Shown: one piece after another, positions 1 to 64,000 of the stretch | Layout: every line of letters begins with the position of its first letter | Numbering within the stretch: position 1 is the stretch's first letter | IMG/VR virus record: IMGVR_UViG_3300001598_001658 | Location: 81,492 to 145,491 of that record | Source of the DNA: a virus | Lineage: Duplodnaviria; Caudoviricetes | DNA: 64,000 nucleotides | Direction: 5' to 3' (one strand) | Notes under the pieces: model-generated | Database searches by the model: none | The model's input: only the letters and a program-made list of their open reading frames with translations | What the model was told of the DNA's origin: nothing | Made by a program: the position numbers and the translations under genes

Positions 1-1
1 A

Positions 2-2626
2 TCATTCACTACAATCAGTGATTTAAGAACAAATTTTGAAGAAAGCTTCGCTAAGAAACAACTCGGTGCAGCTATGAAAGATATTGTTGTAAAATCAATT
101 GATAATATTGAAAATAATAATGTCGAAGGCGTATTAGCTGATGAAAAAATTAGAAATATTGTAACTAATGGAATCGGTGAAATTGCAGATAAAGCATATA
201 CAAATGATGAACTTAATGGAAGTTCATATCTTGGTGGGCTTAAAGGAATCGTTAAAGAATTTGCAGGTATGGAAGCAAATTACCGTGAAGACCTTGCAAA
301 TGCTATTCTTTCCGTTGAATCAAACAAAGCTATTGCTGGTGGAAAAATTCAGGAACTTTTCTCAGTTGAAAATCTGAAGTTTACATCTCCTGAACTCAAT
401 AAACGTTTTATCGATGAAATCAATTTTAAATTTGGAAACGAAGCAGATGAAATTGTAACAGAAATCGGTAAAGATGTAGGTGCTGCAATTGCTGAAGCTG
501 AAGAAAAGAATGTAATTATCAATGAAACAAGTAAAGTTATTCAGGATCAGAAAGATGAAATTCGTGAAGAACTTTCAACAACTGAAGAAGATGAAGATGA
601 AGAAAATAAAAACGAATCAGAAAACGATGAAGAATTTGATGATTCGGAAGATAATGGTGAAGAACCTGAAAACAATGATGAAAATGAAACTTCTGAAGAA
701 GGATATGAAATGGGAACTGAACGATTAATCGGGTTAAATTCGGATGAACGTGCAGATGCTCTTAAATTCTTAGATTCTCAAAAAGGAAAAATTGAAAAGT
801 CATTTAAAGATTTTTATGCTAAACTTTCAAAGGAATATGATAAACTTCTTAATAATAAAGATGAAAAATATCATTTTAAACCTTATTTTGAGAATGAAAA
901 AGATTTCAGTGAAGAATTTAATGAACGATTAGATAAAATTTATAATGGTATTCATAATAAAAAAGGTTTATTTGGAAATAGTAGAAATTCATTCAAAATG
1001 AAACTTTGTAATATTCGCGGAATTAGTAATTCTAAATATATCATTTCTTGTCTTTTGGCATGTATTCCATACATCGGATGGATCGGAACATATGCAATTG
1101 TTCTTTCCGATGAAGATGAAAAGAAAGCAAATAAAGTTGTTAAGGAAACAGTTAATGCAGCATCATCTGTTATGGAAACAAAAATTTATATTCGTCAAGG
1201 TTTAAACGACGGTGAACATGTAACTTATGATTTATTCCTTAAAATAAAAATAAATCTCAAAAAATTCTGGCAAAAAGGTGGACTCGAAGATTATGATTCT
1301 GAAGTGCTCGATATCGAGAATAAACTCAACGATTCTCTTCAGACCGATATTGAAAACGGAAAAGTTATGATTGGAGAACCAGATATCAATCCGGACACCG
1401 GTGAGATTATCAATGTATCAGATCATACAGAGGAAGAAATTGTTGGTCACGAAGAACCTGATGCTGTACCGGATCAGATTACATCATCGAATCTCGATGA
1501 AACTCCTGATGCTATTGTTGACGATACTATTCAGACAGAAACTGATGTAGGAACTGAATCTAAAGAATATTTATCATATCTCTATGGTAATAATAATATT
1601 GCTAAAGTTGTTGTTCCACTTTCACCAACACGTCTTGATACTCTCGAAATTCCACAGGCAAAATCGCTCGCATCTATTTTTGCAAAAGGACATGAATCAC
1701 TTGATTCGCTCGAATCTGTTGTAACTGCACGTTTTGATATTCTTGAAGATATTGTAAAACGTGAAAATGATGAAGAACTTACACAAAAGTTCAATACATA
1801 TAAAGCAACAGCAACTGAAGCTTTTGAAAATGCTGCTCGCATTCAAAGTGCCTTTGGAGCCGTTGGTCTTACAGCAAAAGGACCAATTGATGCAGATTCT
1901 GCTTCAATCTATATTGCATCAAAAACTTACAAATATTTTGATGGTAATTTAAAGGTTAAAAACATTACTCCAAAGAAATCATTTGAATCTCTTACTGATG
2001 CAATCGATGCGGCTTTTGATATTGCTGTAGTAAAAGACACTGCACGTAAAGCAAAAAATAATGATGATCTTATTGCTCTCGCAAAAGATTTATCTGGTCG
2101 TGAAGATCTTTTCTGGAACAATGTTCTTGATCTTACAGAAAGCGCTGATAAGGATAAGATTAAAAATATCCCTCAGCTTGCTGATCTTGACATTGATACA
2201 AAAGCTCTTATTGAAGACACATATCTTGAAAATTTGAAGATTGCAATTGATACAGTAAAAGTTACACCACCTGGAAAAACTGAATCTGAAATCAATGAAG
2301 AAATCTACAGAAAATCAAAAGAAAAGATCGAGTCATTCCTCGGTAAAGACATCAATATAGAACAGGATGAAATCATTCGTGCTATTATTGATGGACGTGA
2401 TACAAGTGACTTCGCTCCTACACCATTTGAAAAATTTGTTATCAAATTCGGAACAGATAAAGTTCTTGAAAAAGATGGCGGAAAAGATTTTGAAATTGGT
2501 CAGGAATCTGCAAATGAAGTTAAAAATATGGCAATTGTATCTTGTGTTCTTAATCAGTTTGTAGATAAACTCAATCCAATGAATGAAACAGATACAAAAG
2601 AATTTAAAAAATATATTGGTGCATAA
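2..2626 (+). CDS. Large virion head/internal protein, 5'-partial (frame open from the window start)
   Basis: Frame has no stop from position 2 to TAA at 2626. Acidic linkers carry many [SAG]-x-E motifs (GYE, GTE, GLE, GHE, SLE, AFE, SFE, GQE), typical of protease-matured jumbo phage head proteins. Confidence 0.55.
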   Translation, partial: SFTTISDLRTNFEESFAKKQLGAAMKDIVVKSIDNIENNNVEGVLADEKIRNIVTNGIGEIADKAYTNDELNGSSYLGGLKGIVKEFAGMEANYREDLANAILSVESNKAIAGGKIQELFSVENLKFTSPELNKRFIDEINFKFGNEADEIVTEIGKDVGAAIAEAEEKNVIINETSKVIQDQKDEIREELSTTEEDEDEENKNESENDEEFDDSEDNGEEPENNDENETSEEGYEMGTERLIGLNSDERADALKFLDSQKGKIEKSFKDFYAKLSKEYDKLLNNKDEKYHFKPYFENEKDFSEEFNERLDKIYNGIHNKKGLFGNSRNSFKMKLCNIRGISNSKYIISCLLACIPYIGWIGTYAIVLSDEDEKKANKVVKETVNAASSVMETKIYIRQGLNDGEHVTYDLFLKIKINLKKFWQKGGLEDYDSEVLDIENKLNDSLQTDIENGKVMIGEPDINPDTGEIINVSDHTEEEIVGHEEPDAVPDQITSSNLDETPDAIVDDTIQTETDVGTESKEYLSYLYGNNNIAKVVVPLSPTRLDTLEIPQAKSLASIFAKGHESLDSLESVVTARFDILEDIVKRENDEELTQKFNTYKATATEAFENAARIQSAFGAVGLTAKGPIDADSASIYIASKTYKYFDGNLKVKNITPKKSFESLTDAIDAAFDIAVVKDTARKAKNNDDLIALAKDLSGREDLFWNNVLDLTESADKDKIKNIPQLADLDIDTKALIEDTYLENLKIAIDTVKVTPPGKTESEINEEIYRKSKEKIESFLGKDINIEQDEIIRAIIDGRDTSDFAPTPFEKFVIKFGTDKVLEKDGGKDFEIGQESANEVKNMAIVSCVLNQFVDKLNPMNETDTKEFKKYIGA

Positions 2627-2640
2627 TCAATAAAAAAAAT

Positions 2641-2674
2641 AATAAACACTACCCATTATAGGGTAGTGTTTATT
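2641..2674. terminator. Bidirectional intrinsic terminator
   Basis: AATAAACACTACCC-attata-GGGTAGTGTTTATT between convergent genes, with A- and T-tract flanks. Confidence 0.85.
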
Positions 2675-2684
2675 TTTAATGTTT

Positions 2685-4724
2685 TTAAATATAAATATTA
2701 TCTGTTTTTACATGATCAACCGTTACTTTGTTTCTATTCCAAGCAACAAAAGGTTTCATCAATAATGAATTATTAAAATTATAACCGATATTATGTAATG
2801 AAAAATTAGTTTTCATACTATCGCGAATAAGTGCAACGTAGTTATCGAATTTACGAGCCATATCGTATCTATCTGCGATAGATAAGTTACACATAGTAGC
2901 AATATATTCAGATAAACCGCCATTTGCACGTTTATATTTCCAGAATGCACCATTACCCAATGAAAGCATCATAACTGGAGACAAATCTTTTACAGTTACA
3001 GATACTTTAATAGAACGTGGGAAATTAAATTTAGTTCTATCATTTGCTCCGTCGCCACGAGTTACACTCATAGATTCAATGATACCCATATCGATAGAGA
3101 ATAATCCTTTTGAGAATACTTTGATGATAAATGGTGACATATAAGATGAATAACCAGTTTGTAATGGAGCGCTTAATACCATAAGAAGGAGATAAGGAAT
3201 ATAAACGTTTTCAAAAATAGAAACAGTATCGCCTGTAGGAGACCAGAATTTGAAATCTATAGAATAAGATCTAGAATATGATGAACCAGCCCATACCTCT
3301 GGAATAGCCATACGACCATCACCATTCATAATAGCACCTAATTCCGATCCATTAGACAATATCTCTTTTCCGACTTTTGCACCAACTTCGGTAACTACTT
3401 TATTTATGATTTCATCCACACTTTTAGCACCACCATTCATCAATGTATCTTTCATTCCTGAAACCATTGTCATAGATGAGCCAAAACCTTTTTTGTTAGC
3501 ACTATCTTCTGACATAGAATTGATTTCTCCGGCTATAGGATGTTCTTTGGTAGAGTTGCTAAATGTTTCTGAAATAGATATATTTGATTGACACAAATAA
3601 GGTAAATAACTCATACTTTCTATACTAGCGAAATGTGGGCTAAGACCTTTTCCGTTATTAAATGTGCTATGAGGAATCATATCGATAACGTCTAATCTAG
3701 GAAATGAACCTCTATATGAAGAAGCTAAATTAAGTTTAGCTTCTCTTAATGACGATGTGATAGATTGTAAAACTCTAGAATCTCCAAAATTACTATGAGT
3801 TCCATCTTCGCTCTGTTCAATAGATGCACCATCTCCAAATATTTCATTCTTTTCATTTTCTGGAATATTTTTAAATACTTCTTTTAATTCTTTATCCTTT
3901 TTAATTTCGGTTTTTATTTCATCGGATGTGCTACCTTTAACCAAATCAAAATTTAATCCTTCTATAAAATTTTCTTTAGTTAAATCAAGAAGTCCTAAAT
4001 TTGCTGCAAATTCTCTTAATAAATTATTTGCCATATTTCGATATAAAGGCATTGCATCTTTAAATGTTATAAATTTAGATACATCTCCAAAATTGGCACC
4101 GAATAAACCTAAAACACCTTCTATAGCTCCAAGTGTAACGTTTTTAATACTAACTAATCCAAGAGCTATTTTATTTTCAATACTATTATCTCCACCACTT
4201 CTAATATAATTATTCAAAACTTTATGATCTGCACCAAGACCTTTTGTGAAAAATGAAAGAATATTTGCATTTAATTTTTCTCTACCAGGTTTAAATGTTA
4301 AAATTGGAAAGTTTGCATAAATGTAAGTTAAATAAACTCTACCCATATGTGGATATGAAGGATTACTCCTTACATCATCTAATTCATTAAATTGCCAAGG
4401 TGGATTTATAACCGGACTTTCACCTACACGTAAAGAAATATCTTCACACGCTGAGTCTGAATCATTTTCTCGACTCCACATACCAAATGACAATTTATGT
4501 GTAATTCCGTCTCTTTTTGAAGATTCCATAAGATCCTCAACACGTTCGTTGATATCATTTATAGCGTCTAAACCTCCAGATGCTGCATAATTTTCATCTC
4601 TAAACGTCTTAAGAGGAATCGATAAAATATCTTGTTCTTTTATTTCATTTTTTATTTCTCGCGTAATATCGGATGCGAGATTTCTTAAACTCATTTCCTT
4701 TGAAATTATTGTATTCTTTGGCAT
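2685..4724 (-). CDS. Putative baseplate/tail-tube initiator structural protein
   Basis: 679 aa, next to the tape measure gene. C-terminal 'PEVWAGSSYSRSYSIDFKFWSP...GIIESMSVTRG...FPRSIKVSVTVKDL' resembles tail-tube-fold (gp48/54-like) domains. AAGGAG RBS; GACA-N6-TA promoter. Confidence 0.5.
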   Translation of the reverse strand: MPKNTIISKEMSLRNLASDITREIKNEIKEQDILSIPLKTFRDENYAASGGLDAINDINERVEDLMESSKRDGITHKLSFGMWSRENDSDSACEDISLRVGESPVINPPWQFNELDDVRSNPSYPHMGRVYLTYIYANFPILTFKPGREKLNANILSFFTKGLGADHKVLNNYIRSGGDNSIENKIALGLVSIKNVTLGAIEGVLGLFGANFGDVSKFITFKDAMPLYRNMANNLLREFAANLGLLDLTKENFIEGLNFDLVKGSTSDEIKTEIKKDKELKEVFKNIPENEKNEIFGDGASIEQSEDGTHSNFGDSRVLQSITSSLREAKLNLASSYRGSFPRLDVIDMIPHSTFNNGKGLSPHFASIESMSYLPYLCQSNISISETFSNSTKEHPIAGEINSMSEDSANKKGFGSSMTMVSGMKDTLMNGGAKSVDEIINKVVTEVGAKVGKEILSNGSELGAIMNGDGRMAIPEVWAGSSYSRSYSIDFKFWSPTGDTVSIFENVYIPYLLLMVLSAPLQTGYSSYMSPFIIKVFSKGLFSIDMGIIESMSVTRGDGANDRTKFNFPRSIKVSVTVKDLSPVMMLSLGNGAFWKYKRANGGLSEYIATMCNLSIADRYDMARKFDNYVALIRDSMKTNFSLHNIGYNFNNSLLMKPFVAWNRNKVTVDHVKTDNIYI

Positions 4725-4779
4725 AATAATGCTCCTTTATATCTTTTATATATTTATGTCATGTATAAAGAATAAAATA

Positions 4780-4809
4780 AACTAGACTCCTCATATGAGG
4801 AGTCTAGTT
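4780..4809. terminator. Perfect 30-bp palindrome, terminator after the tape measure gene
   Basis: AACTAGACTCCTCATATGAGGAGTCTAGTT; same 18-bp core as 53391-53420. Confidence 0.8.
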
Positions 4810-4814
4810 ATTAA

Positions 4815-7800
4815 TTATAAACCATTAGCAAGTTTATCAAACATGCCTTTGGTTATACTTGTAGAACTACCAGCTGTAGAGAATCCATTATTGTTACTTG
4901 CAATAATAGCTGCCCCAATACCAGCAATTCCAGCCATTAAATTTTTATAGAAAACCTCTTCGATCTGATTATGACGTTTAGTTTCATTTAATAATTCTCT
5001 CATTATTTCTACACCCTCAGAAGCTATATTATATAACTCATCAAATTTAGCAACAACAAGATTAGATGTAACTACGCCACTCTTTTCGGCAAGAGCATTT
5101 CCTTTTTCATTTAACTTAGAAACGGTTTCTTTTGCTTTATTCTTAACAGTCTTATAACCATTAAGAACAAGTGGATTAGAAATCTTAGCAGGTAATTTCT
5201 TGTAATCTATATTTGAAATATACTTACTTGCATTTGAAGCTACATTCTTTAAAGTAGATCTGAAATTAATAGCATCTGCTTGTTGTGTTTGTGCAACTGT
5301 AGCAGATCCACCTACTGGTGTATTAGGTAATTTGAAATTAGGATCTCCTAATTCAAAATGTGGTTTATCTGGCGTTGACCAGTATCCACCCCAATCGATT
5401 CCATATTCCTTTGCAATTGCACCAAGTTTATCATATCCAATATCTCCTGGTTCCAAGTCAACGGCAGAACCATTGAAATGGTTTGAAGCAAGAGTCCAAG
5501 TAATATAATCACCTGGTTTTTGGAATGATTTTGGCCAGAAATTAATACCATCTTTAAATCCTGCATATTTCATCAATTTGTCTGTTACCCAAGAAGGAGA
5601 TCTTCCTTTTGAATAATAAGCTAACTGAGTAGCAGGTGGTCTGTATGATTCACGAATAGAAACACCATGACCTTGAACTCTAGGATCTTTTAAGAATGCT
5701 TCGACTCTTTCGGCAAATACAGGGGAAAGAACCGATGTACTCTTTTGTTGTCCTAAAGCATTTTTATCAACAATATTTTTCTGGAGAGCAATTACATCAT
5801 TTACTCCGGTTTCATCATTGAATTTAGAACTTAATTCGAGTTCCATTTGTTTTCGTCTAGTGACAAATTCACCAATGGCATTAGCAGAACCTTTAATTTT
5901 ACTAAATATATTAGTGGCTCCAGATGCAACATTTTTTGATGCTCCTACTATTTTACTAGCAAGATTAGCTGCACCTTTAGCAAGCTTTCCACCAACAGCT
6001 TTGAGACCCGCTTTAAATCCTTTTTTCTGAGGTTTAATACCATTTCTTACAGCGGTCAATTTATCAAGAGCATTACTCTTAGATTCGTTTAATTTAGCAA
6101 GAGTATTCCATCCTGCAAAATATTTAGAATCAGTCATCTTTTTAAAATTAATACCGTCTGCTTGAAGTTCGTTTTCTTTATTAGTATCTTTATTGTCTCC
6201 AGTAATAGGTTTAGCTGTACCTTCAGCATTACTTACCGGATTAGGTTTTTCATTATTAGAGACAGATATTTTAGAAGAACCTGAAATATCAGTATTAATT
6301 TCATTATCCATTTTAGCATCCGGAAGATCAGGTTTAACAACAGTTTCTTCACTCTTAAGGTTTATTCCTTCTTTAGATAATTCCGCTGTACCTTCAGCAT
6401 TTTCTTTTGCTAAATTATTTTCATCTGTTTCTTTTTCTACAACAGCTGTTTCTTCATCATGTTTTTTGATTTCATCTTCTTCAGATTTACCTTTGCCTAA
6501 AGGACCAAGACCAGAGAGTTTATTTTTAGCCATATATGCTTTCGCAGCTTTCAAATATTCTTCTCTGAATTTAGCCTGATTATCTAATGCAGCTACATCA
6601 TCAGGATTGATTTTCTTGTCAACTTTACCACCATTAGCTTTAATCATTTCTTTATACATATCATCCAAAGGTTTATATACTTTCTCAAACCATGTTTTGA
6701 AACGTTCTATTGCACCTTTATCCTTTTTATCTTTCATAAAGCCAAGTATTGTAGCTCGTTTCTTATCTTGACCAAATACAATTTCAGTCCATGTCATAGT
6801 TTCGAATTCAACAAGTCTTCCATACTCAACTTCCATAATACTTGCACGTTGTTTATCGAACTCTTCAGCTGATTTCATCTGTTCTTTAGTAGCTTTAGAA
6901 CCAATGATTCCAAATACTAAATTAGCAATTGCATCAGGTGGAATTAATCCTAATGTTAAATTACCAGATATAGCTTTAGCTAAACCGGCAGTTATTCTCA
7001 TAGGCCATGTAGGTTTCATTCCTTTACCCATTTTAAAGTATCTAGGAGCTTCCGCCATACCTGTACCGATATCATAAACTAACTGTGCAACCATTACAGC
7101 CCAACCTACCCCGTTAGATATTTTAGCACAGAATGCTGTAATCTTACTAGATATTTTAGCTATTAATTTTGCTCCACCTTTAGTTAAGGATTTTTCCATC
7201 GATTTGATAAATGCTTTACTTACAGAATCTGCAGCTGCTTTACCACCAATTTTTGCGACAAGCTTAGGATCTTTAAATAGTTTAGCAACTAAACCTGAGA
7301 ATTTAGTAAATATTGCAGGAAGTTTACTTACACCCTTAGCAAATGTAGCAACATGTACTGCTTGATTTAATCCAAATCCTTTTCCAGCTTTTATATTTTT
7401 ATCTGTGATTTCATTACCATTGTTATCATAATTACCAGAGCCTCCGGCACCAAATAAACCAGAAACTTTTTCTCCAACAGAAGAATTTTTCCAATCTAAT
7501 TTTGTAGTTTTAAATTTATTAACAACTTGTTTTCCAAGCATAGCTGCACCTGCGGCAGCTGCACCAATAGTTGCAACGCCACCAGCGGTTTGTATCCCGG
7601 CTGCTATTTTACCACCAGCCGTTCCGAGTTTACTCCACTTAGATAAACTATTACCACCACCATCACCTTTTCCAACAGGCTTATTTTTTATATCCTCAAG
7701 TAATTCACCTTGTTTTTCAGAATTTTGATAATTAGCCATTAACAAACTACCAATATCCGGATTTGGCATAGCTGTTTCTTTTGCAGCAGCAGCTATAGTT

Positions 7801-10800
7801 TGAGGTGTACCTATTACAGCAGCAATGGAAGCAATATTATGTGCTAAATTATGTCTATCTTCTTTTTCTTCTTTAGTTTCTTTATCATTTTTCTGATCCT
7901 GATATGATCCTTCACTAGGAGCAGGTAATGCCAAAGTTCTATTATCCACATTAAGATTTTCTAATGTTCCGGAGAGTCTATCACCTATAGATTTTTTATC
8001 CCCAGCAGCAGCTTTTAAAGTTGCTTTTGGTGTTTTAGATACTTTAGATTTACTTTTATTTTCTTTACTCTTTATTTTTGTTACATCGGTTATTTTACCA
8101 TTTTCATTTATTTCTTGTTCAATGGCTTTTAATTCTTTGTAAGAATAAATCTCAAGAATATCATCTTCTGACATATTGAGCCGTGTAGTTAAATCACATC
8201 TATTAATTATATCTAATCCTTGTTTCTTATGGCGTCGTTTTACTCCACTTAAAGATCTTTTATTATCTTTTGAAGATTTTTTATTATCGACTTTCTCAAT
8301 TTTGATTCCGCCAATTTCATATACAGCATCTCGTACTTCTTCAATTTTTTCAATAATTTTTTTAACTGATTTAGAAGATATTTTTCCACCAGTTATTAAA
8401 TTACCTGTAGATTTTATAACACCTTTTCCGAAATCGAGCGCATGAGATACTAAACCTTTGGTTTTATCTTTTATATCAAGTCCTTTTTCTTTAGCTAAAT
8501 TAAGTAATTCTTCTCTAGATAAATTTTCTATTTTTTCTCTAGGTATTTCTAATTTTTTACTTATTTCATCTTTTAAAGTTTCTAAATCAGCTTTCTTACC
8601 AAACAAGATATCTTTACTTTTTGAAATAACTTTGCCTGTAAGAGTAGTAGCTGTTTTATCCCCCAAACCAATTGCGTCAAGTGCACTATTTACAAGACCA
8701 TTGGTTTTATTTGTTGTTTCGATACCATTCTCTTTAGCTAAATTAATCAAATCATCATGAGATAATTGTTTTAATTTTTTCAAACTAATTTTTGTTTTAT
8801 CATGTATCTTTTCTATCAGTGTATCGTCATCGATATCAGTCGTTTTACCAAATAAGAATTCATTGCCTTTAGTTAAAATATTTCCTGTTAATCCACTTAC
8901 GCCTTTTAAGCCTTTTTCAGCAAAATCTTTGACGTGTGTTAAAATTCCTTTTTCACGATCATTAACATCAATACCATTTTCTTTAGCCAATTTAATTAAA
9001 TCATCATACGACATTTCGTTCAATTCGCTTTTACTAATTTTCAATTTTTTACTTAATTGTTCAACGATTGGTTTGGTATCAACTATTTTCTTTTTACCAA
9101 ACAAAATATCTTTTCCTTTTCCAATAGTTCCAGATATAAGATTTTTACCTTTAGTAATTAAAGATTTTTCTTTTCTAATATCTTTAATCATCTTGATTAT
9201 TTGTTCTTTACTATATTTTTTACGAATATTTTCAATAGACATTCCAAGTCTTTCTTCAAGACCATATTTGATGATAAGATTCTCAACACTTTCTTTAGTC
9301 AAATCAAATTTATCCTTAATAAAATCAACACCTTTTTTGCCAGCATTGAGTGTACCTTTGCCTATATTTTTAGCTAAATCCAAACCTTTATCGAGAGTTG
9401 TAGCTGCAAATCCAAATACTTTTCCTGCCATATCTTTAGCTGTAGATCCTATTTTTCCAAAAAGACCAGATCCAACTACTCCAGGAATACCAATACCAAA
9501 ACCTATTTTTTCAGTATTATCAGCAATTCGATTTGTATTATTGTATATAGCCATTAAGATATCTTTATTAGTTTTAAATTCAACGTTTGCTTTTCTAGAA
9601 TCTGTTTTATTTTCATCTTTTTTATGATTAAATAATTTATCAATTATAGATTCAAAGAAGTTATTAGAATCTTTACCATTGAAGAATTCATATTCGCGAT
9701 CAACTCTTTCTTTTAATTTATTGAAGTTTTTAGGCAATTTAACTTCACCAGATGCAACGCTTCCAGCAGGATCGCTTTGGAAGAATGAGAGAGGCTTGCC
9801 TGTTATAACTTCTTTATATTCATTATTTGTAGTATATGTACCATCTTCATTTTTAACAGCATTATCATATTTATGATCAAAATAATAAGATTTTTCATCA
9901 CTGAGAGTTTTAACTTTATGTGATTTCATAAAATCTTTCTTTTCCTGTTCTATTTGACCAAGTAACGATTCGTCTGTTATTTTTTTATTTTCATTCCATC
10001 TTTCATCAAATTCAAAATGTGGTTGGTCATTTTTACCAGCCCATTTAATACCATATTTAGCAGCAATAGAAGCAATTTTTCCATATTTCATGTTTCCGTT
10101 AATAAGATCAATAGCCCTACCAGTCATATGATTTGAAGAAAGTGTTCTGGCAACAATACCATTTTCTCCCATTGCATTTTTAATGCTTTCAGGGAAATAT
10201 GTATCGTAATCGAGACCAGCATAAAACATCAGCTGTTTTGTTATCTTTGGATCTACGCGACCTTTAGAATATAAAGCAAACTGACGCAATGGAGAACGAA
10301 TAGAATCTTTAATTTGAATATTAGCGCCTTGTAATGCAGGATCAGCTAACATTTTATCTAAACGCAATTTAAATTCAGGATCAAGATGTTCCAAATGATC
10401 TTGACGATCTTTGAATTTATATCCTTCATGTGTGCTACTCTTAATTTTATTTGCAAATTCAAAAATAGCACTTTCATCACCAGAACTTAATAAAGCATCT
10501 ATTTCATCTTTTGTTTTAGGTTCTTTAATAAAAAGATTACCCGCCGATTTAGGACTATTAATAGCTGCTAAATTTTTATATTTTAAAATTCCGGTATTTC
10601 TTGAATTATCTTTTGTTTCTTTATTAAAAGATTTTAATTCCGATTTAGATTTATTTAAATTATCTAATAATTCTTTATGTACTTTAGCAATTTCATTTTC
10701 TTCATCTGATCTTTCATCTTTATTATCTGAAAATAAACGTTTTCCATCTTCAGTATATTTATCAGAATTATCTTTATAAAATTGCTTTAATTTTTCTTCA

Positions 10801-13800
10801 TTCTCTTTTACATTATTATTAAGCTCTTCTCTCTTATCACTAATCTCTTTATTTATTCTTTTATATTCTTTTTTATTTTGACGCGAAATTGATCCATTTT
10901 TTGTATCATTATCCATTTCATTAAATGAATATTCTTCGTTAACATCAAATGCATGTTTAGTTTTTTCTGTATAATATTCATCTCGATCATTTATATTTTC
11001 AATTTCACTATTTATTTTAATCCGATTATTATGAAATCTACTATTGTTATCTCTTGCAAGACGATTATTTGATTTTAAATAAGTAGATACTTCATTTATA
11101 TTTTTATATTTTCCATCAATTACTTTAATACCTATATCTTTTATTAATTTTTTATCATCTGAATCCAAATTACCAATTTTACCATAATAAATATCGGTTT
11201 CTTCATCTAATGAATCGACAATCATACCACCATTTTTAATAATATCTCGAGTTATTAAAAGCTTTGTTTTATCATCTAATGGTTCAAACCATACAGGATC
11301 AAGATATACATAAGCTCGTCCGTCGCCGCTTATATTGTTTAAAGTAGTACCTATTTTACTATATAAATCGCTACCCATAATCTGTTGTAAATATGTACCA
11401 TTCTTTTTTATCGATTCTTGTTTATCATATTTTTTCTTAATTTCTTTTTCTCGTTTTTTAGAAACAACAACATCTAATTTTTTAGATCCTTTTTCTGATA
11501 TATCCTGTATACTTTCTACGAGACTAGAAATAGACGATTGTTTTTCTTTTGATTTATTTTTCTTTTTACCAGAAATGGCGTTTTCAACATCTTTAAGCGT
11601 ATCAACTCTAAGTGCTTTTCGTTTTTTAGCCTCTTCTAATGCTTCTTTTGTAATATCTTTAGAAACTCCACCATTATTTAAATAATCCTCAGTAGCTTCT
11701 TTACCTATAATGCCATTCATTAACGATTCAAATGGATTCATTATTGCATTTGCAACATTATCAAATCCGATAAGATATCTCATTTTACCCATCATCGAAT
11801 CGTCATCTGCTCCCATAAAATTATAAGAACGTCTGCGTTTTTCATCTTCTTCGGCTATAAGTCTAGAATTTTCAGAATTGCTTTTTCTGAGTTCTATTAT
11901 ATCATTTTCTTTTTTCTTTTTTTCTTCTTCAGTTTTATCTTTATATTTTTTATAATCCAAAGAAGTAACGCCAAGTTCATTGATTCTTCTATTATAATCT
12001 TTTAAATTTGTCTCAGGTGTTATAGGATAAACCTTTATACCATTTAATAGAAGATCATATATATTGTCAATACTACTTTTGACATTATCAGAAATTGAAC
12101 CTACACTCGAATTTATATTTTGTGGTAATAAATCAACTTTTCCTACACGTTCACCATACATCGATTGTTCTGCAAGCAATTTATTTCGTCTAGCTGTCAT
12201 TTTATTATATTCATTTTTACCGGCTAAATCTTCATTATATTTAGATGAATATTGTAAATCGTAATCAATTTTTTCCCACTTTTCTTTTTCTTGCATTTCG
12301 GAAATAACACTTTTATTTCCGAATTTAACCATAGATTCTTTAAATTGTTTAGATGTACTTTCGATTTCAGATGCAACTTTTAATATACTATTATTGATAT
12401 CTCTTAAGTCACCAGGGGATAATGAAGAAATAGATTCTGCGATTAAATCTTTTATAGATTCTGTTTGTTCTCTATCTTCACCAATAGCTTCAAAACCTCT
12501 AAACATCTTATCTCTATATTCTTTATTTTTAAATAATTCTATAGGATTAAGTTCTATTTTGGATTGGATTAAATTTTCTTTAAATTTATCCATCGCTTTC
12601 TGTATTTGTCTTTCATCAATATCAAAATTAGAATATTTATTATCATTTATTAATTTTCCACCAGTACCTTCTATAATAGACATACCTTTAGAAAATTTAA
12701 CATTTCCATTAATTACATTTTCGCGTATCTGATCATATTTTTCACTAATGCTTTTTTGTGTTTCGAATCTATGTGAATCATAATTATAATATTGAATTTC
12801 GCTTCCATTTAATGCATTTAAAATTTGAGCCAAATATCCAGGTATCGTTTCGGTAATGGTTTCTTTTGTTTTGCCGTCAAAAACTGTTTGTTGATCTAAG
12901 TCTGTCGTTGTAAGATCTATATTTTTATCGATAGCAGTATCCTGACCTAATAAATTTCCCATAAAACTTAAGAAACTATTATCACTATCTTTAAGTCTAT
13001 TCATTTTACTTACAATAGTGCCACCGATATTTCCATATAAATCATTTAATCGGCCTAATTTATTTTTAGTTTCGCTACCCAATAAATTATTGAATACAAA
13101 ACTTTTAGCCATACTTCTTCCAATATCTAATGGATTTAATTTAAGTCCAGAATCTTTACCGATCATACCGGCCATACCAGACATCATATCATATGTCTGA
13201 CCTAACTGCGTATTGGAAAACATATTCATTGCATTTTCTTTAATTTGTTTAGCATATTTATCCATACTAAATGAACCAATTCCACCAAACAAATTTAAAT
13301 CTTCATTTTCTTCTAATTCAGCAAGTTCTTCTTCCGATTTAATACCTATTGCTCTATTATTAGCAGCTAAGATATCTTTTAATAAAGCACGCTGATCTGT
13401 TAAAAATGCTAAAGATTTGCTATCGTATTCGAGTTGAGCATTGATATTAGTTTTTCCATAATGCTCTAAGAAATCAGATAATCCATATATATTATTTGAT
13501 ATATTTGATAAGATAGCAATAATATCTTTGAAATTAGAATTATCAATGTGTGTTTTTGTCTCAAAAAGTTTTTTATTATTTGAATTGATAGATGCTGTAG
13601 ATGTTTCTTGTAATGCAGCATTTGCAGCTATATCACTTTCATCATTTGATTGATTCACTATGATAAGATTATTTTTGCGTCTAGGTCTTTTATAATTAAA
13701 AGACGTAGTCATTGATCCACTTGTATCTTCTTCTGTGGACTCTCCGACGTTCTCTTCATCATCATCATCCAAAAAAGCATCCATATCAATTTTAATATCT

Positions 13801-14243
13801 CTATTTGAGGTATAAAATTTACCACTTTTGATATTATTTTTTATTTCACCGAAAGCATTTTTAAAAGCACCTTTTGATTCTTCGGCACTTTCTTTGTTTG
13901 CTTTGTTAGATAAATTGCTTTTAAATGAGCTAAGTCCTTCAAAAACTTTATCTTTCTTTTCAAGAAAAACGTCTTTGGAATCGCCTATAGCAGATTTAAT
14001 GTCGTCTCCAAGACTAACAGCTTCTGGTAAAAATTCATCAACGAAATCTACACCAATACCTTTGATTGATTTCATTGTATTTACAAAGAAACCTTTGGCA
14101 CCGCCAGGACCATCTTCATTAGGATCGAATTTGAATCCTGCAAGATCGTCGTCATCATCATAGACAGAATCATCCAGAGGAAACATCTCATCATCGAATT
14201 CAAAGTCATCATTATCTATATTCATATTACCTTTTTTAGCCAT
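4815..14243 (-). CDS. Tape measure protein / tail-associated lysin with two M15 (L-Ala-D-Glu type) peptidase domains
   Basis: 3142 aa directly downstream of sheath and tube. Two R-x4-Q-x4-SKGR / S-N-H-x2-G-x-A-x-D / D-x-P-H-F-E motif sets; Gly/Ala-rich hydrophobic TMP-like segments; GGAGG RBS. Confidence 0.85.
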   Translation of the reverse strand: MAKKGNMNIDNDDFEFDDEMFPLDDSVYDDDDDLAGFKFDPNEDGPGGAKGFFVNTMKSIKGIGVDFVDEFLPEAVSLGDDIKSAIGDSKDVFLEKKDKVFEGLSSFKSNLSNKANKESAEESKGAFKNAFGEIKNNIKSGKFYTSNRDIKIDMDAFLDDDDEENVGESTEEDTSGSMTTSFNYKRPRRKNNLIIVNQSNDESDIAANAALQETSTASINSNNKKLFETKTHIDNSNFKDIIAILSNISNNIYGLSDFLEHYGKTNINAQLEYDSKSLAFLTDQRALLKDILAANNRAIGIKSEEELAELEENEDLNLFGGIGSFSMDKYAKQIKENAMNMFSNTQLGQTYDMMSGMAGMIGKDSGLKLNPLDIGRSMAKSFVFNNLLGSETKNKLGRLNDLYGNIGGTIVSKMNRLKDSDNSFLSFMGNLLGQDTAIDKNIDLTTTDLDQQTVFDGKTKETITETIPGYLAQILNALNGSEIQYYNYDSHRFETQKSISEKYDQIRENVINGNVKFSKGMSIIEGTGGKLINDNKYSNFDIDERQIQKAMDKFKENLIQSKIELNPIELFKNKEYRDKMFRGFEAIGEDREQTESIKDLIAESISSLSPGDLRDINNSILKVASEIESTSKQFKESMVKFGNKSVISEMQEKEKWEKIDYDLQYSSKYNEDLAGKNEYNKMTARRNKLLAEQSMYGERVGKVDLLPQNINSSVGSISDNVKSSIDNIYDLLLNGIKVYPITPETNLKDYNRRINELGVTSLDYKKYKDKTEEEKKKKENDIIELRKSNSENSRLIAEEDEKRRRSYNFMGADDDSMMGKMRYLIGFDNVANAIMNPFESLMNGIIGKEATEDYLNNGGVSKDITKEALEEAKKRKALRVDTLKDVENAISGKKKNKSKEKQSSISSLVESIQDISEKGSKKLDVVVSKKREKEIKKKYDKQESIKKNGTYLQQIMGSDLYSKIGTTLNNISGDGRAYVYLDPVWFEPLDDKTKLLITRDIIKNGGMIVDSLDEETDIYYGKIGNLDSDDKKLIKDIGIKVIDGKYKNINEVSTYLKSNNRLARDNNSRFHNNRIKINSEIENINDRDEYYTEKTKHAFDVNEEYSFNEMDNDTKNGSISRQNKKEYKRINKEISDKREELNNNVKENEEKLKQFYKDNSDKYTEDGKRLFSDNKDERSDEENEIAKVHKELLDNLNKSKSELKSFNKETKDNSRNTGILKYKNLAAINSPKSAGNLFIKEPKTKDEIDALLSSGDESAIFEFANKIKSSTHEGYKFKDRQDHLEHLDPEFKLRLDKMLADPALQGANIQIKDSIRSPLRQFALYSKGRVDPKITKQLMFYAGLDYDTYFPESIKNAMGENGIVARTLSSNHMTGRAIDLINGNMKYGKIASIAAKYGIKWAGKNDQPHFEFDERWNENKKITDESLLGQIEQEKKDFMKSHKVKTLSDEKSYYFDHKYDNAVKNEDGTYTTNNEYKEVITGKPLSFFQSDPAGSVASGEVKLPKNFNKLKERVDREYEFFNGKDSNNFFESIIDKLFNHKKDENKTDSRKANVEFKTNKDILMAIYNNTNRIADNTEKIGFGIGIPGVVGSGLFGKIGSTAKDMAGKVFGFAATTLDKGLDLAKNIGKGTLNAGKKGVDFIKDKFDLTKESVENLIIKYGLEERLGMSIENIRKKYSKEQIIKMIKDIRKEKSLITKGKNLISGTIGKGKDILFGKKKIVDTKPIVEQLSKKLKISKSELNEMSYDDLIKLAKENGIDVNDREKGILTHVKDFAEKGLKGVSGLTGNILTKGNEFLFGKTTDIDDDTLIEKIHDKTKISLKKLKQLSHDDLINLAKENGIETTNKTNGLVNSALDAIGLGDKTATTLTGKVISKSKDILFGKKADLETLKDEISKKLEIPREKIENLSREELLNLAKEKGLDIKDKTKGLVSHALDFGKGVIKSTGNLITGGKISSKSVKKIIEKIEEVRDAVYEIGGIKIEKVDNKKSSKDNKRSLSGVKRRHKKQGLDIINRCDLTTRLNMSEDDILEIYSYKELKAIEQEINENGKITDVTKIKSKENKSKSKVSKTPKATLKAAAGDKKSIGDRLSGTLENLNVDNRTLALPAPSEGSYQDQKNDKETKEEKEDRHNLAHNIASIAAVIGTPQTIAAAAKETAMPNPDIGSLLMANYQNSEKQGELLEDIKNKPVGKGDGGGNSLSKWSKLGTAGGKIAAGIQTAGGVATIGAAAAGAAMLGKQVVNKFKTTKLDWKNSSVGEKVSGLFGAGGSGNYDNNGNEITDKNIKAGKGFGLNQAVHVATFAKGVSKLPAIFTKFSGLVAKLFKDPKLVAKIGGKAAADSVSKAFIKSMEKSLTKGGAKLIAKISSKITAFCAKISNGVGWAVMVAQLVYDIGTGMAEAPRYFKMGKGMKPTWPMRITAGLAKAISGNLTLGLIPPDAIANLVFGIIGSKATKEQMKSAEEFDKQRASIMEVEYGRLVEFETMTWTEIVFGQDKKRATILGFMKDKKDKGAIERFKTWFEKVYKPLDDMYKEMIKANGGKVDKKINPDDVAALDNQAKFREEYLKAAKAYMAKNKLSGLGPLGKGKSEEDEIKKHDEETAVVEKETDENNLAKENAEGTAELSKEGINLKSEETVVKPDLPDAKMDNEINTDISGSSKISVSNNEKPNPVSNAEGTAKPITGDNKDTNKENELQADGINFKKMTDSKYFAGWNTLAKLNESKSNALDKLTAVRNGIKPQKKGFKAGLKAVGGKLAKGAANLASKIVGASKNVASGATNIFSKIKGSANAIGEFVTRRKQMELELSSKFNDETGVNDVIALQKNIVDKNALGQQKSTSVLSPVFAERVEAFLKDPRVQGHGVSIRESYRPPATQLAYYSKGRSPSWVTDKLMKYAGFKDGINFWPKSFQKPGDYITWTLASNHFNGSAVDLEPGDIGYDKLGAIAKEYGIDWGGYWSTPDKPHFELGDPNFKLPNTPVGGSATVAQTQQADAINFRSTLKNVASNASKYISNIDYKKLPAKISNPLVLNGYKTVKNKAKETVSKLNEKGNALAEKSGVVTSNLVVAKFDELYNIASEGVEIMRELLNETKRHNQIEEVFYKNLMAGIAGIGAAIIASNNNGFSTAGSSTSITKGMFDKLANGL

Positions 14244-14289
14244 AATATTCCTCCAATTCTATCTATATAATAGAATCAATATTAGTATA

Positions 14290-14301
14290 TAGAATAATGT
14301 T
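14290..14301 (-). promoter_or_regulatory. Late-type promoter AACA-N6-TA (tape measure gene)
   Basis: AACATTATTCTA; the motif recurs upstream of at least 15 other transcription units. Confidence 0.65.
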
Positions 14302-14328
14302 TTTGATATATTACAATATACAAAATAA

Positions 14329-14358
14329 AGATAGAAGGGAAGAAATTCCCTTCTATCT
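14329..14358 (-). terminator. Intrinsic terminator after the tail tube gene
   Basis: AGATAGAAGGGA...TCCCTTCTATCT inverted repeat followed by a T-rich tract on the minus strand. Confidence 0.8.
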
Positions 14359-14383
14359 ATAATAAACTAAAATTTATTCAAAA

Positions 14384-15541
14384 TTAGTTAGTTGTACCAG
14401 CCGCATTATCTGTAGCTTCAGCACGTCCATCGATGTTACCTACAGTCTGATTATCGATTACACCCATTTCACCGAATGTACCTGCAGTTGTTCCCTGACG
14501 GAAACGAGCAAAGTACGGTTCAAGATATGTAGCGCGATTTTCACGTAATGTATCATCATAGATTGGTGTTTCACCAGCTGCTTCAGCCTGATCTTTAGCG
14601 TTATTAAGACGAGCTTCAATATCAACAGAATTCTGTTTAGCCCAATCTTCACCAGATGCACCATAGATTTCACTATCGTACATATATGAAGGAAGGAGCT
14701 GATTGAGATAGCTCTGTCCATAGAGGTTGTAACCTTCAACAACTTTACGAGCGAAGAGGTCGATTTCTGGACCACGATCGTACTGACCGCTGAATTCTAC
14801 ATCCATGTCTACACCAGAACCAGCATCACCAATATTACCAGAGTTCATATGTGAAGCTTTTTCTGAATAAGGCATAATTTCATGCCACATACAAGCAAAT
14901 TCAATATCCTCTGGACGACAAGTAGGTCCAAGTAAAACGTAGAGGATTGAACCAGCCATATTTGGCAATACAGCGCGAAGTTTAGCACCGTACATATGGC
15001 AAACGCCAGTCTTACGGTCTGAAACACCAGAAATCCAGTAGTCAAGGAACTTACGTACTGGTGAACCAGCACATTCACGAACCTTTAATGTAACAGAGTT
15101 ACCAGATTCGTGGTAGATTCCTGGATAAGATGTAGTTGCATGAACTGCACCATTCTGGATATCAATTTTATCGATTGAGTTTTCAGGAACACCTGAAACT
15201 TCCATAACCATATCTTCAAAAATCCAACGAAGATATTTAACTGCCAAGTCTGGGAAGAAAGGAGGAGCCTTTACCCATTTAACAAGGAAGCGACCAACGC
15301 GGAATGGTTCACGTGCAGCCATAACCATAGGATCGGCAGACTGAAGACCATTCTGTGTATTAAGACGGTTAAGAACGTTACCTGCAGGGCCTACGGTGGT
15401 TGTTTCATAACCGAGCCATTCCTGAGCTGTTGGTTTCCAACCCTGAAGTCCATTTACGCCGTATCCAGCAGCAACATCGTCGCTTGGTCCACGATTGAGG
15501 AATCCGTTACTTACGTCTGTACCTTTAGATGAATAACTCAT
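14384..15541 (-). CDS. Tail tube protein
   Basis: 385 aa between sheath and tape measure; 'VTLKVRECAGSPVRKFLDYWISGVSDRKTG' is a gp19-like tube signature; high-expression codon bias. Confidence 0.75.
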   Translation of the reverse strand: MSYSSKGTDVSNGFLNRGPSDDVAAGYGVNGLQGWKPTAQEWLGYETTTVGPAGNVLNRLNTQNGLQSADPMVMAAREPFRVGRFLVKWVKAPPFFPDLAVKYLRWIFEDMVMEVSGVPENSIDKIDIQNGAVHATTSYPGIYHESGNSVTLKVRECAGSPVRKFLDYWISGVSDRKTGVCHMYGAKLRAVLPNMAGSILYVLLGPTCRPEDIEFACMWHEIMPYSEKASHMNSGNIGDAGSGVDMDVEFSGQYDRGPEIDLFARKVVEGYNLYGQSYLNQLLPSYMYDSEIYGASGEDWAKQNSVDIEARLNNAKDQAEAAGETPIYDDTLRENRATYLEPYFARFRQGTTAGTFGEMGVIDNQTVGNIDGRAEATDNAAGTTN

Positions 15542-15553
15542 ATATCATTCTCC

Positions 15554-17533
15554 TTATGCACCGCGTTTAGCGTAAATATTTAATGTCCAACCCTTAGTCA
15601 TACCTGGGAAGTAATAAGTAAGGTCACAAGTTGAAGTGTCGAGAAGCTTGTCGCGTTCTGACTGATAGAGGTTGGCGGCAACAGTGATATTTGATGGATA
15701 ACGACCAGAAAGTCTTTCTGCAAGTTCTGCTGAAGACTTACGAATAGCACCAGCGGCACCATCGTTATCATATACATACTTGATAAGTACAGACTTAGCA
15801 AGACGTACAGCATCACCGATAACCATACCGTTACGAATTGACTTAAGACGTGATGTTGTCTGAGTATACATGTTTTCTTCAGACATGTAAGCTACAGTAC
15901 CAGCACGATCGATCTTAGTTGCAAAAATACAACCAAGCTTACGTAATGGTGTAAGCATTGTGTCGTTTTCATCTTTGTATGGTAACCAATCGTATTCCAT
16001 AGTTGTTACTTTAGCAACCTGGTATCCAGCAAATACACTGAATGTTCCGAGCAATCCATAACATTTTGCAAGACCATATGCATAATCATAAGTTCCTGTT
16101 ACGTGTACATTTAATGCGCGGTCAGTTGTATAACCAGCATGTACGATAACTGCAGCAGAATAACCAGCTGAACCATCAACCATACCATAAACGTTTTTAG
16201 CAAGATTCATAGCCTGTGTACATGTTTTAGCTGTAGTTCCGATATCTGCAATAACCATAATATCAGGGCGAATATCGCGGAATTTTCCGAGCATTGTCTG
16301 TTTTACAGAATCTGCCGCAATATCATAATCTGCATCAAATACGATATCAGAATAAATCATTCTTTCATCAAAGATTGCAGGATCAATCTGTCCTTTGAAG
16401 AAGTTGCAAAGAAGAGTGTTCTTTGTAGATTTAACTTTTGCTTCATCAACTGTAATAGTTGTTGGCACACCTTCGATTAACTTAGTATATGTATAACCAA
16501 GCTGAAGATCACCATCAGAACCACCACCAAGCCAATAGATAGCATCAGAACCGATAGACTGAAGTCTTTCAGCTGTAGCATCGAAATGAATTGTTGGTTC
16601 TTCGGCGCCATATGTATATTTTGCTTCTGCTGTATCATATTTGAAATAAGAAACACCAGATTTGTTTGTAAGTGAAAGAATATCGATATCTTTTGGACTT
16701 ACAGTAGATGGACAAGCTTTTGCAATAAGATTTTCAAGATATTCATAGTTGTCCATAATGTATGATTTACATTTATAAGCTCTTTCTGTACCAGAAGTAT
16801 CTTTATCTGTAAATACATACTGAAGGTTTTCGTAAACACTTGAACCTTCCATAAGACGTGCATCTGGATTTAATGAGAAGAAGAACTGAATACCTGTATC
16901 TGATGAATTACCATTATCATCTTTTTCATAAATTTTGATAATGTATCTGCGTCCATCTGTAACAGCATCATCGCGTTCATAATCGTTTGAAATAGAAATA
17001 CCGATATTGTTTCCGCATTTACCGGCACCATTGTAAACTACTTTAAATAATGGAATTGTGTGAACTCCTTCATTTACAGTAATTTTTCCATCAACAACTG
17101 ATGTAGCATCAGCAGTTTTATCGAATACGATTTTTGATTCGATTTCTTTTGTTGTTACAGTTTTATCTTCGATAGTTCGTGTAATTTCTTCGCCTTCTTT
17201 TAACTCAAGTTTAACAAGAAGTGCAGCTGTTGTTGCGTTATCTGGAAGTAAACGACAAACTTGAGCTGAAGCTCCACCACCCATACCATGGATGAGATTC
17301 AACCCGCCCTGACCAAACTTTTTGATATCTGTCATATCAGCACCGTAAACAGACTGAACGAGAGATGATGAATTAAAGTCCAAGATTTCATTAGCCTTGC
17401 CTTTTGAAGCAAATATAGGCTGAAGAATTGTCAAACGTTTTGGAAGAATAACATCAGGTACAACTACCGCAGAATCATCATAAATTGTTGTGTTAATGAA
17501 TGCATCTGAAACATTTAACGATTTATAAGTCAT
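15554..17533 (-). CDS. Contractile tail sheath protein
   Basis: 659 aa; N-terminal 'ASKGKANEI...VYG...KFGQGG', 'LGGGSDG', 'VFDADY' and sheath-like C-terminus; AAGGAG-coupled to the tube gene. Confidence 0.85.
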   Translation of the reverse strand: MTYKSLNVSDAFINTTIYDDSAVVVPDVILPKRLTILQPIFASKGKANEILDFNSSSLVQSVYGADMTDIKKFGQGGLNLIHGMGGGASAQVCRLLPDNATTAALLVKLELKEGEEITRTIEDKTVTTKEIESKIVFDKTADATSVVDGKITVNEGVHTIPLFKVVYNGAGKCGNNIGISISNDYERDDAVTDGRRYIIKIYEKDDNGNSSDTGIQFFFSLNPDARLMEGSSVYENLQYVFTDKDTSGTERAYKCKSYIMDNYEYLENLIAKACPSTVSPKDIDILSLTNKSGVSYFKYDTAEAKYTYGAEEPTIHFDATAERLQSIGSDAIYWLGGGSDGDLQLGYTYTKLIEGVPTTITVDEAKVKSTKNTLLCNFFKGQIDPAIFDERMIYSDIVFDADYDIAADSVKQTMLGKFRDIRPDIMVIADIGTTAKTCTQAMNLAKNVYGMVDGSAGYSAAVIVHAGYTTDRALNVHVTGTYDYAYGLAKCYGLLGTFSVFAGYQVAKVTTMEYDWLPYKDENDTMLTPLRKLGCIFATKIDRAGTVAYMSEENMYTQTTSRLKSIRNGMVIGDAVRLAKSVLIKYVYDNDGAAGAIRKSSAELAERLSGRYPSNITVAANLYQSERDKLLDTSTCDLTYYFPGMTKGWTLNIYAKRGA

Positions 17534-17621
17534 TTTTATTTTCCTCCATTTAGGATTATGCGTGCATTTCGTTATAAAATTTTATATATTAAGTGCAAGT
17601 TAATATTTTAAACTTTAAACT

Positions 17622-17633
17622 TATTATAATGTT
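17622..17633 (-). promoter_or_regulatory. Late-type promoter AACA-N6-TA (sheath-tube operon)
   Basis: AACATTATAATA about 90 nt upstream of the sheath ATG. Confidence 0.65.
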
Positions 17634-17744
17634 ATTTAAAAGTATTATCAACTTATATAAAATATATATTATATTTTGAAGTGGGTGGGAACAATAATGT
17701 ATGCACACTTCAAAATCTAAAATAGCTTAATAAAGGAGAAAAAA

Positions 17745-18656
17745 ATGAAAAAGCTATCAATCATCTTAATTCTTTGTGCATTAGTTAATCTAAAAATGTT
17801 TTGTAACGTAATGCCATCTTCCGATTCTACAATTGAATTGAAGAAAAACACATTATTAACTACAATTATGTATTTTGATGAAATCAAAATTGATGCTGAT
17901 AATTTGTGTTATAAGGAATTTTTGGAAAATAACCTTCCGCAAAAGTTCGTAAAACCATTTTACGAATTTACAAAAGAAAATAAAAACATTGGTATTGAAA
18001 TTATTGGTGTTGGTCTCCATGAAAGTGGTTGGAGGGTATTTCGTGGAAAGGTTAACAATAATGGCTCTGTTGATTTAGGGCCATTAATGTTAAATTCGTT
18101 TAATATTGCAAATGAATCATTTATGAATGCATTTGCAACGGATGATACAAAAAAATATGAATATGATGAAGATATATATTACATGTGTATTTGTATCAAT
18201 TATTACATGTCTCTTAGAAGTGAATTGGGACCTTATTCATCCCTTCAAGTATATAATGGTGGATGGAGAACTCAAAATAAAAACTGTTCAAAACAGTTAA
18301 AAAAGACAGTATGTTTATATGCTGATAAAGTATATGGTTTTATAAATCAAACATACGATAAGTGGTCTGAGTATAAAGATGAAAATTTATCAGATTGTGT
18401 AGAAAGAATAACAAATATCTACACTGCCAAAATTAATTCACATCCATTAATGAACGTGGATAATAAATTCATCAATAAAAGTGTAAATTTTAATTATGAT
18501 TTATATCATTATTCATTCATTAATAACAATAATAAAATTTATAAAAACGATGAAGAATATTACAGACTTTTTATCCTTATGGAATGGCCCCTCTGTAATA
18601 TTATTTATAGCTTCAAAAATGGTAGTCCGCATCGGATGATCATCGATATAGTTTAA
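17745..18656 (+). CDS. Secreted lytic transglycosylase (SLT-like)
   Basis: N-terminal signal-like MKKLSIILILCALV; catalytic 'HESGW', 'NNNGSVDLGPLMLNS' and 'YNGG' motifs; AAGGAG RBS. Confidence 0.7.
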   Translation: MKKLSIILILCALVNLKMFCNVMPSSDSTIELKKNTLLTTIMYFDEIKIDADNLCYKEFLENNLPQKFVKPFYEFTKENKNIGIEIIGVGLHESGWRVFRGKVNNNGSVDLGPLMLNSFNIANESFMNAFATDDTKKYEYDEDIYYMCICINYYMSLRSELGPYSSLQVYNGGWRTQNKNCSKQLKKTVCLYADKVYGFINQTYDKWSEYKDENLSDCVERITNIYTAKINSHPLMNVDNKFINKSVNFNYDLYHYSFINNNNKIYKNDEEYYRLFILMEWPLCNIIYSFKNGSPHRMIIDIV

Positions 18657-18676
18657 GGAGACAGAGAGAAAAAAAT

Positions 18677-18704
18677 AGCTACTCCCTCATTTGAGGGAGT
18701 AGTT
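18677..18704. terminator. Bidirectional terminator
   Basis: CTACTCCCTC-attt-GAGGGAGTAG between convergent genes. Confidence 0.85.
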
Positions 18705-18711
18705 TTATTTT

Positions 18712-19476
18712 TTATACATCACTGAGTGCTTCTTCAATAGTAGAAGCTTTTTGACCTTCATCATAACGTTTTCGATTAATAGACATTGTAATACCCTGTT
18801 TAGGGTCACCACTAGAAATAGCAGCAAATGTATTATACATACGTCCCAAACTTTCTACTTTAACAAATTGCTTATCACTCATCTTCAACTTTGGATTATC
18901 ACGAATAGCTAATCTAAATGGTTTAGTTAAATCATTTGGATCGCGTGAAAGTTCGCCGATTAAGATTTCCATAATAGTATCTGCAATCTGTGTATTTGTT
19001 TTATTTTCTGTACAACATTCATCAAAAAAACTCATAAGTTGATCATATGCTAACTCTTTAGGAATAAAACCTTTAAGTAATAAGTCAACAACCTTAGAAA
19101 CAGTTTTCCAAGTCCGAACGAATAATAAAGATTTAACAAAAGTATCACCTTCCTGAAATTCGAGAACTGTAACAAGTTCTTTATTTTCATCACGCGTATC
19201 TTCTACATTCGATGGACAAAGAGTCATTTGCATAGGCATTCTGAAAAGAACTCTATGCGGATTTTTAAGATTATCGATATCAAACTCTTTATCATCCATT
19301 CCATATACATCTATATAAAAAACACCAATTGTTGCAATTTCAGATCCTACCATTTCTGATATTTTTCTATCAAAAAATTCTTGTGGTATATATGCTCTAA
19401 CAAATGGAGCTTTTACAATTAATCTATTATCATTTGTGATAGCAAATGCTTTTTTAATTATATCTTGATCAGTCAT
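18712..19476 (-). CDS. Phage multisubunit RNA polymerase, beta' C-terminal subunit (putative)
   Basis: 'IMEILIGELSRD...PFR...TFAAISSGDPKQGI' aligns by eye with beta' C-terminal motifs (HIEVIVRQM / SAASFQETT). Start moved to ATG 19476 (AAGGAG RBS; AACA-N6-TA at 19495-19506). Confidence 0.6.
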   Translation of the reverse strand: MTDQDIIKKAFAITNDNRLIVKAPFVRAYIPQEFFDRKISEMVGSEIATIGVFYIDVYGMDDKEFDIDNLKNPHRVLFRMPMQMTLCPSNVEDTRDENKELVTVLEFQEGDTFVKSLLFVRTWKTVSKVVDLLLKGFIPKELAYDQLMSFFDECCTENKTNTQIADTIMEILIGELSRDPNDLTKPFRLAIRDNPKLKMSDKQFVKVESLGRMYNTFAAISSGDPKQGITMSINRKRYDEGQKASTIEEALSDV

Positions 19477-19518
19477 GATATTCTCCTTTATATATAAAAG
19501 AATGTTTTGTGTAAATAA

Positions 19519-19564
19519 AAATCCTATGTACCTGTAATAAACACATATTTCATTCACATCTATT
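19519..19564 (+). promoter_or_regulatory. Long conserved early-type promoter motif, copy 1
   Basis: AAATCCTATG..GTAATAAAC...TTTC..TCACA, shared with 23136, 28962 and 45778. Confidence 0.6.
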
Positions 19565-19569
19565 CAACT

Positions 19570-19668
19570 GATCCCGAAATAGATACAAGCATATTCATAG
19601 ACCACATGTATAAAGTCGTGGTAATTTATGAATAAAAAGAAGGGAGGATATCCTCCCTTCTTTTTTTT
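19570..19668 (+). ncRNA. Candidate ~100-nt small RNA
   Basis: Lies between the conserved promoter motif and a terminator; hairpin TATTCATAG-ACCAC...GTGGT-TTATGAATA; no RBS-led ORF. Confidence 0.35.
19637..19662. terminator. Perfect palindromic bidirectional terminator
   Basis: AAGAAGGGAGGATATCCTCCCTTCTT with A/T tracts. Confidence 0.85.
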
Positions 19669-19683
19669 AAATGAAATTATTTT

Positions 19684-22600
19684 TTATTTCTTTTCATTTA
19701 CGATATCATAATTTAATTCAAATGTGATTACATCCCAAAGACCAGATTTGAAGAAATTAAGATTTCCATCTGTAATATTTGGTGTATTAGATTTGAGATA
19801 TTTGATATCGAATTTACAATTGTTTTTAACAGCAATACTCTTTCCATCAAAATCAACACCTGTGTTTTTGATAATTTTGATAGCAGATTTGATAATTTCT
19901 GTCTGAGCGAATTTAAGACATTCATATACAGAATTACGACATCTTTCACTGAGAGTATATGTTGTAGCATCAATAGTAGAAAGATCAACTCCATCGCGTT
20001 TTGCAAATGTACCATCTACAAACTGATTATAATACCATTTTTCATTGATATTTGTAAGTGTATCATTAGATACTTTCTTTGCAGCAATGTAAGCTTTTCT
20101 TACAGAAATAGTTTCATCTTGTTTAATAATAGATTCATCAAAAATTCTTTTTGCATTAAGATCAAGAATATCTTTTGCAAATCTTTCGATACGTACGATT
20201 ACCTTTGTATCTTTTGATGGAAATACTTTTACATTGTAAATATCATTTTTTCCTGTTACGTGATATGTATTATCATCTGTTGTTTCTGTGATGATTTTAC
20301 GATATTCAGTAACAGCAGTTTTATAAACACCAAGAGCCTTTTTCTTTTCTTTTCCTTTTTCGCGATAAGATCTGATAAGTTCATCATGAGATTTTTTGTT
20401 TGATTTCTTTTCAGTTTTCTTTTCAGCTTTTTCTTCTTTCTTTTCATCAGAAGTATCGCAAATATTTGCGAGAATATCTCTCAAACAGTTTGTTGCATAT
20501 CCAAATACATATATAAGAACTTCGCGGCGAGATGTTTCAACATCAACATCGCGCTGAAGAGAATAATCGATACTGTTAAATGCGATATTCTTTGCGCGTC
20601 CTTTAATGTATTCTTTGTATGTCTGATCCTTTGGACAATTTCTAAATGCTCCAGATTCAAGAATATATTCAGAGAAAATATGTGAAGTGCAGTCGTAAGA
20701 AAGAGCTTTATTATCATTTTTAGATTCGAAATAATCTTTAAATTCATCAAATGCATAAACGATATTACATCCAATAAGCATATGAACAAATGAATTTATA
20801 ACACGTTTTGTTGCTTCGAGTTCCTCTGATTTAAGATTTTCTTTATACCAAACATCAAAATTTTCAAGATTTCCTTCTTTTCTCTTAGCATCAACTTTAT
20901 CCTGAATATCACTTGCTTTCTTCTGGAAATCAACATAAGAAGTAATGAACTGATAAGCAAATGCGATATCAGTCTTAAACTTATATTTATTTTTAATTTT
21001 CTTTCCTTCATTAAGTTTTGCAAGTTTATATTCATTATCCTGAATATATGTCTGAAGATCTGCTACAAATTTGTAATAAGCAGATGAGAATTTGAGATTA
21101 TGAATAAGAACATGTGATAATACACTTATTGTATCCTTATATTCGTCAATATATGGATCAATGAATTCTTTATTTTCAGTATAGAACTTCTTGAGAATAG
21201 AATCAGGATCATATTGTGAAGCAAAATCGAGATCAAGAGTATTATCATGAAGAGAAACAAAATATTCAATCATATTGTTAAAACTCATTGAAATTGCATT
21301 GATGTTAACCTTGTGTTTATTATATTCCTCATCTGTTTCGGATGACATTCTCGAACGAATTAAATTATAGAATTTATCACCGAATACTTTAACATGCTGA
21401 GCTTCCAGTAAAGATTCAGATCTTCCATAATAACCTCGCAATTCTGAATTTGAGAATGCATAGTTAATAAATGAAGCGAAGAGTCCATGACGTCTTACGT
21501 AATTCTTCAATGGTTCAACAAGTTTAACTCTGAGATCGTCGATTTCATCATCATATTCTTCATATTCTTTTGAAATCTTTTCCCATGGATCAACATATTC
21601 TTTTTTAATTTCTTCAAGTGTTGTTTTGAGTTCTTCATAATCTGTATTTTCATCAATCTTTGGAAGAAGCTTTGGAAGAGGTTTCTGCATAGCCATTCCA
21701 TATGCCTGATTAATCTGCATTGTTGCACGAGTGTATTTTTCGATATTATCGATAAAACGTGATTCGATTGCACGCTGCTCTTTAATTTCAGCAAGTTCTT
21801 TATCTTCATCTTCGATACTGATCAATGAAGTTTTAATATCATTATATTCAATAGAAAGTTTTTCTGATTCCTTTTCATCAATCATAGGATTAGAAAGTTT
21901 CTTTACAATATTTGTGATATTCGAAATCTTTTCAAAATCAATTGCTTTTGATACTTCTTCGGAATGTTTATTTTCCGGATTTTTAAGATCTTTAGCATGC
22001 TGAATTGTGAATTCGAGTTCACATTCATCAAGCTCTTTAATTGATTCATCAAGATAATGAAGACAGTTATACTGTGCTTCAATTTTCTTCTGTTTATCAC
22101 GAACAGTTTTGATTTCTTCAGTTTCTTCGATCGATACTTCGCCTTTTGATTTACGAATAGAATCAACAAATGCCTGTACAAATGCCATATTTGCTGTAGA
22201 TGAAATCAAACCAGCAATAGTACCATCATTCTGAAGCTGACCAATATCATAACGAGATACATTCTGGTATGTTGCGATAATTTTTTTAGCGTTAAGTTCG
22301 CGCTGTTCAAGCTCGAGTTTAACTTTAGGATCATATTTAGGAAGATGATCAATTTCATCCTGATAGATTTCAATTGTAAGTTTTGAATCTTCGATGAGTT
22401 TTTCGTCTTCTTCTTTCTTATCTGAATTCGAAAGATTATTTTCAAGTTCTTTAATCTTTTCGTTGAGGGCAGCAATATTTTTCTTATTTTCTTCCTCAAT
22501 AGCTTTCTGAGATTCATCAGATAATTCATTACGAATAGCAAAAATCATATTACGAGCCTGTTTAATTTCAAACTCGAAATCTGTAAGTGCGAGACCTGAC

Positions 22601-23043
22601 ATTTTGATACGATTTGCATCATCAAATGTAAATTCAGGAATTCCATCTTTATCCATTACGATTTTGCTCATATCGATAGAAACATCTGTACCATCACCTT
22701 CTGTACGAGCAATTTCTTCAGGAGTTTTAATAGAAGAAATAGTACCATCAGATTTTTCTGTGGCATGTTCATGAGGTGTGATATTTTCTTCACCCAAACG
22801 TTTTTTAAGATCTTCCTTAATCTTTGGATCGAGATCTTCAAAAGATGTTTCTTTTGCTGCCTCTGGAGGTACTGAATGTACTACATCATTTTTTTCTTCA
22901 TCCTTGATAGTATATTCAATACCATCAGATGTAGTTTTTACTTCAGATTCAGAGGATGCGACGTGTTCAGTATCCTGAGTTACAGCAGGATTCTCTGATA
23001 CATGTTCCTGTTCTTGTTCTACGACTTTGTTTTCTTCAGCCAT
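19684..23043 (-). CDS. Large hypothetical protein with coiled-coil regions
   Basis: 1119-aa ORF, GGAGG RBS, TATATTAT motif at 23078-23085; no recognisable domain. Confidence 0.85.
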   Translation of the reverse strand: MAEENKVVEQEQEHVSENPAVTQDTEHVASSESEVKTTSDGIEYTIKDEEKNDVVHSVPPEAAKETSFEDLDPKIKEDLKKRLGEENITPHEHATEKSDGTISSIKTPEEIARTEGDGTDVSIDMSKIVMDKDGIPEFTFDDANRIKMSGLALTDFEFEIKQARNMIFAIRNELSDESQKAIEEENKKNIAALNEKIKELENNLSNSDKKEEDEKLIEDSKLTIEIYQDEIDHLPKYDPKVKLELEQRELNAKKIIATYQNVSRYDIGQLQNDGTIAGLISSTANMAFVQAFVDSIRKSKGEVSIEETEEIKTVRDKQKKIEAQYNCLHYLDESIKELDECELEFTIQHAKDLKNPENKHSEEVSKAIDFEKISNITNIVKKLSNPMIDEKESEKLSIEYNDIKTSLISIEDEDKELAEIKEQRAIESRFIDNIEKYTRATMQINQAYGMAMQKPLPKLLPKIDENTDYEELKTTLEEIKKEYVDPWEKISKEYEEYDDEIDDLRVKLVEPLKNYVRRHGLFASFINYAFSNSELRGYYGRSESLLEAQHVKVFGDKFYNLIRSRMSSETDEEYNKHKVNINAISMSFNNMIEYFVSLHDNTLDLDFASQYDPDSILKKFYTENKEFIDPYIDEYKDTISVLSHVLIHNLKFSSAYYKFVADLQTYIQDNEYKLAKLNEGKKIKNKYKFKTDIAFAYQFITSYVDFQKKASDIQDKVDAKRKEGNLENFDVWYKENLKSEELEATKRVINSFVHMLIGCNIVYAFDEFKDYFESKNDNKALSYDCTSHIFSEYILESGAFRNCPKDQTYKEYIKGRAKNIAFNSIDYSLQRDVDVETSRREVLIYVFGYATNCLRDILANICDTSDEKKEEKAEKKTEKKSNKKSHDELIRSYREKGKEKKKALGVYKTAVTEYRKIITETTDDNTYHVTGKNDIYNVKVFPSKDTKVIVRIERFAKDILDLNAKRIFDESIIKQDETISVRKAYIAAKKVSNDTLTNINEKWYYNQFVDGTFAKRDGVDLSTIDATTYTLSERCRNSVYECLKFAQTEIIKSAIKIIKNTGVDFDGKSIAVKNNCKFDIKYLKSNTPNITDGNLNFFKSGLWDVITFELNYDIVNEKK

Positions 23044-23135
23044 AAAGAACCTCCATATAAATATTATTTTGTACTATATAATATATAAATTATTAATAGT
23101 ATAAAAATATGTAACGTGATATATAAAAATTTAAT

Positions 23136-23183
23136 AAATCCTATGAACTGCAATAAACGTATATTTCGCTCACACATTATAAT
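23136..23183 (+). promoter_or_regulatory. Long conserved early-type promoter motif, copy 2
   Basis: AAATCCTATGAACTGCAATAAACGTATATTTCGCTCACACATTATAAT. Confidence 0.65.
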
Positions 23184-23231
23184 ACGAAAGAAGGTGATAA
23201 TAAAAGTCAAATACCTTCTAAGGAGCCTATA

Positions 23232-23575
23232 ATGATAGGAATTGATGAATTAGTTGCTATGGATGATAAATATATCCATGCAACTCATATCCACGAGCAG
23301 GATCTATGCTCAAAACCAACAATGATATCCTATTGGATGTCGAAGCTTCATTCTTGAAGCTTGCAGATGAAATCTGCGAAAAATCTGAAGATACGAATGG
23401 ATATTATGAGAAGGTTTATCTCATACCAGAATCTTCTACAGAAACAAAATTCAACATTATCGTTGGAATGTTGAAAAATCCAACACCTGGTCTATTTAGA
23501 TCATTTGTTGGTCGCGGAGCAATCAGATCTCTTCGCATCAGCGAAAATAACATGATGTTTATTAAATTTAATTAA
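23232..23575 (+). pseudogene. Small early gene, apparently frameshifted (41-codon RBS-led ORF overlapping the 89-aa ORF at 23306-23575)
   Basis: AAGGAG RBS leads ATG 23232; removing one AT unit at about 23270-23275 joins it to the 23306 frame. Confidence 0.4.
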
Positions 23576-23595
23576 TATTCACCGATGTTAAAAAA

Positions 23596-23623
23596 AAGAA
23601 GGAGGATTTAAATCCTCCTTCTT
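23596..23623. terminator. Perfect palindromic bidirectional terminator
   Basis: AAGAAGGAGGATTTAAATCCTCCTTCTT. Confidence 0.85.
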
Positions 23624-23626
23624 TTT

Positions 23627-24496
23627 TTAATTTAATGTTGAGTTGACTTCTACTTCAAATGCATTAATTTGTTTAAAGAAAGGAATAATAATTTTTTTAT
23701 TAATATATGTTTCTCTAAACTGTTCATTCATAATTATTTCGAGGAACCATCTTGTTATTAATGATTCTTCTTCATATGAAATATTTAATAAAATATTCAT
23801 TTCATCATCAAGATATTCATAATTATCACATGGTGCATATTCATTTAAAGACTGAAAAAAGTTATAGAATTTAAATTCTGTTTCATCTAAAAGAATAAGT
23901 TTTGTATAATTCATAAATACATCAAATCTTTCTTTATAACTTAATGTATCAAATTCTTTCTTTCTTGTTTCCACATATTGTGATTTAGCAGCACTTATAA
24001 CTTCAATAGGATCGATACCTAAAGCTCCGCTATTTTGAATATTTGGTGTTTTATTTTTATAATAAACATCTCTAAAATCATAGCCAGGTTTATAAAAATG
24101 ATAATCCAATAAATAATCTGTGATAATAGATTCAGGATTAACAATCATAAAATAATACATATTGTATACATTATTAAACCTGTGTTCCTCATCGTTAAAC
24201 ATAATTCCAAGTTTACGTTTAAAACATCGTTCTACAGAATTCATAAAGTTTTCATAATCGTCTCTATTATCTTCATTAATATACATAGGTACAGATTCTG
24301 GGAATTCTTCTTTTGGAACATTTAACGCATTTATTGCAAACCATTTCATATAATCATTTTGATCTAATGGACACTGTACCATTGGCGAAAACTGATAATC
24401 TATTTTTTCCATAAGATCTACAAATGAAATAATATTAATAGTAGGTTCTGTGATTTCAAAACCATCATTTAATTCTTTATCGATATTTTCTAACAT
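23627..24496 (-). CDS. Hypothetical protein (late promoter)
   Basis: 289-aa ORF; AAGGA RBS; TACA-N6-TA at 24519-24530. Confidence 0.8.
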   Translation of the reverse strand: MLENIDKELNDGFEITEPTINIISFVDLMEKIDYQFSPMVQCPLDQNDYMKWFAINALNVPKEEFPESVPMYINEDNRDDYENFMNSVERCFKRKLGIMFNDEEHRFNNVYNMYYFMIVNPESIITDYLLDYHFYKPGYDFRDVYYKNKTPNIQNSGALGIDPIEVISAAKSQYVETRKKEFDTLSYKERFDVFMNYTKLILLDETEFKFYNFFQSLNEYAPCDNYEYLDDEMNILLNISYEEESLITRWFLEIIMNEQFRETYINKKIIIPFFKQINAFEVEVNSTLN

Positions 24497-24598
24497 AGTT
24501 CATTCCTTCTATTTAATATATATAAATGTAAATGATATTTTCAATTATATATTATTTTTTAGAATCAAAACAAAATAATTATATTCAAGGAGTAAATA

Positions 24599-25288
24599 AT
24601 GAATAATAATGAGTTTCATTTTGATGATGAACGTGGTAATAATTTTAATATCACGGTAAATCATTTTCACATGACGCCACAAAATCCGATGGGTAATTTA
24701 TTGAATACAATGACTCAGATGGCTATGGTTAATTCAATTATGAATCAGAATTTATTATCTGAGCCAAAAAATGAATTATTAGAAGCTGCGCCTATTCATA
24801 GACATGTAATAGCAGCTATTGAAGATGATTCGACAAAAATTCAGTATGAAATTAAAGATGAACCAATATATGAAGTTAGATTTAAAAATATGAGAGATAT
24901 TCCAGACTCTATTATTGTCGATGTTGTATTAGATAAAGAGATAGATCTTGATAAGTTTACAAAAGATTATAGAGCTATTTCGGATTCAATAAAATATAAA
25001 CTTTCGACAATATCAGAAAAAACTGATAATTTTATATTTACAATCGATTTACAAAACATCGGTAAAATATCTTGTATGAAAATTTCGACAAACTATTATA
25101 AAAGGTTATTAGAAAAATTCGGACAAGGAAAAGATTCTGTATTTTTCTCTCAAAGCGTTGCCGAAAAGCTTCAGGTTCCTTTTGCAGAAATATTGAATGA
25201 AATTGATTTTATAATCGATTTAGAAATTTTGGTTAGTAATAGATATGATTCATTAAATTCCAAATACCACATTAAAAAGGAGTGTTAA
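24599..25288 (+). CDS. Hypothetical protein
   Basis: 229 aa; AAGGAG RBS; TATATTAT at 24548-24555. Confidence 0.8.
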   Translation: MNNNEFHFDDERGNNFNITVNHFHMTPQNPMGNLLNTMTQMAMVNSIMNQNLLSEPKNELLEAAPIHRHVIAAIEDDSTKIQYEIKDEPIYEVRFKNMRDIPDSIIVDVVLDKEIDLDKFTKDYRAISDSIKYKLSTISEKTDNFIFTIDLQNIGKISCMKISTNYYKRLLEKFGQGKDSVFFSQSVAEKLQVPFAEILNEIDFIIDLEILVSNRYDSLNSKYHIKKEC

Positions 25289-25290
25289 AA

Positions 25291-25554
25291 ATGCCAGAAG
25301 GAATTACAATTAACATCAATAATTCTGGGGATAACAGAAATGCAAATGGACGCAATTTTTCATTATCAGATATCAAAGATATTCTCGATGATAAATACAA
25401 AGATGTAGAAGAAAAGGTTTCTGAAATAGAAAGATATTATAATATCAAAAGAGACCCTTATCTTCATGAAAGGTTGAGTATTATTGTAACAAGTTACAAA
25501 TCTTTCACAAAAGCATATAATGATTTCAACAATTGGTATATCGCAAATAAGTGA
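25291..25554 (+). CDS. Hypothetical protein
   Basis: AAGGAG RBS before ATG 25291; coupled to the previous gene. Confidence 0.7.
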   Translation: MPEGITININNSGDNRNANGRNFSLSDIKDILDDKYKDVEEKVSEIERYYNIKRDPYLHERLSIIVTSYKSFTKAYNDFNNWYIANK

Positions 25555-25565
25555 TTGTGTGAAAT

Positions 25566-25595
25566 AAAAGTAGAGGGATCTTTCCCTCTACTTTT
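25566..25595. terminator. Bidirectional terminator
   Basis: AAAAGTAGAGGGA-tctt-TCCCTCTACTTTT. Confidence 0.85.
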
Positions 25596-25602
25596 ATTTT
25601 TT

Positions 25603-25872
25603 TTAAATTCCTAAAATGTTTTTAAATTCACGTTGATTATTTCCAAAATAGGTTTTATAATCTTCGTTTTCTTTCTTAATTTTATTTTGACCTCTATTAT
25701 CTATATCTACCAATTGCATAGAACCTTTATTATCCAAAATAATATTAAGTTTCTCACATTCTGTACGAAAATCATCTTCTGTGATTTCTCCATCTTCCAT
25801 TTGATGTCGCAATTCGATATATTTGACTTCGAGATTAAAATTTCTTGTTTCTTCAGGTTTTATTTCTTGCAT
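25603..25872 (-). CDS. Hypothetical protein
   Basis: GGAG RBS before ATG 25872 (MQEIK); overlaps the end of the HTH gene. Confidence 0.65.
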   Translation of the reverse strand: MQEIKPEETRNFNLEVKYIELRHQMEDGEITEDDFRTECEKLNIILDNKGSMQLVDIDNRGQNKIKKENEDYKTYFGNNQREFKNILGI

Positions 25873-26105
25873 GATTCGATCTCCAAATTTTTTAAAATAT
25901 TTGCTTCGATAAATGATAAATTCATAGTACCAGCAAACCATTCTGTAAAATCGGAAGGTATTGGGCTCAATCCTCTTAGCATTTTGCTAAATTTTTTAGG
26001 ACACATCCCATAAGCTCTAGCAATTTTTGCCTGATATATTTTTTTCGAATCTAAAATCGCTTTTATTTGCGATCCATATTTTGTAAGTTCATACTTGATT
26101 TCCAT
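25860..26105 (-). CDS. XRE-family helix-turn-helix protein
   Basis: 'IKAILDSKKIYQAKIARAYGMCPKKFSKMLRG' fits the Cro/XRE HTH pattern; TAGGAG RBS. Confidence 0.65.
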   Translation of the reverse strand: MEIKYELTKYGSQIKAILDSKKIYQAKIARAYGMCPKKFSKMLRGLSPIPSDFTEWFAGTMNLSFIEANILKNLEIESCKK

Positions 26106-26120
26106 ATTTATTCTCCTACT

Positions 26121-28238
26121 CTAATTAAACATCATACTTTTAAGTTGTGAAAGATTTTGAATTGTAAAATCCATATTATTACGAATAGTTTCATTTTTAC
26201 TATTGACTCGTTCAGAAAGTTTATCAGGAGTTGTATCAAAATTCTCCTCCTCATCTTCCATAATTTCTTCAGGATTTTGAAGCATTTCAATATTTCTTTC
26301 AAATTTATTATTTTTACTATCATATAATCTTATATTAATATTATTCATAGTTTCACTGATATCACTTTCATTATTATATGAATGATCTATATTTTTATTA
26401 ATATTGTTAAAATTAATAGTTCCATCAGAATTAACATAAGTATCTGCTACATCGCCAGTAATTATATCTTTCATATTTGTCATATAATTACCTTTATTGG
26501 TTACACGAGCCTGATCTACTTTGGACTCACCATCTATAACGCATCCGATTAAAGATACATCAATATAATGACTAGCATTTTTAGCATAAGTTAAGAACCA
26601 TCTTACAAACAAATAAGCCATTAAAGTATCATCGTGTCCATTCTTAGGATGATCAATTCTACCATTTCTTGTAACTTCAAGTCCTATAATCTCATTAATG
26701 ATATGCGAATCGTGTATCTGTTTATACTGATTTACTACTGCAACTCTTAAAAGATCTTTATAAAGAATAGGACGTGTTTTAGAAGTTGTAGCAAAACCAG
26801 GTTTTCCATCTTCACTACAATAAATTCTATTTGCTAATCCATATCCATTTTCAATCAATGAATCGCATAACGCAACACCAATATAGTTTCTTTCGATCAC
26901 AGCTATAGAATTACTAAATACATTTACCAATATATTTGCAATACATTTAGCAAAACGGTTTGTAGAGAACTGATTTGAACGTAATACAGCAACAACCTCA
27001 TAGTTAGTAGGATCTACAACTACGAATGTCGAGAAGTCATGTAAAAGGTTACCACCAGTATCTATACCACAAACATAAGTTTTATTGAAATCAATTTCTT
27101 CAATCTTTCTATATAACTTTAAGAAATATACATCATCTATTACCAAAACATCAGATGGATCATGAATTTGACTTGCAACTTTATCAACCAATTCTTTTCC
27201 TAATGGATGTTCTCCACCAGTTTTCTGCCATCTATTTAAAACTTCACGTTGGAATGCTTCTTCTGATGTAGAGTCTTTCTTCATCTCTTCGAGATATGTA
27301 TCTGGTTTACCTAAATCATAATACATATATTCGATACGCAAGAAAGAGTTTGTAGAGTTTTTGAAAACCATTTCTTTAACTGTTTTTATTTCATAGTCAT
27401 ACATTTTTTCTGTAAAATCACAACACGAATTAAGAAAGTTAAAACCCCACATACCAGAATCATCATCGAGACGTCCTACAGAGGAACTCATAATACGATG
27501 ATAATGTGAACCATTTTTCTTTGCAATATCAGCAACAGTTTTATAAGCAAATGAAGATGAGTCATAAATTTCACCAATCTGAGGAATAAAGTTTAACTCA
27601 TCAAACCACATACAAGGAGTCGAGAAACCACGACCAACTTTAGAAGCTTCTTCTGGAGATTTAGAAGGAGCTTTAATACGTAAGTGATTATAATATTCAT
27701 CTGTTACAAATTTCATTTCTCGAGAGTTATCTTTATCTGTAGCAGCGTTGTACAAATTTAAATAAGCCGGAAATGTATCGCGTATTTCTTTAATACGAGT
27801 CATGTTACCTTGTAAGATTGCATCAGAGTATGAGAAAAGCATAAATTCTGTATTTCTACAACCCCAATAGAAAAACCAACTATACATAGCACAAATAGTG
27901 TATGTTTTATAACACTGACGTGGTAATACAATAAATGTAGACAAATTATTTAATAATGCCCAACAAACAGCTAGTGTAGCACGTGTTAATTCAAATGGTC
28001 GTTTTTCACCAGCAGTAGGAATACGTACGATTTCACGTAAGTAATACCACGGATTATTTGCAATCTCATTATGAACGCGCAACATAGTTTCTTTATCGAG
28101 ATCATCTCGTAAAGGATCTACATTTAATAATTTTTCATCTTTAAGTTCTAGAAAGAAATCACAGTTCTTTACACCAAAGTCTTTTAAGATAGTATACATC
28201 TTTAAAAAACTAAGGTTTTTTGTATTATATTGAATCAT
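26121..28238 (-). CDS. terL: Terminase large subunit
   Basis: Walker A 'PRQCYKT', Walker B 'WFDE', coupling motif 'MSSS', RNase H-like nuclease 'GIDTGG...D' and 'HDDTLMA'. Start 28238 from the TAGGAG RBS. Confidence 0.9.
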   Translation of the reverse strand: MIQYNTKNLSFLKMYTILKDFGVKNCDFFLELKDEKLLNVDPLRDDLDKETMLRVHNEIANNPWYYLREIVRIPTAGEKRPFELTRATLAVCWALLNNLSTFIVLPRQCYKTYTICAMYSWFFYWGCRNTEFMLFSYSDAILQGNMTRIKEIRDTFPAYLNLYNAATDKDNSREMKFVTDEYYNHLRIKAPSKSPEEASKVGRGFSTPCMWFDELNFIPQIGEIYDSSSFAYKTVADIAKKNGSHYHRIMSSSVGRLDDDSGMWGFNFLNSCCDFTEKMYDYEIKTVKEMVFKNSTNSFLRIEYMYYDLGKPDTYLEEMKKDSTSEEAFQREVLNRWQKTGGEHPLGKELVDKVASQIHDPSDVLVIDDVYFLKLYRKIEEIDFNKTYVCGIDTGGNLLHDFSTFVVVDPTNYEVVAVLRSNQFSTNRFAKCIANILVNVFSNSIAVIERNYIGVALCDSLIENGYGLANRIYCSEDGKPGFATTSKTRPILYKDLLRVAVVNQYKQIHDSHIINEIIGLEVTRNGRIDHPKNGHDDTLMAYLFVRWFLTYAKNASHYIDVSLIGCVIDGESKVDQARVTNKGNYMTNMKDIITGDVADTYVNSDGTINFNNINKNIDHSYNNESDISETMNNINIRLYDSKNNKFERNIEMLQNPEEIMEDEEENFDTTPDKLSERVNSKNETIRNNMDFTIQNLSQLKSMMFN

Positions 28239-28302
28239 AATTTCTCCTATATATAAATGTAGAAAATAAAACTTTATTAACAAATGTGTATAGAGGCATT
28301 AT

Positions 28303-28923
28303 ATGGCAAATGAAATTGAATTCAAAGTTCCAATTGAAGAAAAAGATTTAAAAAGATTTTTGGAAAATAAACCGTTATGGACATCATTAAATCTTAATAC
28401 GAAATATGTAGAAACAAAACTTGATGAATTTTTTGAAAATCCCGAAACAAATAAAGGAAATGTTGTGAGAATTCGAGGAGTTACAATTCTTAAATCTATT
28501 GATGATTTTTTCAAACCAGGTGGAAAAAATAATAAAGATTCAAAATATTATTTGTGTTATAAGCGTAAAAATAAATCGTCAGATGGATTATCTGAAATTA
28601 CAGAAGAGTATGAAACTTTAATTGAAGATCATACTGTTTTTGAAAAGATAATGGAAGCATGTAAACACAATATTTTCTTTAGGAAAATGAAAAAAGCTAT
28701 TAATGTAGAATTCTTACAAGACAAACAAAGAAATAATTACAATATTGAGTTTGTTTGTGTAAATGATAAATTCTATTATCTTGAAGTAGAATGGATTGGG
28801 AATTTCAATAATGTTGCTAAAAATCCAAATGAAGTAATTAAATATCTTGAAAATAGATGTAGAGATCTTGGCTTTGATCCTACAAACAAAGATCCTCGTA
28901 TGTGGAGAGAAATAGTTAAATAA
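28303..28923 (+). CDS. CYTH-family triphosphate tunnel metalloenzyme (class IV adenylate cyclase-like)
   Basis: N-terminal ExExK ('EIEFK'), 'VRIR', 'YK', 'EYET', 'LEVE'; AACA-N6-TA at 28279-28290. Confidence 0.8.
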   Translation: MANEIEFKVPIEEKDLKRFLENKPLWTSLNLNTKYVETKLDEFFENPETNKGNVVRIRGVTILKSIDDFFKPGGKNNKDSKYYLCYKRKNKSSDGLSEITEEYETLIEDHTVFEKIMEACKHNIFFRKMKKAINVEFLQDKQRNNYNIEFVCVNDKFYYLEVEWIGNFNNVAKNPNEVIKYLENRCRDLGFDPTNKDPRMWREIVK

Positions 28924-28927
28924 ATTT

Positions 28928-28954
28928 AATAGTAGCACTATATGTGCTACTATT
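28928..28954 (+). terminator. Intrinsic terminator
   Basis: AATAGTAGCAC-tatat-GTGCTACTATT. Confidence 0.8.
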
Positions 28955-28961
28955 CTTATTT

Positions 28962-28997
28962 TCGTAATAACGATATATTTTAATCGCATATTATATT
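28962..28997 (+). promoter_or_regulatory. Long conserved early-type promoter motif, copy 3 (partial)
   Basis: TCGTAATAAC...AATCGCATATTATATT, near-identical to the 3' half of the 45778 copy. Confidence 0.6.
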
Positions 28998-29081
28998 GTG
29001 AAAGGCTGAGTAGGAGAAATGAAAAGCCGCCTAGTTAGAAAGGCTGATCCCAGAGAGGCAATAATCACAAGGAGAAAAACT

Positions 29082-29352
29082 ATGAAAGTAAATGGAAAAC
29101 ACATCATGACATCGGAACAGGAAATGTATTATTTAGCTAATGGCTTCGAATGGTTCCTCTTAGAAGAATACTACAATCTTAAAGCGGAATCAAATACATC
29201 TGGATATTGGCTACTCAAAAAAAGGCGTTGAGAAAAACTCAAACGGTAAAGTAGTTATGGTTCTGTGTAAAGTTATTCAAATAGGTTATTGTGACCCAAA
29301 TAAAACATCAGGATGTCGGCTAAGAACTGGTAGACCTGATGCTGGTCGTTAG
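29082..29352 (+). pseudogene. Small early gene with a possible frameshift in an A7 run
   Basis: AAGGAG RBS leads ATG 29082; stop at 29231. Deleting one A at 29217-29223 extends the frame to TAG 29352, just before the terminator. Confidence 0.45.
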
Positions 29353-29370
29353 TCTACTTCCATATCTCGT

Positions 29371-29410
29371 CCGCTGTATACTCGAAAGAGTTGCAGCGGT
29401 TTTCTTTTTT
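29371..29410 (+). terminator. Intrinsic terminator with GAAA tetraloop
   Basis: CCGCTGTA-t-ACTC-GAAA-GAGT-TGCAGCGG plus T-tract. Confidence 0.8.
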
Positions 29411-29476
29411 GTATTAAATATATTTTTTAATATATATTATAACATGAAAAAATAATAACATTCCAGGAGGTAAAAT

Positions 29477-29809
29477 ATGGAATTATTAATGACAATAACA
29501 GCTACAGCAACTTTCATCATAGGATGTATTTATCTTAAACTAAAACGAAGAGAGTGGCATAGAAAACGGGCCAAACAAATTGAGAGGGAATCTCTTATCG
29601 ATATGGAACGCAAATGTTCATATGCAATCACACAGGAGATTATACACGAACGTTTTGGTAAAAATTTAGATAGATTTACGGATTTCTATAAAGAGATTTG
29701 TGTAACCATGAATGATTTTAGAGAAAATAAAATGGAGTTTCAAAATTATAAAAATTTGAAACTATCATTCTATAGATTTTACGAAGACTGTGGTCTTCCA
29801 AATTTCTAA
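29477..29809 (+). CDS. Membrane-anchored hypothetical protein
   Basis: AGGAGG RBS; N-terminal hydrophobic helix followed by a basic patch; TATATTAT at 29433-29440. Confidence 0.75.
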   Translation: MELLMTITATATFIIGCIYLKLKRREWHRKRAKQIERESLIDMERKCSYAITQEIIHERFGKNLDRFTDFYKEICVTMNDFRENKMEFQNYKNLKLSFYRFYEDCGLPNF

Positions 29810-29813
29810 TGAA

Positions 29814-29841
29814 AATAAAGTGGGGTTATACCCACTTTATT
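29814..29841. terminator. Intrinsic terminator
   Basis: AATAAAGTGGG-gttata-CCCACTTTATT. Confidence 0.8.
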
Positions 29842-29884
29842 TTTTTAACATTTTATTATATTAAATTTATAGAGAGGTAAAAAT

Positions 29885-30664
29885 ATGTTCGGATTGTGTC
29901 CATTTGAAATATTTGAATTTCAACATGCGGTTACATATTTTGAAGCTTTAGGGAATATACGATATTCAAAATATTCACATTCCTTAAATTGGTTTAAACT
30001 ATATATTAATCTTATTAAAGATAATATTTTCACAAAAAATTGCGAAGAATATAAAAACCTACAATCGTTTAAGAAAATCGAAACTAACGATGAAAGTTTT
30101 AAAAAAGCATGCTATACTTATTTTGATTTTATATGTAATAATGAAATTGATAATGATCAACTATATAAATTTTTTAATATTCCGCTAGATATTTATAATC
30201 AAATGTTTGATGAGGAAGAAAAACATAATATGATTAGAAATCATATCAGATTTGATTCTTTTAAATGTTATAAATGTAAGCATTTTTATGAAAAAATTTC
30301 ATGTGTGGGTAATGATGGGGTTGAAATTTCTTTAGAAGGTGTACGAAGATTATATTCTAAAGATAATAGAATAATTAAAAATATGTTTTATATTTCTAAA
30401 TTTATGTATTGTCGAAAACGAGAAGAACTAGTTAAAGAATTAATGGCTTCGGACACTTATCCTTATAATAGAGAAAAAAGAACAAATGATGCGCTTGAAA
30501 AACATGGTGAATCAAAATATTTTTTATATAAAAAAGATGATAAAGGTGAATACGAACATCATTGGACATTGACACCCTTATCTTATGATAGAACCTGCAA
30601 ACACTATGAAGAAGATAAAGAAATGAATTCAAATAAATTTGTAGAAAAATATTTAGATATTTAA
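29885..30664 (+). CDS. Cys-containing hypothetical protein (possible metal binding)
   Basis: 259 aa; CxxCxH ('CYKCKHF') and 'CKHY'; GAGG RBS; AACA-N6-TA at 29847-29858. Confidence 0.75.
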   Translation: MFGLCPFEIFEFQHAVTYFEALGNIRYSKYSHSLNWFKLYINLIKDNIFTKNCEEYKNLQSFKKIETNDESFKKACYTYFDFICNNEIDNDQLYKFFNIPLDIYNQMFDEEEKHNMIRNHIRFDSFKCYKCKHFYEKISCVGNDGVEISLEGVRRLYSKDNRIIKNMFYISKFMYCRKREELVKELMASDTYPYNREKRTNDALEKHGESKYFLYKKDDKGEYEHHWTLTPLSYDRTCKHYEEDKEMNSNKFVEKYLDI

Positions 30665-30668
30665 ATAA

Positions 30669-30698
30669 AAGAGTACGGGATATTTTCCCGTACTCTTA
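30669..30698. terminator. Bidirectional terminator
   Basis: AAGAGTACGGGA-tattt-TCCCGTACTCTT. Confidence 0.85.
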
Positions 30699-30702
30699 TT
30701 TT

Positions 30703-32970
30703 TTATAATATATTACTTAAGAATTCATCAAATTCATTGCAAAGAGATTCAAAAGATTCCATTTCGGGAGTAGGAACCGTTGTCACAGAAAGTTTTTCAT
30801 TTTCAAGTTCAGTTTCTTTGAGACTCATTTCTTGAGCTAACTGAATCCCTCCAAAATCCGAAAATAATAAACCACCAACAACAGATTCATCTGCTTCTTC
30901 TTCAATTTTTTCTTTTAAATTTTCAAACGCAAGTCTTAAATCTTCTACGGATCTATTGGCGCATTCAATAGGAATCCAAGATTTAAATTCATCAGTATAT
31001 TTGCTTGAATCAAAGAGATCCTGTTTAGGAGCCATTTCGTTAATAGAATTAACTGTATATCCAATAGCAATTTCACCGATACTATTTTTAACATCTTCAA
31101 ATGGCGAATCGAAATAAAATCCGATAGCTTCATTAATTGCGATCCAAAATGAAATCAATGAAGAACTATTTCCATGTGTATTGATTGCTGTAGTTAAAAG
31201 AGAATTTTTTGTACTATAAGTACATTCTCTTTCTTTTAAGACATCATAAATTTTTCTAATATCTGAAATTTTTTCATTAGGATTAATGTAAACATATTCC
31301 TTTTTAGGATTATTATAATCTACACTTTTATTAACCCATTGATCAAAAATTGCATTAGTTTCCCAACTCTCATTTAATACACATTCTGTATTGATTCCAT
31401 AAACAATTGCATTTAAATTACGAATTACTTCATTATCATCATCTTTGACCATAATACTATTTGTTAAATATCGTTTTCCGATAGTAACACTTCTCATACG
31501 ATTAAAGATATTTGTTAACGATACCTTTATTTCATTATATGTACTCTTCATATACTGTTTGTAATCAATATATCTTTTTCCGATTCTATCAATGTTTCCA
31601 TCAGCAAAGTTTAAGCCGCCTGCATCTGCCATTCTTTTCTTAATAATAATGAATTTGGCAAATACATCAATAAAGTCTTTTCCAGTATCATAAATTCTTT
31701 TATTTAATGCATATGTTCCATCTGTTTTAATCATATCAGTATTTAAGAAACAACTATTCTTTACACTACATGTTGACCCGTTAAATGTTGAATCTGTAAA
31801 GCAGCACTGTAAAGCAGCAATTGTTTCTGGACTAAGTAAATAAAGCTGAGTTTTTGCAACATCGGCAATATTAACTAATTTTTTATGATTTAAATTGTTA
31901 AAAGGAATTCTTTTATAATTATAAGTTTCATATTTAAGTGTCAGCAAATAAGTAATCATATTTGCAAGAATACAATATTCATTTCTTTTTGTATAATCCT
32001 TAGTTGCAGCATATGAAATTGAATTAAGAAGTGTGCTGATATCAATCGTCATATGTCTTAATGCCATACCTGTGTTAATATCTTGACCCTGTGAGTCAAA
32101 TCCACCAAGCATAGTTTTACGACAACTGTTTAAGATATCGTTGAAGATTGAATCCATTTCATTATTTGTGAATTCTTTAACCTTAGTCACTGTAGCTAAA
32201 TAAGTAGTTACCAATGAATATGAGATACGTTTTGTAAGTATTTTACTTACTTCATCCGCCCAATCATTTACACATTCTTCTTCTCTACAAACGAGACCAT
32301 GAAAATATGAAGTATTTTCAAATTCACGACTTCCTGTAGCAGATAATTTCATAGATCTACGACAGAATGAAGAAATGATATCAAAAAGAGATGTAATATC
32401 AATAAGAATATCACAATCTGGTTTTTCGAATCCAATTCCAAAACCTGTCATCGGATCTTTCTCTTCTGCATACCAGAATTCATCTCCTTTATCTTTCTCT
32501 TCAATTCTGAATCTTGGAGATACTTTAATCATTGGAACACCAAGATCACCATATCCTTCATTTGTAATTCTTGAAATACATACCGAAGGATGTACGAGGT
32601 ATTTGAATTTTACAGTAGAAATACCCATAGGATCTACACATTCTTTCCATTTATAATTTGTATCTGAATAAAAACAGAAGCAATCATTTTCAACCGCTTT
32701 GATTTCATTCATAAAATCAATATATGAATCTTTGTCGAGCGCAAAAAGAAGTTTGTCGAATGAAAGAGATAAAATAGATCTTATATCATTAATATTTCTA
32801 ATTCTTCTACGTTCATCGCTTTGTGACAATTCAACATATTTTTGATCGATGAGTTTTCCGTATTTAACGAAAATGTATGTCAAACGTTTAATTGCATTTG
32901 GCATAGCATCCAATACGTATTTAACGGAGTCATCTACAATGTTTCTATCATTGCTTGTTACAAAAGACAT
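30703..32970 (-). CDS. Putative virion head protein
   Basis: 755 aa downstream of the MCP gene; C-terminal cluster of SVE, AFE, AQE and SFE motifs. Confidence 0.5.
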   Translation of the reverse strand: MSFVTSNDRNIVDDSVKYVLDAMPNAIKRLTYIFVKYGKLIDQKYVELSQSDERRRIRNINDIRSILSLSFDKLLFALDKDSYIDFMNEIKAVENDCFCFYSDTNYKWKECVDPMGISTVKFKYLVHPSVCISRITNEGYGDLGVPMIKVSPRFRIEEKDKGDEFWYAEEKDPMTGFGIGFEKPDCDILIDITSLFDIISSFCRRSMKLSATGSREFENTSYFHGLVCREEECVNDWADEVSKILTKRISYSLVTTYLATVTKVKEFTNNEMDSIFNDILNSCRKTMLGGFDSQGQDINTGMALRHMTIDISTLLNSISYAATKDYTKRNEYCILANMITYLLTLKYETYNYKRIPFNNLNHKKLVNIADVAKTQLYLLSPETIAALQCCFTDSTFNGSTCSVKNSCFLNTDMIKTDGTYALNKRIYDTGKDFIDVFAKFIIIKKRMADAGGLNFADGNIDRIGKRYIDYKQYMKSTYNEIKVSLTNIFNRMRSVTIGKRYLTNSIMVKDDDNEVIRNLNAIVYGINTECVLNESWETNAIFDQWVNKSVDYNNPKKEYVYINPNEKISDIRKIYDVLKERECTYSTKNSLLTTAINTHGNSSSLISFWIAINEAIGFYFDSPFEDVKNSIGEIAIGYTVNSINEMAPKQDLFDSSKYTDEFKSWIPIECANRSVEDLRLAFENLKEKIEEEADESVVGGLLFSDFGGIQLAQEMSLKETELENEKLSVTTVPTPEMESFESLCNEFDEFLSNIL

Positions 32971-32990
32971 TTTAGTTCCTCTTAAAAAAA

Positions 32991-33018
32991 CAAGGACTGG
33001 GCGTTAACCCAGCCCTTG
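32991..33018 (-). terminator. Terminator after the major capsid gene
   Basis: CAAGGGCTGGG-ttaacg-CCCAGTCCTTG plus T-tract on the minus strand, preceded by a second 3'UTR hairpin. Confidence 0.8.
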
Positions 33019-33084
33019 CTGTTATATGTTATAATCGTGCATAGTTATTCACTACACCGATAACCAACATCAAGATCACATTAA

Positions 33085-35049
33085 TTATTCACCTGAGCCA
33101 GCTTCAGTAGCTGTTGGTTTAATGTAATTTGGGATGTTTTCTCTTGCGAATGCATCAGCCTGGCCAATTTCGCGAGTACCACTTTCAGCACCGATACCTT
33201 CTTTACCAGCAGCGAATGCAGCAGCATTTGCCCAAAGGTTAAGATCATTTCCTTCAAGAGTAATACGAGCCTGTACCATAGTAGAAATACGTTTTGCATC
33301 ACGTGAAGCAAAGAGCATTGCTGGACGATTGCGCATATCAGGAGAGATACTTGAGAATACACGGAACATGTATGGGAAGTAAATTGTTGTTGGAGCTGCG
33401 ATTGTAAGTGACTTCTGAACTGCCCAGATTGGACGGCCGAGCCAACGTTCATCTTTAGAACCAATAACACGTGTCTTACGACCGAAGTTATCCATATATC
33501 CATAAGCATCATCCATTGAGAATCCATAACGGAAGTTGTCAGATCCTTCGCCGCCTGTGATTTCAGCAGGTGTAGATGTCCAAGAAACATCTGGAAGAAT
33601 ATCAACATCTTCATCGTTAGCCATAATAATCCACTGACGCTGGAGATTTTTGTCGAAGTTACAGTATTTTTCAGAACGTGTAAAGATACGATTGAGATAC
33701 TGTTTGAATGCCATACGCTGTGGTCCGAGAATATCATCAGATCCACCTGGGTGACGAGGAATGATTGGATAAGAAGCAGAATATTTGTAGCCACCGAGTT
33801 TGAATGCGAGTTCAAATTCGTCAGCACCATACTGGTATTCATCTTCAATGAAGTTTTCAAGATCATTGTCACGAATTCCGGCATATGTTTCTGTCATCTG
33901 ATCAGTCATGAATGCCATCCAAGAAACGTTTTCACCGCCTGCATTGTAGTCAGCCATCATTTCAGGAATTACTGGGATAGAACCATAAATTTTGTTTTCA
34001 ACGTCAAATGACATTGTATAGTTATCCTGACCGTTCATGTATGTTTCCATTTCATTTGCAACGTTTGTTACACGTACATTGAAATGAACTGCTTCAACTT
34101 TGTCTGTACCATCTGTAAGAACCTGGTAGTTACCAGTATCGAGATCGATAAGTGCAGAAACGCGTGCGATCATTACATCTGAAGTTCCATATGGAACCTT
34201 GATAACGTGATCGAACATTCTTTCAGAAGTTTTACCTGTCTTGAGATCACGTTCGATACGTGTATGTACAACTTTCTTAGTTCCGTTTGGGAGCTTAACC
34301 TGTACATAATCGATAGAACACTGGCGTTCAAGAGCATGTTTTCTCTTATCTACTGGTGTACCATCTGCAAATGCAGACTGATCCATGAGGTTACCAGTTG
34401 TACCAACTTTAACCATATGTATTTCTTTTGAATCTGCAGTTGTTGCTTTGATAATATTTTTATTATCAGCATTCTTGTCAACTGGTACTGGATCGCAGAG
34501 AGGTAAATCAAGCATACCTGCTACTGCACCATTACGAATTGCTTTAGGGAATGTTAAACGTTCGCCGCCGAGACCCTTCTGTGTGTAAGTAACTGTGTAC
34601 TGACGCCAGAATGTTGGTTTGTCGTCGTGAATAATCTGAAATAATTCCAATGCACGTGAACGTGCAAGATATCCGGCTGTTAATACTGGAGACAAACGTG
34701 TCCATGTATTATAGTTACCTGTAATTGCTGTTGCGCCATAACCTTCAACACCGATCTGATTTCCATCAACATCTGTATACTGTGAGAAAGGATTTGAGTG
34801 TTCCTGGAATGAGTGTTTTACACAGCTCTTAAATGCATCCTGTAATGATTCACTTCCTTTGAACTGAGAAGCGAGTCCTGCAACGAGAGAATTCTTTAAT
34901 TCTTCATTCTGAAGAACTGATTCGAATCCCATCGATGAGAATGGACTCTGGATGTTTTTAGCACGAGCTGCAGTTTCGAAACTACGTAAAACATTCTGGA
35001 AAGGCTGAAAGCGCAAAGTCTGATCTTTATGTGTCATCTGACTTGCCAT
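33085..35049 (-). CDS. Major capsid protein
   Basis: About 654 aa with the strongest high-expression codon bias in the window; N-terminal propeptide with SFE/GFE/GSE/GVE sites; lies in the head module near the protease; GGAGG RBS at ATG 35049. Confidence 0.75.
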   Translation of the reverse strand: MASQMTHKDQTLRFQPFQNVLRSFETAARAKNIQSPFSSMGFESVLQNEELKNSLVAGLASQFKGSESLQDAFKSCVKHSFQEHSNPFSQYTDVDGNQIGVEGYGATAITGNYNTWTRLSPVLTAGYLARSRALELFQIIHDDKPTFWRQYTVTYTQKGLGGERLTFPKAIRNGAVAGMLDLPLCDPVPVDKNADNKNIIKATTADSKEIHMVKVGTTGNLMDQSAFADGTPVDKRKHALERQCSIDYVQVKLPNGTKKVVHTRIERDLKTGKTSERMFDHVIKVPYGTSDVMIARVSALIDLDTGNYQVLTDGTDKVEAVHFNVRVTNVANEMETYMNGQDNYTMSFDVENKIYGSIPVIPEMMADYNAGGENVSWMAFMTDQMTETYAGIRDNDLENFIEDEYQYGADEFELAFKLGGYKYSASYPIIPRHPGGSDDILGPQRMAFKQYLNRIFTRSEKYCNFDKNLQRQWIIMANDEDVDILPDVSWTSTPAEITGGEGSDNFRYGFSMDDAYGYMDNFGRKTRVIGSKDERWLGRPIWAVQKSLTIAAPTTIYFPYMFRVFSSISPDMRNRPAMLFASRDAKRISTMVQARITLEGNDLNLWANAAAFAAGKEGIGAESGTREIGQADAFARENIPNYIKPTATEAGSGE

Positions 35050-35102
35050 TTTTATGTCCTCCATGGAGATTTTTGTAAGAGTTTTTTAAAACGCGTCTTG
35101 AA

Positions 35103-36497
35103 TCATTTGGTATTTTGAGCACTCTTTGACAACTCAAAATATTTTTCCAATTCTGATATTAAATCCTCAAATTGAGTCATGTACAGCGAATAACGAATCA
35201 ACGAATCGTGAATTGGAACCGTATATGAATTTTTCAAAGCATCGCCAACAAAAGAATCAAGTTCAATCAACTTTTTGACCACGACGTTAGATTTAAATTG
35301 ATCCAATCTAAGTAATACTTTGTCAATCTGACTTTTAAGCTCATTAAATTCAATAGAAACTTTTTCTTTACTGTTGATTTCGGCAAATGGATTTTGACCA
35401 GCGATCTTTGGTTTTGAAGATGATCCAGATGAATCAGAACTAGATGAATCATCGTTAGAATCATCACCGTCATCCATTCCATCTTCTCCATCTCCACCAA
35501 AATCATCGCCACCCATATCATCTTCACCTTCTTCGTCACCAGATTCGGCTTCGAATTCATCTTCAGTAGCGTCTGTTTCTTCTCCTTCTTGGTTTTCTTC
35601 TTCACTATTTTCGTCTTCGGAGTTTTCACTCATTCCATCGGCAATAGCTTCTGTAGACCTAAAAGGATTTATACTTATTTGTTCTTCTATATTATATGTA
35701 TTTTCGTTATTTTCTAAACTCTTTTTGAAGTCTTCATCAAAGAGATTTGAGAATATATAGTCCTCTTTACCTCGTTTATAATTAGAATAATCAATGAGTT
35801 TTTCATATTTAACGAAAATAGAATAACCTGTACCATAATTTTCATCACCTGCAGATTCTGCAACATAAATTTTAATATCTTTTTCTGTTCCAGATTCTTT
35901 AAGTTTTATTCTTTCTATTACAGCTTCTGCTAATTTTTTAAATGCTCTTTCGATAGTACGTTTAGCAGATGAATATTCAACATCGATTTTTTCATCAATA
36001 ACTTTATCTTCTGTAATATTAAAACGAACTCTAAGTTTTTTATCTACATAACATGTGATTGCTTCAATTTCAAATTCTTTTGCAGATGTATTAAAAAGTT
36101 CTTTATTTCTTGAAATTGTTAAATTTACAAGATGTTCAATATCTTTTTTATTCATTACATCAACATAACCAAAAAGTGGAGTGTATGGACCACCAATATT
36201 ATTTTTCAATTCTTCAGAAGCAACTTCAGCAATCTGTTTAATTAATTGAATTATTTCTGGTTTTTGTTTATCCTCAAATCTAAATAAAGGAAGAGGAACT
36301 GTTCCAATAATATCTCTTTCGGCTTTTCTCTGTTCAAAAATATCTTTTTCAATAGAATTATCCGAATCGAGATTATCAACTTTAATTGTTTCTTCAGATG
36401 GATTTGAAGAAACCGAAATTGTTTTATCCATAACTACTTTTTTTTCTTCAGTACCGTGACTAAATTCGCCACTTACAAATCTATCTAAGAAATTCAT
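35103..36497 (-). CDS. Head/scaffold-associated protein with an acidic linker
   Basis: 464 aa just upstream of MCP; GTE/GKE/SLE/STE motifs and a D/E/G-rich stretch; AACA-N6-TA at 36519-36530. Confidence 0.55.
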   Translation of the reverse strand: MNFLDRFVSGEFSHGTEEKKVVMDKTISVSSNPSEETIKVDNLDSDNSIEKDIFEQRKAERDIIGTVPLPLFRFEDKQKPEIIQLIKQIAEVASEELKNNIGGPYTPLFGYVDVMNKKDIEHLVNLTISRNKELFNTSAKEFEIEAITCYVDKKLRVRFNITEDKVIDEKIDVEYSSAKRTIERAFKKLAEAVIERIKLKESGTEKDIKIYVAESAGDENYGTGYSIFVKYEKLIDYSNYKRGKEDYIFSNLFDEDFKKSLENNENTYNIEEQISINPFRSTEAIADGMSENSEDENSEEENQEGEETDATEDEFEAESGDEEGEDDMGGDDFGGDGEDGMDDGDDSNDDSSSSDSSGSSSKPKIAGQNPFAEINSKEKVSIEFNELKSQIDKVLLRLDQFKSNVVVKKLIELDSFVGDALKNSYTVPIHDSLIRYSLYMTQFEDLISELEKYFELSKSAQNTK

Positions 36498-36559
36498 AGT
36501 TGTTCTCCATATATAATATAATAAAATGTTAAAAATATTAATCTATATTTTATAGAAAA

Positions 36560-36594
36560 AATTAAAAGGTAGGTGATAAACCTACCTTTTAATT
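36560..36594. terminator. Terminator
   Basis: AATTAAAAGGTAGG-tgataaa-CCTACCTTTTAATT. Confidence 0.8.
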
Positions 36595-36595
36595 A

Positions 36596-38692
36596 TTATT
36601 TGTCTAAGAAATTAAATAATCTGTTGCTTCTGATATTAGGTAAAATATTTTCTTCTTCCTTTCTTGTTTGACCTAATTTATCTTCTTCATTTACAGATGT
36701 ATTATCAAATACGAGTGCACAAAGATAACGTGCAATAAGACACTTAATAAATACGTTAAAATAGATATCGAATCTATCTTCTGTTTTTTCACATTTAAAA
36801 ATATCAGAAATATTATTTGAAAGTACTTTTGCAAGTTTTGAATTGTGTATCATATTATAATTCATTTCATCAGATTTCATATTTACAAGTTCGTCCATAG
36901 CTTTCTGTTGATAATCTGTTTCAAGTACATAATTGATATACTTATGATTATAACTTTCGCTATTTTCCATAGCAGATAAGAAGAACTGAATGAAAGAAAT
37001 TTTACATTCATTTAAAAGCTTAACGTTTTCATCATATTCTTCATAATTCATTTCTGTGATTGTTTTAAGTGAACCTGCATAATTGATCGGATATGTATTA
37101 AAATTTCTAATAGAGTCTTTTGCAGCAGATAAATCAGATTCGTTTGAATTTACGGCTTCGACAGGATAAGAATTTTCAATAGTGTTCAAAATCCAATATG
37201 GTTCATCATCATTTTCTTTTGAATTAATTTCTGTTTTATACACATATTCATTATAGTTATAAATGCTATATTTTACATATGCTTCAGCTTTAATATCTTT
37301 AGCTACTTTACGAATGTCTGGACAATAGATCCCTGTTCCAAGATTATAAGCATATCCTGAAATAAACCATTCTTTATAAAGTTGTACCATAATAGCTTCC
37401 GCCTGATATAATCCGAGAGCAGCCTGTTCTTTAGCTGCACCAGATTTACTATTCTTGAGTTTTCTAAATGCTGCAGCATAAACTGTAATCATAAAGAAAT
37501 ACTTTGGAGAAATAGTATGAGGCAACGCATAAGCAATATCATCAATAAAGTGATTATATAATACATCAATATCTGTAGCAGAAACTCCAGAATCATCAAG
37601 ATAACATTCGAGTTTAGCATCTCCAACTTCTGGACATTCAAGATATTTTACAAGATATGCAGCCTGTGTACACATATCAGCGCAATCGTGATCTACAAGA
37701 TATGAATCAAATACAGTAGGTTGTTTAATAACTGATACTTCTGATAAAATAGAGAGCATTGTTTTTGTACTCTTTCTTTCAAGACCAGATTGTGTAAGAT
37801 ATGAGATATCGAGTTCAGATTCAATTTCAGTAAGATCCATTTTAGAAATCTTTTCGCCGATTAATACAAAAGGTGCAATAAATTTATCTGTAAATGAAAT
37901 CCCAAGATGCGATTCGAAGAATTTTGTTACAAGATAATATGTATAAAGTAATGAGATAAGTTTATATTTATTTTCTCCATTTAAAATTTCAGATGAAATA
38001 ATTCTATCACCAAATACATCAATAGTATGTGTATTACCATCAGAATATAAAGCTTCGAGGGAAATTCCAAATTTTTCAGATAAATTAATAAATACACCAG
38101 TAAGGTATGCTGTCAATGACAAATATGTAAGACTTAAAACTTCGCCAAATTCAAAATATGGTTTTTCGCATTTGATAGATTTTTCATACATATAACTTAC
38201 ATCATCAACAAGTCTGCTGATCTGAAGATGATTTTTTTCATCTGTAGATTTTGCATATGAACCCGAAACAAATTCTTTAATTCCGATAGCAGCCATATAC
38301 TGATCGAAGAATCTGTTAAATGCAATTCCAAGTTTATTGCATGTAATCATTTCTGGTGATTTGAAAATTGGATTTCCTTCATCATTAATTCTTACAATAG
38401 ATGCTGCAATTTCTGATAAAGCGGCTGAACCGTATGAATAGAAAAGTTTTCCGAATTCATTTACATTCAAAAGTGATTCTTTTGAAATAATAGATTCAGC
38501 ATATTCATGATCAAGAATTGGTGCTTCTGAAGGTACAACATCAAATACTTCAGCATCATATTCATTGTGTGCAACAACACGACCCATAGTTGGCTTAAAG
38601 TGATATCTTGGGTCACCAACTAATGAGTTAAAAATAATTTTGACATTATCAAATGGAAGTCCAAATTGATAACTAGGTCTAATACCACTCAT
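36596..38692 (-). CDS. Hypothetical (probably virion) protein
   Basis: 698 aa; TAGGAG RBS; AACA-N6-TA at 38729-38740; GLE and AME motifs. Confidence 0.6.
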   Translation of the reverse strand: MSGIRPSYQFGLPFDNVKIIFNSLVGDPRYHFKPTMGRVVAHNEYDAEVFDVVPSEAPILDHEYAESIISKESLLNVNEFGKLFYSYGSAALSEIAASIVRINDEGNPIFKSPEMITCNKLGIAFNRFFDQYMAAIGIKEFVSGSYAKSTDEKNHLQISRLVDDVSYMYEKSIKCEKPYFEFGEVLSLTYLSLTAYLTGVFINLSEKFGISLEALYSDGNTHTIDVFGDRIISSEILNGENKYKLISLLYTYYLVTKFFESHLGISFTDKFIAPFVLIGEKISKMDLTEIESELDISYLTQSGLERKSTKTMLSILSEVSVIKQPTVFDSYLVDHDCADMCTQAAYLVKYLECPEVGDAKLECYLDDSGVSATDIDVLYNHFIDDIAYALPHTISPKYFFMITVYAAAFRKLKNSKSGAAKEQAALGLYQAEAIMVQLYKEWFISGYAYNLGTGIYCPDIRKVAKDIKAEAYVKYSIYNYNEYVYKTEINSKENDDEPYWILNTIENSYPVEAVNSNESDLSAAKDSIRNFNTYPINYAGSLKTITEMNYEEYDENVKLLNECKISFIQFFLSAMENSESYNHKYINYVLETDYQQKAMDELVNMKSDEMNYNMIHNSKLAKVLSNNISDIFKCEKTEDRFDIYFNVFIKCLIARYLCALVFDNTSVNEEDKLGQTRKEEENILPNIRSNRLFNFLDK

Positions 38693-38728
38693 ATTTTATA
38701 TCTCCTATTAATTAATTTTAATACTACA

Positions 38729-38759
38729 TATTTAATTGTTTTTTCAAAACAATTCTATA
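38729..38759. promoter_or_regulatory. Back-to-back late promoters
   Basis: AACAATTAAATA (minus, 38729-38740) and AACAATTCTATA (plus, 38748-38759). Confidence 0.65.
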
Positions 38760-38795
38760 TATATTAATATTTTAAGTAATTTAGGAGATTATAAA

Positions 38796-39698
38796 ATGGA
38801 AACAATAATCAGCTCTAAAAAACAAAGCTTGATCGATTTTAATAAACCATTTTTATGCTCTGTTGAAGGATATGAACCTAAACCAATTACTCAAATCATG
38901 GACGTTGTAGATGAAAAGAAACGCATTGTAAATACTCGTCTTGCTGAATGTAATGGTATTTCCCGCAACAGATCTTTTTATGGTTTGGAAGAAGTTCTTC
39001 AATCTTTGAATAATTCAAAATATGTTCAAGAATCAATTGCTCAAGGCTTGTGGTTAGGCGAACTTGAACATCCAGATAGAAATTGCGATCTTTCTCGTTT
39101 TATGAAAATTGATAATAATCGTGTTTCTCATAAAATTTACAAATACTGGTCTGAGGGCGATTTCTTAATGGGTCGTGTTCAGTTCATTCCTCCAATGGGA
39201 GATATCGTATGGCGTTGGATTACTGAAGCCGATATGAATATGGCATTCTCTCTTCGTATTTATACACCAAACTATATTAAGAAAAAGGATGGTAATGGTG
39301 TTGAATATGTAGAAAAGAAATTTCCTATGTTCCCAGTTACATTCGATGCTGTTAAAACACCTGGATATGAAAATGTACGCCTTGTTGATCCTAAACGCTT
39401 TGCTGCACAGAATCAATTCTACGTTTCAAATGGTCGTGCAGAAAATGGTACAGAAAACTATATCATCGACTGGTTTGATCCTAAATCATCAGAACACTTA
39501 AAAGATCTTTTAAATTCAACTTCACAGGAAGATTTAAATATCGTTGGCGATCTTTTTGATATGGATATGCAGAAAGCACGTGCAGTTCTTGATCCAGATT
39601 CATTAAAAATAAAATTTTCTCAGGAAGATGGACGTGAAGTTTCTATGAACTTAAATGCGTTCATGTTCAACAACATCATGAATAAAACAATGAGATAA
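38796..39698 (+). CDS. Prohead protease (T4 gp21-like)
   Basis: 'SRNRSFY', 'GELEHP', 'RVSHKI', 'FSLR', 'TFDAVKTPG' motifs; TAGGAG RBS at ATG 38796. Confidence 0.9.
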   Translation: METIISSKKQSLIDFNKPFLCSVEGYEPKPITQIMDVVDEKKRIVNTRLAECNGISRNRSFYGLEEVLQSLNNSKYVQESIAQGLWLGELEHPDRNCDLSRFMKIDNNRVSHKIYKYWSEGDFLMGRVQFIPPMGDIVWRWITEADMNMAFSLRIYTPNYIKKKDGNGVEYVEKKFPMFPVTFDAVKTPGYENVRLVDPKRFAAQNQFYVSNGRAENGTENYIIDWFDPKSSEHLKDLLNSTSQEDLNIVGDLFDMDMQKARAVLDPDSLKIKFSQEDGREVSMNLNAFMFNNIMNKTMR

Positions 39699-39702
39699 AA
39701 TT

Positions 39703-40464
39703 ATGGAGAGCGCTATGGTTACGATGAATTTATTATTATTTCATCTAAAAGATGAATTGGGTGAGCCAATTTATAATACACAGAAACCAAGCTTCTACGA
39801 AGATATCTTAAATAAAAAAACTTTATTATTCTGGAGTACATATTTTCCAAAGATTGTAAAAGGAATTGAAATCAAACAAGAAGATGCTATTCCTTTAAAG
39901 AATCCTCAAACTGGAACTATGTGTACTTCTGGAATGTATAAAGTACCTAAATTTAATCCTAATGACGAATATATAAATTTTGAACAGGTTTTTTATCCTG
40001 GAAATTTAAATATGAATCAAGCTAGTAGTAATCTACCAGCTTTAAATGGTTTGTTAGGTCAAGTATCCGATTATCTACCAAATTCACAATATTATGGAGT
40101 TGATAGATACAGTTTTTCTTTTATGGCTCCTGATATTTTAACAATCGATCCTATACCGATGAAACATTTAAATTTCACAGTAAATATGCAAAGACTTGTT
40201 AGATTAACAGAAGTTCCTACATATTATTTCGAACCTTTTAAAAATCTCTTTTTAGCTGATTGTAAAATTTCTTTATATAATAAATATAAACACATCTCTG
40301 AAGGTGGTACTACTACTTATCAGGGTGTTGAAATTACAACAGAACTTCTTTCTAGTCTTAAAGAAGGAAAAGACGAACGAAAGGAATCGATAGAATTATT
40401 TGAAAAGAATTACTGGAAAGATGCTAGTAGATTTGGTTCATTTCTTAATTATGATGCACCTTAA
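39703..40464 (+). CDS. Putative neck/head-completion structural protein
   Basis: 253 aa coupled to the protease gene (start may be 39715); C-terminal helical pattern resembles gp13-like neck proteins. Confidence 0.45.
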   Translation: MESAMVTMNLLLFHLKDELGEPIYNTQKPSFYEDILNKKTLLFWSTYFPKIVKGIEIKQEDAIPLKNPQTGTMCTSGMYKVPKFNPNDEYINFEQVFYPGNLNMNQASSNLPALNGLLGQVSDYLPNSQYYGVDRYSFSFMAPDILTIDPIPMKHLNFTVNMQRLVRLTEVPTYYFEPFKNLFLADCKISLYNKYKHISEGGTTTYQGVEITTELLSSLKEGKDERKESIELFEKNYWKDASRFGSFLNYDAP

Positions 40465-40477
40465 AAATAAAAAAAAG

Positions 40478-40505
40478 AAACTCCGGAGATATTCTCCGGA
40501 GTTTC
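40478..40505. terminator. Bidirectional terminator ending the neck gene (+) and the RNA operon (-)
   Basis: GAAACTCCGGAGA-tat-TCTCCGGAGTTTC, with a long T-tract on the minus strand. Confidence 0.85.
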
Positions 40506-40509
40506 AAAT

Positions 40510-41355
40510 TTGTCTAGTTCTCGTATAGACACTGATCAATCAGAAATGCAGGCTGTCGAGGAATCTACCTATATGGTAGCCCTTGCAGAAGTTCCGACTT
40601 ACAATCCAAAACCAGACGCATTCCTCCTCTTCATTTTCTTATTCGCGATCGAGCCTCACCGCGCTCATAGGAATGCTGATTATTTATTTCTACTCCCTCA
40701 AGTATTCTATTTTCATAGCTTACTTAATATCTCTGTAGAAACTAACTGAATTCTACTTTCAAATGGATGGACTACGTTCCACTTTACTATTTCGAAGATT
40801 CTCAACGCATGCGAATTCTGCTACATACGTACATTATCAGCTGTCGCTGAATCTTATAAGGAATAATATAAACATTTGGGTCACTAATTTACTCGCCTCG
40901 TATAATTAACTCAGATTCATTGCTAATCATATAAAGTTTTCTAAAAGCCTTCTTCTGTTCCCATATTTGTCATTAAAATTAGATAAAGATAAAAATCGAT
41001 ATAAATATCAACGTTCATCTCTAGTCCGTCTAATTAATACTTGTCCGACATCAACAGAAGTATCGATGTCCTTAATCATAAAGTGCTTACCCAATGGCAT
41101 CACATTCCTTATGATAAGACTATTTGACGACAATAGCGCTGTTTCGAGCATGGTGCACTCCACCACAATCCATTCGAGTTGAAACAATTTAAAAATCATC
41201 TCTTTTAACACATCTCGTGATCTCGTTGTTTTCAGAGAATTGCTCGTTTCTCTATTACACCTTTTTACCACTTGATTCTTATGAACAGTCCAACGAACAT
41301 AAGCAGGACAACTATTGTGTGTAATACAAATCCCATCTAGCAGTGCCAGATGATT
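40510..41355 (-). ncRNA. Large structured ncRNA (GOLLD/ROOL-like class or new; may be two RNAs)
   Basis: About 850 nt with no RBS-led ORF and higher GC than the flanks; dense hairpins with several crossing pairings; runs from tRNA-Gln to the terminator. Confidence 0.65.
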
Positions 41356-41357
41356 AG

Positions 41358-41428
41358 CTCGGCCAGCAGGATTTGAACCCGCGAATTCGGCACCAAAAGC
41401 CGATGGCATACCGCTTACCGACAGCCGA
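41358..41428 (-). tRNA. tRNA-Gln(UUG)
   Basis: TCGGCTG/TGGCCGA acceptor; anticodon arm TCGGC-TTTTGGT-GCCGA; T arm GCGGG-TTCAAAT-CCTGC; no encoded CCA. Confidence 0.9.
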
Positions 41429-41441
41429 AAAAATAAAAAGC

Positions 41442-41540
41442 GAAGAGATAGCCGTTAAAAGAAGTCTACATCGTTTATTGCCTCCAAGAGCGTAACTACT
41501 CCTGTGTTTAATAACTATCTCTTCTAGCAGCAACGCTGCC
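41442..41540 (-). ncRNA. Spacer RNA D: end-paired structured RNA
   Basis: GAAGAGATAGTT...GGCTATCTCTTC 12-bp closing stem (G-U pairs favour the minus strand), preceded by a GGCAGC-GTT-GCTGCT hairpin and followed by a U-tract. Confidence 0.55.
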
Positions 41541-41543
41541 TAT

Positions 41544-41667
41544 CGGCCACTGTACGAATTGAACGCACACTTTTATATGCAAACAGGGCTTAAAGATTAC
41601 AACAGATACAGTAGAAGTATCTCTCTTAGTTTGCACATAATGTAGCTACCATTACTACCAAAAGGCC
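41544..41667 (-). ncRNA. tRNA-like RNA with a giant extended anticodon arm (124 nt)
   Basis: Acceptor GGCCTTT/AGTGGCC; D arm GTAG-TAATGGTAG-CTAC; T arm GTGCG-TTCAATT-CGTAC; anticodon arm is a 12-bp stem enclosing a 44-nt insert. Confidence 0.75.
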
Positions 41668-41679
41668 AAAAATAAAATA

Positions 41680-41752
41680 TGAATCGGATAACCGGAAAAT
41701 CAAAACCAAATTTATATAGGAGTCTAAATGACAAAGTTAGCTATCCGATTCA
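41680..41752 (-). ncRNA. Spacer RNA C: end-paired RNA with a large loop
   Basis: TGAATCGGATAGC...GTTATCCGATTCA 13-bp closing stem, followed by a U-rich tail. Confidence 0.55.
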
Positions 41753-41756
41753 AATA

Positions 41757-41829
41757 TGGGCCACCTAGGATTTGAACCTAGGACCAAAGGATTATGAGTC
41801 CCCTGCTCTAACCACTGAGCTAGTGGCCC
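41757..41829 (-). tRNA. tRNA with CAU anticodon, Ile2-type
   Basis: GGGCCAC-TA-GCTC-AGTGGTTA-GAGC-A-GGGGA-CTCATAA-TCCTT-TGGTC-CTAGG-TTCAAAT-CCTAG-GTGGCCC-A; resembles bacterial Ile2 more than Met tRNAs. Confidence 0.9.
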
Positions 41830-41834
41830 AAGAA

Positions 41835-41959
41835 ATGACAGCCTTGACATATTGTCTTCATCTGTCTGTAACCCCCGGAAAAGCGACACGATCGCATATA
41901 CATCGAATGCATATTGGTTATTCCTAGTTCTTGTATACATCCACGTGCAATCATGTCAT
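41835..41959 (-). ncRNA. Spacer RNA B: multibranched RNA
   Basis: ATGACA...TGTCAT closing stem; internal hairpins ATATGCAT-TCG-ATGTATAT and GCGAT-CGT-GTCGC. Confidence 0.5.
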
Positions 41960-42011
41960 ATACTACTATGCTCCAAATTCTTTTGAAGAGATTTATGTTG
42001 CATCGCATAGA

Positions 42012-42098
42012 TGCCGAGAACCAGACTTGAACTGGCACGCTGTTTGCACAGCAAGGGATTTTAAGTCCCTGGTGTCTACCAAATTCCACCATCTCGGC
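42012..42098 (-). tRNA. tRNA-Leu(UAA)
   Basis: GCCGAGA acceptor; AGGGA-CTTAAAA-TCCCT anticodon arm; long variable arm GCTGT-GCAA-ACAGC; T arm TTCAAGT. Confidence 0.95.
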
Positions 42099-42117
42099 TC
42101 AATTTTATTTTTTAAAT

Positions 42118-42159
42118 AAAAGGACAAGGAACACAGGAGGTTATGCGTATTCCTTGCCC
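42118..42159 (-). terminator. Terminator/attenuator hairpin between the HU-like gene and the RNA operon
   Basis: GGGCAAGGAA...TTCCTTGTCC-TTTT; the loop region contains ACCTCCT. Confidence 0.6.
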
Positions 42160-42191
42160 AAAGGAGTATTTAATGGAATGTTAGAAGATCA

Positions 42192-42539
42192 TTATTTGAT
42201 TTCTTTTCTTTCACATTTAAAACCAGTATTGGCGATTGCGACGAATTCCTGACGTGGTGTCATATGAACACCAATTGATGCAGATACTTCGTATTTGCGG
42301 CCCTTTTCATCTGTTTCTGTGTGAGCACCGAGATGCTTAAGTACAGTTGCACAGTGTGGATTTTTGATAACCAGTACATCATTTTCTTTAAGGTTTGGGG
42401 CTTCTTCTTTTGCAATGTCATCAGTGACTTTATTGAGCGCATTCAATACTTCCTGAGATGTGCTCTTAGGAATACCACAGTCTTTTTCAATTCTTTCATT
42501 AACCGAAGTCCAGTTAATTGTCTTTACATTTTCAGCCAT
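42192..42539 (-). CDS. HU/IHF-like histone-like DNA-binding protein
   Basis: Two N-terminal helices ('ERIEKDCGIPKSTSQEVLNAL'), a beta-arm and C-terminal 'HMTPRQEFVAIAN'; AGGAGG RBS. Confidence 0.65.
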   Translation of the reverse strand: MAENVKTINWTSVNERIEKDCGIPKSTSQEVLNALNKVTDDIAKEEAPNLKENDVLVIKNPHCATVLKHLGAHTETDEKGRKYEVSASIGVHMTPRQEFVAIANTGFKCERKEIK

Positions 42540-42685
42540 CTTTGGGCCTCCTCTTGTTTTATTTACGATTAGGGATATTAAATGACATTCAAATCCGAAA
42601 TCATATTATTATTTTATGTAATGTATAAAATTTTATACAATCACATTCTAAGAATAATATATAGATATTAATTATCTTATTTTTT

Positions 42686-42934
42686 TTAAACAATGAATAA
42701 TAAAACTCTACCTATAAGCATTATTGCGAAAAACAAAAATGTTGCTGTTAAGAAGATACTGATTCCAAATGCTGCTGGAATACTCATTTTTCGTCTTCTT
42801 CCGGTAAAATTTGCATTGTTTGGATTCTTAATATCGATATAAGTTTTTGTAGCTATAATACCTTTAACGATTCCAAATATGCATGCTATCATAATAGCTA
42901 AGCATACTACCCAATTCAAAATTTCAATTATCAT
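42686..42934 (-). CDS. Small two-TM membrane protein
   Basis: 82 aa with two hydrophobic helices; AGGAGG RBS; TATATTAT at 42968-42975. Confidence 0.75.
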   Translation of the reverse strand: MIIEILNWVVCLAIMIACIFGIVKGIIATKTYIDIKNPNNANFTGRRRKMSIPAAFGISIFLTATFLFFAIMLIGRVLLFIV

Positions 42935-43034
42935 TTCAAAATCCTCCTAATGATTTTGTATCAAACTATAATATACAAATAAAATTATATTATAATTTTC
43001 AATATATATTATTTGTTGAATGAGGTTTAAAAAT

Positions 43035-45740
43035 ATGGTAAAGATTAGAAGATTATATATAGAAAATTTTACGATTCTTAAAGAAGTAATGGGAAAAGAC
43101 AAAATGGAAATATCTTTCTCAGATAATCCATTATGTATAATTATTGGAAAGAACGGATCTGGTAAAAGTTTCTTAATGAGTTGGATTAGTCCAACACCTT
43201 TCGATTTAGTTAAAAATCGATCTGTAAATCCTGCGATCCCAGATAAAACTGGTATTAAAGAAATAGATCTTGAATTAGATGCAAAATATATCTATAAAAT
43301 AAAAATTATTTATGAAAAGAAAACATCTTGTTTTATTCATAAATATAATAGATATACTAATGAAGATCTTGGTGAATTAAATCCAAACGGTAATGTGACT
43401 TCGTATTATGACGTTCTTGAGAAAGAATTAGGATTTACAAAATCCTATATCAATATTGGTTATTTATCTGATAATGTAACAAATATTATTAGTATGAAAC
43501 CGGCGGAACGATCATCTTATATAAGCGTATGGTTACCACAGTTAAATGAATTTATTGATGCATATAAAGTTGTATCTAAAAAAGCAAATATTATCAATCG
43601 TCAAGTAAACATGCTTAATGCCGATATTGGTAAACTTTCGGATACAGATTATGATGTATTAATAACAAACTATACTACAAATATTGCTGAATTAGAAAAT
43701 TCATATCATGAATATTTAAAAATGCAGAGTAAAACTCAAGCATATTTAAATATTTTAAAACCTATTACTAGAGACGTTTTAGTATCAAAAATTGATATGT
43801 TCAAAAATAAAGTCAAACTTCTTAATCAAGAACGTATTGAAATAATGGATGCAAGAGCATTATTATCAAAATACTCTGGTAAAAATGGAAAGAAATTAAT
43901 GGAAGAAACGATTAATAAGTGTACCAATGATTTGGCTATACTTGGAACTAAGATCTCAAACATCGATTCAAATCTTTCTTCTATTGAAAGTGAAATGAAT
44001 GAAATAAATTCAAATAATCAAGAAATTGATGAATCAACATTTTTATCTATCGAATCAACTATTGAACATTTAAAATCTGAATTGGAATCTTTGAATAAAA
44101 CTAAAGATGATATTCTTAAAGAAAAACCTGAATATTCTGAAGTTGATAATATTGATAAAAGTGAAATAGATATTTTTAGATCTTTTATGGATGATCTTAA
44201 AGAATTAAGAAATAAAATTACTTCTTTAGTAGATTCATCTTATTTAAAAGATAATGAATATTTAAACTCATCAAATGATAAAATTATTCAGTTAAAAGAA
44301 ACTTATGAAAAGAATTTAGATAAATTAGAAGCTGATATATTATCTGTTTCAAATAAAATATATTTATTGAAAAATTCTGATATGAGTTATATGCTCAAAT
44401 TTAAACCAACCGATTGTACTCGCACGTGTGGTATTGTTCAAGAATTAATGAAATATGCAGATCCTAGAACAGAGATCGATAAAACTCAAAAACTCTTGGA
44501 TGGTTTGATTATTGAGAAAACCGAATTAAATAATAAGATCATTAAATTATCAGATGAATCTCATAATATGCTTCTTGCACTTGAATCTATTAACGAAATG
44601 AATCATAAGATTTTTAATCGTAAAGATCTCATTTCAAAGATGCCATCTGATATAAGAACTTTATTTGAAAATCCCGATATTTGTGTTATACTCACATCTA
44701 TTCCTACTTTATTAGATAAAACTGATGATTATAAAGAATATATTTATCTAAATGAAAAAATTGATACCACTGCTAAGTCTTTAGAAACATCAAGTATTAC
44801 TTTCAATTTATTGAAACAGAGAAAATCTATAAATGATAAATGGCTTAAACTTCATGAAAAATATGAAGAAATGAATAAAACACGAAGATTATTGATTGAT
44901 GAATTTACTCAGACAGAAAATAAAGAAAAACAGCTTAAAGCATTAAACGAACTCAATGAACGTAGCAATGCACAAATTGAGGAATATAATTCTAAAGCTG
45001 ATCTTTTAATTACTGAGAAAAAGACATTAAAAGAATTATCCAAAAATTATTATCTGTATAATTCATTTAAAGAATCTGATCGTAAATTAGAGATTTGTAT
45101 CTATCAAACAAAATCCGATCTTGATGGATTAAAATCAAAAATTGAAATCATTAAGAATAAAAAGAATTCAATGATGACACTTATCGAAAATAGAGATAAC
45201 CTCCTTAGAAAGAAAAAGAGATATGATATCTTGTCTGACGTTTGGAGTCCAAAAATTGGATATCCTGCTCTCCAGATGGAAGAATGGTTAGATGATCTCA
45301 CAATTCAAACAAATAGCGATTTGGAGAAAATGTGGGGATCAGAACTCAAAATTGAACAATTTAAGATTGGTGCTGATGAATTTAATATTTCTATTAATCG
45401 AAATGGTGAAATTATAGAGGATGCATCTGAATGTAGTGCTGGTGAAAGATCTACATTATCATTAGCAATTTCATTTGCAGTAATTGAAATTAACCTTAGA
45501 TATAGAAAATATAATATTCTTAGATTCGATGAATTAGATGGACCGTTTGATGCAGATAGACGAAAATCTTTTATTGACGTTTTGAATAATCGAATGGCAG
45601 ATCTTGATTGCGGTAGCGCGTTTATAATTTCACACAATAATGAATTTGGCGATACTCCGGCAGATGCAATTTTATTATCTGAAACAGAGGAGAAAGCAGA
45701 TTTTATAAATAAAACTATCGTATATAGTGCAAAAAAATAA
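43035..45740 (+). CDS. sbcC: SbcC/Rad50-like SMC ATPase (recombination nuclease subunit)
   Basis: Walker A GKNGSGKS, long coiled coil with a central Cys pair (CTRTC, hook-like), signature CSAGE, Walker B FDELDG, H-loop ISH. Confidence 0.9.
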   Translation: MVKIRRLYIENFTILKEVMGKDKMEISFSDNPLCIIIGKNGSGKSFLMSWISPTPFDLVKNRSVNPAIPDKTGIKEIDLELDAKYIYKIKIIYEKKTSCFIHKYNRYTNEDLGELNPNGNVTSYYDVLEKELGFTKSYINIGYLSDNVTNIISMKPAERSSYISVWLPQLNEFIDAYKVVSKKANIINRQVNMLNADIGKLSDTDYDVLITNYTTNIAELENSYHEYLKMQSKTQAYLNILKPITRDVLVSKIDMFKNKVKLLNQERIEIMDARALLSKYSGKNGKKLMEETINKCTNDLAILGTKISNIDSNLSSIESEMNEINSNNQEIDESTFLSIESTIEHLKSELESLNKTKDDILKEKPEYSEVDNIDKSEIDIFRSFMDDLKELRNKITSLVDSSYLKDNEYLNSSNDKIIQLKETYEKNLDKLEADILSVSNKIYLLKNSDMSYMLKFKPTDCTRTCGIVQELMKYADPRTEIDKTQKLLDGLIIEKTELNNKIIKLSDESHNMLLALESINEMNHKIFNRKDLISKMPSDIRTLFENPDICVILTSIPTLLDKTDDYKEYIYLNEKIDTTAKSLETSSITFNLLKQRKSINDKWLKLHEKYEEMNKTRRLLIDEFTQTENKEKQLKALNELNERSNAQIEEYNSKADLLITEKKTLKELSKNYYLYNSFKESDRKLEICIYQTKSDLDGLKSKIEIIKNKKNSMMTLIENRDNLLRKKKRYDILSDVWSPKIGYPALQMEEWLDDLTIQTNSDLEKMWGSELKIEQFKIGADEFNISINRNGEIIEDASECSAGERSTLSLAISFAVIEINLRYRKYNILRFDELDGPFDADRRKSFIDVLNNRMADLDCGSAFIISHNNEFGDTPADAILLSETEEKADFINKTIVYSAKK

Positions 45741-45744
45741 TTAA

Positions 45745-45771
45745 TATACCGGGATAAAATTCCCGGTATAT
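45745..45771. terminator. Terminator
   Basis: ATATACCGGGA-taaaat-TCCCGGTATAT plus T-tract. Confidence 0.8.
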
Positions 45772-45777
45772 TTTTTT

Positions 45778-45825
45778 AAATCCTATGAATCGTAATAAAC
45801 ACGTTTCTCAATCACATATTATATT
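45778..45825 (+). promoter_or_regulatory. Long conserved early-type promoter motif, copy 4
   Basis: AAATCCTATGAATCGTAATAAACACGTTTCTCAATCACATATTATATT. Confidence 0.65.
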
Positions 45826-45860
45826 GTGATAAAGGATATTAATAATATCCGAGGAGAAAA

Positions 45861-46088
45861 ATGATAAATAATAAATTATTCCGTTTCTTGAATTCATTAA
45901 ATGAAACATCCATTTTAATCGTGATGGCATATATTCGATTAAATGGTCGCTGTTCTACAACATTAAATCTTTGCTATCTTGATGTTCAGATTCTTAAGGG
46001 TTATTCAATTAAAAAAGAAGACTATCCATTTATCGAAGATTGGTATAGTAGAAATTACAATGAAGAGGACGAAAAAATTGCTGCGTGA
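45861..46088 (+). CDS. Small early hypothetical protein
   Basis: GAGGAG RBS, own promoter and terminator. Confidence 0.75.
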   Translation: MINNKLFRFLNSLNETSILIVMAYIRLNGRCSTTLNLCYLDVQILKGYSIKKEDYPFIEDWYSRNYNEEDEKIAA

Positions 46089-46098
46089 ATATAATAAA

Positions 46099-46123
46099 AG
46101 TAGCTGGATTTTAAATCCAGCTA
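46099..46123. terminator. Bidirectional terminator
   Basis: GTAGCTGGATTT-t-AAATCCAGCTAC. Confidence 0.75.
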
Positions 46124-46138
46124 CCTGCAGTAATTTTT

Positions 46139-46702
46139 TTACAATTCAAAATCGATTCCGCCAAATTCTAAAAGATCATTGGCATCATCAAGTTGTTGAG
46201 CTAATGTTTTTTCTTCAACGGTTGAAGCAAAAATATCATAAGCATGTGGTCTTTCAATTTTGTTTTGTTTTCTTATATTTTTTAACGGATCCTTCATAGT
46301 ATTTGCACTAGTATTAGTTGGCGTTAATAAAATAGCTTCAGCGGTAGAATCGAGATTTTCCTCATCAGAAATGAACGGATTAATCTTATCATCTTCTTTT
46401 TCAATAACAAGCGTTTTCTTATAAACGCGTTGATAAAGAATTTCCTCTGCTTTAAGCGCAGGGATTAAACCCATTTGCTTAAAATTTTTTGCTGTTTCAT
46501 TATGTTGCTTCACTAAAAAATATAAATCTTGATTTTGATCATCTCGCAAAACAACGTCAATGTCATTATTTAAAAGATTTATTATTTCCTTTATTTTTAT
46601 AGTACATCGACCTAAAGGACCGTATGCTTTTAAAGGAGGAATCCATTCGCCATATCTTACTCCTTCAACAGTCATAAAACCATCAGGATTTAAATTACTC
46701 AT
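46139..46702 (-). CDS. Hypothetical protein
   Basis: 187 aa; AAGGAGG RBS. Confidence 0.8.
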   Translation of the reverse strand: MSNLNPDGFMTVEGVRYGEWIPPLKAYGPLGRCTIKIKEIINLLNNDIDVVLRDDQNQDLYFLVKQHNETAKNFKQMGLIPALKAEEILYQRVYKKTLVIEKEDDKINPFISDEENLDSTAEAILLTPTNTSANTMKDPLKNIRKQNKIERPHAYDIFASTVEEKTLAQQLDDANDLLEFGGIDFEL

Positions 46703-46720
46703 AGATTACCTCCTTTATAT

Positions 46721-47308
46721 TTAGAGTTCATTTACAAGTTTGATCTTTTCAACAACTCTTGCACGATCTGCTTCAGAAAGATTGAAAATACCTTTAACAT
46801 TTGAAACGTTCTTTACGATACAAATGAATTCCTGAGCACGAGCCTTTGTTCTGAATTTAATTGCGGCAGCTGGATTTCTGAAAGCAAGTACCAAAAGTCT
46901 TTCGCATGTATAAACGAAAGAACCATTATGGCCACTTACTCCACGAATATCAACGCTGAATGAAACATCAGTATTTACATCACCTTTTGTTTCAATAACT
47001 GGTTCAGCGGCAATTTCGGCAGAAGTCTGTGTTACAACAGTTGGTTCATCGTTTGTTTTTGTTTCAGAAGAAGCATCGGTACCTGTTTCTGTAGACACTA
47101 TTGTTTCTTCTTTTGCTTTTGCAATAACAGTATCGATGTATTTGTTATACATTTCTGTTACAAATACACGACGTTTTTCTTCATCTGTTCCAACAGCTTT
47201 CATCTGTTCAATTTCGTCTGCTGTGAGTTCATTTTTTACAACAGTGATAATGTTTTTGAGCTTTGTAGTTTTGAGCTCTTCTTCTGTGAGTTTAACAATA
47301 TTAGCCAT
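46721..47308 (-). CDS. Hypothetical, probably abundant virion protein
   Basis: 195 aa; AAGGAG RBS; high-expression codons; T/E-rich linker. Confidence 0.7.
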   Translation of the reverse strand: MANIVKLTEEELKTTKLKNIITVVKNELTADEIEQMKAVGTDEEKRRVFVTEMYNKYIDTVIAKAKEETIVSTETGTDASSETKTNDEPTVVTQTSAEIAAEPVIETKGDVNTDVSFSVDIRGVSGHNGSFVYTCERLLVLAFRNPAAAIKFRTKARAQEFICIVKNVSNVKGIFNLSEADRARVVEKIKLVNEL

Positions 47309-47325
47309 TTTTTCTCCTTTATTTA

Positions 47326-47361
47326 AAATAGAGTATTCTCCATTATTAGGAGAATACTCTA
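47326..47361 (-). terminator. Hairpin/terminator after the acidic protein gene
   Basis: ATAGAGTATTCTCC-attatta-GGAGAATACTCTAT. Confidence 0.7.
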
Positions 47362-47382
47362 TATTTTTAAAAGTTATGATGA

Positions 47383-48279
47383 TTATCCAAAGATATTGAA
47401 ATCTTCTTCACCTTCATCGAGATCATCATCTTCTTCACCCACTTCTTCTTCAGTAGGTTCATCAGATGTTTCTTCGTTTGCGGCCACAGCCTGATCAACA
47501 GGATCATCAGAAACTTCATCTGTTTCATCATCTGTTTCATCATCTGTTTCATCATCTGTTGTTGTTACTTCTTCAGTTTCACCATCAACAGTAACTTCAA
47601 CATTTACTTCTAGTTCATCGTCTTCAAGACCATAGAAACCAAAATCAAAATCTTCCTGAGAAATTTCTTCAGATTCAGAAGTTGGTTCTTCAGAATCATC
47701 AGATCCATCATCGACATTTACGTTAACATTGATATCAACACCGATATCGTTGTCATCTGTTTCTTCAGGTTCATCTTCGGCTTCTTCAGCAGGTTCTTCA
47801 CCAACTTCATTTTCAGCAGGAACTTCATCGTCAGAAACATCGGCAGCCTGATCAACAGGATCTTCTTCATCTTCGAATCCAAAAATATCATATGATTCTT
47901 CACCGGCAACGTCATCTGTATCATCTACAGTTTCATCTGTATCGCCAGTTTCGATATCATCTGATACATTTACAACAGGAGCTTCATCGCCATCAGGTTC
48001 ATCTTCAACAACTTCTTCATCAGCTGGTTCGTCTGTAACGATTTCTTCGTCATCTTCAAAACCCATATCGGCATTGAAGAAATGATCGAAGTCTTCAACT
48101 GATACAACATCTGAATTATCTACTGAGCCAGGAACTCCATCTTCTGGAACATCAGTTTCAGAAATAACAGCTTCGATCTCTCCGTCTTCATCTACATTCT
48201 GATCAACGAGATCTGTCTGATCTTCGAAAATTTCATCATCTTCGAGACCAGTAAAAAAGTTTTTATTCTTTGTTGCCAT
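47383..48279 (-). CDS. Extremely acidic repeat protein (putative prohead scaffold/core)
   Basis: 298 aa dominated by D/E; periodic [GS]-x-E-(D/S) motifs flanked by aromatic residues; DPVDQA occurs twice. Confidence 0.6.
   Translation of the reverse strand: MATKNKNFFTGLEDDEIFEDQTDLVDQNVDEDGEIEAVISETDVPEDGVPGSVDNSDVVSVEDFDHFFNADMGFEDDEEIVTDEPADEEVVEDEPDGDEAPVVNVSDDIETGDTDETVDDTDDVAGEESYDIFGFEDEEDPVDQAADVSDDEVPAENEVGEEPAEEAEDEPEETDDNDIGVDINVNVNVDDGSDDSEEPTSESEEISQEDFDFGFYGLEDDELEVNVEVTVDGETEEVTTTDDETDDETDDETDEVSDDPVDQAVAANEETSDEPTEEEVGEEDDDLDEGEEDFNIFG
47516..47560. repeat. 12-bp tandem repeat (TCATCTGTTTCA) encoding (ETDD)n
   Basis: About 3.7 copies, visible directly in the sequence. Confidence 0.85.
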
Positions 48280-48305
48280 TTTCGTATCCTCAAAAATAGT
48301 ATTTT

Positions 48306-49811
48306 TTATTTATTACTTTCGACTCGACGAGCAGAAATAGGATCTGATAAAATATTATCTCCAGTTTTATTAGAAACAATATCATCGGCTAATGATTTAG
48401 CTATAAATCCAAGTATAGGTAATAAATAAAATGTTTGATAAGTAGGAAGAATATCATAATGACAATTTAAATCATCCATCTTATCATAAATGGCATTGAT
48501 TAACTTAGATAGATTTTTAGTCTTATTATTTATAAATAATGCAATTGTATAGACAATAAGATCTTTTGTTGAACTTGTATCTATCTGAGTCACCGGCATG
48601 TCCTCCGATACCTGTTCTGCAATGATATCACACATTCCACTAGGATACAAATTTAAAATTGAATCATTTTGTGTTGAAACGTGTATAAGATTCATTTTAC
48701 CATATAAAACTGGTTGAGCGTCAGGATTTGAAATATTTAATTCCATAGGCATCTGAAACTTATTTCGTAACGATTTCCTATTCTTTCTTTCCAATGCACT
48801 AAAGATCGTTCCGTTATAAATTCTTGCATTTTCTTGGGTAGTATACTGTGTAGGAACAGTTGGAAAATATTCTATTGAATAGAAGATTCTGTTCTTTAAA
48901 ATAAAATCTATTAACTGACCATCATACATTTGCTTTAAGCGATATGCACGTTTATATTCAATCTTAGACATTTCTAAGTTATAGACGCCTTTAGATCGAT
49001 ATTCTTCTACTCCCATATTATCCTCATAAGTGAAGATGTATGTTTCAAGTTGTTTATCCCAGAAATCTCGCTTGTATATTTTTCCAATACACGAATAGAG
49101 CTCTTTAAGCTCAGTTAATGTATCATACTCTTCTTCTCTAAATACCGTACGCATTGAGGTACCTAGATAAGTTTCGTCAAAAATATAATCTTCTACTACC
49201 TGCTTTCGTAATTCGGAACTATCGTAATTAAAGTCGTTGTCTTCACATATAAAGGTACATTCATATGCACTCTCAGAATCTCCCGATAATGGAGTAACGT
49301 CTGTAATTTTATATAATCGAACTCGATCGAGGTATTTCATTGTAAATCTGTCGTTTGGATTAGGCAAAACTGTGTTTGGTAATATAACTAATTTACTTTC
49401 TGATTCCGCTGATTTTGGACCATTGCCCTCTGTAGAATCAAAATTCATTTCGATATTGTCCATTTTAACGGCCAAATCTTCAATTCGTAAGAATCTACCT
49501 AAATTTGGATCACTAGTATTAAAACCAGCCATATTTACTAAAGCATTGTTTTCGCCACATGGAACTTGTTGATAATAAGTAATTTCAGTTCTTGCACCAC
49601 TGAGCTTATTCAAGTTCGATGTTTTCTCTTGATATCGACCATCGATGATACCAGAAAGTGTAGATGATTCATCTGTAATATGCGATTTGTCGATGCTCTG
49701 TACACCGGTTGTTTCTGTATTTGTATTGTTTGTACTTGATGTGTAAGAAGACGTCAAGTCGCTTTTTCGTTTAGCCACTTCATGGTACCTCCTCTCAATA
49801 TGGTAACTCAA
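48306..49811 (-). CDS. Virion structural protein (neck/head-closure-like)
   Basis: 501 aa; TTG start with AGGGG RBS; 'ILPNTVLPNPNDRFTM...YKITDV' beta-barrel pattern; AACA-N6-TA at 49882-49893. Confidence 0.5.
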   Translation of the reverse strand: MSYHIERRYHEVAKRKSDLTSSYTSSTNNTNTETTGVQSIDKSHITDESSTLSGIIDGRYQEKTSNLNKLSGARTEITYYQQVPCGENNALVNMAGFNTSDPNLGRFLRIEDLAVKMDNIEMNFDSTEGNGPKSAESESKLVILPNTVLPNPNDRFTMKYLDRVRLYKITDVTPLSGDSESAYECTFICEDNDFNYDSSELRKQVVEDYIFDETYLGTSMRTVFREEEYDTLTELKELYSCIGKIYKRDFWDKQLETYIFTYEDNMGVEEYRSKGVYNLEMSKIEYKRAYRLKQMYDGQLIDFILKNRIFYSIEYFPTVPTQYTTQENARIYNGTIFSALERKNRKSLRNKFQMPMELNISNPDAQPVLYGKMNLIHVSTQNDSILNLYPSGMCDIIAEQVSEDMPVTQIDTSSTKDLIVYTIALFINNKTKNLSKLINAIYDKMDDLNCHYDILPTYQTFYLLPILGFIAKSLADDIVSNKTGDNILSDPISARRVESNK

Positions 49812-49936
49812 AGAAAATTTCCCCTAGCATTATATAGTAGAAAATTCATAATAAGAGTATAATATTAATTATCTATAATAATAATTATATGTTTTATGAT
49901 AAAAAAATATATTTGTGAAATTTATTATAAAATAAC

Positions 49937-49959
49937 GAGAGACTCAAAAAGAGTCTCTC
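49937..49959 (-). terminator. Terminator
   Basis: GAGAGACTC-aaaaa-GAGTCTCTC. Confidence 0.75.
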
Positions 49960-49971
49960 ATCATTATTGTC

Positions 49972-50427
49972 TTATTTTATTTGACCTACATCTTCATTCT
50001 TACTCATTTCATTAATTAAACATTCTTTAATGTCACTAATGTCAGGAGTATAAATATAATCTTTTAATTTAGTAAATGATTCAACATTTATCTTTTTATT
50101 TACAAGAAGAATCAACCACCAATATTCCCTATTACCTAATAATGTATGAGCAGCTAAATATGGATTCATATCAAAATCATTTTTCTGTTCAATTGTAATT
50201 GAAGTTTTATGTCTATTATTAATTATTCTAGTTAAATATTTTTCTTGCAATATATTTCTAAAATAAATTAAGTTCTTTTCACTTTTATCCATAAATTGAA
50301 CATCATCATTTACATATTTTTCTCTATATGAACAATTTTCAAAATTCAAAGTATTATCAAACATATTTCTAACATTATTAATAAAATTGGTTGTTTCAGT
50401 CATTTGTTTTTCTATATAAGAACCCAT
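49972..50427 (-). CDS. Baseplate wedge protein (T4 gp53/LysM-like)
   Basis: 'PYLAAHTLLGNREYWWLILLVN' fits the gp53-like P..(S/A)...YG....WW.I...N pattern; follows the spike gene. Confidence 0.7.
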   Translation of the reverse strand: MGSYIEKQMTETTNFINNVRNMFDNTLNFENCSYREKYVNDDVQFMDKSEKNLIYFRNILQEKYLTRIINNRHKTSITIEQKNDFDMNPYLAAHTLLGNREYWWLILLVNKKINVESFTKLKDYIYTPDISDIKECLINEMSKNEDVGQIK

Positions 50428-50439
50428 AATACTACACTC

Positions 50440-51810
50440 CTATACTTTAAAATTGTTTACTTTTATTTTAGGACATTTACTCATACCTTTCATCTGAACA
50501 GTCATTTCAAGATTAGCCATTGGTTTGCTAACAGCTGGAGAAGCTGGATTCATAGCGAGAGGTTTATATTCACCAGGATGCATATGATACTTGGCAATAC
50601 CAAGAGCTTTATCTGCTTGTTTAGCGCATTCCTTAATCATTTCGATAGTAGGTTCAGCATATGCTAAAGGTTTTCCACCTTTTCCTTTCATATCAGTTTG
50701 TGTTGAACTGCCCGACGATTTAGATTGTGGTGAACTAGAACTAGGTTTTTGTTGACTAGGTTTAGATGATGAACTAGGGGATGAACCATCTAAACATCCG
50801 CCAGAATATACTGATGGAGTTTTTCCAGGGGCTGGTATTTTTGTAACATAAAACCCTGCAAAAACACTCATACCAGTATTTATAGTAGCAGGGGCATCTA
50901 AAAATAATCCAGAACTTATAATTTGCCACAATGAACCAGATAATTCGGCCATATCATATTTTAATTTAGCATTAGGAGTTTTTTGTTCATATGAAGATTT
51001 ATTTTCAACAAACATGTTATCTATCAATACATCACCCTGATCGCTTTTTAATCTAAACTTCGATGTTTCAATATCAATTGATGTTTCGGCTTTAATACTA
51101 AGAGTATCGCATTCAAGCCGAGCCGCTTTTTCTTTCATTTCAAATATTAATCCAGCATCAGTCTGAAATAATATTTTATCTTCATCATGATTCCATTCAA
51201 ACAAACGATTTTCACTATCGTCTTTAAATGTAACAATTCCATCTGCAGTATTTATATTAAATGTAAATGGACAATTTTCTCCATTTTTATTAGATGTATA
51301 TAATCTTACAAATTTATCTCTAGAATTTAATTCTATAAAATATGAATTTTCATCAACAATAGGATCATCTTCATTTTCTTTTGACGGTACAAAAGTTCGA
51401 ATAATATCTTCTTTACGTTTTATAACATCATGTACTTGGAATGGATAATAAATTGGTGATTTAATATCATTATCAACGAATTTAATAAAGACGCGTTCGC
51501 CAACCACATATCTAGGTGGATTAATTCCTGGCACTAAAAACGGTGGAACTTCAATATAATTTTTAAGTTTTATTGAAGTTGAACCAATATTTTTATTAAC
51601 AGAATTCAAAACTTTTTTACCTTTTATAGTAGCATTTTCTTCTATAATTTTTCCTTCATCAATTGCAATACCTTGCATAAATCTAGGAATATATACTTTA
51701 ATGGTATTCTTTCCAGTTTCATCTCGATCACCGATTACAATACCAGCAGCATCATTTGTTGGATCTAATGATAATTGTGTTTCGAGTGTTCTATTATTTA
51801 CTATTTTCAT
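50440..51810 (-). CDS. Baseplate central spike (gp5/gpV-like)
   Basis: N-terminal OB-fold-like 'IKVYIP...VGERVFIKF', beta-repeat region, and a C-terminal HxH ('HMHP') metal-binding tip motif. Confidence 0.7.
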   Translation of the reverse strand: MKIVNNRTLETQLSLDPTNDAAGIVIGDRDETGKNTIKVYIPRFMQGIAIDEGKIIEENATIKGKKVLNSVNKNIGSTSIKLKNYIEVPPFLVPGINPPRYVVGERVFIKFVDNDIKSPIYYPFQVHDVIKRKEDIIRTFVPSKENEDDPIVDENSYFIELNSRDKFVRLYTSNKNGENCPFTFNINTADGIVTFKDDSENRLFEWNHDEDKILFQTDAGLIFEMKEKAARLECDTLSIKAETSIDIETSKFRLKSDQGDVLIDNMFVENKSSYEQKTPNAKLKYDMAELSGSLWQIISSGLFLDAPATINTGMSVFAGFYVTKIPAPGKTPSVYSGGCLDGSSPSSSSKPSQQKPSSSSPQSKSSGSSTQTDMKGKGGKPLAYAEPTIEMIKECAKQADKALGIAKYHMHPGEYKPLAMNPASPAVSKPMANLEMTVQMKGMSKCPKIKVNNFKV

Positions 51811-51835
51811 ATCACTAAATCTCCTTAAAAAATAA

Positions 51836-51861
51836 GGGTCCCTCTAATCGAAGAGGGACCC
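51836..51861 (-). terminator. Terminator of the 6S-like RNA
   Basis: GGGTCCCTCT-tcgatt-AGAGGGACCC-TTATTTTT on the minus strand. Confidence 0.8.
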
Positions 51862-51864
51862 ATT

Positions 51865-52058
51865 TAATTAATTCATTAGTTGATCGTTTTTAATTAGATA
51901 TATGACTTTCTTAAATGCTTCTATTCACTGTATAATTCCTTCACGCGGATATACGTTTTGACATCCATTTGCAATTTGCCGACTCTTTCTCTCAACAGCT
52001 ATAAACATTTAGACTCATTTTATTCTTTAGCGTTTGGTTTCTCATATGAATTAATTAT
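51865..52058 (-). ncRNA. ~195-nt rod-shaped RNA with a central bubble (6S-like)
   Basis: TACA-N6-TA promoter (52058-52069) places +1 at the start of a 12-bp closing stem TAATTAATTCAT/ATGAATTAATTA; ~25-nt bubble; inner stems; own terminator; no RBS-led ORF. Confidence 0.65.
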
Positions 52059-52133
52059 ATTAATATGTAGTCATAGTTTTAAATTATATATTATTTATAG
52101 ATTAACTAATAAATATATAAAAGGAGTTTAAAT

Positions 52134-53132
52134 ATGACAGTAAAAGATAAGTTAATTAAGGAACTATTAAAATTACCAGAAGCCAAATATCAAAGTGGTA
52201 ATACAGAAATAGTTACTCTTTGTCCTTTTTGTAAAGATCGACATAAAACACCTAAATTTTATATTGAAATAGATAATGATGAATGTATGAGAGTTCATTG
52301 TTTTCATGGCGATTGTCAAAATCCAACAGGATTAATGACACCAGAAGTATTACATCAACTCGGAATTATAAATAATGATTTTGACAATTATGTATCCTCG
52401 TTAAATAAAAAAGGTGTTTCTAAAATAAAAAATACGGCAGATATTACAAATGATTTCATAATTCCAACGAGACCAAAAGAAAGTGATATGAAAAAGATTT
52501 CTTATTCTTCAAATAGAACAGGGATAGATTTTTCAAAAGCTGAAAATATCAAAAATTATAAAATGATATATAACTTAAGAGATTTTGTTACTATCAATAA
52601 AATAAATTTAGGTATCTCTGATGCAACACTTGAGGATTTAACAAATCATTGGATCGGCTTTTTAAGCTATAATAATAATATTATTAATATGCGAAACGTC
52701 GATAGTAAAAGAACCGATAAACGATATGTAAATATTAAAATAAATGAAAGTAATTATTCGTTCTTATATCTTCCCGCACAAGAAGTTGATTTAATGGCTC
52801 GTGCTCCAAAAATCGTAATCGCGGAAGGTGCCTATGATATTATGTGTATAAAAAACAGATTCTTCCCTAAAGATGCATATAATATTATTTTCGGAGCTGT
52901 AGGTAGTGCAGCATCATATAATAGAGGTCTCATGAAAATGATTCAACTTTCTTGTTTCTTTGATGCAGACATCATTATATATGGTGATCAAGATATACCT
53001 TTAGATTTTTATTATAAGAAATTTGCAAAAATTTTGAAGAATAATAAAATCACAGTTTATCGAAATAAAAAGAATAAAGATTTCGGAAATATCAATGAAG
53101 AGGTTTCTCTTGACATTAAACATTTAAATTAA
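52134..53132 (+). CDS. DNA primase (Zn finger + Toprim)
   Basis: 'CPFC...HCFHGDC' zinc-binding domain; Toprim 'IAEGAYD' and 'GDQD'; TATATTAT at 52087-52094. Confidence 0.85.
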   Translation: MTVKDKLIKELLKLPEAKYQSGNTEIVTLCPFCKDRHKTPKFYIEIDNDECMRVHCFHGDCQNPTGLMTPEVLHQLGIINNDFDNYVSSLNKKGVSKIKNTADITNDFIIPTRPKESDMKKISYSSNRTGIDFSKAENIKNYKMIYNLRDFVTINKINLGISDATLEDLTNHWIGFLSYNNNIINMRNVDSKRTDKRYVNIKINESNYSFLYLPAQEVDLMARAPKIVIAEGAYDIMCIKNRFFPKDAYNIIFGAVGSAASYNRGLMKMIQLSCFFDADIIIYGDQDIPLDFYYKKFAKILKNNKITVYRNKKNKDFGNINEEVSLDIKHLN

Positions 53133-53146
53133 GGAGGTTATTATAA

Positions 53147-53389
53147 ATGCTTAATGATGATGATATTAAAAAATTATCTGCTATTTTTGTTTCATGTAAA
53201 TATTGTTTTTATGGTAAATATAAAAACGTTGATCCTAGCGTTTATAAATCAAAATGTATAAAATGCTTGATGGTTGACAATAATAAAATGAAAATAGCAG
53301 ATGCATTAAAAACTAGTTTTGAGCCATCCGAAGAATACGAAAAAGCTGTAAAAACTTTAATCAAAGAAAAAGAAGAAAAAAACAAATAA
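53147..53389 (+). CDS. Small Zn-binding hypothetical protein
   Basis: Two CxxC pairs; AAGGAGG RBS. Confidence 0.75.
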   Translation: MLNDDDIKKLSAIFVSCKYCFYGKYKNVDPSVYKSKCIKCLMVDNNKMKIADALKTSFEPSEEYEKAVKTLIKEKEEKNK

Positions 53390-53390
53390 A

Positions 53391-53420
53391 TAATATACTC
53401 CTCATATGAGGAGTATATTA
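53391..53420. terminator. Perfect palindromic bidirectional terminator
   Basis: TAATATACTCCTCATATGAGGAGTATATTA. Confidence 0.85.
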
Positions 53421-53429
53421 TTTATTTTT

Positions 53430-54116
53430 TTAATCAACCGGTAAAATCTTTTCAGTCGGATATCCACGTTTAAATCCTTCATAATGAAGAAGCCATTTCG
53501 ATCTTAATTTTTCTACATCATATTTAAAACGAAGATAGAAATCAGGATCATCCTTGAAGCATTTTGGATCATCAAAACCTTCTGAAATTTCAAAAGCAGA
53601 AACTACAGCCGATGTAGCCTGTAATGATTTAGAATATTTATTGATGATATATGCAACAAGTTTCTGTAATGATTCGTAGACATTTGAATCAAGTTTTCCA
53701 TCTGAACAATAAGGAATCAGAATAGAAATTGTACAATTGTCGACAGATGCTTCTCCGTGAGGAGTTTCAGGTGTTTCTTCAAAAATTGGACAAGTTGAAT
53801 CTCCAAAGAATGTATTTGCAAAAGAAGTATATTTTTTACTTCTTGCGTGTGCAACACATTCTGTAATTTCATTGATCTGACCAATATCACCATTTTCATC
53901 AATAATAAAATGATATGGGTTGATTTTTTTAGCAACCATTTCATCAACAATTTCAGTTACATCTTTATTCTCAGAACACTGATGAATAACAATACCTCTG
54001 ATATTTGTCAATGGAAATGTTACGCCTTTTGCAGATTTATACTTTGTTAATAAGTTTGAATACTTAGCAATCAAAGAATAAATTTTGATTTCTTCATTTT
54101 CCTTTTTTTCTTCCAT
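53430..54116 (-). CDS. N-acetylmuramoyl-L-alanine amidase (Amidase_2 fold), endolysin candidate
   Basis: 'GIVIHQ', 'YHFIIDENGDIGQI', 'VAHA', 'DP'; the second Zn-binding His is not evident. Confidence 0.7.
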   Translation of the reverse strand: MEEKKENEEIKIYSLIAKYSNLLTKYKSAKGVTFPLTNIRGIVIHQCSENKDVTEIVDEMVAKKINPYHFIIDENGDIGQINEITECVAHARSKKYTSFANTFFGDSTCPIFEETPETPHGEASVDNCTISILIPYCSDGKLDSNVYESLQKLVAYIINKYSKSLQATSAVVSAFEISEGFDDPKCFKDDPDFYLRFKYDVEKLRSKWLLHYEGFKRGYPTEKILPVD

Positions 54117-54130
54117 ATAGATAATTCTCC

Positions 54131-54961
54131 TTAGCTATTTAATTTAATTGTCATCTTTTCAATTACTTTTTTCATTATGATGTCAATCAAATCTTTTTTA
54201 GCCATATCAATTTTCTGAACTTGCTTATTCAGTATATCTATACGTTCATTTACGACTAATTTTTCACACACATCTCTATATTCATCAATAAAACCAGCCA
54301 AAGCAGATTCGCGTTCTTCGGTAGTAGCGTATGAAGCTCGATACCACGTCATAAATCTATTTTTTACTTCGGAGATTTTTTCTATTTTTTCAGCATTTAA
54401 TCTTGAATGTTCTTCTATCGAGATATCTCTAACTTTGATATAAAGTTTTTCAAGCTTATTCATTAGAGCTTCTTTAGATTCGTCTATAATTTCATAGATA
54501 TCAGTTATATCTATTATATCATAAGACATATATTCGTGATTAAACATTTCTTTTAATTCTGCTATATATAGATTTTTCTTTTCATCTACATACATCATAT
54601 ATTCATCTTTAGTCTTTTTATCTAATCCGTTTATGGAACAGTATTGTTTCATTTCTTCACGAATTCTACCAGCATGTGATTGTACAATAAGACTTATTAT
54701 ACGATAATCTTGTGAAGCTATAATACTAGCATTACTACCACATAAATTATCATTTTTATTATCTTTTCCCTTTGTTTGTTCGCTATTATTTGTAGTAGCT
54801 TCTTCTTTCTTCTTATTTTTAATTTTAAACCATTTAGTATCTACACTGTCTGATTTTTTAAGTATAAATATAAATACGCCTAATATAATCAATAGAAGTA
54901 TAAGAACAAACAACTCTTCACCAATTCCAGGATTAGATAACCAATCAAAAAATTCTTTCAT
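54131..54961 (-). CDS. Single-TM membrane protein, holin candidate
   Basis: One N-terminal TM helix plus a large soluble domain; directly upstream of the amidase. Confidence 0.45.
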   Translation of the reverse strand: MKEFFDWLSNPGIGEELFVLILLLIILGVFIFILKKSDSVDTKWFKIKNKKKEEATTNNSEQTKGKDNKNDNLCGSNASIIASQDYRIISLIVQSHAGRIREEMKQYCSINGLDKKTKDEYMMYVDEKKNLYIAELKEMFNHEYMSYDIIDITDIYEIIDESKEALMNKLEKLYIKVRDISIEEHSRLNAEKIEKISEVKNRFMTWYRASYATTEERESALAGFIDEYRDVCEKLVVNERIDILNKQVQKIDMAKKDLIDIIMKKVIEKMTIKLNS

Positions 54962-54970
54962 TATCTACTC

Positions 54971-56746
54971 CTAATTAAGTTTATAACCACCATATTTGTT
55001 TATATATTTGTATATGTTTGTACTATCTCTATCAAGATAAATTTTAGAACCATTAGGTCCGAAGAACTCACCTACAAATCTAGCAACTTCATCATCAGAT
55101 ACATTTTTTCCTTCTCCGTTCATTTTATCTACGATACTGCTAATAATATAATTAATTTTTACATTTCCAAATTTATAATTTGTATTTTCAGATAATGTTT
55201 TTTCTCTCTTATAAAATTTTACATTCTTCATATATAATGAATATATGATATCCAGATCTTCTCTCGAATAAGACATAGATCCGAACTTCTTAAATGCAAT
55301 ATTAATAAATGGGAAAATTATATCATTAAACTCATTCATAGGAATATCTAATGTATTTATTTGCACAACATTATTTTTATATTCGTTGTCAGTAGTATTT
55401 GAATTTACACCATCTATTGTAGTTGTAATATTATTATTTTTATCAAAATTATAACTAACTTCGTGTATATTTCGTTTTTCATCATTTTGTTTAACTGAAG
55501 AAATCGTTGTTGCAATTTTATCTTTTGAGAATTCCTGAACAATTAAATTTTCTTTATATGTATTTTCACTAAAGGCATCTACATCTTGATCATCGCCAAA
55601 ATCATCAAGACTATTAAAAGACTTAGAATTTTCAATAATATTAAAAATATCATCGATGTTATCAAAACTTTCTTTATAAATATTATCTCCATTAGCAAAT
55701 GTAACTTCAGATTTAACATTCAAATTATCAACAGAATTTGTCTCAATTTGTTCGTTTGAATCCAATACATTTGAAATTTGTTTGTCTACATTAATTGGTT
55801 TAGAATATATTTTAACTTCGTTATCTGTACCATAATATGAAGGCGAATAAGTTTTCATATTAACTTTTACACATTCATCTTCGGAAATATTAACACCAGC
55901 ATCTATAATAATATCTGTATCTAATAGATTTACATTATTTTTCTTAGTGCTATCGAATGTAAAATGCGTTTTAACTACTTTATTCAATACTGTATTAAAA
56001 ATATTAAATGTTACACATAAATCATTATCATAATCTATCGTACAAGATTTTATTTTATTATATGATTCATTGAGAATAAACTGTTTATATATTATAGATT
56101 TTTTAGTATTTATAAAAAATAGAATAGATTTGTTTTCAGAATATTTTCCAAAAAATAATGGAATTTCTTCAGATTTAATTTTATATTTAGAATACATTTC
56201 AGAATTTTCTTCATCTATATATTTTTTAGTGTCCACTCTACATATACTATTCAAATCTATTACATTGTTTTTATTGAATTCTATTGAATAATTTCTATTT
56301 TCTAAAATAGAATAATAATTAATATTATTTTCATTAATAGAAAAAATTATTGTATTGTCTGTAGCGACATAAATTAAATTTTTTTCACACTTTTCAATAT
56401 CAATTATTTTTTCAGTTACTGAAAGATTTTTATTAATATTAAGCGAAACAATATAAATTTTATTCTTTATTTCCCCAACATCTATCAAATAAACAAAATA
56501 TAAAAATCCATTTAAAACAAATGTTTTAAATGTTTTTACATCACTAATTTCAATATTTGAAGTTAGTTCTATTTCATCTCCACTATCACTTCTGTAATTA
56601 TTAAAAATTCTTATTCTATTATTATCTAAACCAGCTACAAATCCATAATCTAGATTAACACATAAATTAGAAAATTTATTTTCAGAAGGAATATAAATGG
56701 GCTGCTTGGTTCTTTTGGCTTTATCATATATATAACCTTGTATCAT
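54971..56746 (-). CDS. Hypothetical late protein (Asn/Ile-rich, beta-rich N-terminus)
   Basis: GGAGG RBS at ATG 56746; AACA-N6-TA at 56778-56789. Confidence 0.75.
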   Translation of the reverse strand: MIQGYIYDKAKRTKQPIYIPSENKFSNLCVNLDYGFVAGLDNNRIRIFNNYRSDSGDEIELTSNIEISDVKTFKTFVLNGFLYFVYLIDVGEIKNKIYIVSLNINKNLSVTEKIIDIEKCEKNLIYVATDNTIIFSINENNINYYSILENRNYSIEFNKNNVIDLNSICRVDTKKYIDEENSEMYSKYKIKSEEIPLFFGKYSENKSILFFINTKKSIIYKQFILNESYNKIKSCTIDYDNDLCVTFNIFNTVLNKVVKTHFTFDSTKKNNVNLLDTDIIIDAGVNISEDECVKVNMKTYSPSYYGTDNEVKIYSKPINVDKQISNVLDSNEQIETNSVDNLNVKSEVTFANGDNIYKESFDNIDDIFNIIENSKSFNSLDDFGDDQDVDAFSENTYKENLIVQEFSKDKIATTISSVKQNDEKRNIHEVSYNFDKNNNITTTIDGVNSNTTDNEYKNNVVQINTLDIPMNEFNDIIFPFINIAFKKFGSMSYSREDLDIIYSLYMKNVKFYKREKTLSENTNYKFGNVKINYIISSIVDKMNGEGKNVSDDEVARFVGEFFGPNGSKIYLDRDSTNIYKYINKYGGYKLN

Positions 56747-56797
56747 ATTATAAACCTCCGTTAGTTCATATAACCTATATTTAATTGTTAAAATAAA

Positions 56798-56821
56798 ATG
56801 AGCAGGGAAAACCCTGCTCAT
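56798..56821 (-). terminator. Terminator
   Basis: ATGAGCAGGG-aaaa-CCCTGCTCAT. Confidence 0.8.
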
Positions 56822-56824
56822 CTT

Positions 56825-57265
56825 TTATATATCAAATTTCTCAATTTCATCCTTTAAATTAAATTTAACAGGATTTTTAATATATATAGTCATATATACA
56901 TCATCTCCATCCTGTCTTTCAAATTCAAATTTTATATATTCGACCGAAAGAACTTCAAAACATTTTTTAAAAAAATAAGAAATAGCAATTTCTGCATTCG
57001 ATGGCTCTTCCGGATCAAGAATTTTAATATCTGATCCTAACATTTTGTAACCGAATTTCCAAATTTCTGTAAAACAAACATTTTCCAAATTAGCATTCTT
57101 TATTTGATTTATAACATCATTTATAAATCGATCAGAATATTTTTCAGAAAACGTTTTAAATCTAAATTCAAATTCTTTTAATTTTCGTTCATTTATTTCG
57201 GTCAAACGTTTATATGCAATAGGATCAAGATATGTTAACAAAGGTTCATAGGTTCCATTTATCAT
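56825..57265 (-). CDS. Hypothetical protein
   Basis: GGAG RBS before ATG 57265. Confidence 0.7.
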   Translation of the reverse strand: MINGTYEPLLTYLDPIAYKRLTEINERKLKEFEFRFKTFSEKYSDRFINDVINQIKNANLENVCFTEIWKFGYKMLGSDIKILDPEEPSNAEIAISYFFKKCFEVLSVEYIKFEFERQDGDDVYMTIYIKNPVKFNLKDEIEKFDI

Positions 57266-57276
57266 ATTTAACTCCA

Positions 57277-57312
57277 AAAAAATAAGACATATAAATTTAT
57301 ATGTCTTATTTT
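57277..57312. terminator. Perfect AT-rich palindrome / terminator
   Basis: AAAAATAAGACATATAAATTTATATGTCTTATTTTT. Confidence 0.7.
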
Positions 57313-57326
57313 TATTTTTAGTATTT

Positions 57327-57743
57327 TTATGGTGTTACAAAACCATTAGCTGGAACTGAAGCATATTCTTTACCAGCATATGCTACGCCTTCTGTCATCG
57401 GAGTAGTGAATATAGCTTTCAGCTTAACATAATCCAAGATAGACAATGTTCCGAAGAATGATTTATTTTCTGGTTCTTTAATAGCGACAAGTGTAGAATC
57501 GTTTTCGTCGCCAGTAAGATCCAAACCATCATATTTTCCACTCGAGATCTGATCAGGCTCAATCTTAAGAATTGATGCTTCATCGATAGAAGCACAGAAT
57601 TCCTGATATTCACCAAATCGTGGATCTTCTTTTGTACCGAGTTTTGTATTGATCCCGTCTAAATAACATACGAGTTCATCAGTACAAATGTCCGATGCAT
57701 CTGGTTCTACACCACCAGCATCGTGTAAATAAATTTCCTGCAT
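57327..57743 (-). CDS. Acidic hypothetical protein
   Basis: GGAGG RBS before ATG 57743; TATATTAT at 57787-57794. Confidence 0.75.
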   Translation of the reverse strand: MQEIYLHDAGGVEPDASDICTDELVCYLDGINTKLGTKEDPRFGEYQEFCASIDEASILKIEPDQISSGKYDGLDLTGDENDSTLVAIKEPENKSFFGTLSILDYVKLKAIFTTPMTEGVAYAGKEYASVPANGFVTP

Positions 57744-57854
57744 TTTTGAGGCCTCCAAAAATTAATTTTTTCCTATAGGTTACTAAATAATATATAAATA
57801 AAATCGAAACTCAATTTTATTATATCAATAAGTTATTGTGTGTATAATTTTTCA

Positions 57855-58958
57855 TCAGCTAAGACTTTCTTTTATTTCGTCAATTGTTATTTCAACTCCA
57901 TATTTGTCTTTTGCGAATGTTTTTGTAATTTCATAAAAATTCATTTTTGAATATTTATCGATAAGATCTCGTCTTTCTTTTCTGTGATCTTCAAGAGCTT
58001 TATTCTTTTCATCTTCATCTTTCTTTGAAAGACCTCTCATTCTTTTATAAAGAATAAGATTATGATTTTCGTATGAACATGCTTTAAGATCATTAAATTT
58101 CTTTTCTGTAATATCTGAATCAATTATAATTCTCAATCTAACGCATTTTGTTAATTCATCTTTAATGAATACCCCTACATTTTCTTCAGGAATGTCTTTA
58201 GCATTCAATGATTTATATATAGGAGCGTTTTTATTTTCGATAAATTCTTCCTTAATTATTTTGTGTTGCGATTCATCATATTGTACAAATATACAGCCTT
58301 TAGGATCTTCTTCTCCAAATGAATCTCTAGAATAAGATCCAGCATACCAACAATTTCCTTTTCTCATTTGAACGTGAATGTGTCCAAATAATACTAATCC
58401 ATACACATTATTTGCGAAATCTTTTACATCAAATACAATATGATTGTTTTTACCGCTTTCGGTAGCATAACCACCTGCAAATGTAAACATTCCGTGACCA
58501 AATACAAAATCATATTTTTTATTTGGATTAAATACTGTGTCTTTATAATACTCTGTTTTCGATGCTTCATATTCTTCCGGTATAAATAAAAATTTACAAC
58601 CTTTCCAAAACATCTCTTGACAAGTATTAATTATGAATGTATTATTTTTTGGATCTTCTATCAAATATAAAAAGGAATCCAACTGATATAAATCATGTGT
58701 AAGAGTACCTTTGACAATATAAAACGCTGCTCCGGTTTCTCTACAATACATAGCAATTTTATTTACAAATTTATTTGCACACGTATTAAAATCACTATTT
58801 GTAGAAATTCGTTTATCAAACAAATCCCCATTTAACACAATTACATCAATTTTCTTTTCATATAATATTTTATGAATTTGTGTTAATTCATTATTATACA
58901 TATCAACCACATCAGGCCGTGAACCGATATGGATATCCGAAAATTCTAAAATATTCAT
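57855..58958 (-). CDS. sbcD: SbcD/Mre11-like metallophosphoesterase nuclease
   Basis: Motifs DIH, GDLFD, GTLTHD, GHG and GHIH. Confidence 0.9.
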   Translation of the reverse strand: MNILEFSDIHIGSRPDVVDMYNNELTQIHKILYEKKIDVIVLNGDLFDKRISTNSDFNTCANKFVNKIAMYCRETGAAFYIVKGTLTHDLYQLDSFLYLIEDPKNNTFIINTCQEMFWKGCKFLFIPEEYEASKTEYYKDTVFNPNKKYDFVFGHGMFTFAGGYATESGKNNHIVFDVKDFANNVYGLVLFGHIHVQMRKGNCWYAGSYSRDSFGEEDPKGCIFVQYDESQHKIIKEEFIENKNAPIYKSLNAKDIPEENVGVFIKDELTKCVRLRIIIDSDITEKKFNDLKACSYENHNLILYKRMRGLSKKDEDEKNKALEDHRKERRDLIDKYSKMNFYEITKTFAKDKYGVEITIDEIKESLS

Positions 58959-58961
58959 ATT

Positions 58962-59393
58962 TTATCCTATAATAAATTTTCCGATACAAACACCTACACC
59001 AATCCAAAAGATATAATGTAAAATTGTTTGAATTATTATTTGACGAGTAGATGTAATGATAACTTCATCATACTTTTTTATATCAGAGTATCTTTTAATT
59101 TTAAAATGATTTTTAGTTTTTTTGTATATTGGATTCTTTTTAATCTCATTCTTTTTAATAAGCGATTCATTTCCTTCCAATAAACAATTATAAAATTCAA
59201 GTTCATTTTCAAAAAGTGGTATCTTATCCATAGAATTCTTATATCGTTCATCAAATAAATCATAAAGATCTTTATAATGATTTTTATATACTTCATGAAT
59301 AATATTTAATTTAACACCAAGAGCTATCATTATCTCTCTGCCGGTATATAAACGTTTTATTTTATCCGTTTCTTTATCATGATAAATTTCCAT
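58962..59393 (-). CDS. Hypothetical protein with a C-terminal TM helix
   Basis: GAGG RBS before ATG 59393; C-terminal hydrophobic helix. Confidence 0.65.
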   Translation of the reverse strand: MEIYHDKETDKIKRLYTGREIMIALGVKLNIIHEVYKNHYKDLYDLFDERYKNSMDKIPLFENELEFYNCLLEGNESLIKKNEIKKNPIYKKTKNHFKIKRYSDIKKYDEVIITSTRQIIIQTILHYIFWIGVGVCIGKFIIG

Positions 59394-59739
59394 TTTTCTT
59401 TTCCTCTTCAAATTTTTCAACATATTTAACATAATCGTTAAACCGTACATATGTTTCTTTATTTCGTCGCATTTCTTTATACATTTCTTTATCATGTTTA
59501 GTTTCATATCTAAAACGTGTTAGAAATACCCCAGATATTAAACGAAATTTGTTTTCATTTTCCATCGGTTCAAATGTTAATTTTAAAAATACACTTTCAT
59601 ATTCATTTTCTGCAATATATAAATCGATATTCCCTTTCATCAATGAACAATATGCGTTTTCATAAACTTTATTTAAAATAAAACAAAACCTGTCGTTTAA
59701 ATCTTTAATTCGTTCTTCATTTAAATAAATTGGTTTCAT
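59377..59739 (-). CDS. Hypothetical protein
   Basis: AGGAGG RBS; first gene of the sbcD operon. Confidence 0.75.
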   Translation of the reverse strand: MKPIYLNEERIKDLNDRFCFILNKVYENAYCSLMKGNIDLYIAENEYESVFLKLTFEPMENENKFRLISGVFLTRFRYETKHDKEMYKEMRRNKETYVRFNDYVKYVEKFEEEKKNGNLS

Positions 59740-59779
59740 ATTTTCCTCCTAGTATATAGTTATTTTATTTATAAAATAA

Positions 59780-59807
59780 ATAGTTAGACGGATATCCGTC
59801 TAACTAT
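59780..59807. terminator. Perfect palindrome / terminator
   Basis: ATAGTTAGACGGATATCCGTCTAACTAT. Confidence 0.75.
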
Positions 59808-59833
59808 CTTCTATTAATAATATACATATATTT

Positions 59834-60385
59834 TTAATCATCAAAAGATCTACTAGAATGTGATGTTTGTCCACGTTTTTGTAAATCACTCATATTATTT
59901 TCTTTATTTTCTTTATTCTGGACAGCATTTCTGTACTGTTCAAGTAATTCAGCATTATTAAATTTAATCGTTTTTCCATCTGAAACTACACTCAATGAAA
60001 CATTTCCAGCAAGTAAGTTTATATGTTGGTTTTTATATCCTTTAACATCATCTTCATTAAACGATTTAACTTCGCATGTCAATGGATGTTTTTCAATATC
60101 AGCTTTCATTTCTTCGATACTCGGCATTTGTGAAAAATGCCAATTCTGAAGTTCTTGAAACATAACTTTTTCTTTTTCTGCCTGTGGCAATTTATCAAAA
60201 TTAGGGGCACGACCCATAATTCTATTTTGCATTTCTTTCATCTGCTCTGGTGTAGGCGGTGTACCGTTTCGATCACTCATAAGACCAGCTACAGACATAT
60301 CTCTAGCTGTTCTTTGCTGACCGCTTTTAGCCGCTAACTGTGCAGGTGTTAAATCCTTTCCATCATCTATAACGTAATCAGCCAT
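59834..60385 (-). CDS. Hypothetical late protein
   Basis: 183 aa; AAGGAG RBS; coupled to the gp25-like gene. Confidence 0.75.
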   Translation of the reverse strand: MADYVIDDGKDLTPAQLAAKSGQQRTARDMSVAGLMSDRNGTPPTPEQMKEMQNRIMGRAPNFDKLPQAEKEKVMFQELQNWHFSQMPSIEEMKADIEKHPLTCEVKSFNEDDVKGYKNQHINLLAGNVSLSVVSDGKTIKFNNAELLEQYRNAVQNKENKENNMSDLQKRGQTSHSSRSFDD

Positions 60386-60396
60386 TTTATTTCTCC

Positions 60397-60798
60397 TTAC
60401 TTAATATAAACAGGATTGATAAGTTTAACTGCACTATTAGCCTTTTTTGCCCCAACTTTTATTGTACCAGGTAAACCCGCTATAGATAAATTTATCATTA
60501 TCTTTTCTCTCGATTCATCTGTGTATTCATATCCAACATCAACAGTGAAATCCAAAAATTTAGACAATACTTCAGATATTTGCGTAACAATCGTTTCTGG
60601 ATTTTCTGAGTACGGAATAGAGTTTAATAATCTATATACACCCATTTCAGGATATAATGAATTTTTACCCTCACTATATTCTAATATATTAAATAATGTA
60701 GAAACTTTATTGTTATTATTATATGTATTATCATCTGAAATTTTTTTAAAACCGCCTGTTGGAGATATAGAAGGGATAATGTCGACCATTGTACTCAT
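60397..60798 (-). CDS. Baseplate wedge/sheath initiator (gp25-like)
   Basis: 133 aa; 'ILEYSEGKNSLYPEMGV' fits the gp25 L....G.....P.(F/M)G pattern; TACA-N6-TA at 60827-60838. Confidence 0.55.
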   Translation of the reverse strand: MSTMVDIIPSISPTGGFKKISDDNTYNNNNKVSTLFNILEYSEGKNSLYPEMGVYRLLNSIPYSENPETIVTQISEVLSKFLDFTVDVGYEYTDESREKIMINLSIAGLPGTIKVGAKKANSAVKLINPVYIK

Positions 60799-60840
60799 TT
60801 TTATCTCCTAATTTAAATAGTTTATATATTTATATGTAAA

Positions 60841-60870
60841 AAACTTCTCCCTAATATTAGGGAGAAGTTT
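60841..60870. terminator. Perfect palindrome / terminator
   Basis: AAACTTCTCCCTAATATTAGGGAGAAGTTT. Confidence 0.8.
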
Positions 60871-60886
60871 AAAAAATTATACGTTA

Positions 60887-61453
60887 TTATACGCCAGTAG
60901 AAGCATATCCTTTTCTTCCACGTTCAGTATTACGTAAATCTGCTGGAAATTCAGATTGATCTTTAACACGTGTCAATTTATCACCATGCGAAATCATAAA
61001 AGTCTTTTTACTAATATGACCCTGACCAACTTTATCTCCATAATAGATTGTATATGGTTCTGATGTCATGTTATAAACTGTTACCCCAACTTCACCACGA
61101 TAATCTGAATCGACAGTTCCCCATGCTGTAACATGCATATCATTGCTCATACCACTTTTAGGTCGAACCTGAATTTCATAATCAAATGGTAAACAAAAAT
61201 ACAAACCTGTTTTTACAGTATAAGATTTACCAGGTTCGATAATAATATCTTCTTTTTCAGCGGATTGAATATCGAAACATGATGCATATTCATATGCAAA
61301 ACTTTTATGTAAATCCTGATGAAGATTTTCGTCAGTTGATACATATTTGATATCGATTTTATTTTTACCATAAGCTATATCAATAATATGCTTAAAATGA
61401 CAAAATAACAATACGAACATCAACAACAATACAAAATTTAAAACCATATACAT
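60887..61453 (-). CDS. dut: Trimeric dUTPase with an N-terminal hydrophobic extension
   Basis: Motif I 'ASCFDI', II 'RPKSG', III 'GTVDSDYRGE', IV 'GDKVGQ', V 'RGRKGYASTG'. Confidence 0.9.
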   Translation of the reverse strand: MYMVLNFVLLLMFVLLFCHFKHIIDIAYGKNKIDIKYVSTDENLHQDLHKSFAYEYASCFDIQSAEKEDIIIEPGKSYTVKTGLYFCLPFDYEIQVRPKSGMSNDMHVTAWGTVDSDYRGEVGVTVYNMTSEPYTIYYGDKVGQGHISKKTFMISHGDKLTRVKDQSEFPADLRNTERGRKGYASTGV

Positions 61454-61466
61454 TTCCTTTTCTCCT

Positions 61467-62912
61467 TTATTGTATGATTTTTACTTCGGTACTAGCGTCA
61501 AAAGAACCTGGTAACTGTACAGATTCTTTATCATAACTTATAGAAGATTTTGAGTATTCAGACTGTTTCATAATATTATTACAATATTTTTCTAATATTC
61601 GTTTTTGATCGTTAGAAACTTCTGCTAATAATATAAAACCTGTACTGGTGCTTATAAATGAATAAATTAAGATATCATTGTTTACGCATACGTAATCTAA
61701 TAAATTTATCAGCTTCTGTTGAAATTTAAGATCGATAAATTTTACTTTCATCATAAACCAGTTATCGAGGTTTGAAATATCCATACGAATACTCATATAA
61801 TCTTGATTAATAAAATGTTCATACTGTTTTGTATAATAATGTGAAAATTCATTAAAAATAGTTTTGACTTTAGATTCATTTTTAAAATCACATTCATAAG
61901 TTTTACAAATTAATTTATTAGTACTTTTAAACAACGGATCGTCAAAATTAATATTATCTTTATCTATAACTAATGAAAGATTTAATACTCCATTTACCGA
62001 ATCTAATAATTTCTTCATAATATAAGATTCTGTCATAGTTTTATCTGATGCTAAAAAATTTAATTTAGGCATAGTAAAACCACGTATATCTTCTTTTCGT
62101 TTTGGAATAATAATAATTTTTTCTTTAATTGGTTTTTGAGAAAGATAATTATTTTTAAGAAGATTTAATAAATCTACAAACTGATCATATTTTTTATCTA
62201 CTATCTTTATGAAATTATGTGTTCCATCTTTTTTAACAGCTTCATCTTTAAGTTTTTCCATTTCTTTATCAACTGCTAAAATCTTAGGATGTGTAATGTC
62301 ATCATCTGCTTTAACTTCAATAATAAGATCATATAACGGAATATAATAATCGGGTATATAAAAATGATTTTTTCCTTCATATACATAATTGAATACATAG
62401 GGACATTCGATAATTGTATCTGATGTATAACCTAATGTGAGATCATAAAATTCCAAGAAATCTTTTTCATATGAAGATATATAAGAAAGAGTACCTCCGT
62501 CTTGAAATTTATAAATACCAGACGTCTTACGTTTTTTCATCATTTCTTTTTGAATTTCTGGATCATTTATAGAATGCTCTTTTCCGTTCTTTTTCTTATA
62601 ATTTTCTTTAAATCTTCTACGTGCTTCTTCGCGACATTGTGGATTATCACAAAGAGTAGAATAGCGCCCAGATTTCTCATTCCAAATACATTTATTTATT
62701 TTACATATTTGGCACAAATGATCTCCAGAGTGAGTCTCATCATAAATTGTCTGTTTAACACTTTTATCTTTTGTAATCATATCTTCATGAGATACTTCTA
62801 CATGTTTATATAACATTTCGGATTCATTAAATATTTTTGCACAGTATGGACATTTATATTTTTTACTATTTTTAACTGCGCAATTAAATAAATTTATATT
62901 ATCGAAAAACAT
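61467..62912 (-). CDS. C2H2 zinc-finger + PD-(D/E)XK nuclease (TnsA/T4 gp4-like)
   Basis: 'YKCPYCAKIF...LYKHVEVSH', second Cys cluster, 'SSYE', 'YIPDYY...IIEVK'. Confidence 0.7.
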   Translation of the reverse strand: MFFDNINLFNCAVKNSKKYKCPYCAKIFNESEMLYKHVEVSHEDMITKDKSVKQTIYDETHSGDHLCQICKINKCIWNEKSGRYSTLCDNPQCREEARRRFKENYKKKNGKEHSINDPEIQKEMMKKRKTSGIYKFQDGGTLSYISSYEKDFLEFYDLTLGYTSDTIIECPYVFNYVYEGKNHFYIPDYYIPLYDLIIEVKADDDITHPKILAVDKEMEKLKDEAVKKDGTHNFIKIVDKKYDQFVDLLNLLKNNYLSQKPIKEKIIIIPKRKEDIRGFTMPKLNFLASDKTMTESYIMKKLLDSVNGVLNLSLVIDKDNINFDDPLFKSTNKLICKTYECDFKNESKVKTIFNEFSHYYTKQYEHFINQDYMSIRMDISNLDNWFMMKVKFIDLKFQQKLINLLDYVCVNNDILIYSFISTSTGFILLAEVSNDQKRILEKYCNNIMKQSEYSKSSISYDKESVQLPGSFDASTEVKIIQ

Positions 62913-63004
62913 AATATTTCTCCTATATTAATTCGTTTTCGTATTAATAAATTAATTTTAATATATATTATTTATCGAAATCAAATATTAAGGAGATTAA
63001 TAAG

Positions 63005-63298
63005 ATGTTGTATATCAGTGAATTGAATCTTGAAACATGTGGAATCAAAATTCCATATAGAAATGGGAAAGTAGACGAGGATGATCCTGTAGAAATTTAT
63101 GCATTTCCAGTCAATGGACGAGAGGAGTTTGAATTCAATTTTAAATTTCCCTTTAACTTTGTTCGTTTTAAAGGAACATTTGAGAAATTCCGTCTTGATT
63201 ACGATATGGTTACAGACACGTTCTGGGGCGCATTTGTTGGTACTCCGTTGATGGATATGGAATATTACTTTTGTTTATTTCACCCGAAATCAAAATAA
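63005..63298 (+). CDS. Small hypothetical protein
   Basis: AAGGAG RBS; TATATTAT at 62964-62971. Confidence 0.75.
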   Translation: MLYISELNLETCGIKIPYRNGKVDEDDPVEIYAFPVNGREEFEFNFKFPFNFVRFKGTFEKFRLDYDMVTDTFWGAFVGTPLMDMEYYFCLFHPKSK

Positions 63299-63331
63299 AA
63301 AGAAAGGGGAGAATACACTCCCCTTTCTTTT
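63298..63331. terminator. Bidirectional terminator
   Basis: AAAAGAAAGGGGAG-aataca-CTCCCCTTTCTTTT. Confidence 0.85.
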
Positions 63332-63335
63332 TTAA

Positions 63336-63998
63336 TTATTCTACAATAATAGAATCATCATCATCGTGAATATTAGAAGCAATAAAGTCTTCATTATCAA
63401 CAATAATTTCAGATTCACTATAATTTTTTTCATCAGTTGAAACTATTTTATCTTTATTTAAAATAGTATCTTCTGAATATTTCATTATATCGTCAAGATA
63501 ATAATTTTCATCTTTCTTATCTGATTCATCAAAAACTCCCTTAATATTTGAAATTTTTAAAGTTCCAATTGATTCAGGATGAGATTTTAATACAAATGGA
63601 AGATTTGGTTCATTGGTTATCTTGTCACGATTAAACATAAATTGTTTTCCTTTGGTTGTAATAATAATATTATCACCATTCGGATTTGATACAACTAATT
63701 CTATAATCTCGGAAGGTTTTGTAATAGCTTTGACTTTAGATTTATTTCTAGGATCAATTTTAAATACCCTATTAGTTCTACTTTTTAATTCTAATGAATT
63801 ATAATTATTTTCTTTAATATCATTTACATTTTTAGTATTATTTTCTATGTATGTATTTATTTTTTCTAATATAGTATTTAACTCATTTTTAATTTCAAAG
63901 CCTATATAATCTTTTAAATTACCTTCTTCATCATAAGTTCTAATATCATCAATACAAGAACAGTAACTAGTAGATCCACTATTATAAACTTCTAATAC
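63336..63998 (-). CDS. Hypothetical protein, 5'-partial (runs off the window end)
   Basis: The frame of the 63336-63638 ORF stays open to the window edge. Confidence 0.75.
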   Translation of the reverse strand, partial: VLEVYNSGSTSYCSCIDDIRTYDEEGNLKDYIGFEIKNELNTILEKINTYIENNTKNVNDIKENNYNSLELKSRTNRVFKIDPRNKSKVKAITKPSEIIELVVSNPNGDNIIITTKGKQFMFNRDKITNEPNLPFVLKSHPESIGTLKISNIKGVFDESDKKDENYYLDDIMKYSEDTILNKDKIVSTDEKNYSESEIIVDNEDFIASNIHDDDDSIIVE

Positions 63999-64000
63999 AA

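What the first reader, a model, noticed from the sequence alone, without database searches (positions are those of the whole stretch)
40478..42160. tRNA-punctuated operon of unexplained structured RNAs (candidate new phage RNA system)
Seen: reading the minus strand after the HU-like gene gives tRNA-Leu, a hairpin plus RNA B, tRNA-Ile2, RNA C, a giant-arm tRNA-like RNA, RNA D, tRNA-Gln, an ~850-nt structured RNA, then a terminator. Every inter-tRNA spacer is an end-paired fold followed by a U-rich tract, and G-U pairs in C and D favour the tRNA strand. Known: RNase P and RNase Z cut at tRNA ends. Inference: the tRNAs act as punctuation that releases a set of stable phage ncRNAs, some of which pair with partners elsewhere (see separate findings).
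Basis: partly seen in the sequence, partly recalled or inferred. Interest (0 to 1): 0.9.

Follow-up and report, generated by a model that had tools for sequence, protein, structure and literature searches.

The report
Jumbo-phage tRNA operon with novel RNAs
An uncultured giant phage carries three tRNA genes interleaved with a conserved ~850-base folded RNA, two small folded RNAs and a tRNA look-alike that match no catalogued RNA family; related phages keep the same pieces in shuffled order with compensating base-pair changes, so they are probably real RNAs, most likely cut free by the host's tRNA-trimming enzymes.

Summary
Mostly real, and not in Rfam. On the minus strand, between a conserved 115-aa gene and a strong terminator, lie tRNA-Leu(TAA), tRNA(CAT) and tRNA-Gln(TTG). 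Between and after them are four non-coding modules. I found relatives of this uncultured jumbo phage in metagenome assemblies. Five further loci (four independent lineages) carry the same modules at the same genomic spot.

- **Large RNA (685-876 nt):** it directly follows tRNA-Gln, or a Gln-like tRNA, in 6 of 6 loci. In four loci a tRNA or tRNA-like element follows it immediately. In its 3' domain, 18 of 30 predicted pairs show compensatory changes, against 3-5 in slid controls.
- **tRNA-like RNA:** the acceptor and T stems covary, the D arm is invariant, and a hypervariable long arm replaces the anticodon arm.
- **RNA D and RNA C:** both are conserved, with long closing helices that covary.
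- **Spacer "B":** neither conserved nor unusually folded.
- **Other first-reader claims:** the "HU-like" label and the claimed pairing with a distant RNA are unsupported.

Rfam 15 matches only the tRNAs; GOLLD and ROOL models do not hit.

Best reading: a polycistronic RNA operon processed at its tRNAs and tRNA-like elements. It releases a new GOLLD/ROOL-like large phage RNA plus small RNAs of unknown function. Expression and processing were not tested.

The parts
42122..42159 (-). Terminator-like hairpin after the conserved 115-aa gene (42539..42192). It marks the upstream edge of the RNA cluster.
   Evidence: Fold z -5.9 with a following U-rich run. Relatives carry a hairpin at the same place (sequence prints).
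42012..42098 (-). tRNA-Leu (anticodon TAA), with no encoded CCA end.
   Evidence: ARAGORN; Rfam tRNA 51.6 bits. The 3' flank was read.
41831..42011 (-). Spacer 'B': lineage-specific and not supported as a structured RNA.
   Evidence: Fold z -0.8. No similarity above shuffles to the post-Leu spacers of five relatives.
41756..41830 (-). tRNA with anticodon CAT (Met by ARAGORN; possibly Ile2), with no encoded CCA end.
   Evidence: 71.3 bits. Similar phage tRNAs are annotated as either Met or Ile.
41680..41752 (-). RNA C. A 14-bp closing helix encloses a conserved core with an invariant ACUCCU at 41723..41718. A U-rich tract follows at 41668..41679.
   Evidence: Fold z -4.3. The core is shared with L049, L029 and L045 (local scores 47, 36 and 26 against a null of about 16 +/- 2.5). 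The hexamer is invariant in 6 of 6 sequences. Every homolog has an 11-21 bp closing helix with a different sequence.
41544..41667 (-). tRNA-like RNA. It has acceptor, D and T arms, and a 12-bp arm plus a 44-nt insert in place of the anticodon stem-loop.
   Evidence: Fold. Homologs occur in L030, L031 and L045. 97.4% of cells are paired, and 11 of 19 pairs show compensatory changes against 1-2 in slid controls. There is no Rfam tRNA hit in the window.
41442..41541 (-). RNA D. A 5' hairpin and a 12-bp closing helix surround a conserved core. A U-rich tract follows at 41429..41441.
   Evidence: Fold z -3.8. Homologs occur in L029, L030 and L045 (nhmmer E 1e-11 to 1e-32). Of 30-31 predicted pairs, 6-7 are compensatory.
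41357..41428 (-). tRNA-Gln (anticodon TTG), with no encoded CCA end. It always lies directly upstream of the large RNA.
   Evidence: 50 bits. Adjacency to the large RNA holds in 6 of 6 loci.
40506..41356 (-). Large structured non-coding RNA (about 850 nt here; 685-876 nt in relatives). It has a GGAUU motif at 41333..41329 and a 3' domain at 40686..40509. The 3' domain ends in a hairpin whose 9-nt loop (40525..40517) is invariant.
   Evidence: nhmmer to L031 and L030, E 9e-37 and 1e-35. Alignments. 3' domain: 30 pairs, 18 compensatory, 93.7% paired, 0 of 500 shuffles as good. 5' domain: 47 pairs, 11 compensatory. There is no coding signature and no Rfam hit.
40477..40505 (-). Intrinsic terminator that closes the RNA cluster.
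   Evidence: A 13-bp stem with 7 G-C pairs, a 3-nt loop and a T8 tail on the minus strand.

Best explanation
This is an accessory RNA-only operon of an uncultured jumbo phage. The phage's S80 prohead protease is distantly related to that of PBS1/AR9-type Bacillus phages.

**Proposed mechanism**
- One minus-strand transcript runs from downstream of the 115-aa gene to the terminator at 40477-40505.
- It carries three decoding tRNAs for A-ending codons, one tRNA-like element, two small structured RNAs (C and D) and one large ornate RNA.
- None of the tRNAs encodes a CCA end. Their maturation therefore needs an endonucleolytic cut after the discriminator base (RNase Z type) and a cut at the 5' end (RNase P).
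- Those same cuts would automatically release the RNAs lying between the tRNAs.
- The tRNA-like element keeps only the parts these enzymes recognise: the acceptor, T and D arms. It probably serves as pure punctuation.

**Status of each step**
- Shown: the large RNA is a new family, with the size, elaborate fold and tRNA-island context of the phage RNAs GOLLD and ROOL.
- Shown: the anatomy of the cluster, conservation of the modules, covariation, and absence from Rfam.
- Inferred: co-transcription, the cleavage sites, and stability of the released pieces.
- Unknown: the biochemical function of the large RNA and of C and D. My guess is action on the host translation apparatus during infection.
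For: **Same modules at the same spot**
- Five further loci (four independent lineages) carry them between the 249-aa virion protein gene and the 115-aa gene.
- Gln-to-large-RNA adjacency holds in 6 of 6 loci.
- The last hairpin of the large RNA ends next to tRNA-CAT in L030 and L031. It runs into the tRNA-like element in L045. It ends 10 nt before an odd tRNA in L049.

**Covariation**
- Large RNA 3' domain: 93.7% of cells paired. 18 of 30 pairs are compensatory, against 9.6 +/- 1.9 in shuffles and 3-5 in slid controls.
- Large RNA 5' domain: 11 of 47 pairs compensatory.
- tRNA-like RNA: 11 of 19 pairs compensatory.
- RNA D: 6-7 of 30 pairs compensatory.
- RNA C: a conserved core inside 11-21 bp closing helices of unrelated sequence.

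**Non-coding**
- No ORF is conserved. Only 26% of indels are multiples of three, and substitutions show no three-base periodicity.

**Strand**
- Every module folds better on the tRNA strand.

**Ends**
- No CCA is encoded after any tRNA (read).

**Precedents**
- GOLLD and ROOL lie in phages near tRNA islands (PMC5737381; bioRxiv 10.1101/2024.12.08.627333).
- T4 makes RNAC and RNAD, of unknown function (PMC9697503).
Against: - Promoter, co-transcription, cleavage and accumulation are therefore untested.
- The family is small: six loci and about five effective sequences, all from metagenomes.
- The thermodynamic signal is uneven. The L030 copy of the large RNA folds only slightly better than shuffles (z -1.2).
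- The mid domain gave only one invariant helix by RNAalifold.
- Close relatives lack the cluster at this site (L005, L006, L008, L012, L015). The 186-kb relative has no match to the 3'-domain model anywhere in its assembly. The cluster is therefore dispensable.
- Each closing helix followed by a U tract also looks like a terminator. If these are efficient, they would argue against a single transcript.
- Spacer B is not a conserved RNA.
Confidence: 0.7

Rival explanations
1. The folded spacers are only cis-acting signals for tRNA expression. They could be RNase III or RNase P processing hairpins, or leaky terminators that set the dosage of each tRNA. On this view there are no trans-acting products.
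For: - Closing helices of 11-21 uninterrupted pairs are good double-strand RNase substrates.
- In the window, C and D are each followed by a U-rich run directly before the next tRNA.
- Module order is flexible.
Against: - The most conserved part of RNA C is its internal core, not the helix.
- RNA D keeps a conserved multi-helix core.
- A 685-876 nt RNA with many covarying helices is far more than a processing signal needs.
- Modules stay intact while their neighbouring tRNA changes.
Confidence: 0.15
2. The large RNA is a highly divergent GOLLD or ROOL RNA rather than a new family.
For: - It shares their size range, phage origin and tRNA-island context.
- It has a better conserved 3' part and a variable 5' part, as described for GOLLD (bioRxiv 10.1101/2024.12.08.627333).
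- Some contigs carry sample names that suggest gut or rumen sources.
Against: - Rfam 15 covariance models give no hit, even at E up to 10 on the 2-kb region with relaxed filters.
- The scan of four other lineages at E up to 1 also gave no hit.
Confidence: 0.08
3. The region is non-functional debris in a recombination hotspot. It would consist of decayed tRNA genes and hitchhiking DNA shuffled by homing endonucleases.
For: - The site is hypervariable among relatives: empty, tRNA-Leu only, or tRNA-Arg plus two ORFs.
- An HNH homing endonuclease sits at the end of the array in L030.
- The tRNA-like element and the tRNA minihelices look like decayed tRNAs.
- Spacer B is unconserved.
Against: - Compensatory changes maintain helices in four different modules across lineages.
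- The D arm of the tRNA-like element is invariant, as are several loops of the large RNA.
Confidence: 0.05
4. Part of the region encodes small proteins, possibly under a changed genetic code. The CUA-containing loop of the tRNA-like RNA would then hint at amber suppression.
For: - A 133-aa ORF lies at 41008..41409.
Against: - That ORF overlaps tRNA-Gln and is absent from the homologs, whose longest open runs are 52-89 codons.
- Table 4 and TAG=Q open no convincing frame.
- The window's long genes are intact under table 11.
- The CUA loop is not conserved: L030, L031 and L045 have unrelated inserts.
Confidence: 0.02

Closest known systems
[quoted passage not shown]
   Same: It is a large (often over 800 nt) elaborately folded non-coding RNA of phages and prophages. 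It is often found in or beside tRNA arrays, has a better conserved 3' part, and has no known function (bioRxiv 10.1101/2024.12.08.627333; PMC5737381).
   Different: The Rfam model does not match any of the lineages scanned. Here the RNA is strictly coupled to an upstream tRNA-Gln and occurs only in one clade of uncultured jumbo phages. Oligomeric cage formation is unknown.
ROOL RNA (Rumen-Originating, Ornate, Large)
   Same: It is a large ornate RNA (mean 581 nt) found in phages and prophages near tRNAs (PMC5737381).
   Different: There is no match to the Rfam model. The RNA here is longer (685-876 nt) and has different conserved motifs.
Phage T4 tRNA cluster with stable RNAs RNAC and RNAD
   Same: T4 makes small stable RNAs of unknown function (PMC9697503). 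From my own knowledge of the T4 genome, they are encoded in its tRNA gene region, which also holds a homing endonuclease gene. That is the same operon logic as here.
   Different: The T4 RNAs are small, and no large RNA is present. No sequence or model comparison could be made here.
tRNA punctuation and tRNA-like 't-elements' (animal mitochondrial transcripts; plant mitochondrial t-elements; MALAT1 mascRNA)
   Same: tRNAs or tRNA-like folds recruit RNase P and RNase Z to define the ends of neighbouring RNAs (PMC1920247 for t-elements; the other examples are from general knowledge).
   Different: Those systems release mRNAs or one nuclear lncRNA. Here the released products would be a set of phage non-coding RNAs, and the cleavage itself is not shown.

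Membership tests
GOLLD (Rfam) | Match to the Rfam covariance model. | tested here: not met
   No hit at the gathering score on the whole window. No hit at E up to 10 on 40300-42300 or at E up to 1 on L029, L030, L045 and L049.
GOLLD / ROOL as a kind | A large, multi-helix, non-coding RNA of phages located in a tRNA island. | tested here: met
   The RNA is 685-876 nt. It has 30 and 47 predicted pairs in the 3' and 5' domains, with 18 and 11 compensatory. It is non-coding and flanked by tRNAs in a jumbo-phage contig.
GOLLD / ROOL as a kind | Self-assembly into a multimeric RNA cage. | not testable with these tools
   This needs in vitro transcription and cryo-EM or native gels.
ROOL (Rfam) | Match to the Rfam covariance model. 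| tested here: not met
   Searches report only tRNAs and chance-level hits.
tRNA (RF00005), for the tRNA-like RNA | A cloverleaf with a canonical anticodon stem and a 7-nt loop that scores above the gathering threshold. | tested here: not met
   The window copy gives no tRNA hit at E up to 10 and is not called by ARAGORN, even with introns allowed. The L045 copy reaches 37.3 bits only by skipping the anticodon arm as a 23-nt local insertion. The inserts are unrelated between lineages.
tRNA-like punctuation element | Conserved acceptor stem, T arm and D arm (the RNase P and RNase Z recognition surface), with the rest free to vary. | tested here: met
   The acceptor and T stems covary (4 of 5 pairs each). 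The D arm is invariant and the anticodon arm is hypervariable.
tRNA-like punctuation element | Actual cleavage by RNase P and RNase Z at its ends. | not testable with these tools
Intrinsic terminator (3' end of the cluster) | A G+C-rich hairpin followed by a T run on the transcribed strand. | tested here: met
   A 13-bp stem with 7 G-C pairs and a T8 tail at 40505..40477.
HU/IHF family (upstream 115-aa protein) | Sequence match to the Pfam HU domain or to solved HU/IHF structures. | tested here: not met
   No Pfam family at E up to 0.01. A profile of nine homologs finds no PDB chain at E up to 1. A fold-level test was not done.

The most novel reading that the evidence does not exclude
The large RNA is a third, independent class of phage 'ornate' RNA that, like GOLLD and ROOL, assembles into a multimeric particle. 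It would be made as a fixed unit with tRNA-Gln and cut out by tRNA-processing enzymes. RNAs C and D and the tRNA-like element would be co-factors of one RNA-based host-takeover module acting on ribosomes or tRNA metabolism. Several modules expose Shine-Dalgarno-like or anti-Shine-Dalgarno-like runs, for example the invariant ACUCCU in RNA C and the invariant GGAG at 40627..40624 in the large RNA.
Probability: 0.2. Interest if true: 0.9.

Novelty: new variant of a known kind. Interest (0 to 1): 0.72.

Why it matters
- **A possible third family.** GOLLD and ROOL were recently shown to form RNA-only cages. Their function is still unknown, and their link to tRNA islands is unexplained. A third, unrelated large RNA in the same context, obligatorily coupled to one tRNA and bracketed by tRNA-like punctuation, would argue that the tRNA link reflects biogenesis. 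That would be release by RNase P and RNase Z, and it gives a directly testable model.
- **New RNA families.** The locus adds at least three more RNA families to the catalogue: C, D and a tRNA-like RNA without an anticodon arm.
- **Operon evolution.** It shows that jumbo phages shuffle such modules as cassettes.

Tried and rejected
**Searches that found nothing new**
- Rfam at relaxed thresholds on the window and on four relatives gave only tRNAs.
- blastn of the region, and of two other lineages' large RNA, against GenBank phages gave tRNA hits only or no match.
- Single-protein searches of IMG/VR with the flanking genes found no relatives. The alignment-based scan of IMG/VR also found none.
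- A motif scan of IMG/VR gave nine chance hits, none homologous.
- The GTDB genome scan found only the already known MAG contig.

**Covariance models**
- Model R1 (3' domain) was run over 151 genomes of the MAG's order and 151 of its phylum. It gave one weak hit (26.6 bits) inside a 687-aa ORF on the other strand, which I judge false.
- Model R2 for RNA C was built from the L029, L030 and L031 subgroup. It did not retrieve the W, L045 or L049 copies, so it gives no formal pair statistics for RNA C.

**Other analyses**
- A naive scan of the full-length alignment for gapless covarying helices found none, because the alignment register is imperfect.
- RNAalifold on the mid domain found only one invariant helix.
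- Alternative genetic codes open no convincing frame.
- The 3'-domain model R1 finds only this one copy in the genome, and the region's own sequence has no other match in the genome beyond a tRNA.
- The available half of the genome has no CCA-adding enzyme, RtcB or RNA-ligase genes.
- RNA C pairing with the '6S-like' region is not exceptional.
Full report
**What is in the window**

The window is the second half of a 145,491-bp IMG/VR virus record estimated to be 51% complete. It is AT-rich (about 30% G+C). It encodes an S80-family prohead protease. The nearest cultured relative of that protease is a 251-kb Bacillus jumbo phage, at 26% identity.

The region 40465-42191 lies between two genes:
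- a 253-aa virion protein gene on the plus strand, ending at 40464;
- a 115-aa gene on the minus strand, at 42539..42192.

No credible ORF lies between them.

On the minus strand, ARAGORN and Rfam agree on three tRNAs: Leu-TAA, CAT and Gln-TTG. Nothing else in the 64 kb reaches an Rfam gathering score. Even at E up to 10 on the 2-kb region, only chance-level hits appear. None of the three tRNAs is followed by CCA (sequence).

**Checking the folds**

| Element | Coordinates | Fold result |
|---|---|---|
| Hairpin after the 115-aa gene | 42122-42159 | z -5.9 |
| RNA C | about 41752..41680 | z -4.3 |
| tRNA-like RNA | 41667..41544 | z -3.9 |
| RNA D | 41541..41442 | z -3.8 |
| Tail after tRNA-Gln (879 nt folded) | 41356..40478 | z -5.5 |
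| Spacer B | 42011..41831 | z -0.8 |

- Each element except spacer B folds less well on the plus strand.
- A 13-bp hairpin with a T8 tail closes the unit at 40505..40477.
- Spacer B folds no better than shuffles.
- The upstream protein has no Pfam or PDB-profile match, so 'HU-like' remains a guess.

**Finding relatives**

Nucleotide and single-protein searches of phage collections found nothing. The protease and the 249-aa virion protein do have relatives in metagenome assemblies, at 50-89% identity.

Fetching their contigs showed that gene order is conserved: protease, 249-aa gene, then, on the other strand, the 115-aa gene and a roughly 80-aa gene, then an SbcC-like gene. The gap holding the RNA cluster is hypervariable:

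| Locus or loci | Content of the gap |
|---|---|
| L005, L006, L008, L012, L015 | 45-66 bp |
| L003, L004 | tRNA-Leu plus 310 nt |
| L007, L047 | tRNA-Arg plus two ORFs |
| L029, L030, L031, L045, L049-L052 | full tRNA/RNA clusters |

The cluster is therefore an accessory cassette in a hotspot. L030 even carries an HNH homing endonuclease at its end.

**The large RNA**

*Homology*
- nhmmer aligns window 41439-40604 to L031 and L030 at E 9e-37 and 1e-35. It aligns the first 400 nt to L029.
- A profile also finds L045/L046 and L049-L052.
- Full alignments show one family of 685-876 nt.

*Boundaries*
- The RNA starts with a GGAUU motif 3-25 nt after the tRNA in the Gln position.
- It ends with a hairpin whose 9-nt loop is invariant (window 40525..40517).
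- In L030 and L031 that hairpin abuts tRNA-CAT. In L045 it runs straight into the tRNA-like element. In L049 it stops 10 nt before an odd tRNA.
- In the window it is followed by the terminator, and in L029 by 280 further bases.

*Structure*
- 3' domain: RNAalifold predicts 30 pairs, 18 with compensatory changes.
- In that domain 93.7% of cells pair, against 74.4 +/- 2.3% in shuffles. There are 18 compensatory pairs, against 3-5 when partners are slid by 1-3 columns. No shuffle out of 500 does as well.
- 5' domain, present in the long forms: 47 pairs, 11 compensatory, from only three effective sequences.
- The mid domain could not be resolved. By eye it contains hairpins with covarying stems and invariant loops, which suggests pseudoknots.

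*Non-coding*
- Open runs are not conserved. Only 33 of 127 indels are multiples of three, and substitutions show no three-base periodicity.

*Caveats and distribution*
- The L030 copy has an unremarkable folding energy (z -1.2). The case rests on covariation, not thermodynamics.
- A covariance model of the 3' domain finds only these loci (92-164 bits) and one copy in the genome.
- That model finds nothing credible in about 300 bacterial genomes of the MAG's order and phylum.
- GenBank phages have no match.

**The small modules**

*tRNA-like RNA*
- It has homologs in L030 (129 nt), L031 (88 nt) and L045 (83 nt).
- The D arm is invariant. The acceptor and T stems covary: 11 of 19 pairs are compensatory and 97.4% of cells pair, against 1-2 compensatory pairs in slid controls.
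- The anticodon arm is replaced by a long helix with unrelated inserts of 13-70 nt.
- The Rfam tRNA model accepts the L045 copy only by jumping over this arm. It rejects the window copy.

*RNA D*
- It occurs in the window, L029, L030 and L045.
- It has a covarying 5' hairpin and closing helix around a conserved core.

*RNA C*
- It shares a core with L049, L029 and L045 that is significant against shuffles, including an invariant ACUCCU.
- Every copy is closed by an 11-21 bp helix of a different sequence.
- In the relatives RNA C precedes tRNA-Leu. In the window it follows tRNA-CAT.

*Module order*

| Locus | Order on the transcribed strand |
|---|---|
| Window | Leu - B - CAT - C - tRNA-like - D - Gln - large RNA |
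| L029 | C - Leu - B' - CAT - D - Gln - large RNA |
| L030 | C - Leu - B' - tRNA-like - D - E - Gln - large RNA - CAT |
| L045 | C - Leu - D - E - Gln - large RNA - tRNA-like |
| L049 | C - Gln-like - large RNA - odd tRNA |

Spacer B of the window has no counterpart in any relative.

**How it most likely works**

- The tRNAs must be matured, and no CCA is encoded. The host therefore has to cut after each discriminator base (RNase Z type) and at each 5' end (RNase P). This follows from established knowledge of bacterial tRNA processing.
- Those cuts would free the intervening RNAs with defined ends.
- The elements that have lost decoding capacity retain exactly the acceptor/T/D surface that these enzymes read. 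These are the tRNA-like RNA and, in relatives, the acceptor-plus-T-arm minihelices seen by eye.
- In L045 the tRNA-like element occupies the slot held by a real tRNA in L030, L031 and L049. This fits a punctuation role.
- Function is unknown. The large RNA resembles GOLLD and ROOL in size, ornateness, phage origin and tRNA-island context (PMC5737381; bioRxiv 10.1101/2024.12.08.627333), but it fails their Rfam models.
- T4 offers an older precedent for small RNAs of unknown function made by a phage (PMC9697503).

**Limits**

- There are only about five independent sequences.
- The structure is incomplete in the middle of the large RNA.
- The promoter is unidentified.
- The claimed pairing of RNA C with a distant '6S-like' region is a genuine 11+8 nt complement. 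Its duplex energy ranks 386th of 2422 genome windows, and the complementary stretch of RNA C is not conserved in relatives.

**Verdict**

The locus holds several RNA families that Rfam 15 does not know. I rate it a new variant of a known kind: a phage tRNA-island RNA of the GOLLD/ROOL type, combined with tRNA punctuation.

Noticed in passing
L049:1799-1875 and about L049:2590-2655 (same in L050-L052): Both tRNAs flanking the large RNA in this lineage are odd. ARAGORN calls one with an 8-nt anticodon loop (ttaa). The tRNA in the Gln position has a loop reading like a TTA anticodon and is not called at all. They may be suppressor or quadruplet-type tRNAs, or decayed punctuation elements.
   Followed up: no
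L030:5106-5690 (minus strand): A 194-aa HNH homing endonuclease (NUMOD4 plus HNH_3) sits directly after the RNA array. This is consistent with cassette shuffling at this hotspot.
   Followed up: partly
window 40465-42191 and the syntenic gaps of L003-L017 and L047: The site between the 249-aa virion protein gene and the 115-aa gene is a hypervariable hotspot. In different relatives it is empty, holds tRNA-Leu only, holds tRNA-Arg plus two unknown ORFs, or holds the full RNA array.
   Followed up: yes
L029:8274-8440, L030:7341-7566 and L031:8025-8251 (minus strand): The post-Leu spacer in these lineages (B') carries a hairpin with a covarying stem and a conserved C-rich 12-nt loop. It is absent from the window. 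L029 against L030 scores 39 versus a null of 18.4 +/- 2.5.
   Followed up: partly
L030:6889-7112 and L045:7725-7947 (minus strand): A further conserved module 'E' of about 220 nt lies between RNA D and tRNA-Gln (nhmmer E 1.5e-17). It is absent from the window.
   Followed up: no
L030:7783-7905, L031:8467-8587, about L045:8340-8380 and about L049:3000-3040 (minus strand): Just after the hairpin of the 115-aa gene there is a tRNA 'minihelix' (acceptor stem plus T arm only). I saw it by eye in the sequence prints. It may be a minimal RNase P substrate that defines the 5' end of RNA C.
   Followed up: no
window 41308-41343 and 41495-41530: A 36-nt direct repeat (75% identity) lies at the same offset (14-49 nt) downstream of tRNA-Gln and of the tRNA-like element. 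It hints that a tRNA-plus-trailer unit was duplicated.
   Followed up: no
window 41008-41409 (minus strand): A 133-aa ATG ORF overlaps tRNA-Gln and the start of the large RNA. It has no family hit and is not conserved in homologs. It is a likely false gene call.
   Followed up: yes
G000:33920-34877 and G000:59451-60582 (outside the window; loci L055, L056): Two more ORF-free, G+C-richer gaps occur in the same genome. One holds tRNA-Asn and tRNA-Lys. Neither has an Rfam match beyond the tRNAs or sequence similarity to this locus.
   Followed up: partly
window 42192-42539 (minus strand) and homologs: The 115-aa protein is conserved next to the hotspot in all relatives (34-54% identity). It has no Pfam or PDB sequence match, so its function is unknown.
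   Followed up: partly

Follow-up and report, generated by a model that had tools for sequence, protein, structure and literature searches.

A large, pseudoknotted non-coding RNA in the tRNA island of a jumbo-phage clade, probably representing an undescribed family

The tRNA island and its surroundings

The window considered here, i.e., the whole 64-kb stretch of DNA that was analysed, constitutes the final 64 kb of a 145-kb IMG/VR virus record (CheckV completeness ~51%) and has a G+C content of ~30%. Its phage genes, encoding a terminase, tail sheath, baseplate, prohead protease and SbcC-like nuclease, point to a myovirus-type jumbo phage. One open reading frame of 3142 aa (4815-14243, minus strand) is located within the phage structural region. 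Between a virion-protein gene (39703-40464, plus strand) and a gene for a 115-aa protein (42192-42539, minus strand) lies a 1.7-kb stretch without credible genes. On the minus strand, to which all further window coordinates refer, this stretch is made up of tRNA-Leu(UAA) (42012-42098), tRNA-Met (41756-41830), a 327-nt spacer (41429-41755), tRNA-Gln(UUG) (41357-41428; called by ARAGORN and matched by the Rfam tRNA model at 50 bits), a large RNA (40512-41356; about 820-845 nt here) and an intrinsic terminator (40477-40505) with a 13-bp stem followed by a U run, which is readable on both strands.

The 5′ boundary of the large RNA is set by the 3′ end of tRNA-Gln, and the terminator, beginning 6 nt past the 3′ end of the RNA in the window phage, closes the tRNA/RNA transcription unit. 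No promoter-like site was found within the large RNA on its own strand; candidate promoters lie upstream of the tRNA island. The RNA is present as a single copy in the 145-kb record, and the minimum free energy of 40512-41356 amounts to -242.6 kcal/mol, as compared to -209.2 +/- 7.3 kcal/mol for shuffled sequences (z = -4.6). Conservation extends to the 327-nt spacer separating tRNA-Met from tRNA-Gln, which shows ~62-70% identity to two of the related loci introduced below (L010 and L024) and is probably a further structured RNA.

Relatives and distribution

Relatives were gathered via the 253-aa virion protein (37-82% identity in ENA, Logan, and NCBI assemblies), and their contigs were fetched. 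Initial plain blastn among these contigs matched the tRNAs alone; blastn with the JGI loci L026 and L027 gave ~62% identity over ~600 nt. A profile of three sequences (window, L026, and L027) was used to find further copies, with nhmmer matches at E values of about 1e-260 for L026 and L027, 3e-20 for L024, about 1e-16 for L010-L013 and 9e-7 for L020-L023. The profile also matches the 3′ end of the RNA in L003, whose sequence is identical to that of L002. This amounts to seven distinct copies in five lineages (window; L026/L027; L024; L010; L020/L002), ranging in size from about 510 to 870 nt, with L010 lacking ~250 nt of the 5′ half and both L024 and L020 carrying inserts.

The position of the RNA relative to tRNA genes recurs across these lineages. 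It is preceded on the same strand by tRNA-Gln(UUG) in L002, L010, L024, L026, L027, and the window, and starts 3-25 nt past this tRNA in every lineage with an upstream tRNA called. At the other end, the next tRNA begins 0-14 nt past the terminal hairpin in L002, L010, L020, L026, and L027, its identity depending on the lineage: tRNA-Met in L026 and L027, tRNA-Ile in L010, tRNA-Thr in L002 and an odd tRNA in L020. A terminator rather than a tRNA follows the RNA in the window and in L024. The odd tRNA was called by ARAGORN directly 3′ of the large RNA on the minus strand of four loci (L020:1799-1875, L021:1887-1963, L022:940-1016, and L023:1734-1810); it has an 8-nt anticodon loop with the anticodon written ttaa, matches the Rfam tRNA model at 49 bits and could be either four-base-decoding or degenerate.

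The RNA is not a constant companion of these phages. It is absent from the close relatives L015 and L018 although their tRNAs are kept, and distant relatives whose virion protein is 53-66% identical (L004, L005, and L007-L009; about 4750-5200) possess no tRNA island, the 115-aa gene sitting ~50 nt past the virion gene. The missing island in these distant relatives marks the island together with its RNA as an accessory insert, and the lack of the RNA in L015 and L018, combined with that of the island in L004, L005, and L007, indicates that the RNA is dispensable for this type of phage. A 520-nt non-coding sequence after tRNA-Gln in L018 (4751-5270) was excluded from the family, as it contains none of the family motifs and is matched neither by nhmmer nor by the covariance model R1 described below.

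The locus also appears as a hot spot of variation (L014, L018, and L026): in L014 (4751-6548), tRNA-Arg and two open reading frames of 200 and 214 aa are found where the RNA would be, and L026 carries an additional 194-aa open reading frame (4791-5375) past tRNA-Met. Another fetched contig, L034 (115-3145), encodes a 215-aa protein that aligns with the virion protein at 80% identity over 62% of its length, has a GH92 Pfam match and adjoins glycoside hydrolase 92 genes; this contig is most likely a chimeric assembly.

Beyond the fetched contigs, blastn in distant mode against public phage genomes gave no match. IMG/VR yielded no relative of the flanking genes in single-protein and alignment-based locus searches, and no match to three DNA patterns of the RNA. 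Of these three, a degenerate pattern with 24 fixed bases finds all 13 fetched loci with a standard (non-insert) 3′ domain, and an earlier, stricter pattern was without a match in the GTDB genomes as well. A protein-alignment search of the GTDB genomes returned one contig only, from which the RNA is absent. The outcome of the pattern searches suggests that the family is rare and, but for the present record, missing from IMG/VR; as far as seen, the RNA appears confined to one narrow jumbo-phage clade from gut and rumen-type metagenomes.

Architecture and covariation of the large RNA

The most conserved part of the RNA is its 3′ domain (40512-40681). It comprises the stem Px (GCAUUCC/GGAAUGC; 40670-40676 with 40618-40624), the hairpin H1 (40660-40663 and its partner), an A-rich strand ending in GAGGA, the stems Py (40611-40615 with 40532-40536) and Pz (40605-40608 with 40541-40544) and a terminal hairpin (40512-40530) that exposes the invariant loop UACGAGAAC (40517-40525). 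The covariance model R1, based on a hand-written 23-pair structure on a MAFFT alignment of this domain, matches one site per locus in every homologue at 83-120 bits (window: 40513-40681 at 89 bits). In the R1-fitted alignment, 95.5% of the cells are paired; sliding the 3′ partners by 1-3 columns lowers this to 34-49%. Changes on both sides occur in 18 of the 23 pairs, and values as high as those observed did not occur in 500 shuffles. For example, Px reads GCAUUCC/GGAAUGC in the window, GCAUCUC/GAGAUGC in L026 and GUCAUUC/GAAUGAC in L020, and Py occurs as CUGGU/AUCAG, ACACA/UGUGU, CAUCA/UGAUG, CUCCA/UGGAG, and CUUCG/CGAAG. The stem of the terminal hairpin varies between GUCUA/UAGAC, GCCG/CGGC, GAGA/UCUC, and CGG/CCG around its unchanging loop.

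A first-pass annotation, made from the letters of the window, had proposed a pseudoknot-rich RNA of ~850 nt after tRNA-Gln and named four stems, all of which are present on the minus strand where it had placed them and are kept with differing sequences in the relatives. The fourth of these corresponds to Px and shares, together with its inner CGCG hairpin, in the covariation of the 3′ domain (18/23 pairs). For the GAGC/GCUC pairing that had been read inside this stem, a counterpart is found in L020/L002 only (UCAUGC/GCAUGA).

Two lineage-specific additions to the 3′ domain deserve mention. In the window phage only, Pz carries a 54-nt insert in its loop, a hairpin (40545-40598) containing a second copy of ACUUCUG, which in the Pi loop is the partner of the GAAG box (see below). 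The 3′ domains of L024:5045-5192, L020:1888-2045, and L002:4964-5118 contain hairpins with an invariant 14-nt loop, GAAAUGAUCAAGUA, which includes the palindrome UGAUCA. The stems of these hairpins covary (UCUC/GAGA, CUGU/ACAG), and L024 has an extra copy ~25 nt downstream of the RNA; the copy of the RNA in the window has no such hairpin. The GAAAUGAUCAAGUA loop is a candidate for a loop-loop contact.

At the opposite end, a leader hairpin P0 (41333-41353) is specific to the window phage and L024; it is absent in L026, L010, and L002, where the invariant GGAUU begins 3-4 nt past the tRNA. The 5′ domain (41226-41333) itself consists of this GGAUU (41329-41333), the stem Pa (UAUUACAC/GUGUAAUA; 41319-41326 with 41253-41260) with an inner hairpin Pb, the invariant UGGUAA (41265-41270) and the hairpin Pc (AGAGAA/UUCUCU; 41234-41253). 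Pa, Pb, and Pc are found at homologous positions with different sequences in the lineages examined, which bears out the first two named stems (Pa and Pc, respectively). The crossing GUCC/GGAC and CUUAUG/CAUAAG pairings that had been read into Pa are a peculiarity of the window phage, the relatives having a plain hairpin of 7-12 bp instead.

The loop of Pc (CGAGCA, 41241-41246) is complementary to UGCUCG (41145-41150), giving the pseudoknot PK1 (41145-41246), whose partner strands are ~95 nt apart and enclose Pd (41222-41225 with 41175-41178), a hairpin with a GAGAU pentaloop, Pe (41181-41202) and Pf (41151-41165). This pseudoknot, already noticed in the first reading of the window, is real: its counterparts are UGAGGU/ACCUCA (L026) and GAAGUA/UACUUC (L024), and it covaries in three lineages, with changes on both sides in four of its six pairs and 91.7% of cells paired, as compared to 21-46% when slid.

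The central part is formed by the long stem Ph (41075-41115) and the hairpin Pi (41047-41070; GACAUCGA/UUGAUGUC), which displays a conserved ACUUCU in its loop and equals the third named stem, again kept in the relatives with a different sequence. The central stems were assessed on a plain MAFFT alignment fitted to no structure, covering 27 pairs of Pf, Ph, and Pi. Here, 91.5% of cells are paired (36-45% when slid), 13 of the 27 pairs show double changes, and in 500 shuffles neither the paired fraction nor the covariation score came up to the observed value. A further hairpin following AAACAGCG, termed Pg, was dropped, as no single register fits it across the lineages.

A second long-range pseudoknot, PK3, arises from pairing of CUUCUG in the Pi loop (41055-41060) with CAGAAG (40952-40957) of an invariant GAAGAA box ~100 nt downstream of that loop. 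The corresponding pairings are CUUCG/CGAAG in L026, CUUCUC/GAGAAG in L024 and CUUCUA/UAGAAG in L020/L002, i.e., the four core pairs do not vary among six sequences, and covariation is seen in the two flanking ones (UA/GC and GC/CG/AU). PK3 supersedes an earlier proposal that AUACUU of the same hairpin pairs with a downstream AAGUAU; the latter combination is almost invariant and mismatched in L026/L027, and the loop pairs better with the GAAG box. It also speaks to the suspicion that an AT-rich stretch near 40970-41010 splits the region into RNAs of ~350 and ~450 nt. This stretch is a variable hairpin (at about 40991-41014) and is spanned by PK3, which argues for one RNA and not two.

Downstream of the box follows the middle domain (40682-40951). 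Its stem Pk (40924-40931 with 40901-40908) abuts a conserved UACGAGG(Y)GA(R)UAA motif (40896-40902 onward); the helices beyond are resolved less clearly. According to nhmmer, homology in this domain is continuous in L026, L027, and L010-L013 and partial in L020-L023; the window, L026, and L010 are homologous in the stretch 40682-40900, whose helices are poorly resolved.

MAFFT alignments were in places too poor for a second covariance model, and a table of ten helices (Pa, Pc, PK1, Pd, Pe, Pf, Ph, Pi, PK3, and Pk; 62 pair columns) was built from coordinates with a script. It gives 98.6% paired cells (38-46% when slid), a percentage that is biased upwards by the helices having been hand-picked from the same sequences, which applies less to the tests of the 3′ domain, the central stems and PK1. 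Compensatory changes occur in 38 of the 62 columns. As comparative evidence, the table draws its weight from the homologous positions of the putative helices beside invariant motifs and from the number of double changes. Run blind on a three-sequence alignment, RNAalifold found 37 compensatory pairs and recovered several of the ten helices.

Chance is excluded as a source of these patterns, both by the z-score of -4.6 and by the failure of all 500 shuffles to match the covariation score or paired fraction for the 3′ domain and central stems. Summed up, comparison of the five lineages shows at least 15 predicted helices and two long-range pseudoknots to be maintained by compensatory changes, accompanied by the invariant single-stranded motifs GGAUU, UGGUAA, ACUUCU, GAAGAA, and UACGAGAAC. 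With these extensive compensatory changes in the homologues, the original observation at 40512-41356 is confirmed, at the level of sequence comparison, as one conserved, highly structured non-coding RNA.

Identity, production, and possible role of the RNA

The window, the region alone and the homologous loci were searched with cmscan against all 4227 families of Rfam 15, at the gathering score and at E<=10. At the gathering score, only tRNAs were matched; at E<=10, even when the 0.7-0.9 kb was searched alone with the laxest filters, any copy gave only tRNAs and noise (e.g., RT-2 at 12.6 bits as compared to a cut-off of 40). The ROOL model (RF03087, gathering score 99.1 bits) has no match at E<=10 in the window, the 0.86-kb region or six homologous loci, nor does GOLLD in the all-family scan of any copy. 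ROOL run alone on the 145-kb record also found nothing, a result that is weak singly given that control genomes were without a match, too. No tRNA or tmRNA was matched inside 40500-41360 at E<=10, where ARAGORN calls only the three flanking tRNAs, and the RNase P models gave no match at E<=10. The same holds true for the Rfam models of group I and II introns, with Group-II-D1D4-1 absent from the record; the RNA is flanked by a complete tRNA and a terminator and not by exon halves. GOLLD, ROOL, tmRNA, RNase P, and introns were the models suggested for a check in the first-pass annotation, which could assign the RNA to no family and considered a GOLLD- or ROOL-like nature. None of them matches, nor does any Rfam family in the window or homologues. 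Its interpretation as a large structured RNA is supported by the compensatory changes in the homologues; it erred in two details only, the division into two RNAs and part of the crossing pairings. The lack of any Rfam match combined with the covariation argues for a new family that is neither GOLLD nor ROOL. A literature search found no paper describing such an RNA, and a set of 10,006 viral candidate RNAs contains none longer than 151 nt (PMC10690425).

An open reading frame of 133 codons in the region (41008-41409) begins inside tRNA-Gln and is open in the window only; it is closed in all homologues, in which the longest sense-strand frame has 53 codons. All nine indels between the window and L026 are out of frame, the 133-aa translation is without a match in Pfam and PHROGs, and tblastx finds no similarity. 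Open reading frames under code 11, with TAG read as Q, or under code 4 (TGA as W) yielded no credible gene, showing modest lengthening and noise-like translations. The large RNA is not coding.

Among known RNAs, ROOL and GOLLD come closest in setting. Both are of large size, are encoded by phages or prophages close to tRNA islands and assemble into cages devoid of protein; ROOL can equal 16S rRNA in abundance, GOLLD increases during lysis, and the latter has a conserved 3′ and a variable 5′ region (PMC5737381; bioRxiv 10.1101/2024.12.08.627333). Like ROOL, the RNA described here is a large, ornate, pseudoknotted phage RNA from rumen and gut material with few highly conserved nucleotides (PMC5737381), located beside tRNA islands (here directly after tRNA-Gln) and lacking a dedicated protein gene. 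However, its conserved motifs differ, it measures about 510-870 nt as compared to a mean of 581 for ROOL, and it occurs in one narrow jumbo-phage clade, whereas ROOL is found in three phyla. With GOLLD, it shares a size of ~800 nt, the encoding by phages, adjacent tRNAs (GOLLD env-38 lies downstream of tRNA-Met) and a conserved 3′ domain, matched by R1 in all copies, next to a variable 5′ half, which is a resemblance and not homology; in contrast to GOLLD, it has no embedded tRNA, and its helices and conserved loops are different.

OLE RNA, an approximately 600-nt bacterial RNA that forms a homodimer (bioRxiv 10.1101/2024.12.08.627333), resembles it in its extensive conserved structure but is chromosomal, works with Oap proteins and has no link to tRNAs or phages; its Rfam model has no match here. 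With regard to production, a parallel exists in species 1 and 2 (RNA C and D) of phage T4. These are simple, stable non-tRNA RNAs of about 120-140 nt that are encoded in the phage tRNA cluster, co-transcribed with it and released by the tRNA-processing machinery. The present RNA, likewise a non-tRNA RNA within a phage tRNA cluster, is six times larger, with many helices and pseudoknots.

It is very likely that we are dealing with a real structured RNA family. Our preferred explanation, which we consider probable with some reserve, is an undescribed family of large (~0.5-0.87 kb), multi-domain, pseudoknotted non-coding RNAs in the tRNA island of a myovirus-type jumbo-phage clade that would be tRNA-processed, stable, and trans-acting. 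The RNA would share a minus-strand transcript with tRNA-Leu, tRNA-Met, and tRNA-Gln, started at a promoter ahead of the island, and be excised by host tRNA-processing enzymes, with RNase Z or 3′ trimming at tRNA-Gln generating its 5′ end and RNase P at the next tRNA, or the terminator in the window phage, its 3′ end. Such a release by tRNA processing is reasonably likely. The freed RNA may then persist during infection as a stable, compactly folded, trans-acting RNA.

The least certain step concerns what it might do. Conceivably, it forms an RNA particle of the ROOL/GOLLD type without a dedicated protein gene, maybe via its conserved exposed loops, and possibly targets translation or host defence. 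A trans-acting particle is favoured here because ROOL and GOLLD are also large phage RNAs of tRNA islands that form cages; a role like theirs, or self-assembly, nevertheless appears doubtful when judged by itself. If self-assembly did occur, contacts within the multimer may involve UACGAGAAC and the ACGAG-type loops, joined in some lineages by the palindromic UGAUCA loop. The furthest-reaching version, in which a third independent class of giant phage RNA would be made in bulk from the tRNA island as a self-assembling multimeric particle acting on translation or defence, is unlikely.

Marginally less likely again is that the RNA serves as a decoy or sponge for a host factor acting on tRNA or translation (e.g., an anticodon nuclease, an RNase, or the ribosome) and thus as an anti-defence RNA. 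In favour of this, it neighbours the tRNA genes of the phage itself, and according to one view phage tRNAs stand in for host tRNAs cleaved during defence. The repeated exposed A/CGAG-type loops (ACGAGCAA, UACGAGG, and UACGAGAAC) are candidate binding sites, and GOLLD was reported to pull down ribosomes (bioRxiv 10.1101/2024.12.08.627333), but the tRNA model detects no tRNA-like element inside the RNA at E<=10. Such a function would, moreover, overlap with our preferred explanation rather than oppose it.

Another scenario, to be regarded as distinctly improbable, is a cis-acting spacer of the tRNA operon that guides or times tRNA processing or protects the 3′ end of the transcript and has no role once released. 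This would agree with the position of the RNA, which always has a tRNA on its 5′ side and another tRNA or a terminator on its 3′ side, and with its loss along with the tRNA island in the more distant relatives. However, a size of 500-870 nt, no fewer than 15 covarying helices, two long-range pseudoknots and several invariant loops far exceed what a processing signal needs, the RNA is kept while the 3′ tRNA varies (Met, Ile, Thr, or none), and L015 and L018 retain tRNAs without it.

It is highly improbable that the RNA belongs to ROOL or GOLLD as a very diverged representative instead of forming a new family. The setting in a phage beside tRNAs and the size class are the same, and a conserved 3′ part with a modular 5′ part is also seen in GOLLD; yet no copy matched at E<=10 even with 0.7-0.9 kb searched under the laxest filters, and the whole record is without a ROOL match (weak singly, as stated above for the control genomes). 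Furthermore, according to the cryo-EM paper, ROOL and GOLLD themselves have no common sequence or secondary structure (bioRxiv 10.1101/2024.12.08.627333).

Finally, a protein-coding 133-codon frame, or a decayed gene or mobile-element remnant (intron or homing-endonuclease gene), has a negligible chance of being the true explanation, as an open frame of this length is unusual at about 35-40% G+C but the coding reading is already refuted by its start in tRNA-Gln, closure in every homologue, out-of-frame indels and empty Pfam, PHROG, and tblastx searches, and an intron by the lack of any group I/II model match or flanking exon halves.

To our knowledge, bacteria and phages very rarely have structured non-coding RNAs exceeding 500 nt; beyond rRNA, group II introns, RNase P, and tmRNA, few classes (OLE, GOLLD, ROOL, HEARO, and raiA) are known to us. 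If our preferred explanation, an undescribed family of trans-acting RNAs released from the tRNA island, is true, the existence of an RNA that is unrelated to GOLLD and ROOL but matches them in size and genomic setting would mean that phages invented such RNAs repeatedly, and it would provide a third system for asking what giant phage RNAs do. Comparison with its modular relatives, among them one without ~250 nt of the RNA, delimits a minimal core for structural studies, and its location between tRNAs suggests a production route that is simple and testable.

Follow-up and report, generated by a model that had tools for sequence, protein, structure and literature searches.

The window analysed here, a stretch of 64 kb, forms the end of a 145,491-bp IMG/VR virus record with a CheckV completeness of ∼51%. 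Its G+C content is 30%, and stop-free frames of at least 100 codons, read in the standard code, cover 92% of its length. Among the encoded proteins are a phiKZ-type prohead protease (Peptidase_S80), a tail tube protein, a head-tail joining protein, a 3147-aa tape-measure-like protein with peptidoglycan hydrolase domains, and an SbcC-like ATPase, a set of genes that identifies the record as part of a large (jumbo) myovirus-like phage. The source is a giant gut or rumen phage. No close isolated phage was found, the top tblastn identity being 26%. Two related contigs had been binned with metagenome-assembled genomes labelled 'Bacilli' and 'Anaeroplasmataceae', which only hints at a host.

The minus strand of the window carries an operon in which tRNA-shaped units alternate with stem-closed spacer RNAs. 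A tRNA-Leu(UAA) (42012..42098) is the first tRNA of the operon and is followed by a tRNA-Met/Ile2(CAU) (41756..41830; Rfam score 71.3 bits), by the 124-nt candidate gene that is the subject of this report (41544..41667), by a conserved spacer RNA of ∼110 nt referred to as 'D' (41429..41543), and by a canonical tRNA-Gln(UUG) (41357..41428), which lies 115 nt from the candidate. The tRNAs were called by both ARAGORN and Rfam. After ∼850 nt of ORF-poor conserved sequence, a strong hairpin-plus-U-run terminator (40477..40505) closes the RNA operon. None of the operon tRNAs has an encoded CCA. Bacterial tRNA precursors that lack an encoded CCA are processed at their 3' ends by RNase Z, and this route is therefore indicated for the operon.

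The candidate RNA has its 5' end at 41667 and a discriminator G at 41544, and CCA is likewise not encoded. All parts of the tRNA-like body listed in the initial annotation are present. The 5' strand of the acceptor stem, GGCCUUU (41661..41667), pairs with AGUGGCC (41545..41551), as judged from both the fold and the alignment of homologs; its seven base pair positions include one U·U and one U·G. U8 is present, and the D arm, GUAG-UAAUGGUAG-CUAC (41642..41658), contains G18 and G19. A 4-nt variable loop, AAGU (41569..41572), precedes the T arm, GUGCG-UUCAAUU-CGUAC (41552..41568), which has a loop of the UUCRANY type and the G53-C61 pair. The RNA thus has the acceptor stem, discriminator, D arm and T arm of a canonical tRNA, but where a tRNA has an anticodon stem of 5 bp and a 7-nt loop containing U33 and an anticodon, there is an arm of 68 nt (41573..41640). 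At the base of this arm is a 12-bp helix, UUAUGUGCAAAC/GUUUGCAUAUAA, formed between 41629-41640 and 41573-41584, whose first 5 bp are the counterpart of a normal anticodon stem. The 44 nt that it encloses contain a distal hairpin, AGAUAC-UUCUACU-GUAUCU (41604..41622), with its loop at 41610-41616 and the trinucleotide CUA at 41612-41614. The 3' junction of the arm (41585..41603) has 16 unpaired nt, and its first bases pair with 41624-41625 in the minimum free energy (MFE) fold.

The MFE fold of the whole RNA is a cloverleaf with the long arm, as described in the initial annotation. Its energy is –37.8 kcal/mol (z = –3.9), a value equalled by 1 of 200 shuffled sequences. Folded alone, the arm has an energy of –18.8 kcal/mol (z = –4.4), which none of 200 shuffles reached.

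Standard tools pass over this gene. At default settings ARAGORN did not call it, whether or not introns were allowed, and it was called only at a lowered threshold (-ps95 -i), as a tRNA-Gln(UUG) with a 51-nt intron. Rfam, including RF00005, gave no match to the candidate at E values up to 10. A tmRNA was considered and rejected, as position 3-70 is C-G and not G·U, in agreement with the earlier remark that the G3-U70 identity is absent, and ARAGORN found no tmRNA in the window. Genes of this kind are missed entirely by standard annotation.

Relatives in syntenic tRNA islands

Homologs were located through the SbcC-like neighbour, in syntenic tRNA islands of related metagenomic phages. Relatives of the SbcC-like protein at 65–70% identity were present in Logan, ENA and NCBI assemblies, and share a gene order consisting of the protease, a 249-aa virion protein, a non-coding gap of ∼0.5–2.3 kb, a 114-aa gene, a gene of ∼85 aa and SbcC. 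In more distant relatives of the SbcC-like protein (43–55% identity), the gap and its tRNAs are absent. Homologs with long arms have 117 nt in L016 (and in L017, which is identical) and 111 nt in L018, with arms of 61 and 55 nt respectively. Both resemble the window version in their D loop (UAAYGGUAG), their 4-nt variable loop (here AAGA) and their T arm. Shorter homologs, of 79 nt in L002 and 83 nt in L003, lie elsewhere in the island and have an oversized loop of 11–15 nt; they share the D arm letter for letter, and their variable loop is AGGU. A covariance model (R1) built from the three long versions recovered all five, and nothing else convincing, from the loci and the 145-kb record. It scored the candidate at 108 bits, its sole strong match in that record.

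The candidate gene is absent from loci L005, L019, L027 and L028, and the whole tRNA island is absent from L007–L010. Wider searches returned no further members. A D-arm pattern matched IMG/VR only by chance within coding regions, and a pattern spanning the D arm to the T arm, run on JGI metagenomes, IMG/VR and GTDB genomes, found only pairs of adjacent tRNAs. The spacer-RNA pattern gave no match in IMG/VR and 24 in GTDB, none of which fitted the model, and 80 distant IMG/VR relatives of the SbcC-like gene contained no model match. As to the ancestral tRNA type, a blastn search of the L002 version against phage records yielded only matches at E = 2, to tRNA-Arg, and the tRNA-Arg(UCU) of L027 showed no alignment with the family. 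We found no direct report in the literature of tRNA-like phage RNAs with an extended anticodon arm.

The body of the RNA is conserved as a structure. In a model-fitted alignment of five sequences, a small sample, 96.3% of the cells belonging to the 16 body pairs were paired, as compared with 34–43% in slid controls, and 12 of the 16 pairs showed compensatory change; none of 500 shuffles was as high. Six of the seven acceptor pairs and four of the five T-stem pairs are changed on both sides among the homologs. Compensation is visible in the raw sequences, where the D stem GUAG/CUAC is replaced by AUGG/CCAU in L018 (two compensatory pairs), and the T stem appears as GUGCG/CGUAC, UCACG/CGUGA or GUUGG/CCAAC. 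Throughout the family, U8, G18G19, U54U55C56 (within UUCRAWU) and the G53-C61 pair are invariant, and the D arm is the best-conserved part. Identity of the body is 62–77% among the three long-armed genes and 48–77% across all lineages, leaving aside the L002–L003 pair. We conclude that the candidate is a real, conserved, unannotated RNA gene.

The arm behaves differently. Pairwise alignments of the three long arms gave 36, 38 and 34 identities, as compared with means of 38, 36 and 32 for shuffled sequences, and the arms are thus at the level of shuffled sequence. Even L002 and L003, whose bodies are 93% identical, have arms that are only 70% identical. Structure is nevertheless evident in two of the long arms, with folding z scores of –4.4 in the window and –3.2 in L018 (0 of 200 shuffles in each case), while the score in L016 was –1.8. 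The window and L018 arms appear to follow a common plan, in which a basal helix of 11–12 bp is followed by a distal hairpin of 6–8 bp and a 3' junction of 10–16 nt (10 nt in L018). The distal loop of L018 has 3–5 nt, and L016 is without a comparable hairpin. Because the family is small, comprising three long-arm lineages and two short-loop relatives, this predicted shared architecture rests on two clear cases. A conserved tRNA body bearing a hypervariable but structured arm fits the earlier suggestion of a tRNA mimic, or of an RNA stabilized by a tRNA scaffold.

The position of the gene is also conserved, in relation to the spacer RNA. In an alignment of six loci, with a mean column identity of 73%, the spacer RNA starts 2–4 nt past the discriminator of a tRNA-shaped unit at every locus. 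On its 5' side stands the tRNA-like gene (window, L016 and L018), a tRNA-Met (L005) or a tRNA-Leu (L002 and L003). Since normal tRNAs thus serve as punctuation at this place in some relatives, a dedicated non-decoding unit before the spacer RNA is not obviously needed.

Decoding, splicing and amber reading

The distal loop of the window arm, UU-CUA-CU, contains an amber anticodon, and the initial annotation had listed an aberrant amber reader among its possibilities. Among the family members this loop is confined to the window genome, and the standard code already covers 92% of the window by stop-free frames, so that amber recoding is not needed. In addition, the CUA loop lies ∼20 bp past the normal position, and a loop at the end of an arm extended by that length could not reach the decoding centre. 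We see essentially no probability that the RNA is an amber suppressor.

Nor do the family members share any other anticodon. Read straight through, the loops of the five members are UGCAAAC, GUAUUAA, CUGAAAC, CUGUCAU and CUGUGCU, while the intron-removed readings of ARAGORN assign them to Gln, Phe, Lys, Ile and Thr. No rule of excision gives one shared anticodon, even for L002 and L003. Among the relatives the tRNA body stays and the hairpin is exchanged, and the candidate is therefore most likely unable to read codons. It belongs with tRNA mimics and not with decoders; how it acts, beyond its fold and conservation, is a matter on which we infer.

The same comparisons bear on the possibility that the gene encodes an intron-bearing tRNA, from which an endonuclease and a ligase, or some other route, would remove the insert to give a tRNA(UUG) with the loop U-U-UUG-C-A. 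The lowered-threshold ARAGORN call, a 73-nt tRNA-Gln(UUG) interrupted by 51 nt, is a reading of this kind, and for the L018 version a tRNA-Lys(UUU) reading gives the good loop CU-UUU-AG. Pairing between the insert and the presumed anticodon recalls eukaryotic pre-tRNAs, and predicted inserts have been published for other phage tRNA genes, those of Lak megaphages, which the candidate would then resemble (PMC6784885). Yet with eight possible junctions we estimate that a loop with U33 and a purine at position 37 is expected by chance in most sequences, and in the candidate the spliced loop would carry C37. At 51 nt the insert falls well below the size of a group I intron, as had been noted earlier, a P1–P9 core needing ∼200 nt or more, and it has no Rfam intron match. 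An archaeal or eukaryal type of intron is also rejected, as there is no bulge-helix-bulge motif, the junctions falling within the continuous 12-bp helix, and removal of the insert yields differing anticodons among homologs, five by either rule, including different ones for L002 and L003 at 93% body identity. No EndA, RtcB or Rnl1/Rnl2-type (T4-type RNA ligase) domain was found in the 145-kb record, which represents ∼51% of the genome, nor were repair or RNase III enzymes found in this half. A spliced Gln(UUG) product would also be redundant, because 115 nt downstream there is the canonical tRNA-Gln(UUG). As no anticodon is shared and no bulge-helix-bulge is present, an intron, and with it the earlier idea of a precursor needing cleavage and ligation, is very unlikely.

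A proposed function and its alternatives

The usual view of phage tRNA genes is that they assist with codon usage or provide spares against anticodon nucleases. The reading that we prefer for this gene, with a probability of about one half, is that it specifies a non-decoding tRNA-shaped RNA that is excised from the transcript of a phage tRNA/ncRNA operon and is stable, with a variable structured arm. It builds on what was observed: the fold, a conserved and covarying body, a hypervariable arm, no anticodon in common, and a constant place before the spacer RNA. A conserved RNA of this kind would mean that phages reuse the tRNA fold for purposes other than decoding, for example processing, stability or docking. 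It would also be nature's equivalent of the tRNA scaffolds that have been engineered for expressing structured RNAs.

RNase P, RNase Z and the enzyme that adds CCA recognize the acceptor/T stack and the elbow of a tRNA, and not the anticodon arm. Such recognition has been demonstrated for a tRNA-like Y RNA (PMC4201824). We propose that the acceptor stem, D arm and T arm of the candidate would form a normal tRNA elbow and a coaxial acceptor/T stack, so that host RNase P and RNase Z, the latter by the route for precursors without CCA, would excise the RNA from the long transcript. The same cleavage would set the 5' end of the spacer RNA 2–4 nt downstream. The released RNA would be a stable tRNA-like particle in which a rigid helical arm of ∼20 bp replaces the anticodon loop. 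Selection would maintain the tRNA body and the capacity of the arm to form a stable helix, but not the sequence of the arm; the RNA would therefore serve as a tRNA-shaped chassis and punctuation unit with a fast-evolving structured payload. The arm might dock a protein, act as a decoy for factors that bind or cleave tRNA, or form a domain of the neighbouring large RNA. An antisense role found no encouragement in the 145-kb record, where the best complementary match to the arm was 13 nt, a length equalled in 25 of 100 shuffles and thus at chance level.

Other points weigh against this proposal. The base of the acceptor stem is weak, with a U·U and a U·G in the window and a U·U and an A·A in L016, and could impair cleavage by RNase P or RNase Z. 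Furthermore, the structure of the arm could stem from the origin of the insert, as a hairpin-forming insertion or an inverted duplication, instead of from selection.

The gene may alternatively be a relic tRNA that lost its anticodon loop to an insertion, with the body kept only as a cutting signal for the flanking spacer RNAs and the arm as neutral filler. This is close to the decayed tRNA with a random insertion that the initial annotation had named. Real tRNAs fill the slot before the spacer RNA in L005, L002 and L003, the arm sequences are at random similarity, and the L016 arm is AU-rich and barely structured (z = –1.8). Mismatches in the acceptor stem suggest relaxed constraint, and in three of the five members the loop region has a C32-U33-like start that looks like the remnant of a tRNA. 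At such divergence a neutral sequence would not be expected to fold; the window and L018 arms nevertheless contain perfect helices of 11–12 bp, a similar plan, and z scores that none of 200 shuffles matched in either case. Furthermore, a large arm of 55–68 nt has been retained in all three orthologs, with no shrinkage. We therefore regard a relic as unlikely, though it deserves to be taken seriously.

A conserved body with a hypervariable arm is also the pattern expected of a conflict molecule. The RNA might be a decoy or inhibitor whose tRNA body engages a tRNA-recognizing host or phage protein (for example an anticodon nuclease, modification enzyme, synthetase or Ro60-like protein); its duplex arm would then prevent cleavage or act as a docking helix, and the turnover of arms would reflect an arms race. 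The phage tRNAs include common targets of anticodon nucleases (Lys UUU, Gln UUG, Asn and Leu UAA), and RNA-repair and Ro/TROVE systems that have tRNA-like partners are known from jumbo phages (PMC7824862, PMC4201824). However, the arms do not resemble the substrate loops of known nucleases, and the Ro-binding motif GNCGAAN0-1G is absent from all five family members. This reading seems to us distinctly unlikely.

The preferred reading, of an excised and stable non-decoding RNA, can be extended from this lineage to phages at large. The tRNA body might be a general phage chassis for small RNAs with a fast-evolving structured payload in place of the anticodon arm, the candidate being one lineage of them. 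The payload would dock or neutralize a factor of host or phage origin (a defence nuclease that targets tRNAs would be one example), and arm turnover would be the record of an arms race. We advance this extension tentatively, as possible but on the whole doubtful.

Related systems

Among published descriptions, that of the 'enigmatic introns' in Lak megaphage tRNA genes (Devoto et al. 2019, PMC6784885) comes closest. Those phage genes, like the candidate, are larger than a normal tRNA gene, are either overlooked or left untyped by bacterial tRNA finders, can be modelled only if an insert in the anticodon loop is allowed, and come from large AT-rich gut phages; splicing is a prediction in both cases. 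Lak inserts are reported to be identical, as a rule, in all copies of a given tRNA that carry one, and across cohorts, and an assignable anticodon is kept (PMC6784885). In contrast, when set against that description, the inserts of the candidate and its orthologs are unrelated in sequence, at shuffle level, and share no anticodon. Taken together, the candidate and the unexplained Lak introns suggest a broader class of tRNA-scaffolded phage RNAs.

YrlA-type Y RNAs of bacteria and phages contain a tRNA-like module that is recognized by RNase P, the CCA-adding enzyme and modification enzymes (Chen et al. 2014, PMC4201824). They resemble the candidate in that a long helix is joined, where the anticodon stem would be, to a tRNA-like acceptor/D/T module. 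They differ in that the ends of YrlA lie in the long Ro-binding helix, a permuted arrangement, whereas those of the candidate lie in the acceptor stem. YrlA also has the GNCGAAN0-1G motif that the family lacks, and adjoins a Ro60/Rsr gene. With the motif absent, a Ro/Y-RNA module was rejected; a search for TROVE (Ro60/Rsr) genes in the 145-kb record, about half of the genome, found no match.

The arrangement at the locus recalls the t-elements of plant mitochondria, the mascRNA of MALAT1 and the TMER units of murid herpesvirus 68, which are non-decoding, tRNA-shaped and adjoin a functional RNA, and in which cleavage by RNase P or RNase Z defines the end of the neighbouring RNA. The positional logic is the same in the window, where a tRNA-shaped, non-decoding element directly abuts a conserved RNA, and a corresponding cleavage would be expected there. 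Unlike the candidate, these elements are eukaryotic, organellar or from animal viruses, and their anticodon loop is not replaced by a large structured arm.

GOLLD and ROOL are large ornate RNAs found in phage tRNA islands, and tRNAs are sometimes embedded in the linker of GOLLD (bioRxiv 10.1101/2024.12.08.627333). Here, similarly, the ∼850 nt of ORF-poor conserved RNA follows the next tRNA of the island. This region differs in matching neither RNA in Rfam, and membership of the tRNA-like unit in it is putative. A further lead comes from the tRNA cluster of phage T4, which encodes species 1 and 2 (rnaC and rnaD), stable small RNAs whose function is not known. As a lead only, these resemble the candidate in being ∼120–140 nt long and in being co-transcribed and co-processed with phage tRNAs, as is predicted for the candidate.

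The large non-coding stretch and its 3' end

Every related phage carries a non-coding stretch of 0.7-1.3 kb downstream of tRNA-Gln. The stretch was located at 40506-41356 on the minus strand of the window, and in the related phage loci L016 (1444-2213), L018 (1267-2157), L005 (about 4900-6119) and L002 (5656-6369). It contains conserved blocks; for example, CCCUGAUGCGAGAUGCUUAA is common to L005, L016 and L018, and GCGGUGAGGCUCGAUCGC..AAGAAAAUGAAGAGGAG are common to the window and L016. An Rfam search of the stretch gave no matches, GOLLD and ROOL included. The stretch 3' of tRNA-Gln probably encodes a phage RNA that is large and structured.

A conserved block, ACGAGAAC, closes this putative large RNA. 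It takes the form ACGAGAAU in L002, and reads GUACGAGAAYCCGG in L002 (5656-5700, minus strand), L003 (5686-5730, minus strand) and L005 (about 5320-5340). The corresponding positions are about 1450-1470 in L016 and about 1275-1300 in L018. In L002, L003, L016 and L018 a tRNA or the short-loop tRNA-like gene (the L002 and L003 relative with an oversized loop) comes next, either immediately after the block or no more than about 15 nt away, so the putative large RNA usually has a tRNA-shaped unit at its 3' border. L005 has no tRNA after the block.

Spacer RNA and minihelix of the operon

A conserved spacer RNA of ∼110 nt always starts, at its 5' end, 2-4 nt past a tRNA-shaped unit. It occupies 41429-41543 (minus strand) in the window, where it has a terminal U-run just upstream of tRNA-Gln, and homologous stretches are present in L002, L003, L005, L016 and L018. 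Its architecture comprises a 5' hairpin and a long-range closing helix, and alignment of the spacer RNA loci revealed an invariant AAUAAAC block inside a (G/U)(C/U)AAUAAAC motif.

The RNA operon is headed by a tRNA-half-like minihelix in L002 and L003 (about 7057-7110, minus strand) and in L018 (about 3040-3090, minus strand). The minihelix consists of an acceptor-like stem and a T arm with the loop UUCGAUU or UUCGAAU, lacks both D and anticodon arms, and scored weakly (21.7 bits) with R1, the covariance model built from the three long-armed tRNA-like genes. An ordinary hairpin takes its place in the window.

Other tRNA genes and tRNA fragments

In two contigs from unrelated phages encoding a tmRNA and about 11 tRNAs, an apparent 5' half of another tRNA lies directly upstream of a normal tRNA-Leu(UAG) (L021, 5373-5500, minus strand; L026, 8030-8150, plus strand). 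This apparent half-tRNA, made up of an acceptor strand, a D arm of sequence GUGUAAUGGUAGCCAC and the beginning of an anticodon stem, could represent either a truncated tRNA or a nested one; the layout is kept in both contigs.

Outside the window (G000:C1:34366-34731), the same phage as in the window carries tRNA-Asn(GUU) and tRNA-Lys(UUU), which make up a small second cluster of tRNAs. Together with the Gln(UUG), Leu(UAA) and CAU tRNAs, these form a phage-supplied set for A/U-ending codons.
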